This document shows, one piece after another, positions 1 to 11,838 of a stretch of 11,838 bases of DNA (position 1 is its first letter; every line of letters begins with the position of its first letter). The position numbers and the translations under genes were made by a program. The DNA lies in the NCBI GenBank assembly GCA_016212695.1, contig JACREX010000022.1, forward strand, positions 1 to 11,838, given 5' to 3'. The stretch is from Bacteroidia bacterium (GTDB lineage: Bacteria > Bacteroidota > Bacteroidia > Bacteroidales > GWF2-35-48). Under the pieces are notes generated by a model. The model had not been told where the DNA came from. It saw nothing but the letters and a program-made list of their open reading frames with translations, and did not search any database.

Positions 1-66
1 ACATAAAAGCCTTCGTGATTTTTCATCTAAAAAGGGTGATAATATTTTGTTTCGTTCTGATATTAA

Positions 67-519
67 TTTTTCATCTTTCATATTGCAAAGATAAAACTTA
101 ATTACGAAATAACCAAGTTATTTAATTACATTGTCTTAGTAAAGCAGTCGTCTCTTGTGGTTGATTATACGCATACCTTGCTGGGAACTGAAAAGGTGCA
201 GGGTGAAGAATGTTATAAAATTGAGTTGACACCGCTTCCGGATGCACCTGTGGTATGGGGCAAAATAATACTCTGGGTCGCCAAAAACAACTTTATCCAA
301 TGGAAAACCGAATTCTATGATGAAGACAAAATACTTATAACCACTCATAATTCCTATAATATAAAAAAATATAACGACAGGGAACTCCCATCGAAAATTG
401 AAGTGATCCCTGCAGATAAAAAAGACCAGAAAACCATTATTGAAATGACAGATATGGTGTTTGACAAACCCATTGATGATGCTTTGTTCACCCAGCAGAA
501 CATGAAAAAAGTAAAATAA
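67..519 (+). pseudogene. C-terminal part of a LolA-like (DUF4367/LolA_like-type) outer-membrane lipoprotein-sorting protein. N-terminus is missing or frameshifted, or the gene is truncated at the window edge.
   Basis: The frame is open from 67 to 519. Its only start-like codon is GTG at 157, and the 120-aa product (..VDYTHTLLGTEKVQGEECYKIELTP..) resembles the C-terminal half of ~240-aa LolA-like proteins that sit upstream of FtsX permease pairs in Bacteroidota. A different frame (frame 2, nt 2-91) is open from the window start and stops at 92-94, so a frameshift is possible around the T-runs at 67-78. The gene ends 11 nt before the first permease. Confidence 0.4.
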
Positions 520-530
520 CAAAAACCCAT

Positions 531-1748
531 ATGCAAACATATTTTAAGCTGGCCTGGAGAAATATCTGGCGGAATAAACGAAGAACATTGATAACTACCG
601 CGTCTATCTTTTTCGGAGTGCTTCTGTCAACATTTATGACTTCCATGCAGGAAGGATCGTATTCTCAATATATAACATCCATTGTAAATTCCTACTCAGG
701 ATATTTGCAAATTCATAAAAAAGGTTACTGGAATGATAAGATTATCAATAATTCTTTCCTGTTTGATAAGAATATAGAATCAAATTTAAAAAGTATTAAA
801 AAGATCACGATTTATACGCAAAGACTTGAAACATATTCATTGGCTTCATCGGAGGATGTTACAAAAGGCGTGATGGTAATGGGAATTGACCCGGAAAAAG
901 AAGATAAAATAACAAATATATCAGGAAAATTAAAACACGGACGGTTTTTAAAAAATGGCGATAACGGAATTATCCTTGGCAGCGGGTTAGCCAGATTTCT
1001 GAAACTTAAAATTAATGATACGCTTGTATTAATCGGACAGGGTTATCATGGCGCCGGTGCAGCGGGAAAATATCCCGTGAAAGGGATTATTAAACATCCT
1101 TCCCCTGAATTAGACAGAATATTGGTATATATGGATATTAAAAACTGCCAGGACTTATTTTCAGCTCCCGATATGTTGACATCCGTAGTTATCATGGTAC
1201 ATGATAATGACGAAGTAACTCTTGTAAAGAATGAACTTGTGCAATTGACGGACTATAACACAGAAGTCATGGATTGGCAGGAAATGAACCGGTTATTATT
1301 AAAGCAGATAGAAAGCGACCGTATCGGGGGTGTTATTACAAAAGGCGTTCTATACATGATTATTGCTTTTGGAATTTTAGGTACGGTGATGATGATGGCG
1401 GAAAGGAAAAAAGAATTTGGAGTGATTATGGCAGTTGGTATGCAGAAATACAAGTTAATTTTTATAGTGATATTAGAAACCATATTTTTGGGAATGATTG
1501 GCGTGATTGCCGGCACTGTTGCCAGTATCCCCTTGTTATATTATTTTTTGTTCAACCCGATTCCTCTTACAGGACAGGCAGGAGAAATGGTGTTGCAAAT
1601 GGGATTTGAGCCGGCCATGTTTTTTTCAATGACGCCTTCGGTGTTTTACGAACAGGCCCTGACGATCTTTATCTTTACGCTGATAATCGGTATTTATCCT
1701 GTGCTGAACATTCGGAAGTTAAAAGTAATGAATGCACTTAGAAGTTAA
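531..1748 (+). CDS. ABC transporter permease, FtsX/MacB-LolC-LolE family (LolC/E-like topology: TM1, large periplasmic domain, 3 C-terminal TMs)
   Basis: The N-terminus AWRNIWRNKRRT followed by a TM helix is the classic FtsX permease start. A ~230-aa soluble domain follows, then three hydrophobic helices in the last ~120 aa (FtsX domain). The 405-aa length is close to LolC/LolE. There is no fused ATPase. Confidence 0.85.
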   Translation: MQTYFKLAWRNIWRNKRRTLITTASIFFGVLLSTFMTSMQEGSYSQYITSIVNSYSGYLQIHKKGYWNDKIINNSFLFDKNIESNLKSIKKITIYTQRLETYSLASSEDVTKGVMVMGIDPEKEDKITNISGKLKHGRFLKNGDNGIILGSGLARFLKLKINDTLVLIGQGYHGAGAAGKYPVKGIIKHPSPELDRILVYMDIKNCQDLFSAPDMLTSVVIMVHDNDEVTLVKNELVQLTDYNTEVMDWQEMNRLLLKQIESDRIGGVITKGVLYMIIAFGILGTVMMMAERKKEFGVIMAVGMQKYKLIFIVILETIFLGMIGVIAGTVASIPLLYYFLFNPIPLTGQAGEMVLQMGFEPAMFFSMTPSVFYEQALTIFIFTLIIGIYPVLNIRKLKVMNALRS

Positions 1749-1769
1749 AATCAAAAAAAAATAGTTATC

Positions 1770-2987
1770 ATGCTTTGGCTGTTATCGTGGAAAAATATTT
1801 GGCGAAATAAACTGAGAAGTATTGTTGTAATCACCGCTGTAACATTAGGGGTATTTGCAGGGATATTTATGATCGCCTTTATGAATGGCATGGTTGAAGA
1901 TCGTATTAAATCGGTTATCAGAACGGAAATTTCGCATATTCAAATTCATCAGCCTGATTTTAAGGAAAACCATGATTTTTCTTTACGAATTAATAATGCA
2001 GACAGTCTTATACAAAAAATAATTCAGACAAAATATGTAGCCGCAGTGTGCAAAAGAATCATCATAAGTTCATTGGTCGCCTCTGCAGAGACAAATACAG
2101 GTGTAATAATAACGGGAATAGTACCGGATGAAGAAAAAAAAGTAACCAATATCAGCGATAAGATAATTGTAGGGAAATATTTTGAAGGCAGAGGGAAAAA
2201 CGCTGTTGTCATCGGGAAAAAATTTGTCGAAAAATTAAAGGTAACTATCAATAAAAAAATTATTATCACCCTGCAGGATATTAATAAAAATATCACCAGC
2301 GGGGCATTTCGGGTTGTTGGCATATATGAAACGGATAATACAATGTATGATGAGGCAAATGTTTTTGTCAGGTATAACGACCTCTGCATATTAACAGGGT
2401 TAAATGATACGGAAACTCACGAAATTGCCGTCCTGCTTACTAAGAATGAAAGTTCGGAAACTGTAAAACAGGAACTGAAAAAAAACTTCCCTGAACTTGA
2501 GGTGCAGGATTGGATGGAACTCAGTCCGGAAGCCGGGTATCTTGTAAGCGCCATGGATCAATATATGATTATATTTATTCTCATTATTCTTCTTGCACTT
2601 TGTTTCGGAATAATAAATACTATGCTGATGGTGGTATTGGAAAGAGTCAAAGAACTCGGTATGCTGATGGCGGTTGGTATGAGTAAACCGAGAGTTTTTT
2701 TCATGATCATGCTTGAAACCGTTTACCTGTCATTGACCGGAGGTTTGATCGGAATAGTTTCCGGTTATATTATATGTAAACACCTTGAGAAAGCCGGCTT
2801 GAATCTTTATTTCTGGAAGGAAGTTTATTCAAGCGTCGGATATTCTTCTTTCATATACCCGACAATTGATTTTCAAATGATCGTATTCACAACATGGATG
2901 GTTATACTTACAGGAATTCTTTCTGCATTATATCCTGCATATAAGGCCTTAAAATTAAATCCTGCCGAAGCTACCAGAACGGAATAG
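1770..2987 (+). CDS. Second ABC transporter permease, FtsX/LolC-LolE-like, paralogous to the upstream gene
   Basis: The N-terminus SWKNIWRNKLRS plus a TM helix has the same architecture and length (405 aa) as the preceding gene. The C-terminus carries the FtsX 3-TM region (LMVVLERVKELGMLMAVGMSK is homologous to LLYM..AERKKEFGVIMAVGMQK of the first permease). The gap to the upstream gene is 21 nt. Confidence 0.85.
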   Translation: MLWLLSWKNIWRNKLRSIVVITAVTLGVFAGIFMIAFMNGMVEDRIKSVIRTEISHIQIHQPDFKENHDFSLRINNADSLIQKIIQTKYVAAVCKRIIISSLVASAETNTGVIITGIVPDEEKKVTNISDKIIVGKYFEGRGKNAVVIGKKFVEKLKVTINKKIIITLQDINKNITSGAFRVVGIYETDNTMYDEANVFVRYNDLCILTGLNDTETHEIAVLLTKNESSETVKQELKKNFPELEVQDWMELSPEAGYLVSAMDQYMIIFILIILLALCFGIINTMLMVVLERVKELGMLMAVGMSKPRVFFMIMLETVYLSLTGGLIGIVSGYIICKHLEKAGLNLYFWKEVYSSVGYSSFIYPTIDFQMIVFTTWMVILTGILSALYPAYKALKLNPAEATRTE

Positions 2988-3014
2988 ATTTAAAAATGAT
3001 ATAAATTTACAACT

Positions 3015-3698
3015 ATGAATATAATTGAGATCAGGGGAATTTGTAAGACATATGATAAGAAAACGTTACCTGTTCATGCACTCAATGGCATTGATCTTAC
3101 ATTTCAGAAGGGTGAGTTTGCCTCGATAGTCGGCCCTTCAGGCTCAGGGAAAACAACATTGCTCAATATTATCGGAGGACTTGATGACCCTACCGATGGA
3201 GTTATATTAATTGACGGAGTTAATATTACAGCGTTAAGCGGAAGAAAAAAAACTCAGTTCCGTATGAAGAATATAGGGTTTGTTTTCCAGTCATTCAACC
3301 TGATTCCGGTATTTACAGTAAAAGAAAATGTTGAATTTATCATGCACCTGCAAGGCATATCAAAGGAAGAAAGAGAAAAACGAACAAACGAACTTCTTGA
3401 TGCCGTTGGATTAAATGATAAAAAAAACAACCGACCGAATAAATTATCGGGGGGCCAGCAGCAGCGGGTTGCCGTTGCCAGGGCGCTGGCTTCAAAACCA
3501 AAATTCATTCTTGCCGATGAACCCACGGCAAACCTTGATTCCAAATCAACAGAAAATTTACTCGACATTATGGAAAAACTGAACCAGGAAGAAAACATCA
3601 CCTTCATTTTTTCTACGCACGATTCAAGAGTGGTGAATAAAGCAAGAAGGGTGATTACCATAGAAGACGGAAAAGTGATAAGCGATATTTCCAATTAA
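3015..3698 (+). CDS. ABC transporter ATP-binding protein, LolD/MacB-type (COG1136-like)
   Basis: It has Walker A GPSGSGKTT, Q-loop FVFQSFNL, ABC signature LSGGQQQRVAVARAL, Walker B FILADEPT and H-loop FSTHD. The 227-aa size matches a stand-alone LolD-type NBD. Confidence 0.92.
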   Translation: MNIIEIRGICKTYDKKTLPVHALNGIDLTFQKGEFASIVGPSGSGKTTLLNIIGGLDDPTDGVILIDGVNITALSGRKKTQFRMKNIGFVFQSFNLIPVFTVKENVEFIMHLQGISKEEREKRTNELLDAVGLNDKKNNRPNKLSGGQQQRVAVARALASKPKFILADEPTANLDSKSTENLLDIMEKLNQEENITFIFSTHDSRVVNKARRVITIEDGKVISDISN

Positions 3699-3725
3699 CC
3701 TACTTGAAGTTTTCAAACTGCCTTA

Positions 3726-4895
3726 ATGATAAAACACATAAGCATATTGCTCTTGATTGTCTCTGTAACAACAGTCTGCGCGCAGGATTCTACAGCAGTG
3801 AAGAAAGAAAAAAAGTGGACACTGAACGGATATGTTAAAGATGTGCAATCGGTCTTTTTTGCTGATATTGAAAAGGACTGGCTCATCAATAATTTAATTC
3901 ATAACCGCATAAACTTTAAAGGGTATATTTCAAATTCCATAACAACAGCCATTGAAGTGAGAAACCGCTTTTTTTACGGTGATTTTGTAAAGTACATACC
4001 GGGTTATTCAGGCATGGTAAATGTGGATGACGGAATCTTAAAAGCAACTGAGAACCTTCTTTCCGAAAAATCATATATTTTAAATTTTTCGTTGGACAGG
4101 GCATGGATTGATTACAGCAAAGAAAAATACCAGGTAATAGCGGGACGGCAACGGATCAACTGGGGCCAGACATTTGTGTGGAATCCGAACGATATATTTA
4201 ATACCTATTCGTATTTTGATTTCGATTATGAAGAGAAACCCGGAAGCGATGCGGTACGGATTCAATATTACCCGTCGGCCACATCAAGAGCCGAGATTGC
4301 CGTAAAAGCAAACGGTGATGAAAAGATCACCGCAGCAGGATTATTCCGGTTCAACAGGTGGAATTATGATTTCCAGTTTATCTGCGGAATGCTTAACGAA
4401 ACCGATTATGTTGCGGGGGCAGGCTGGTCAGGACAGATAGCAAAAGGAGGATTCAGGGGAGAAGCAAGCTATTTTCACCCTAAAAATAAATTTGAAGATA
4501 CTACCGGCATTGTTGTAGCTTCTGCAGGCTATGATTATATGTTCAAAAACTCCTTATTTCTGCAGTGTGAATTTTTATTCAACAGTAACGGAGAGAAGGA
4601 TAATAATTTCGATATCTCAAAATTTTATTTCAGGACTATGACGCCAAAAAATCTTTCATTCACCCGCTTTTCGATGTTCTCATCGCTGACGTATCCTTTT
4701 TCTCCGTTGGTTAAAGCATCCTTTGCAGCCATGTATAATCCGGAAAACAATTCGTTTTTTGTGATCCCCTCTGTTGATGTTTCTTTAAAAGAGAATCTTG
4801 ATCTTTCATTCATTTCCCAGGTTTTTTATTCAGACAGAACGACAGAGGGTAATAAAGGAGTCTTCGTTTTTGCAAGATTAAAATGGAGTTTTTGA
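3726..4895 (+). CDS. Predicted outer-membrane beta-barrel protein (possibly alginate-export/Wzi-like fold), co-operonic with the Lol-like ABC genes
   Basis: The cleavable signal peptide MIKHISILLLIVSVTTVCAQ, alternating aromatic/hydrophilic beta-strand pattern and C-terminal ...ARLKWSF ending in Phe are typical of OM beta-barrels. The gap to the upstream ATPase gene is 27 nt. The GRQRINWGQTFVWNPND motif is reminiscent of alginate-export/Wzi-like OMPs; this is recalled, not verified. Confidence 0.5.
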   Translation: MIKHISILLLIVSVTTVCAQDSTAVKKEKKWTLNGYVKDVQSVFFADIEKDWLINNLIHNRINFKGYISNSITTAIEVRNRFFYGDFVKYIPGYSGMVNVDDGILKATENLLSEKSYILNFSLDRAWIDYSKEKYQVIAGRQRINWGQTFVWNPNDIFNTYSYFDFDYEEKPGSDAVRIQYYPSATSRAEIAVKANGDEKITAAGLFRFNRWNYDFQFICGMLNETDYVAGAGWSGQIAKGGFRGEASYFHPKNKFEDTTGIVVASAGYDYMFKNSLFLQCEFLFNSNGEKDNNFDISKFYFRTMTPKNLSFTRFSMFSSLTYPFSPLVKASFAAMYNPENNSFFVIPSVDVSLKENLDLSFISQVFYSDRTTEGNKGVFVFARLKWSF

Positions 4896-5058
4896 TTTTA
4901 ACAGGTCGCTGCAATTGAATTCCCGCGACCCGAAATTATATTTGAACCGCGGCGTTTACTGGATGCAGCAAGGCAGGAAAGAAAAAGCCTGCAGCGATAT
5001 CGGCAAGGCAAAATCCATGGGGCTTACAGTGCCTGATCTTGAAAAATTATGCAGATAG
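4882..5058 (+). pseudogene. Remnant of a TPR-repeat protein gene: the last ~52 codons plus stop, with no start codon
   Basis: In frame 1, 4900-5055 translates to NRSLQLNSRDPKLYLNRGVYWMQQGRKEKACSDIGKAKSMGLTVPDLEKLCR*. This fits the terminal TPR motif of Bacteroidota TPR proteins (A..LNP.....Y.NRG.......G....AC.D..KA..LG.......L...C). An in-frame stop lies immediately upstream inside the preceding gene, so there is no N-terminus. Confidence 0.4.
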
Positions 5059-5105
5059 GGCATTTTATTCAGTGCAATCCCGGTTTAAAAAAATGGGAAC
5101 CGCTA

Positions 5106-5137
5106 TTTGATATATTCATAAATTTATATTATTTTTG
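5106..5137 (+). promoter_or_regulatory. Candidate Bacteroidetes sigma-A-type promoter (-33 TTTG / -7 TAnnTTTG)
   Basis: TTTG at 5106-5109 and TATTTTTG at 5130-5137 are 20 nt apart, matching the Bacteroides TTTG..(19-21)..TAnnTTTG consensus. The site is ~170 nt upstream of the CDS starting at 5306. Confidence 0.35.
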
Positions 5138-5177
5138 TATTATATTAAAAACGGGATAAATTATCGCATTTTGAAAA

Positions 5178-5238
5178 GTTGGTAGTAGTAGTTGGTAGTT
5201 TGCAGTAACAGAGCGACTACCAACTACCGCTACCATCT
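5178..5238 (+). other. Long near-perfect hairpin (23-bp stem, 15-nt loop) in the leader of the 5306 gene. Possible 5'-UTR regulatory structure or palindromic intergenic element.
   Basis: AGTTGGTAGTAGTAGTTGGTAGT (5178-5200) pairs with ACTACCAACTACCGCTACCATCT (5216-5238) with 2 mismatches over 23 positions (one further position is a G-U wobble). The loop is 5201-5215. It contains reiterated GTTGGTAG and TAG units. It is not followed by a U-tract. Confidence 0.4.
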
Positions 5239-5305
5239 TCCAACTCATATTTTGTTGCGGAAATTTACACCGTCTGCAGTATAATAAACCCATACCCTTA
5301 AAACT

Positions 5306-6202
5306 ATGAAAACCGTAAAAATTTCTTTCATAATCTTTCTCCTGCTGAACATCTTCCATCAAAGACTAGCTGCGCAGGACACATTATTTAAAAAAAACAA
5401 AGAAACCGTTTTGTGCAAAGTAGTTGAAATAAGCCCAACAGAAATAAAATACAAAGCATGGAACAACCTTGACGGACCAAATTTTGTTATTTATTCCGAC
5501 GATGTTTATAAAATCAGATTCCAGAACGGCTCAGAGCAGATCATTAAACCCGATCCACTGACGCTTAACCAGGAAGCTCAGATAATTGATAAAAAACAGA
5601 ATGTTAAAATCGGTTTTTTTTCTCCGCTGAATAACAGCATTTGCGTGGGGTACGAAAGAGTTTTAAAATTAGGGACCAATATTGAGGGGAAAGTTGCAGC
5701 AATCGGTACAGGTTATCATTCAATGATCGCCAATAGTCATGATGTTTCGGGAACCTATTCGAAAATTGGCGCAAAATTCTTATTGGGACAGGATTTTTAT
5801 ATTAAAGGCATGAAATATATTCATCCACTGAAAGGGAGATACATTAAGATTGAACTGGCTTATTCCTATTTCAGGGTAAAAGATATCGAATTACACATTT
5901 ATAATAACCAAACCCCCTATACTCCTACAATAATAAAAACCGATGCTTTAGTCAATGCAGGCGCTCTAAATGTTATTTACGGAAGACAGTTTATTCTCGG
6001 AAATATGTTCACTCTCGATTATTTTATAGGCTTCGGGTATGGAGGGGCTAATCTGAAATACACAAATAATGATGCAAATAATATTAATTCAATGTATAAG
6101 TACAATGTTGACGATATTACCAATTACTACGGTTTTTCATATTTCAGCGATAATTTTCCTTTAACTTTTACAGCAGGCATGTCGCTCGGTTATATTTTTT
6201 AA
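5306..6202 (+). CDS. Secreted hypothetical protein: small N-terminal beta domain plus C-terminal outer-membrane beta-barrel-like region
   Basis: The signal peptide MKTVKISFIIFLLLNIFHQRLAAQ is followed by a ~60-aa segment (ETVLCKVVEISPTEIKYKAW..VIYSDDVYKIRFQNGSEQII) of a type recurrent in Bacteroidota lipoproteins/OMPs. The C-terminal ~200 aa show an alternating amphipathic strand pattern rich in G/Y/F/N and end ...MSLGYIF with a terminal Phe. Confidence 0.5.
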   Translation: MKTVKISFIIFLLLNIFHQRLAAQDTLFKKNKETVLCKVVEISPTEIKYKAWNNLDGPNFVIYSDDVYKIRFQNGSEQIIKPDPLTLNQEAQIIDKKQNVKIGFFSPLNNSICVGYERVLKLGTNIEGKVAAIGTGYHSMIANSHDVSGTYSKIGAKFLLGQDFYIKGMKYIHPLKGRYIKIELAYSYFRVKDIELHIYNNQTPYTPTIIKTDALVNAGALNVIYGRQFILGNMFTLDYFIGFGYGGANLKYTNNDANNINSMYKYNVDDITNYYGFSYFSDNFPLTFTAGMSLGYIF

Positions 6203-6260
6203 TAATATGCTTTAACTTACTTTGAAATTATTTTAATCACTTATACTAAATTTTATCATT

Positions 6261-8315
6261 ATGAATTATTTATCAGAACACTGGGGGATGATACTAATCA
6301 TCTTCTGTTTATTGATTGTCTTTTTTAAGACCTTTGTAATTGTCGGTGGCCGCGAGATTGCTATTCTCGAACGAAGATGGTTTGGTAAGGATATGCCCAA
6401 AGGAAGAGTTATTGCCATGTCGAATGAAATGGGCATACAGGCCAGAACACTCGGCCCGGGTTTACATCTATTGATACCTTTTATCTATAAGGCAAAAAAA
6501 ATGCCTTTTACCTTTATTGCTGAAGACCAGGTGGGTATTATTGAATCTATTGATGGCGATTCAATTCCTCCCGGCAAGATTTTTGCCAGAGTGGTACCTG
6601 ATCATAATTCTTTTCAGGATTCTGAAGCATTCTTAAAAAACGGCGGCGAAAAAGGTCCGCAGATACAGATACTGGCCCCGGGAACCTACAGGATTAACCT
6701 TGTTTTATTTAAAATAAAAACAGTTCCTGCTATTGTGATAGATCGCGGTAAAGTGGGTATTGTAACTTCAATGGACGGCGATCCGATTGTTTCCGGACGC
6801 TTGCTTGCTCAAAGAGTGGAAGGACATTCAAAATTCGAAGACGGCGCAGCTTTTCTTGACAATCACGGGCAAAAAGGACCGCAGATCGAAATTTTACTTC
6901 CCGGCACCTATCGTATTAATACCGATTTATTTCATGTTGAAATCCGTGATGCAGCGATCATCCCTTCCGGAAAAGTTGGTCTGGTTACAGCGCTTGACGG
7001 CGTTCCTTTGCCTCAGACTGAATATGTAGCCAAATCGGTGACAGGCCACAGCGATTACCAGGATGCATCCAAGTTCCTTGCAGCCGGAGGCCAGAGAGGG
7101 CCGCAACTCGATGTGCTGAAACCCGGTACGTATTATATCAACATGCTCATGTTCCAGATTGAATTAGATAATGTCGCCATCATAGAAAGAGGCCAGGTAG
7201 CCGTGGTTGTTTCAAATGTCGGCGAAGAACCGAGCCAGATCAAAGAATTAATTGAAATCACGGCCAAAGAAGAAGGAGCAACCAATGTTGCCGATCGTGC
7301 CAAACAAACTGAAAGGCGTCTTGCCGCAGGTATTGAAAGATATGTCGTACCGCAGGGTTACAGGGGTATCCAGCAGGAAGTAACAGGTCCGGGCATCTAT
7401 TATCTGAATCGCAGAGCATTCATTATTTATATTATTGATACCACAAATATTACCATTGACTGGGACGAAGCTACCGATACCAAGTTCGACCCGCTGAAAG
7501 TGATTTCCTGCGACGGATTCGAGATCAGCGTTTCCGTGAAAGTAATCATCCGCGTCAGGCCCGATCAGGCCCCTTACATGGTTGCTAAAATCGGTAGTAT
7601 AGATAACTTGATCCAGCATGTGATCCATCCTATGATTGACTCCAGTTTCCGCAACCAGGCATCCTCCACCTCTGCCATGAATTTTATGCAGGACCGGCAG
7701 GAAGAGCAGAAGAAAGCCGAGGACCGCGCCAGGCTTGAGCTTGAAAAATATCACGTAGAATGTGTTTCTGTACTCATTTGTCAGATCAAACTACCGCAGG
7801 ATCTGATGGACACGCAAACTATGAAAATAATCGCACAGCAGCAACAGGCAATGTACCAGGAACAGCAAAAAGCAGAACAAACCCGTATTGCTACTGAAAA
7901 AACCAGATCAGAAGCAGATCAGCAGAAAAATCTTGTTGAAGCAGAAATTGGCGTTAAGATAGCCGAACAAAATAAAATGAAAGCCATACGATTTGCCGAA
8001 GGAGAAGCTGAGAGTATAAGGCTTCGCGCAGAAGGAGAAGCAAAAGGAATCACTGTAAAAGGACAGGCCGAAGGAGCTAAAATCCTTGCCATAGGCGAAG
8101 CGACAGCAAAAGCTTATACCCTGCAATGCCAGTCTCTCGGGCAGGAAAGCGTAACTGCTATAGAAATATCAAAACAGATCGCTGAAGGTAAAGTTAAAGT
8201 AACTCCCGATATGCTTGTGCAGGGGGGAGACAACCTGGGCGGCATCCTTTCAGCCTATCTTACTCAGAAAATGACAGGAAAAAATCCGGATGCAAATCAA
8301 ATTTCAAAAAGTTAA
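6261..8315 (+). CDS. Flotillin-like SPFH/Band-7 protein (YqiK/FloT family): N-terminal TM anchor, repeated N-terminal segments, SPFH core and EA-rich coiled-coil C-terminus
   Basis: There is a TM helix at aa 10-28. An SPFH core (..FDPLKVISCDGFEISVSVKVIIRVRPDQAPYMVAKIG..IQHVIHPMIDSSFRNQASSTSAMNFMQDRQ..) is followed by a Gln/Glu/Ala/Lys-rich coiled coil with flotillin-type repeats (AEGEAESIRLRAEGEAKG..AEGAKILAIGEATAKAY). The gap to the upstream gene is 58 nt. Confidence 0.85.
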   Translation: MNYLSEHWGMILIIFCLLIVFFKTFVIVGGREIAILERRWFGKDMPKGRVIAMSNEMGIQARTLGPGLHLLIPFIYKAKKMPFTFIAEDQVGIIESIDGDSIPPGKIFARVVPDHNSFQDSEAFLKNGGEKGPQIQILAPGTYRINLVLFKIKTVPAIVIDRGKVGIVTSMDGDPIVSGRLLAQRVEGHSKFEDGAAFLDNHGQKGPQIEILLPGTYRINTDLFHVEIRDAAIIPSGKVGLVTALDGVPLPQTEYVAKSVTGHSDYQDASKFLAAGGQRGPQLDVLKPGTYYINMLMFQIELDNVAIIERGQVAVVVSNVGEEPSQIKELIEITAKEEGATNVADRAKQTERRLAAGIERYVVPQGYRGIQQEVTGPGIYYLNRRAFIIYIIDTTNITIDWDEATDTKFDPLKVISCDGFEISVSVKVIIRVRPDQAPYMVAKIGSIDNLIQHVIHPMIDSSFRNQASSTSAMNFMQDRQEEQKKAEDRARLELEKYHVECVSVLICQIKLPQDLMDTQTMKIIAQQQQAMYQEQQKAEQTRIATEKTRSEADQQKNLVEAEIGVKIAEQNKMKAIRFAEGEAESIRLRAEGEAKGITVKGQAEGAKILAIGEATAKAYTLQCQSLGQESVTAIEISKQIAEGKVKVTPDMLVQGGDNLGGILSAYLTQKMTGKNPDANQISKS
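6429..7142 (+). repeat. Intragenic tandem repeats (~222 nt / ~74 aa, 3 clear copies plus degenerate flanking copies) in the N-terminal region of the flotillin-like protein
   Basis: The protein segments EKGPQIQILAPGTYRIN..GKVGIVTSMDGDPI..GHSKFEDGAAFL, QKGPQIEILLPGTYRIN..GKVGLVTALDGVPL..GHSDYQDASKFL and QRGPQLDVLKPGTYYIN..GQVAVVVSNVG align with each other. They also align with the first copy MGIQARTLGPGLHLLIP.. and a fifth RGIQQEVTGPGIYYLN at ~7359-7403. DNA copies are diverged (e.g. aaaggtccgcagatacagatactggccccgggaacctacaggattaac at 6651 versus aaaggaccgcagatcgaaattttacttcccggcacctatcgtattaat at 6873). Confidence 0.75.
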
Positions 8316-8337
8316 TTCATAAAATAATGTGATTTGA

Positions 8338-8366
8338 AAGCCGCTGAAAAAGCGGCTTTTTTTTTA
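8338..8366 (+). terminator. Rho-independent terminator downstream of the flotillin-like gene
   Basis: A perfect 9-bp stem AAAGCCGCT (8338-8346) pairs with AGCGGCTTT (8352-8360) around the loop GAAAA, and is followed by a T-run through 8366. Confidence 0.8.
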
Positions 8367-8397
8367 AAGCGGCAATCGTTTTTTTCAAAATATATAG

Positions 8398-8405
8398 TAA
8401 ATTTG
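8398..8405 (+). promoter_or_regulatory. Candidate -7 element TAAATTTG (TAnnTTTG) for the peptidase gene
   Basis: It is an exact match to the Bacteroidetes -7 consensus, 36 nt upstream of the TTG at 8441. The -33 region reads TTTC (8383-8386), 11 nt upstream, rather than TTTG, and is too close for a -33 element. Confidence 0.3.
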
Positions 8406-8440
8406 AATGAATTTAACAAGATTCAACACAGGCTAAGATT

Positions 8441-9829
8441 TTGAACACACCAACGTTGGAAACAGCAACTCAAAATAATATTCCATCTTTTACTAATAAT
8501 GGCTACTCCATTACTTTATTAAACCGGAAATTTTTTTTTAACTGCCCGATACTAATTTCATTCATTTTATTTTTCTTTGTTCTTCCTGTTCAATCGCAGG
8601 AAAAAAGCCTGTTTACACAACTGAAGGAATTACCCGGGGTTGAGATTAAAAAAGTTAAAACAGGCGAAAATTTTAAAGAGAATTTTATTCTGTATATAGA
8701 GCAGCCACTGGACCATAAAAACCCTGATGGTAAAAAATTCAGGCAACGTGTTTTTTTATCTCACAGGGATACATCGGCGCCGGTAGTCATCGTTATTGAA
8801 GGCTATGATGCCAATAATGCAGAGCAGCCTGATTACGAAAGCGATTTCGGGCCTAAATTTGAAGCAAATCAGATCGTGGTTGAGCACAGGTATTACGGAA
8901 AGTCCAAACCGGATACCTTAGAGTGGAAGTATCTTACCCTTGAACAAAGCGCAGCGGATTACCATGTCGTTCATGTATTATTACATAATATTTTCAGAAA
9001 CAAATGGATATCCACAGGAATAAGCAAAGGCGGCCAGGAAGCCCTGTGCTATCGCGCATATTATCCAGATGATGTTACAGCAACTGTGGCCTATGTCGCT
9101 TCTTTTAACAAGGAACTTGAAGATTCGCGGCTCGATACGTTTCTTGCAAAAGCCGGTGAAAAAAAATGCAGGGATAAAATTTATAAATACCAGGTGAACC
9201 TGTTCCGGAACAAAGAAAAAATGTTACAGGAATTTACAAGCAGCCTGCAAAAAATGGATGTCAGACTCAGCGTGGATGCAGAAATTATATTTGATTACAT
9301 GACGCTCGAATTTCCATTCTCCTTCTGGCAATATGACTGCGATTGCAATAATATTCCCGAAAAACTTTTACCTCCCACCGAGATGATACAGGTATTGTTA
9401 AAAGTAGTATATGCAGACTACTATTCCAGTAAGGGAATTACCGACAATGAGCCGGCCTTTTATCAGGACTATACCGAATTGGGTTTTTATAAATATAATA
9501 CAAAGCCATTCTATGGTTACCTTAAACAAAAAGAGTATCCGAATAACTTCTTTGCTCCTAAAAATACAGATTTAACGTATAGGCCGGAAACAATCAAAAA
9601 AGTAAAGGAGTTCATCCGGACACAGGGCGACCGGATTGTTTATATTTACGGAGATATGGATCCATGGACCGCTTGTGCAGTGGAAATAAACGGAAATTCC
9701 GATGCATTAAAAATTATTAAAAAAGGAGGAAATCATTTAACATTTATCGAGAATTTACCTGTTGAACAAAAAACACTCGTATATTCGGCATTAGAAAGAT
9801 GGTTGGGTATTAAAATTAAAAAAGAATGA
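8441..9829 (+). CDS. Secreted alpha/beta-hydrolase serine peptidase, S28/S37-like family. Start codon uncertain (TTG at 8441 or 8456; no ATG before the signal peptide).
   Basis: The QPLDHKNP...FRQRVFL motif near the N-terminus is characteristic of S28-type peptidases. The GxSxGG nucleophile elbow is present as GISKGGQ. A hydrophobic signal-like stretch PILISFILFFFVLPVQSQ lies ~35 aa into the ORF. The ORF-track start is TTG. A T9 homopolymer (8531-8539) lies within the N-terminal codons. Confidence 0.65.
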   Translation: MNTPTLETATQNNIPSFTNNGYSITLLNRKFFFNCPILISFILFFFVLPVQSQEKSLFTQLKELPGVEIKKVKTGENFKENFILYIEQPLDHKNPDGKKFRQRVFLSHRDTSAPVVIVIEGYDANNAEQPDYESDFGPKFEANQIVVEHRYYGKSKPDTLEWKYLTLEQSAADYHVVHVLLHNIFRNKWISTGISKGGQEALCYRAYYPDDVTATVAYVASFNKELEDSRLDTFLAKAGEKKCRDKIYKYQVNLFRNKEKMLQEFTSSLQKMDVRLSVDAEIIFDYMTLEFPFSFWQYDCDCNNIPEKLLPPTEMIQVLLKVVYADYYSSKGITDNEPAFYQDYTELGFYKYNTKPFYGYLKQKEYPNNFFAPKNTDLTYRPETIKKVKEFIRTQGDRIVYIYGDMDPWTACAVEINGNSDALKIIKKGGNHLTFIENLPVEQKTLVYSALERWLGIKIKKE

Positions 9830-9854
9830 GTCCACTCCGAAAAGTCCAAAATTG

Positions 9855-9927
9855 TGGAATATTGGAAAAATGGAATATTGGAAACACCTATTATTCCAGC
9901 ATTCCAAAATTCCATTATTCCTTTTTT
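9855..9927 (+). terminator. Long nested palindromic hairpin followed by a T7 run; probable intrinsic terminator after the peptidase gene, possibly also an operator
   Basis: Direct repeats GGAATATTGGAAA (9855-9867 and 9871-9883) are complemented by TTCCAGCATTCCA (9893-9905) and TTCCATTATTCC (9909-9920). The outer and inner arms pair into a ~30-bp imperfect stem. TTTTTTT follows at 9921-9927. Confidence 0.5.
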
Positions 9928-9970
9928 TACCCTGAAAAGTACTTTTTAGAGTAGGCTCAAGAATAAAATT

Positions 9971-10483
9971 ATGAATATGGAAAAGATAAGAGTTGTAAAA
10001 GGCGATATAACCAGGATTGAAGCAGATGCCATCGTGAATGCCGCGAATAATCCCCTGCTTGGCGGCGGCGGCGTTGACGGCGCTATTCACCGCGCTGCCG
10101 GCAAGGAACTTCTTATGGAATGCGAAACTCTCGGAGGCTGTCCTACAGGAGAAGCTAAGATTACCAAAGGATACAAACTGCCTGCAAAATATGTCATACA
10201 TACGGTGGGACCGATATGGAACGGAGGGAATAATAACGAAGCGGCGCTTCTTGAAAAATGTTATTTCAACAGTTTGAAATTAGCTGTGGAAAACAATATT
10301 AAAACAATTGCTTTTCCGAATATCAGCACGGGCGTTTACCGCTTTCCAAAAGACAAAGCCGCCCGGGTTGCAATAAATACAGTAAAGAAATTCTTATCGG
10401 AAAACAGTGCAATAAATACGGTGATATTTGTTGTTTTTGATGATGAAAACAGGGATATTTATTCCGGAATACTTAATTGCTGA
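9971..10483 (+). CDS. ymdB: Macro-domain protein, O-acetyl-ADP-ribose deacetylase (YmdB/MacroD family)
   Basis: The product aligns along its length with E. coli YmdB: [37 protein letters not shown]...CPTGEAKIT...HTVGPIW.GG...E..LL...Y.NSL.LA.....[13 protein letters not shown]. The 170-aa size fits a stand-alone macro domain. Confidence 0.9.
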
Positions 10484-10515
10484 TTTGAGTTATAATGTTA
10501 CGTTTGCTTACCGGT

Positions 10516-10614
10516 GACTGACGACTGATGACTGACGACTGGACTGATGACTGACGACTGATGACTGACGACTGATGACTGACGACTGATGACTGACGAC
10601 TGATGACTGACGAC
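10516..10614. repeat. Heptanucleotide tandem repeat (GACTGAY)x14, i.e. about 7 copies of a 14-bp unit GACTGACGACTGAT, with one 5-nt unit at 10537-10541
   Basis: Direct reading gives gactgac/gactgat alternating from 10516 to 10611, with a single shortened unit (gactg) at 10537-10541. Confidence 0.9.
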
Positions 10615-10657
10615 AACGTATACTGCAAACGGTTACAAATTTAATTTTTATTCAAGA

Positions 10658-10733
10658 GACATTGTCAAATTGTTATATTGCTAAATTGTTATATTGCTAT
10701 ATTGCTAAATTGCTAAATTGCTAAATTGTTAAG
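10658..10733. repeat. Degenerate AT-rich tandem array, ~9 copies of a 7-9-bp unit (A)ATTG(C/T)TA(T), beginning with GACATTGTCAA
   Basis: The sequence reads gacattgtcaaattgttat-attgcta-aattgttat-attgct-atattgcta-aattgcta-aattgcta-aattgttaagc. Confidence 0.7.
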
Positions 10734-10743
10734 CGGATATTCA

Positions 10744-10808
10744 CAACAATTTAACCATTGAGCCATTCAACCATTCAGCCATTTAACAATGTCAACAATT
10801 TAACCATT
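10744..10808. repeat. Third short-repeat block: CCATTYAR units (x5-6) bracketed by a 13-bp direct repeat CAACAATTTAACC (10744-10756 and 10790-10802)
   Basis: The sequence reads caacaatttaacc-attgag-ccattcaa-ccattcag-ccatttaa-caatgt-caacaatttaacc-atttaaag. AACAATTT is the reverse complement of the AAATTGTT unit of the preceding array, and ACAATGTCAA is the reverse complement of TTGACATTGT, so the preceding array's leading GACATTGTCAA shares only the ACATTGT/GACATTGT core in inverted orientation. Confidence 0.6.
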
Positions 10809-10851
10809 TAAAGTATAATTGTCTTGCTTCCCTTAGATTTTCTTACAGGAT

Positions 10852-10883
10852 TTTGAATAATCAGTAAAATTTGCTTAATTTTG
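10852..10883 (+). promoter_or_regulatory. Candidate Bacteroidetes sigma-A-type promoter for the DUF4160-DUF2442-HicB-like module
   Basis: TTTG at 10852-10855 and TAATTTTG at 10876-10883 are 20 nt apart. The predicted TSS near 10890 gives a ~27-nt leader to the ATG at 10917. Confidence 0.4.
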
Positions 10884-10916
10884 TATATTATTAATTTGAT
10901 TAACAGGTTAAACAAA

Positions 10917-11174
10917 ATGCCGGAAGTAAGCAGATTTTACGGAATAATAATAATGATGTATTGGCAGGAGCACAATCCGCCGCATTTTCATGCCGAATAC
11001 CAGGGATACAAGATGGTGGTTAATATTTCCACCCTTGAAACTAAGGGAGAATTTCCCAAAAGAGCCAAAGCGTTGGTTTTTGAATGGCTTAGCCTGCATA
11101 GAGAAGAGTTGTTGAAAAACTGGGAACTTGCTTTACTTAGTAAACCTATTGAAAGCATAAACCCATTAGATTAA
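10917..11174 (+). CDS. DUF4160-family small protein (conserved PPHFH motif)
   Basis: MPEVSRFYGIIIMMYWQEHNPPHFHAEYQGYKMVVNI.. matches the typical DUF4160 N-terminus (MP..S.F.GI.I.MY..EH.PPHFHA.Y). The start is placed at ATG 10917 rather than the ORF-track 10881 because family members begin MP.VS and the promoter -7 box overlaps 10881. Confidence 0.75.
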   Translation: MPEVSRFYGIIIMMYWQEHNPPHFHAEYQGYKMVVNISTLETKGEFPKRAKALVFEWLSLHREELLKNWELALLSKPIESINPLD

Positions 11175-11179
11175 TTACT

Positions 11180-11428
11180 ATGGATGATAATCATAATAAA
11201 ATGGTTGCTGTAACAGCAGTAAAAACACTCGACGACTTTAATATAGAACTTACTTTTGATGATGGTTGTACTAAAGTGGTTGACTTAAAACCGTTTTTAA
11301 ATAAACCCATTACGAAGCCATTAAAAAAGCCTGATTATTTTGCCCGGGTAAAGATTGATAGTTGCGGAGGAATATATTGGCCAAACACTTATGATATTTG
11401 TCCTGAATTTTTAAGGTATCATATTTAA
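11180..11428 (+). CDS. DUF2442-family small protein, translationally coupled to the DUF4160 gene (5-nt gap)
   Basis: ..VKTLDDFNIELTFDDGCTKVVDLKPFL......PLKKPDYFARVKID.CGGIYWPNTYDICPEFLY fits the DUF2442 pattern (l.l.F.DG....vDl.....PL.d...F..v.....g.i.WPng.Di.Pe.LY). It is the usual genomic partner of DUF4160. Confidence 0.75.
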   Translation: MDDNHNKMVAVTAVKTLDDFNIELTFDDGCTKVVDLKPFLNKPITKPLKKPDYFARVKIDSCGGIYWPNTYDICPEFLRYHI

Positions 11429-11471
11429 TAAAACTTTTTAAAACAGGCACAACTTAAAACGGAGGATTAAT

Positions 11472-11687
11472 ATGGTAAAATATGTAGTTGTATTCGAAAA
11501 AACGGAAACAGGCTACAGCGCCTATGTTCCCGATTTACCGGGTTGCGTTGCAACAGGAAAGACAAAGAGCATTACTGAAAAATATATTGTTGAAGCTATT
11601 CAATTTCACTTGGAAGGATTAAGAGAAGAAAAAATAAAAATCCCGATTCAAAAAACCGATACCGAAACCTTTGTTTTTGCTGTATAA
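11472..11687 (+). CDS. HicB-like antitoxin-family protein (UPF0150/HicB N-terminal RNase-H-like domain only); no HicA gene detectable nearby
   Basis: YSAYVPDLPGCVATGKT.......I.EAIQFHLEGL is the hallmark HicB N-domain. At 71 aa it lacks a C-terminal RHH/HTH DNA-binding domain. A strong Shine-Dalgarno GGAGGA lies 8 nt upstream of the ATG, which is atypical for this window. Confidence 0.8.
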   Translation: MVKYVVVFEKTETGYSAYVPDLPGCVATGKTKSITEKYIVEAIQFHLEGLREEKIKIPIQKTDTETFVFAV

Positions 11688-11767
11688 AGCAAAAAAGAAA
11701 GGCTCTTATCTAATTGATGGTTGATTAATAATTTTTGCTTACCTTTGGCACAAATATTAAATATACG

Positions 11768-11838
11768 ATGACTACGAAAGAACATATATTTGCACTTTTC
11801 AAGATTCTACCTGATACGGAAAGGCAGGAGCTATTGCA
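11768..11838 (+). CDS. 5' end of an unidentified ORF (MTTKEHIFALFKILPDTERQELL...) running off the window
   Basis: An ATG at 11768 opens a reading frame that continues to the window edge. There is no recognisable motif in the 23 aa visible. Confidence 0.25.
   Translation, partial: MTTKEHIFALFKILPDTERQELL

Follow-up and report, generated by a model that had tools for sequence, protein, structure and literature searches.

[quoted passage not shown]

Does a gene cluster that places two FtsX-type permeases, a stand-alone ATPase and a LolA-like gene beside an outer-membrane barrel carry lipoproteins to the cell surface, as a preliminary description of this locus had proposed, or does it export something else? 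To address this, we analyzed the whole 11,838-nt contig JACREX010000022.1 from a Bacteroidia bacterium MAG (GCA_016212695.1), referred to below as the window. The gene-cluster observation itself was confirmed, while its interpretation was partly supported. With modest confidence, we favor reading the cluster as an accessory, normally TetR-repressed, three-compartment exporter whose cargo is hydrophobic or amphipathic, most likely a small non-polar compound or a lipid, and which is probably disabled in this MAG. The features of the locus are collected in Table 1.

Table 1. Features at the left end of the window
Feature	Coordinates	Strand	Basis
Left end of probable ISAzo13-family insertion sequence	1..139	-	Transposase start and terminal inverted repeat
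3' remnant of PF17131 (LolA_like / TP_0789-like, 'outer membrane lipoprotein-sorting protein') gene	140..519	+	Pfam
Type-A FtsX/MacB-type permease, 405 aa	531..1748	+	MacB_PCD and FtsX above Pfam cutoffs
Type-B FtsX/MacB-type permease, 405 aa	1770..2987	+	MacB_PCD and FtsX
Stand-alone ABC ATPase, 227 aa	3015..3698	+	ABC_tran, 131 bits
Outer-membrane 18-stranded beta-barrel, 389 aa	3726..4895	+	

The carrier gene at the head of the cluster is cut by the insertion of a probable ISAzo13-family insertion sequence (IS). What is left of it matched PF17131 at 114.5 bits (Pfam gathering score, 30 bits), in agreement with the earlier call of a LolA-like gene; the carrier is a member of the LolA superfamily, in family PF17131 rather than canonical LolA (PF03548). 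Because only profile positions 70–184 of 184 remain, the gene is a remnant, comprising the C-terminal ~125 codons without the signal peptide or the N-terminal half and starting at about column 126 when aligned to full-length orthologues of 247–256 aa. The gene is full length in 63 related loci, and its orthologues lack a membrane anchor. The gene to which the MAG annotation gives the name 'outer membrane lipoprotein-sorting protein' is an IS-truncated pseudogene, presumed to be non-functional, while all four ORFs downstream of it are intact. The suspicion that the carrier was inactivated proved right, and the frameshift or sequencing problem suggested as the reason did not. No frame of positions 1–139 holds N-terminal PF17131 homology, and ~125 codons are missing where just 139 nt are available, so a frameshift was rejected. 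A window-edge artifact was also rejected, as stops lie upstream in all three frames and the window is the whole contig. A near-identical intact allele of the window gene was not found in the protein collection searched.

The portion of the IS inside the window consists of a terminal inverted repeat (~105–139), a short leader and the first 27 transposase codons, with the ATG at 81–79 on the minus strand and a reading frame that exits the contig at position 1. The IS terminus was placed within 139–143. The minus-strand edge ORF, MKDEKLISERNKILSPFLDEKSRRLLC, had no match in Pfam or NCBIfam and no tblastn match in plasmids, and was identified by scanning metagenome contigs with a degenerate DNA pattern. 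It is identical at 22 of 27 residues to the N-terminus of a gene in L085 that carries PF07592 (DDE_Tnp_ISAZ013; 7e-77 and 5e-58). DNA similarity to L085 continues across the non-coding end up to window position 139, with a non-coding similarity score reached by 1 of 2000 shuffles, and the terminal inverted repeats of the L085 element, each 36 nt long, begin at the sequence equivalent to the IS end in the window. The ISAzo13 assignment rests on the 27 codons and one end held in the contig, which match L085, with the DDE domain lying beyond the contig end. A hairpin or chimeric contig end was rejected because the same IS/carrier junction is present in an independent Logan assembly (contig L001, which ends at window position 111) and because no significant inverted repeat ties positions 1–140 to the remaining contig; the sole candidate was a 20-nt, 90% match at chance level.

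Among related loci, all five genes were found in order in 63 of 66, or 64 when a locus with inserted genes (L050) is counted, which bears out the suggestion that the arrangement is conserved in Bacteroidota with the barrel included. The unit is retained at 34% barrel identity (L090, L093), in L002 and L004 the ATPase gene overlaps the barrel gene, and P0086 was called as a fusion of ATPase and barrel. Of 56 loci, 39 have a TetR gene immediately upstream and ~30% have none; a PEMT/ICMT-type membrane methyltransferase gene follows downstream in 16 of 51. The gene of one barrel relative shows translational coupling to a gene for a patatin-like lipase, which in turn adjoins a penicillin-amidase-family acylase gene, and barrel relatives with lipases and acylases also occur without any ABC genes. 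These hints of a lipid or acyl substrate come from subclades or distant relatives and are circumstantial. Among the matches listed, uncultured Bacteroidales MAGs make up nearly all of the top relatives, and the full cluster is also present in at least one cultured species, Aquimarina hainanensis (strain KCTC 42423, locus L073). In the literature, no description of an ABC/PF17131/barrel cluster in Bacteroidota was found. Across the window, Rfam and tRNA scans found nothing and terminator-like sites were at chance level; sigma-70 promoter-like sites numbered 32 against a shuffle mean of 20.4 (sd 4.7), in a scan that leaves out Bacteroidota promoter types.

The last gene of the cluster encodes an outer-membrane barrel, as had been proposed, with a signal peptide ending in ...CAQ and a C-terminus of ...RLKWSF. 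It has two long loops (residues ~143–173 and ~287–314), the first of which contains the invariant motif of the family, GRQRINWG...WNPNDIFN...DFDYEE.PGSDA. The family is large and has no name, Pfam model or solved structure. The window barrel resembles a substrate-specific channel (OprD/ChiP/maltoporin-like) in predicted architecture and is not TolC-like, with 6–11% sequence identity to OprD/Occ, ChiP and AlgE. The Pfam families of these three did not match the window barrel, and a PDB search with barrel-family sequence profiles found nothing. The window protein also had no match to DUF1302 (PF06980; gathering score 23.2 bits, ~540-position profile), while of 83 diverse family members 28 gave weak matches (best E 1.1e-7), and the one match examined spanned profile positions 156–200 only (~45 residues, 19.1 bits). 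The most conserved motif of the barrel family is common to DUF1302, and the relation between the two may be one of remote homology with a shared motif, not membership.

Both permeases belong to the type VII ABC transporters (MacB/FtsX fold), with MacB_PCD (47.7 and 70.5 bits; cutoff 27) and FtsX (46.8 and 61.6 bits; cutoff 25.5) domains, four TM segments and a large TM1-TM2 loop, which in type A forms a ~230-aa periplasmic domain. Types A and B are 29% identical and each has a separate orthologue series (46–75% identical across genomes for type A); type B is presumed to be the heterodimer partner of type A. The catalytic motifs of the ATPase are intact in its sequence. The LolCDE-like organization described earlier stands: two distinct FtsX permeases accompany an NBD encoded on its own, with neither an NBD fusion nor a gene for an MFP adaptor. 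HlyD/MFP and TolC/OEP domains were absent from every window product, and the cluster is so tightly packed and conserved that there is no space for an MFP gene. The barrel conserved beside the ABC genes, the missing MFP and the LolA-like upstream gene all agree with the cluster as first described, and none of the three findings named in advance as grounds for rejecting that description was borne out.

One reading is that of a dedicated second Lol-type pathway, in which the ABC transporter would take a subset of lipoproteins out of the inner membrane, with the PF17131 protein as their carrier and the barrel as the device that places them in the outer membrane or flips them to the surface; this candidate Bacteroidota surface-lipoprotein exporter was the interpretation preferred in the preliminary description. 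The top NCBIfam matches of the permeases and ATPase are indeed the LolCE and LolD models, and the nearest solved structures to type B by sequence are LolF (2.6e-17), then YtrF, LolC/LolE and then MacB, with full-length matches to the LolF, LolC/E and MacB structures. The heterodimeric permease with a separate NBD is as in LolCDE, the carrier is in the LolA superfamily, and the same in-silico proposal has been made for the Borrelia BBJ23-29 cluster (PMC13078400). However, every curated LolC/E/D cutoff was missed. TIGR02212 (lolCE) scored 101.7 bits for type A and 151.1 bits for type B against an equivalog cutoff of 362.45, and the LolE and LolC models 42–72 bits against cutoffs of 439–540. The ATPase scored 241 bits with LolD (TIGR02211; equivalog cutoff 307.75), with DarD (225), DevA (214), FtsE (206.5) and the MacB NBD (205) not far behind. 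Identity to the E. coli proteins is 16–17% for the permeases (LolC/E) and 37% for the ATPase (LolD). Both permeases are 6 residues shorter at the LolC Hook, with unrelated sequence, in an alignment that is approximate at ~17% identity. In E. coli LolC, the Hook hairpin that docks LolA is PSASQFTPMGRIP, a residue assignment from LolA-LolC structure work; type-A permeases carry a conserved loop, QGYHGxxAAxK, at this position. Moreover, a TetR gene at the head of most clusters is odd for housekeeping lipoprotein sorting, and the predominance of uncultured Bacteroidales MAGs among the matches listed suggests an accessory system. The knockout of the carrier gene by the IS in this MAG, and the barrel relatives found with lipases or acylases and without ABC genes, argue in the same direction. 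A lipoprotein substrate, and with it a general surface-lipoprotein exporter, was left unsupported by the missed cutoffs and the PF17131 carrier, and we consider the Lol-type pathway unlikely.

It is rather improbable that the cluster is a MacAB-TolC-type resistance pump for drugs or antimicrobial peptides, with the barrel as exit duct and PF17131 as an adaptor or accessory protein that does no shuttling. TetR control is typical of efflux pumps, MacB_PCD is present, the MacB model matches permease B, the ATPase resembles the MacB NBD, and the barrel looks like a substrate-specific channel in its predicted architecture. Yet a membrane-fusion protein is missing, the barrel does not resemble TolC, the NBD has a gene of its own, and an adaptor role fits poorly with PF17131 orthologues that have no membrane anchor. 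A soluble shuttle is the simpler bridge because the 18-stranded barrel has no periplasmic tunnel to an inner-membrane pump. Finally, an uptake or retrograde system, in which the barrel admits a hydrophobic nutrient or outer-membrane lipid, PF17131 moves it inward and the ABC transporter inserts it in the inner membrane, is very unlikely: OprD/ChiP/maltoporin-like barrels are mostly uptake channels and the patatin and acylase beside some barrel relatives fit nutrient acquisition, but the cluster lacks an importer-type solute-binding protein, FtsX systems under TetR control generally export, and the characterized type VII ABC transporters (MacB, LolCDE, FtsEX, BceAB, HrtBA) act outward or as mechanotransducers, with no known importer among them.

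Export of a small hydrophobic molecule or lipid is favored by the TetR gene at the head of the cluster, the tolerance of the IS, the lipase, acylase and methyltransferase neighbors, the missed Lol cutoffs and the PF17131 carrier. A TetR repressor in this position is typical of inducible accessory exporters. We infer the substrate class, which way it is transported and how it is handed over, as follows. Two copies of the ATPase would drive the A/B permease heterodimer, in the manner of the type VII 'mechanotransmission' ABC transporters LolCDE and MacB. Hydrolysis of ATP in the cytoplasm would move the large periplasmic domains, which would pull the substrate from the periplasm or from the inner membrane's outer leaflet and pass it to the soluble PF17131 carrier, to be shielded on its way through the periplasm. 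The carrier may dock at the conserved type-A loop that occupies the LolC-Hook position. The carrier would then hand the substrate to the barrel, whose conserved inward-folding loop could gate entry into, or crossing of, the outer membrane. In this MAG, the IS insertion has removed the signal peptide and N-terminal half of the carrier and parted the remaining genes from their usual TetR/promoter region, and the operon is probably inactive.

The crossing of the periplasm and outer membrane by hydrophobic molecules is known for few systems (Lol, Lpt, Mla and related), and the cluster, compact and self-contained with six genes, is a candidate for a further route of this kind. Its function is directly testable because a cultured species, A. 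hainanensis, carries the full cluster, and the TetR regulator could reveal the substrate. That LolA-superfamily proteins and DUF1302-like barrels are paired repeatedly, with an ABC or RND motor depending on the phylum, suggests a modular principle, whose mechanism to our knowledge has not been worked out in any organism. More speculatively, and as something of a long shot, the PF17131 carrier and DUF1302-like barrel might be a general, ancient outer-membrane delivery device that can be plugged into different inner-membrane motors (type VII ABC here, MMPL/RND in P. gingivalis and, with DUF1329/DUF1302, in Proteobacteria) and that in Bacteroidota takes a specific class of envelope lipid or surface-exposed lipoprotein to the outer leaflet. 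If true, it would partly answer the long-standing question of how lipidated molecules reach the cell surface in Bacteroidota and perhaps in spirochetes. AupA and AupB of Marinobacter may be DUF1302 and DUF1329 proteins, but the paper text does not say so, and they were not used as evidence.

The cluster is widely conserved and unstudied in Bacteroidota, while its overall logic has precedents in a Borrelia cluster and in DUF1302/DUF1329/RND modules. Compared with OprD/Occ, ChiP and AlgE, which are 18-stranded monomeric channels, it differs in that those have no ABC transporter or LolA-like protein encoded beside them, and compared with MacAB-TolC it has no fused NBD, MacA-type adaptor or TolC-type duct. 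LolCDE-LolA(-LolB) of Proteobacteria likewise has two FtsX-type permeases, a separate NBD and a soluble LolA-superfamily partner, and the Lol HMMs and LolF/LolC/LolE structures match the cluster best by sequence, if only weakly. The cluster differs in missing the curated Lol cutoffs, in its Hook, in its carrier family (PF17131 vs PF03548), in having an 18-stranded barrel where the outer-membrane partner of LolCDE is the lipoprotein LolB, and in usually being under TetR control as a whole. The Borrelia BBJ23-BBJ29 cluster, described in silico, combines a type VII ABC transporter with a LolA-like protein and an Omp85 barrel (PMC13078400). Its permease is predicted to be homodimeric, whereas there are two here, its barrel is BamA/TamA-like rather than an 18-stranded channel type, and it has extra chaperone-like genes and lies on linear plasmids of spirochetes. 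P. gingivalis PG1178-PG1181 encodes a TetR regulator, an MMPL transporter, a PF17131 protein and a hypothetical protein, which are co-regulated (PMC10470040, PMC11018363), strongly induced by heme/iron limitation and affected by NO stress (PMC10470040, PMC10434189, PMC11018363). It too is a TetR-headed Bacteroidota operon in which PF17131 is followed by an uncharacterized protein, with an MMPL/RND energizer in place of the ABC transporter. In Proteobacteria, DUF1302 barrels occur with LolA-superfamily DUF1329 proteins and RND modules (PMC6394551; bioRxiv 10.1101/072470), including the AmeABCD cluster of Castellaniella defragrans, tied to monoterpene metabolism and tolerance (PMC6394551), and Sama_1588-1591; a gene cluster of this kind is co-fit in several Proteobacteria (bioRxiv 10.1101/072470). 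Their energizer is RND (HAE3/MMPL-type) where that of the cluster is type VII ABC, their carrier is ~450 aa where PF17131 is ~250 aa, their barrels are ~540–600 aa where that of the cluster is ~390 aa in a family matching ~45 DUF1302 profile positions, and their BNR/Ycf48-like component is absent from the cluster. The logic is the same in both: a barrel, a LolA-superfamily protein and an inner-membrane energizer, for apolar compounds.

Relatives of the barrel were sought in one genome per GTDB species, and at least 591 were found. The best 80 of these come nearly all from MAGs of Bacteroidales or other Bacteroidota, joined by the cultured Aquimarina hainanensis (KCTC 42423, locus L073) and one 'Chlorobi' MAG. 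Synteny was counted only in the 66 loci whose sequence reaches 4.3 kb or more 5' of the barrel gene. Of these, 63 encode a full-length PF17131 LolA-like carrier, permeases of types A and B, and the ATPase, in the same order and on the same strand. A further locus (L050) also has the five genes, with two unrelated genes inserted, while one (L072) has a two-component system in place of the ABC and PF17131 genes. The unit is still kept at 34% barrel identity (L090, L093), the ATPase and barrel genes overlap in L002 and L004, and one database entry, P0086, is called as an ATPase-barrel fusion. The preliminary description had remarked on a barrel gene embedded among Lol-like ABC genes, and this neighbourhood is conserved in the relatives.

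In the window, the four ORFs from position 531 on are preceded by gaps of 11, 21, 27 and 27 nt, and a gap of 410 nt follows the last, a spacing that fits one operon. By hydropathy, each permease consists of TM1, a periplasmic domain of ~230 aa and then three TM segments. In the ATPase, Walker A, signature and H-loop are intact, and the Walker B motif is FILADEPT. The ORFs, Pfam domains, hydropathy and ATPase motifs agree with the parts list originally drawn up for the operon, which was correct; of the 67-4895 span assigned to it, positions 67-139 are insertion sequence and not LolA-like. Just 3' of the operon, the 298-aa protein may be a second outer-membrane beta-barrel, judging from its sequence; the position of this gene downstream of the barrel is not kept in relatives.

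Features of the window and of the related contig L085
Location	Feature	Matches and remarks
140-519 (+)	carrier gene remnant, short ORF	LolA_like PF17131, Pfam 114.5 bits, profile positions 70-184 of 184 only
531-1748 (+)	permease A, 405 aa	MacB_PCD + FtsX (Pfam)
1770-2987 (+)	permease B, 405 aa	MacB_PCD + FtsX (Pfam)
3015-3698 (+)	ATPase, 227 aa	ABC_tran (Pfam)
3726-4895 (+)	barrel, 389 aa	no match to Pfam or NCBIfam models
5306-6202 (+)	298-aa protein	signal peptide; faint DUF3575 match (E 0.009)
6261-8315 (+)	684-aa protein	SPFH/Band 7 domain confined to residues 362-539
10516-10614 and 10661-10811	three adjoining short-period tandem arrays	intergenic, between Macro-domain and DUF4160 genes
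10881-11687 (+)	three adjacent small genes	DUF4160 (97 aa), DUF2442 (82 aa), HicB-like antitoxin fragment (71 aa)
L085 4361-5588 (-)	transposase in two ORFs, 271 + 130 aa	together the whole PF07592 profile (1-174, 184-308)

The last gene of the unit had been taken to encode an outer-membrane barrel, and structure prediction upheld this. The AlphaFold2 model of the 389-aa protein (54-sequence alignment; pLDDT 84.2, pTM 0.76) has a signal helix at its N-terminus and is otherwise all-beta. Strand count and topology were read from the DSSP string of the model, which suggests an 18-stranded barrel with short periplasmic turns and long loops at ~143-173 and ~287-314. The 54 family members sampled have signal peptides ending in ...AQ, and their C-terminal residue is F in 51 and Y in three. 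The family is large: a collection clustered at 90% gave more than 6,400 matches, none of which has a name or a Pfam domain, and among representatives of clusters at 50% there are 3,378 at E <= 1e-3 (642 at E <= 1e-30); none of the solved structures matches the barrel by sequence. The most conserved segment, GRQRINWG...WNPNDIFN...DFDYEE.PGSDA, is located in the first long loop, which is also the part modelled with least confidence and, if Occ channels are a guide, probably folds into the lumen. Pfam DUF1302 is matched by 28 of the 83 members of a diverse family sample (best E 1.1e-7). The single match inspected spans ~45 residues around the conserved motif (profile positions 156-200 of 541) and scores 19.1 bits, below the cutoff of 23.2, consistent with a common motif and possible remote homology rather than membership.

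The LolA-like gene had been suspected of being truncated, and the truncation is real. Homology of the remnant to full-length PF17131 orthologues (247-256 aa) begins abruptly at LVKQSS..., at about column 126, with stops in every frame upstream. From position 81, a minus-strand ORF extends beyond the contig end, the window being the complete NCBI contig of the 'Bacteroidia bacterium' MAG. A degenerate-pattern scan of metagenome contigs returned one relative, L085, whose product is identical to the window edge peptide at 22 of 27 N-terminal residues and carries the ISAzo13 DDE domain PF07592 (7e-77 and 5e-58 for the two ORF halves). At the DNA level, the window resembles L085 across the non-coding end as far as position 139; the score of this non-coding part was reached in 1 of 2000 shuffles, and the L085 element is flanked by 36-nt inverted repeats that begin at the sequence equivalent to this end. 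The split in the L085 transposase is due to decay or a frameshift in this copy, or else to programmed recoding. The junction reads identically in L001, an independent Logan assembly that ends at window position 111, where, with k = 31, its assembler would presumably stop given a repeat end at about 140. It is the homology break, the stops, the match to the L085 element and the independently assembled junction that together establish the truncation.

The insertion has cost the carrier its signal peptide and half its fold, and it parts the remaining genes from their usual TetR/promoter side. The four ORFs 3' of the remnant are full length relative to their homologues, and the exporter system is probably inactive in this MAG. 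The gene is intact in each of the 63 orthologues examined, so the inactivation is lineage-specific and probably recent. In the public MAG annotation, 157-519 (P0121, 120 aa, GTG start) appears as an ordinary 'outer membrane lipoprotein-sorting protein'; this entry is an IS-truncated pseudogene fragment and should be flagged as such.

Among the relatives, a TetR-family regulator lies directly 5' of the PF17131 gene in 39 of 56 loci. Upstream ORFs match EF-hand models in 15 of the 56 scanned (best E 2e-7; e.g. L002, L010, L014), and the consensus of A4, the alignment of the gene 5' of PF17131, contains a canonical-looking, calcium-binding-like loop, DPNxDGxLxxxE. Such an unusual EF-hand-like loop inside the TetR ligand domain might be a pointer to the signal sensed by these operons. 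What induces them is probably the exported substrate itself or a precursor of it. One subclade, 16 of 51 loci (L028, L032, L036, L043, L049, L052, L055, L059, L062, L063, L066, L070, L074, L079, L083, L014), has a gene for a 245-aa PEMT/ICMT/DUF1295-type membrane methyltransferase ~40 nt 3' of the barrel on the same strand. The permeases of this subclade are also longer (about 470 aa), and the methyltransferase hints at modification of a lipid or prenyl-carboxyl substrate in these loci. A second genomic context of the barrel family, lipid- or acyl-related, is found in L088/L089 (3303-8266), where the gene for a divergent barrel (P0314, 34% identity) overlaps the end of a patatin-like phospholipase gene by 4 nt. 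A 120-aa ORF and a penicillin-amidase-family acylase gene lie upstream, and ABC and PF17131 genes are absent nearby.

Elsewhere on the contig, the 684-aa protein has no Pfam match in its N-terminal ~340 residues, which contain three internal repeats (e.g. GPQIQILAPGTYRINLVLF, GPQIEILLPGTYRINTDLF, GPQLDVLKPGTYYINMLMF); its gene has a higher G+C, 0.44-0.47, against about 0.33-0.40 for the remainder of the contig. The first of the tandem arrays is GACTGATGACTGAC x7 with 94% matches, and the others have periods of 8 nt and 16 nt (AAATTGCT x8 and ATTTAACCATTCAGCC x3.7). The three small genes near the right contig end look like a toxin-antitoxin or mobile-element-type module.

The architecture and its conservation are strong arguments for export of a hydrophobic cargo across the envelope, and in that part the candidate lipoprotein/lipid export system of the preliminary description is supported. 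Lipoprotein cargo, whether in a housekeeping or a surface-lipoprotein pathway, is less favoured. We favour an accessory exporter of a lipid or small molecule, because most clusters are under TetR control, their spread among relatives looks accessory, disruption by an IS is tolerated in this MAG, and lipase, acylase or methyltransferase genes adjoin in some relatives.

The organisation is LolCDE-like rather than MacB-like, as had been proposed, with two distinct permeases and a separate ATPase. Of the solved structures, LolF (2.6e-17) comes nearest by sequence, followed by YtrF, a pneumococcal FtsX-type permease, LolC/LolE and finally MacB. The best NCBIfam match of the permeases is lolCE, but their scores of 102 and 151 bits fall short of the 362-bit cutoff. 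The ATPase reaches 241 bits with LolD (cutoff 308), nearly equalled by the DarD, DevA, FtsE and MacB NBD models. The permeases share 16-17% identity with E. coli LolC/E, and the ATPase is 37% identical to E. coli LolD. At the position of the LolC Hook, both window permeases are 6 residues shorter; the conserved loop that type A carries at this point, QGYHGxxAAxK, is a candidate docking site. Unlike MacAB-TolC, the cluster has neither an MFP gene nor a TolC-like gene. On these scores, identities, Hook difference and missing genes, the system is best described as a predicted Lol-type extractor with a carrier, and as neither a LolCDE orthologue nor a MacAB-TolC pump. Permeases A and B share 29% identity, and each forms a separate series of orthologues (46-75% for type A), which points to a putative A/B heterodimer of long standing. 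In the PF17131 orthologues the signal peptide is of the ordinary kind, with no lipobox cysteine where cleavage would occur, and these proteins are therefore expected to be soluble in the periplasm; the entries for their solved relatives (9tp6, 3buu, 4z48, 3bk5) carry no function.

A literature search found no description of this Bacteroidota cluster. Among the nearest parallels in print are clusters of DUF1302, DUF1329 (LolA superfamily), BNR and RND genes in Proteobacteria (PMC6394551; bioRxiv 10.1101/072470). One DUF1302/DUF1329 cluster, AmeABCD, is tied to monoterpene metabolism and tolerance (PMC6394551), and for a co-fit one, export of a cell-wall component was proposed (bioRxiv 10.1101/072470). 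In P. gingivalis, the TetR-MMPL-PF17131-hypothetical operon PG1178-81 is strongly induced under low heme or iron (PMC10470040; PMC10434189; PMC11018363). Together, these parallels suggest a modular theme in which a LolA-superfamily carrier and an outer-membrane barrel are combined with a motor of the ABC or the RND kind.
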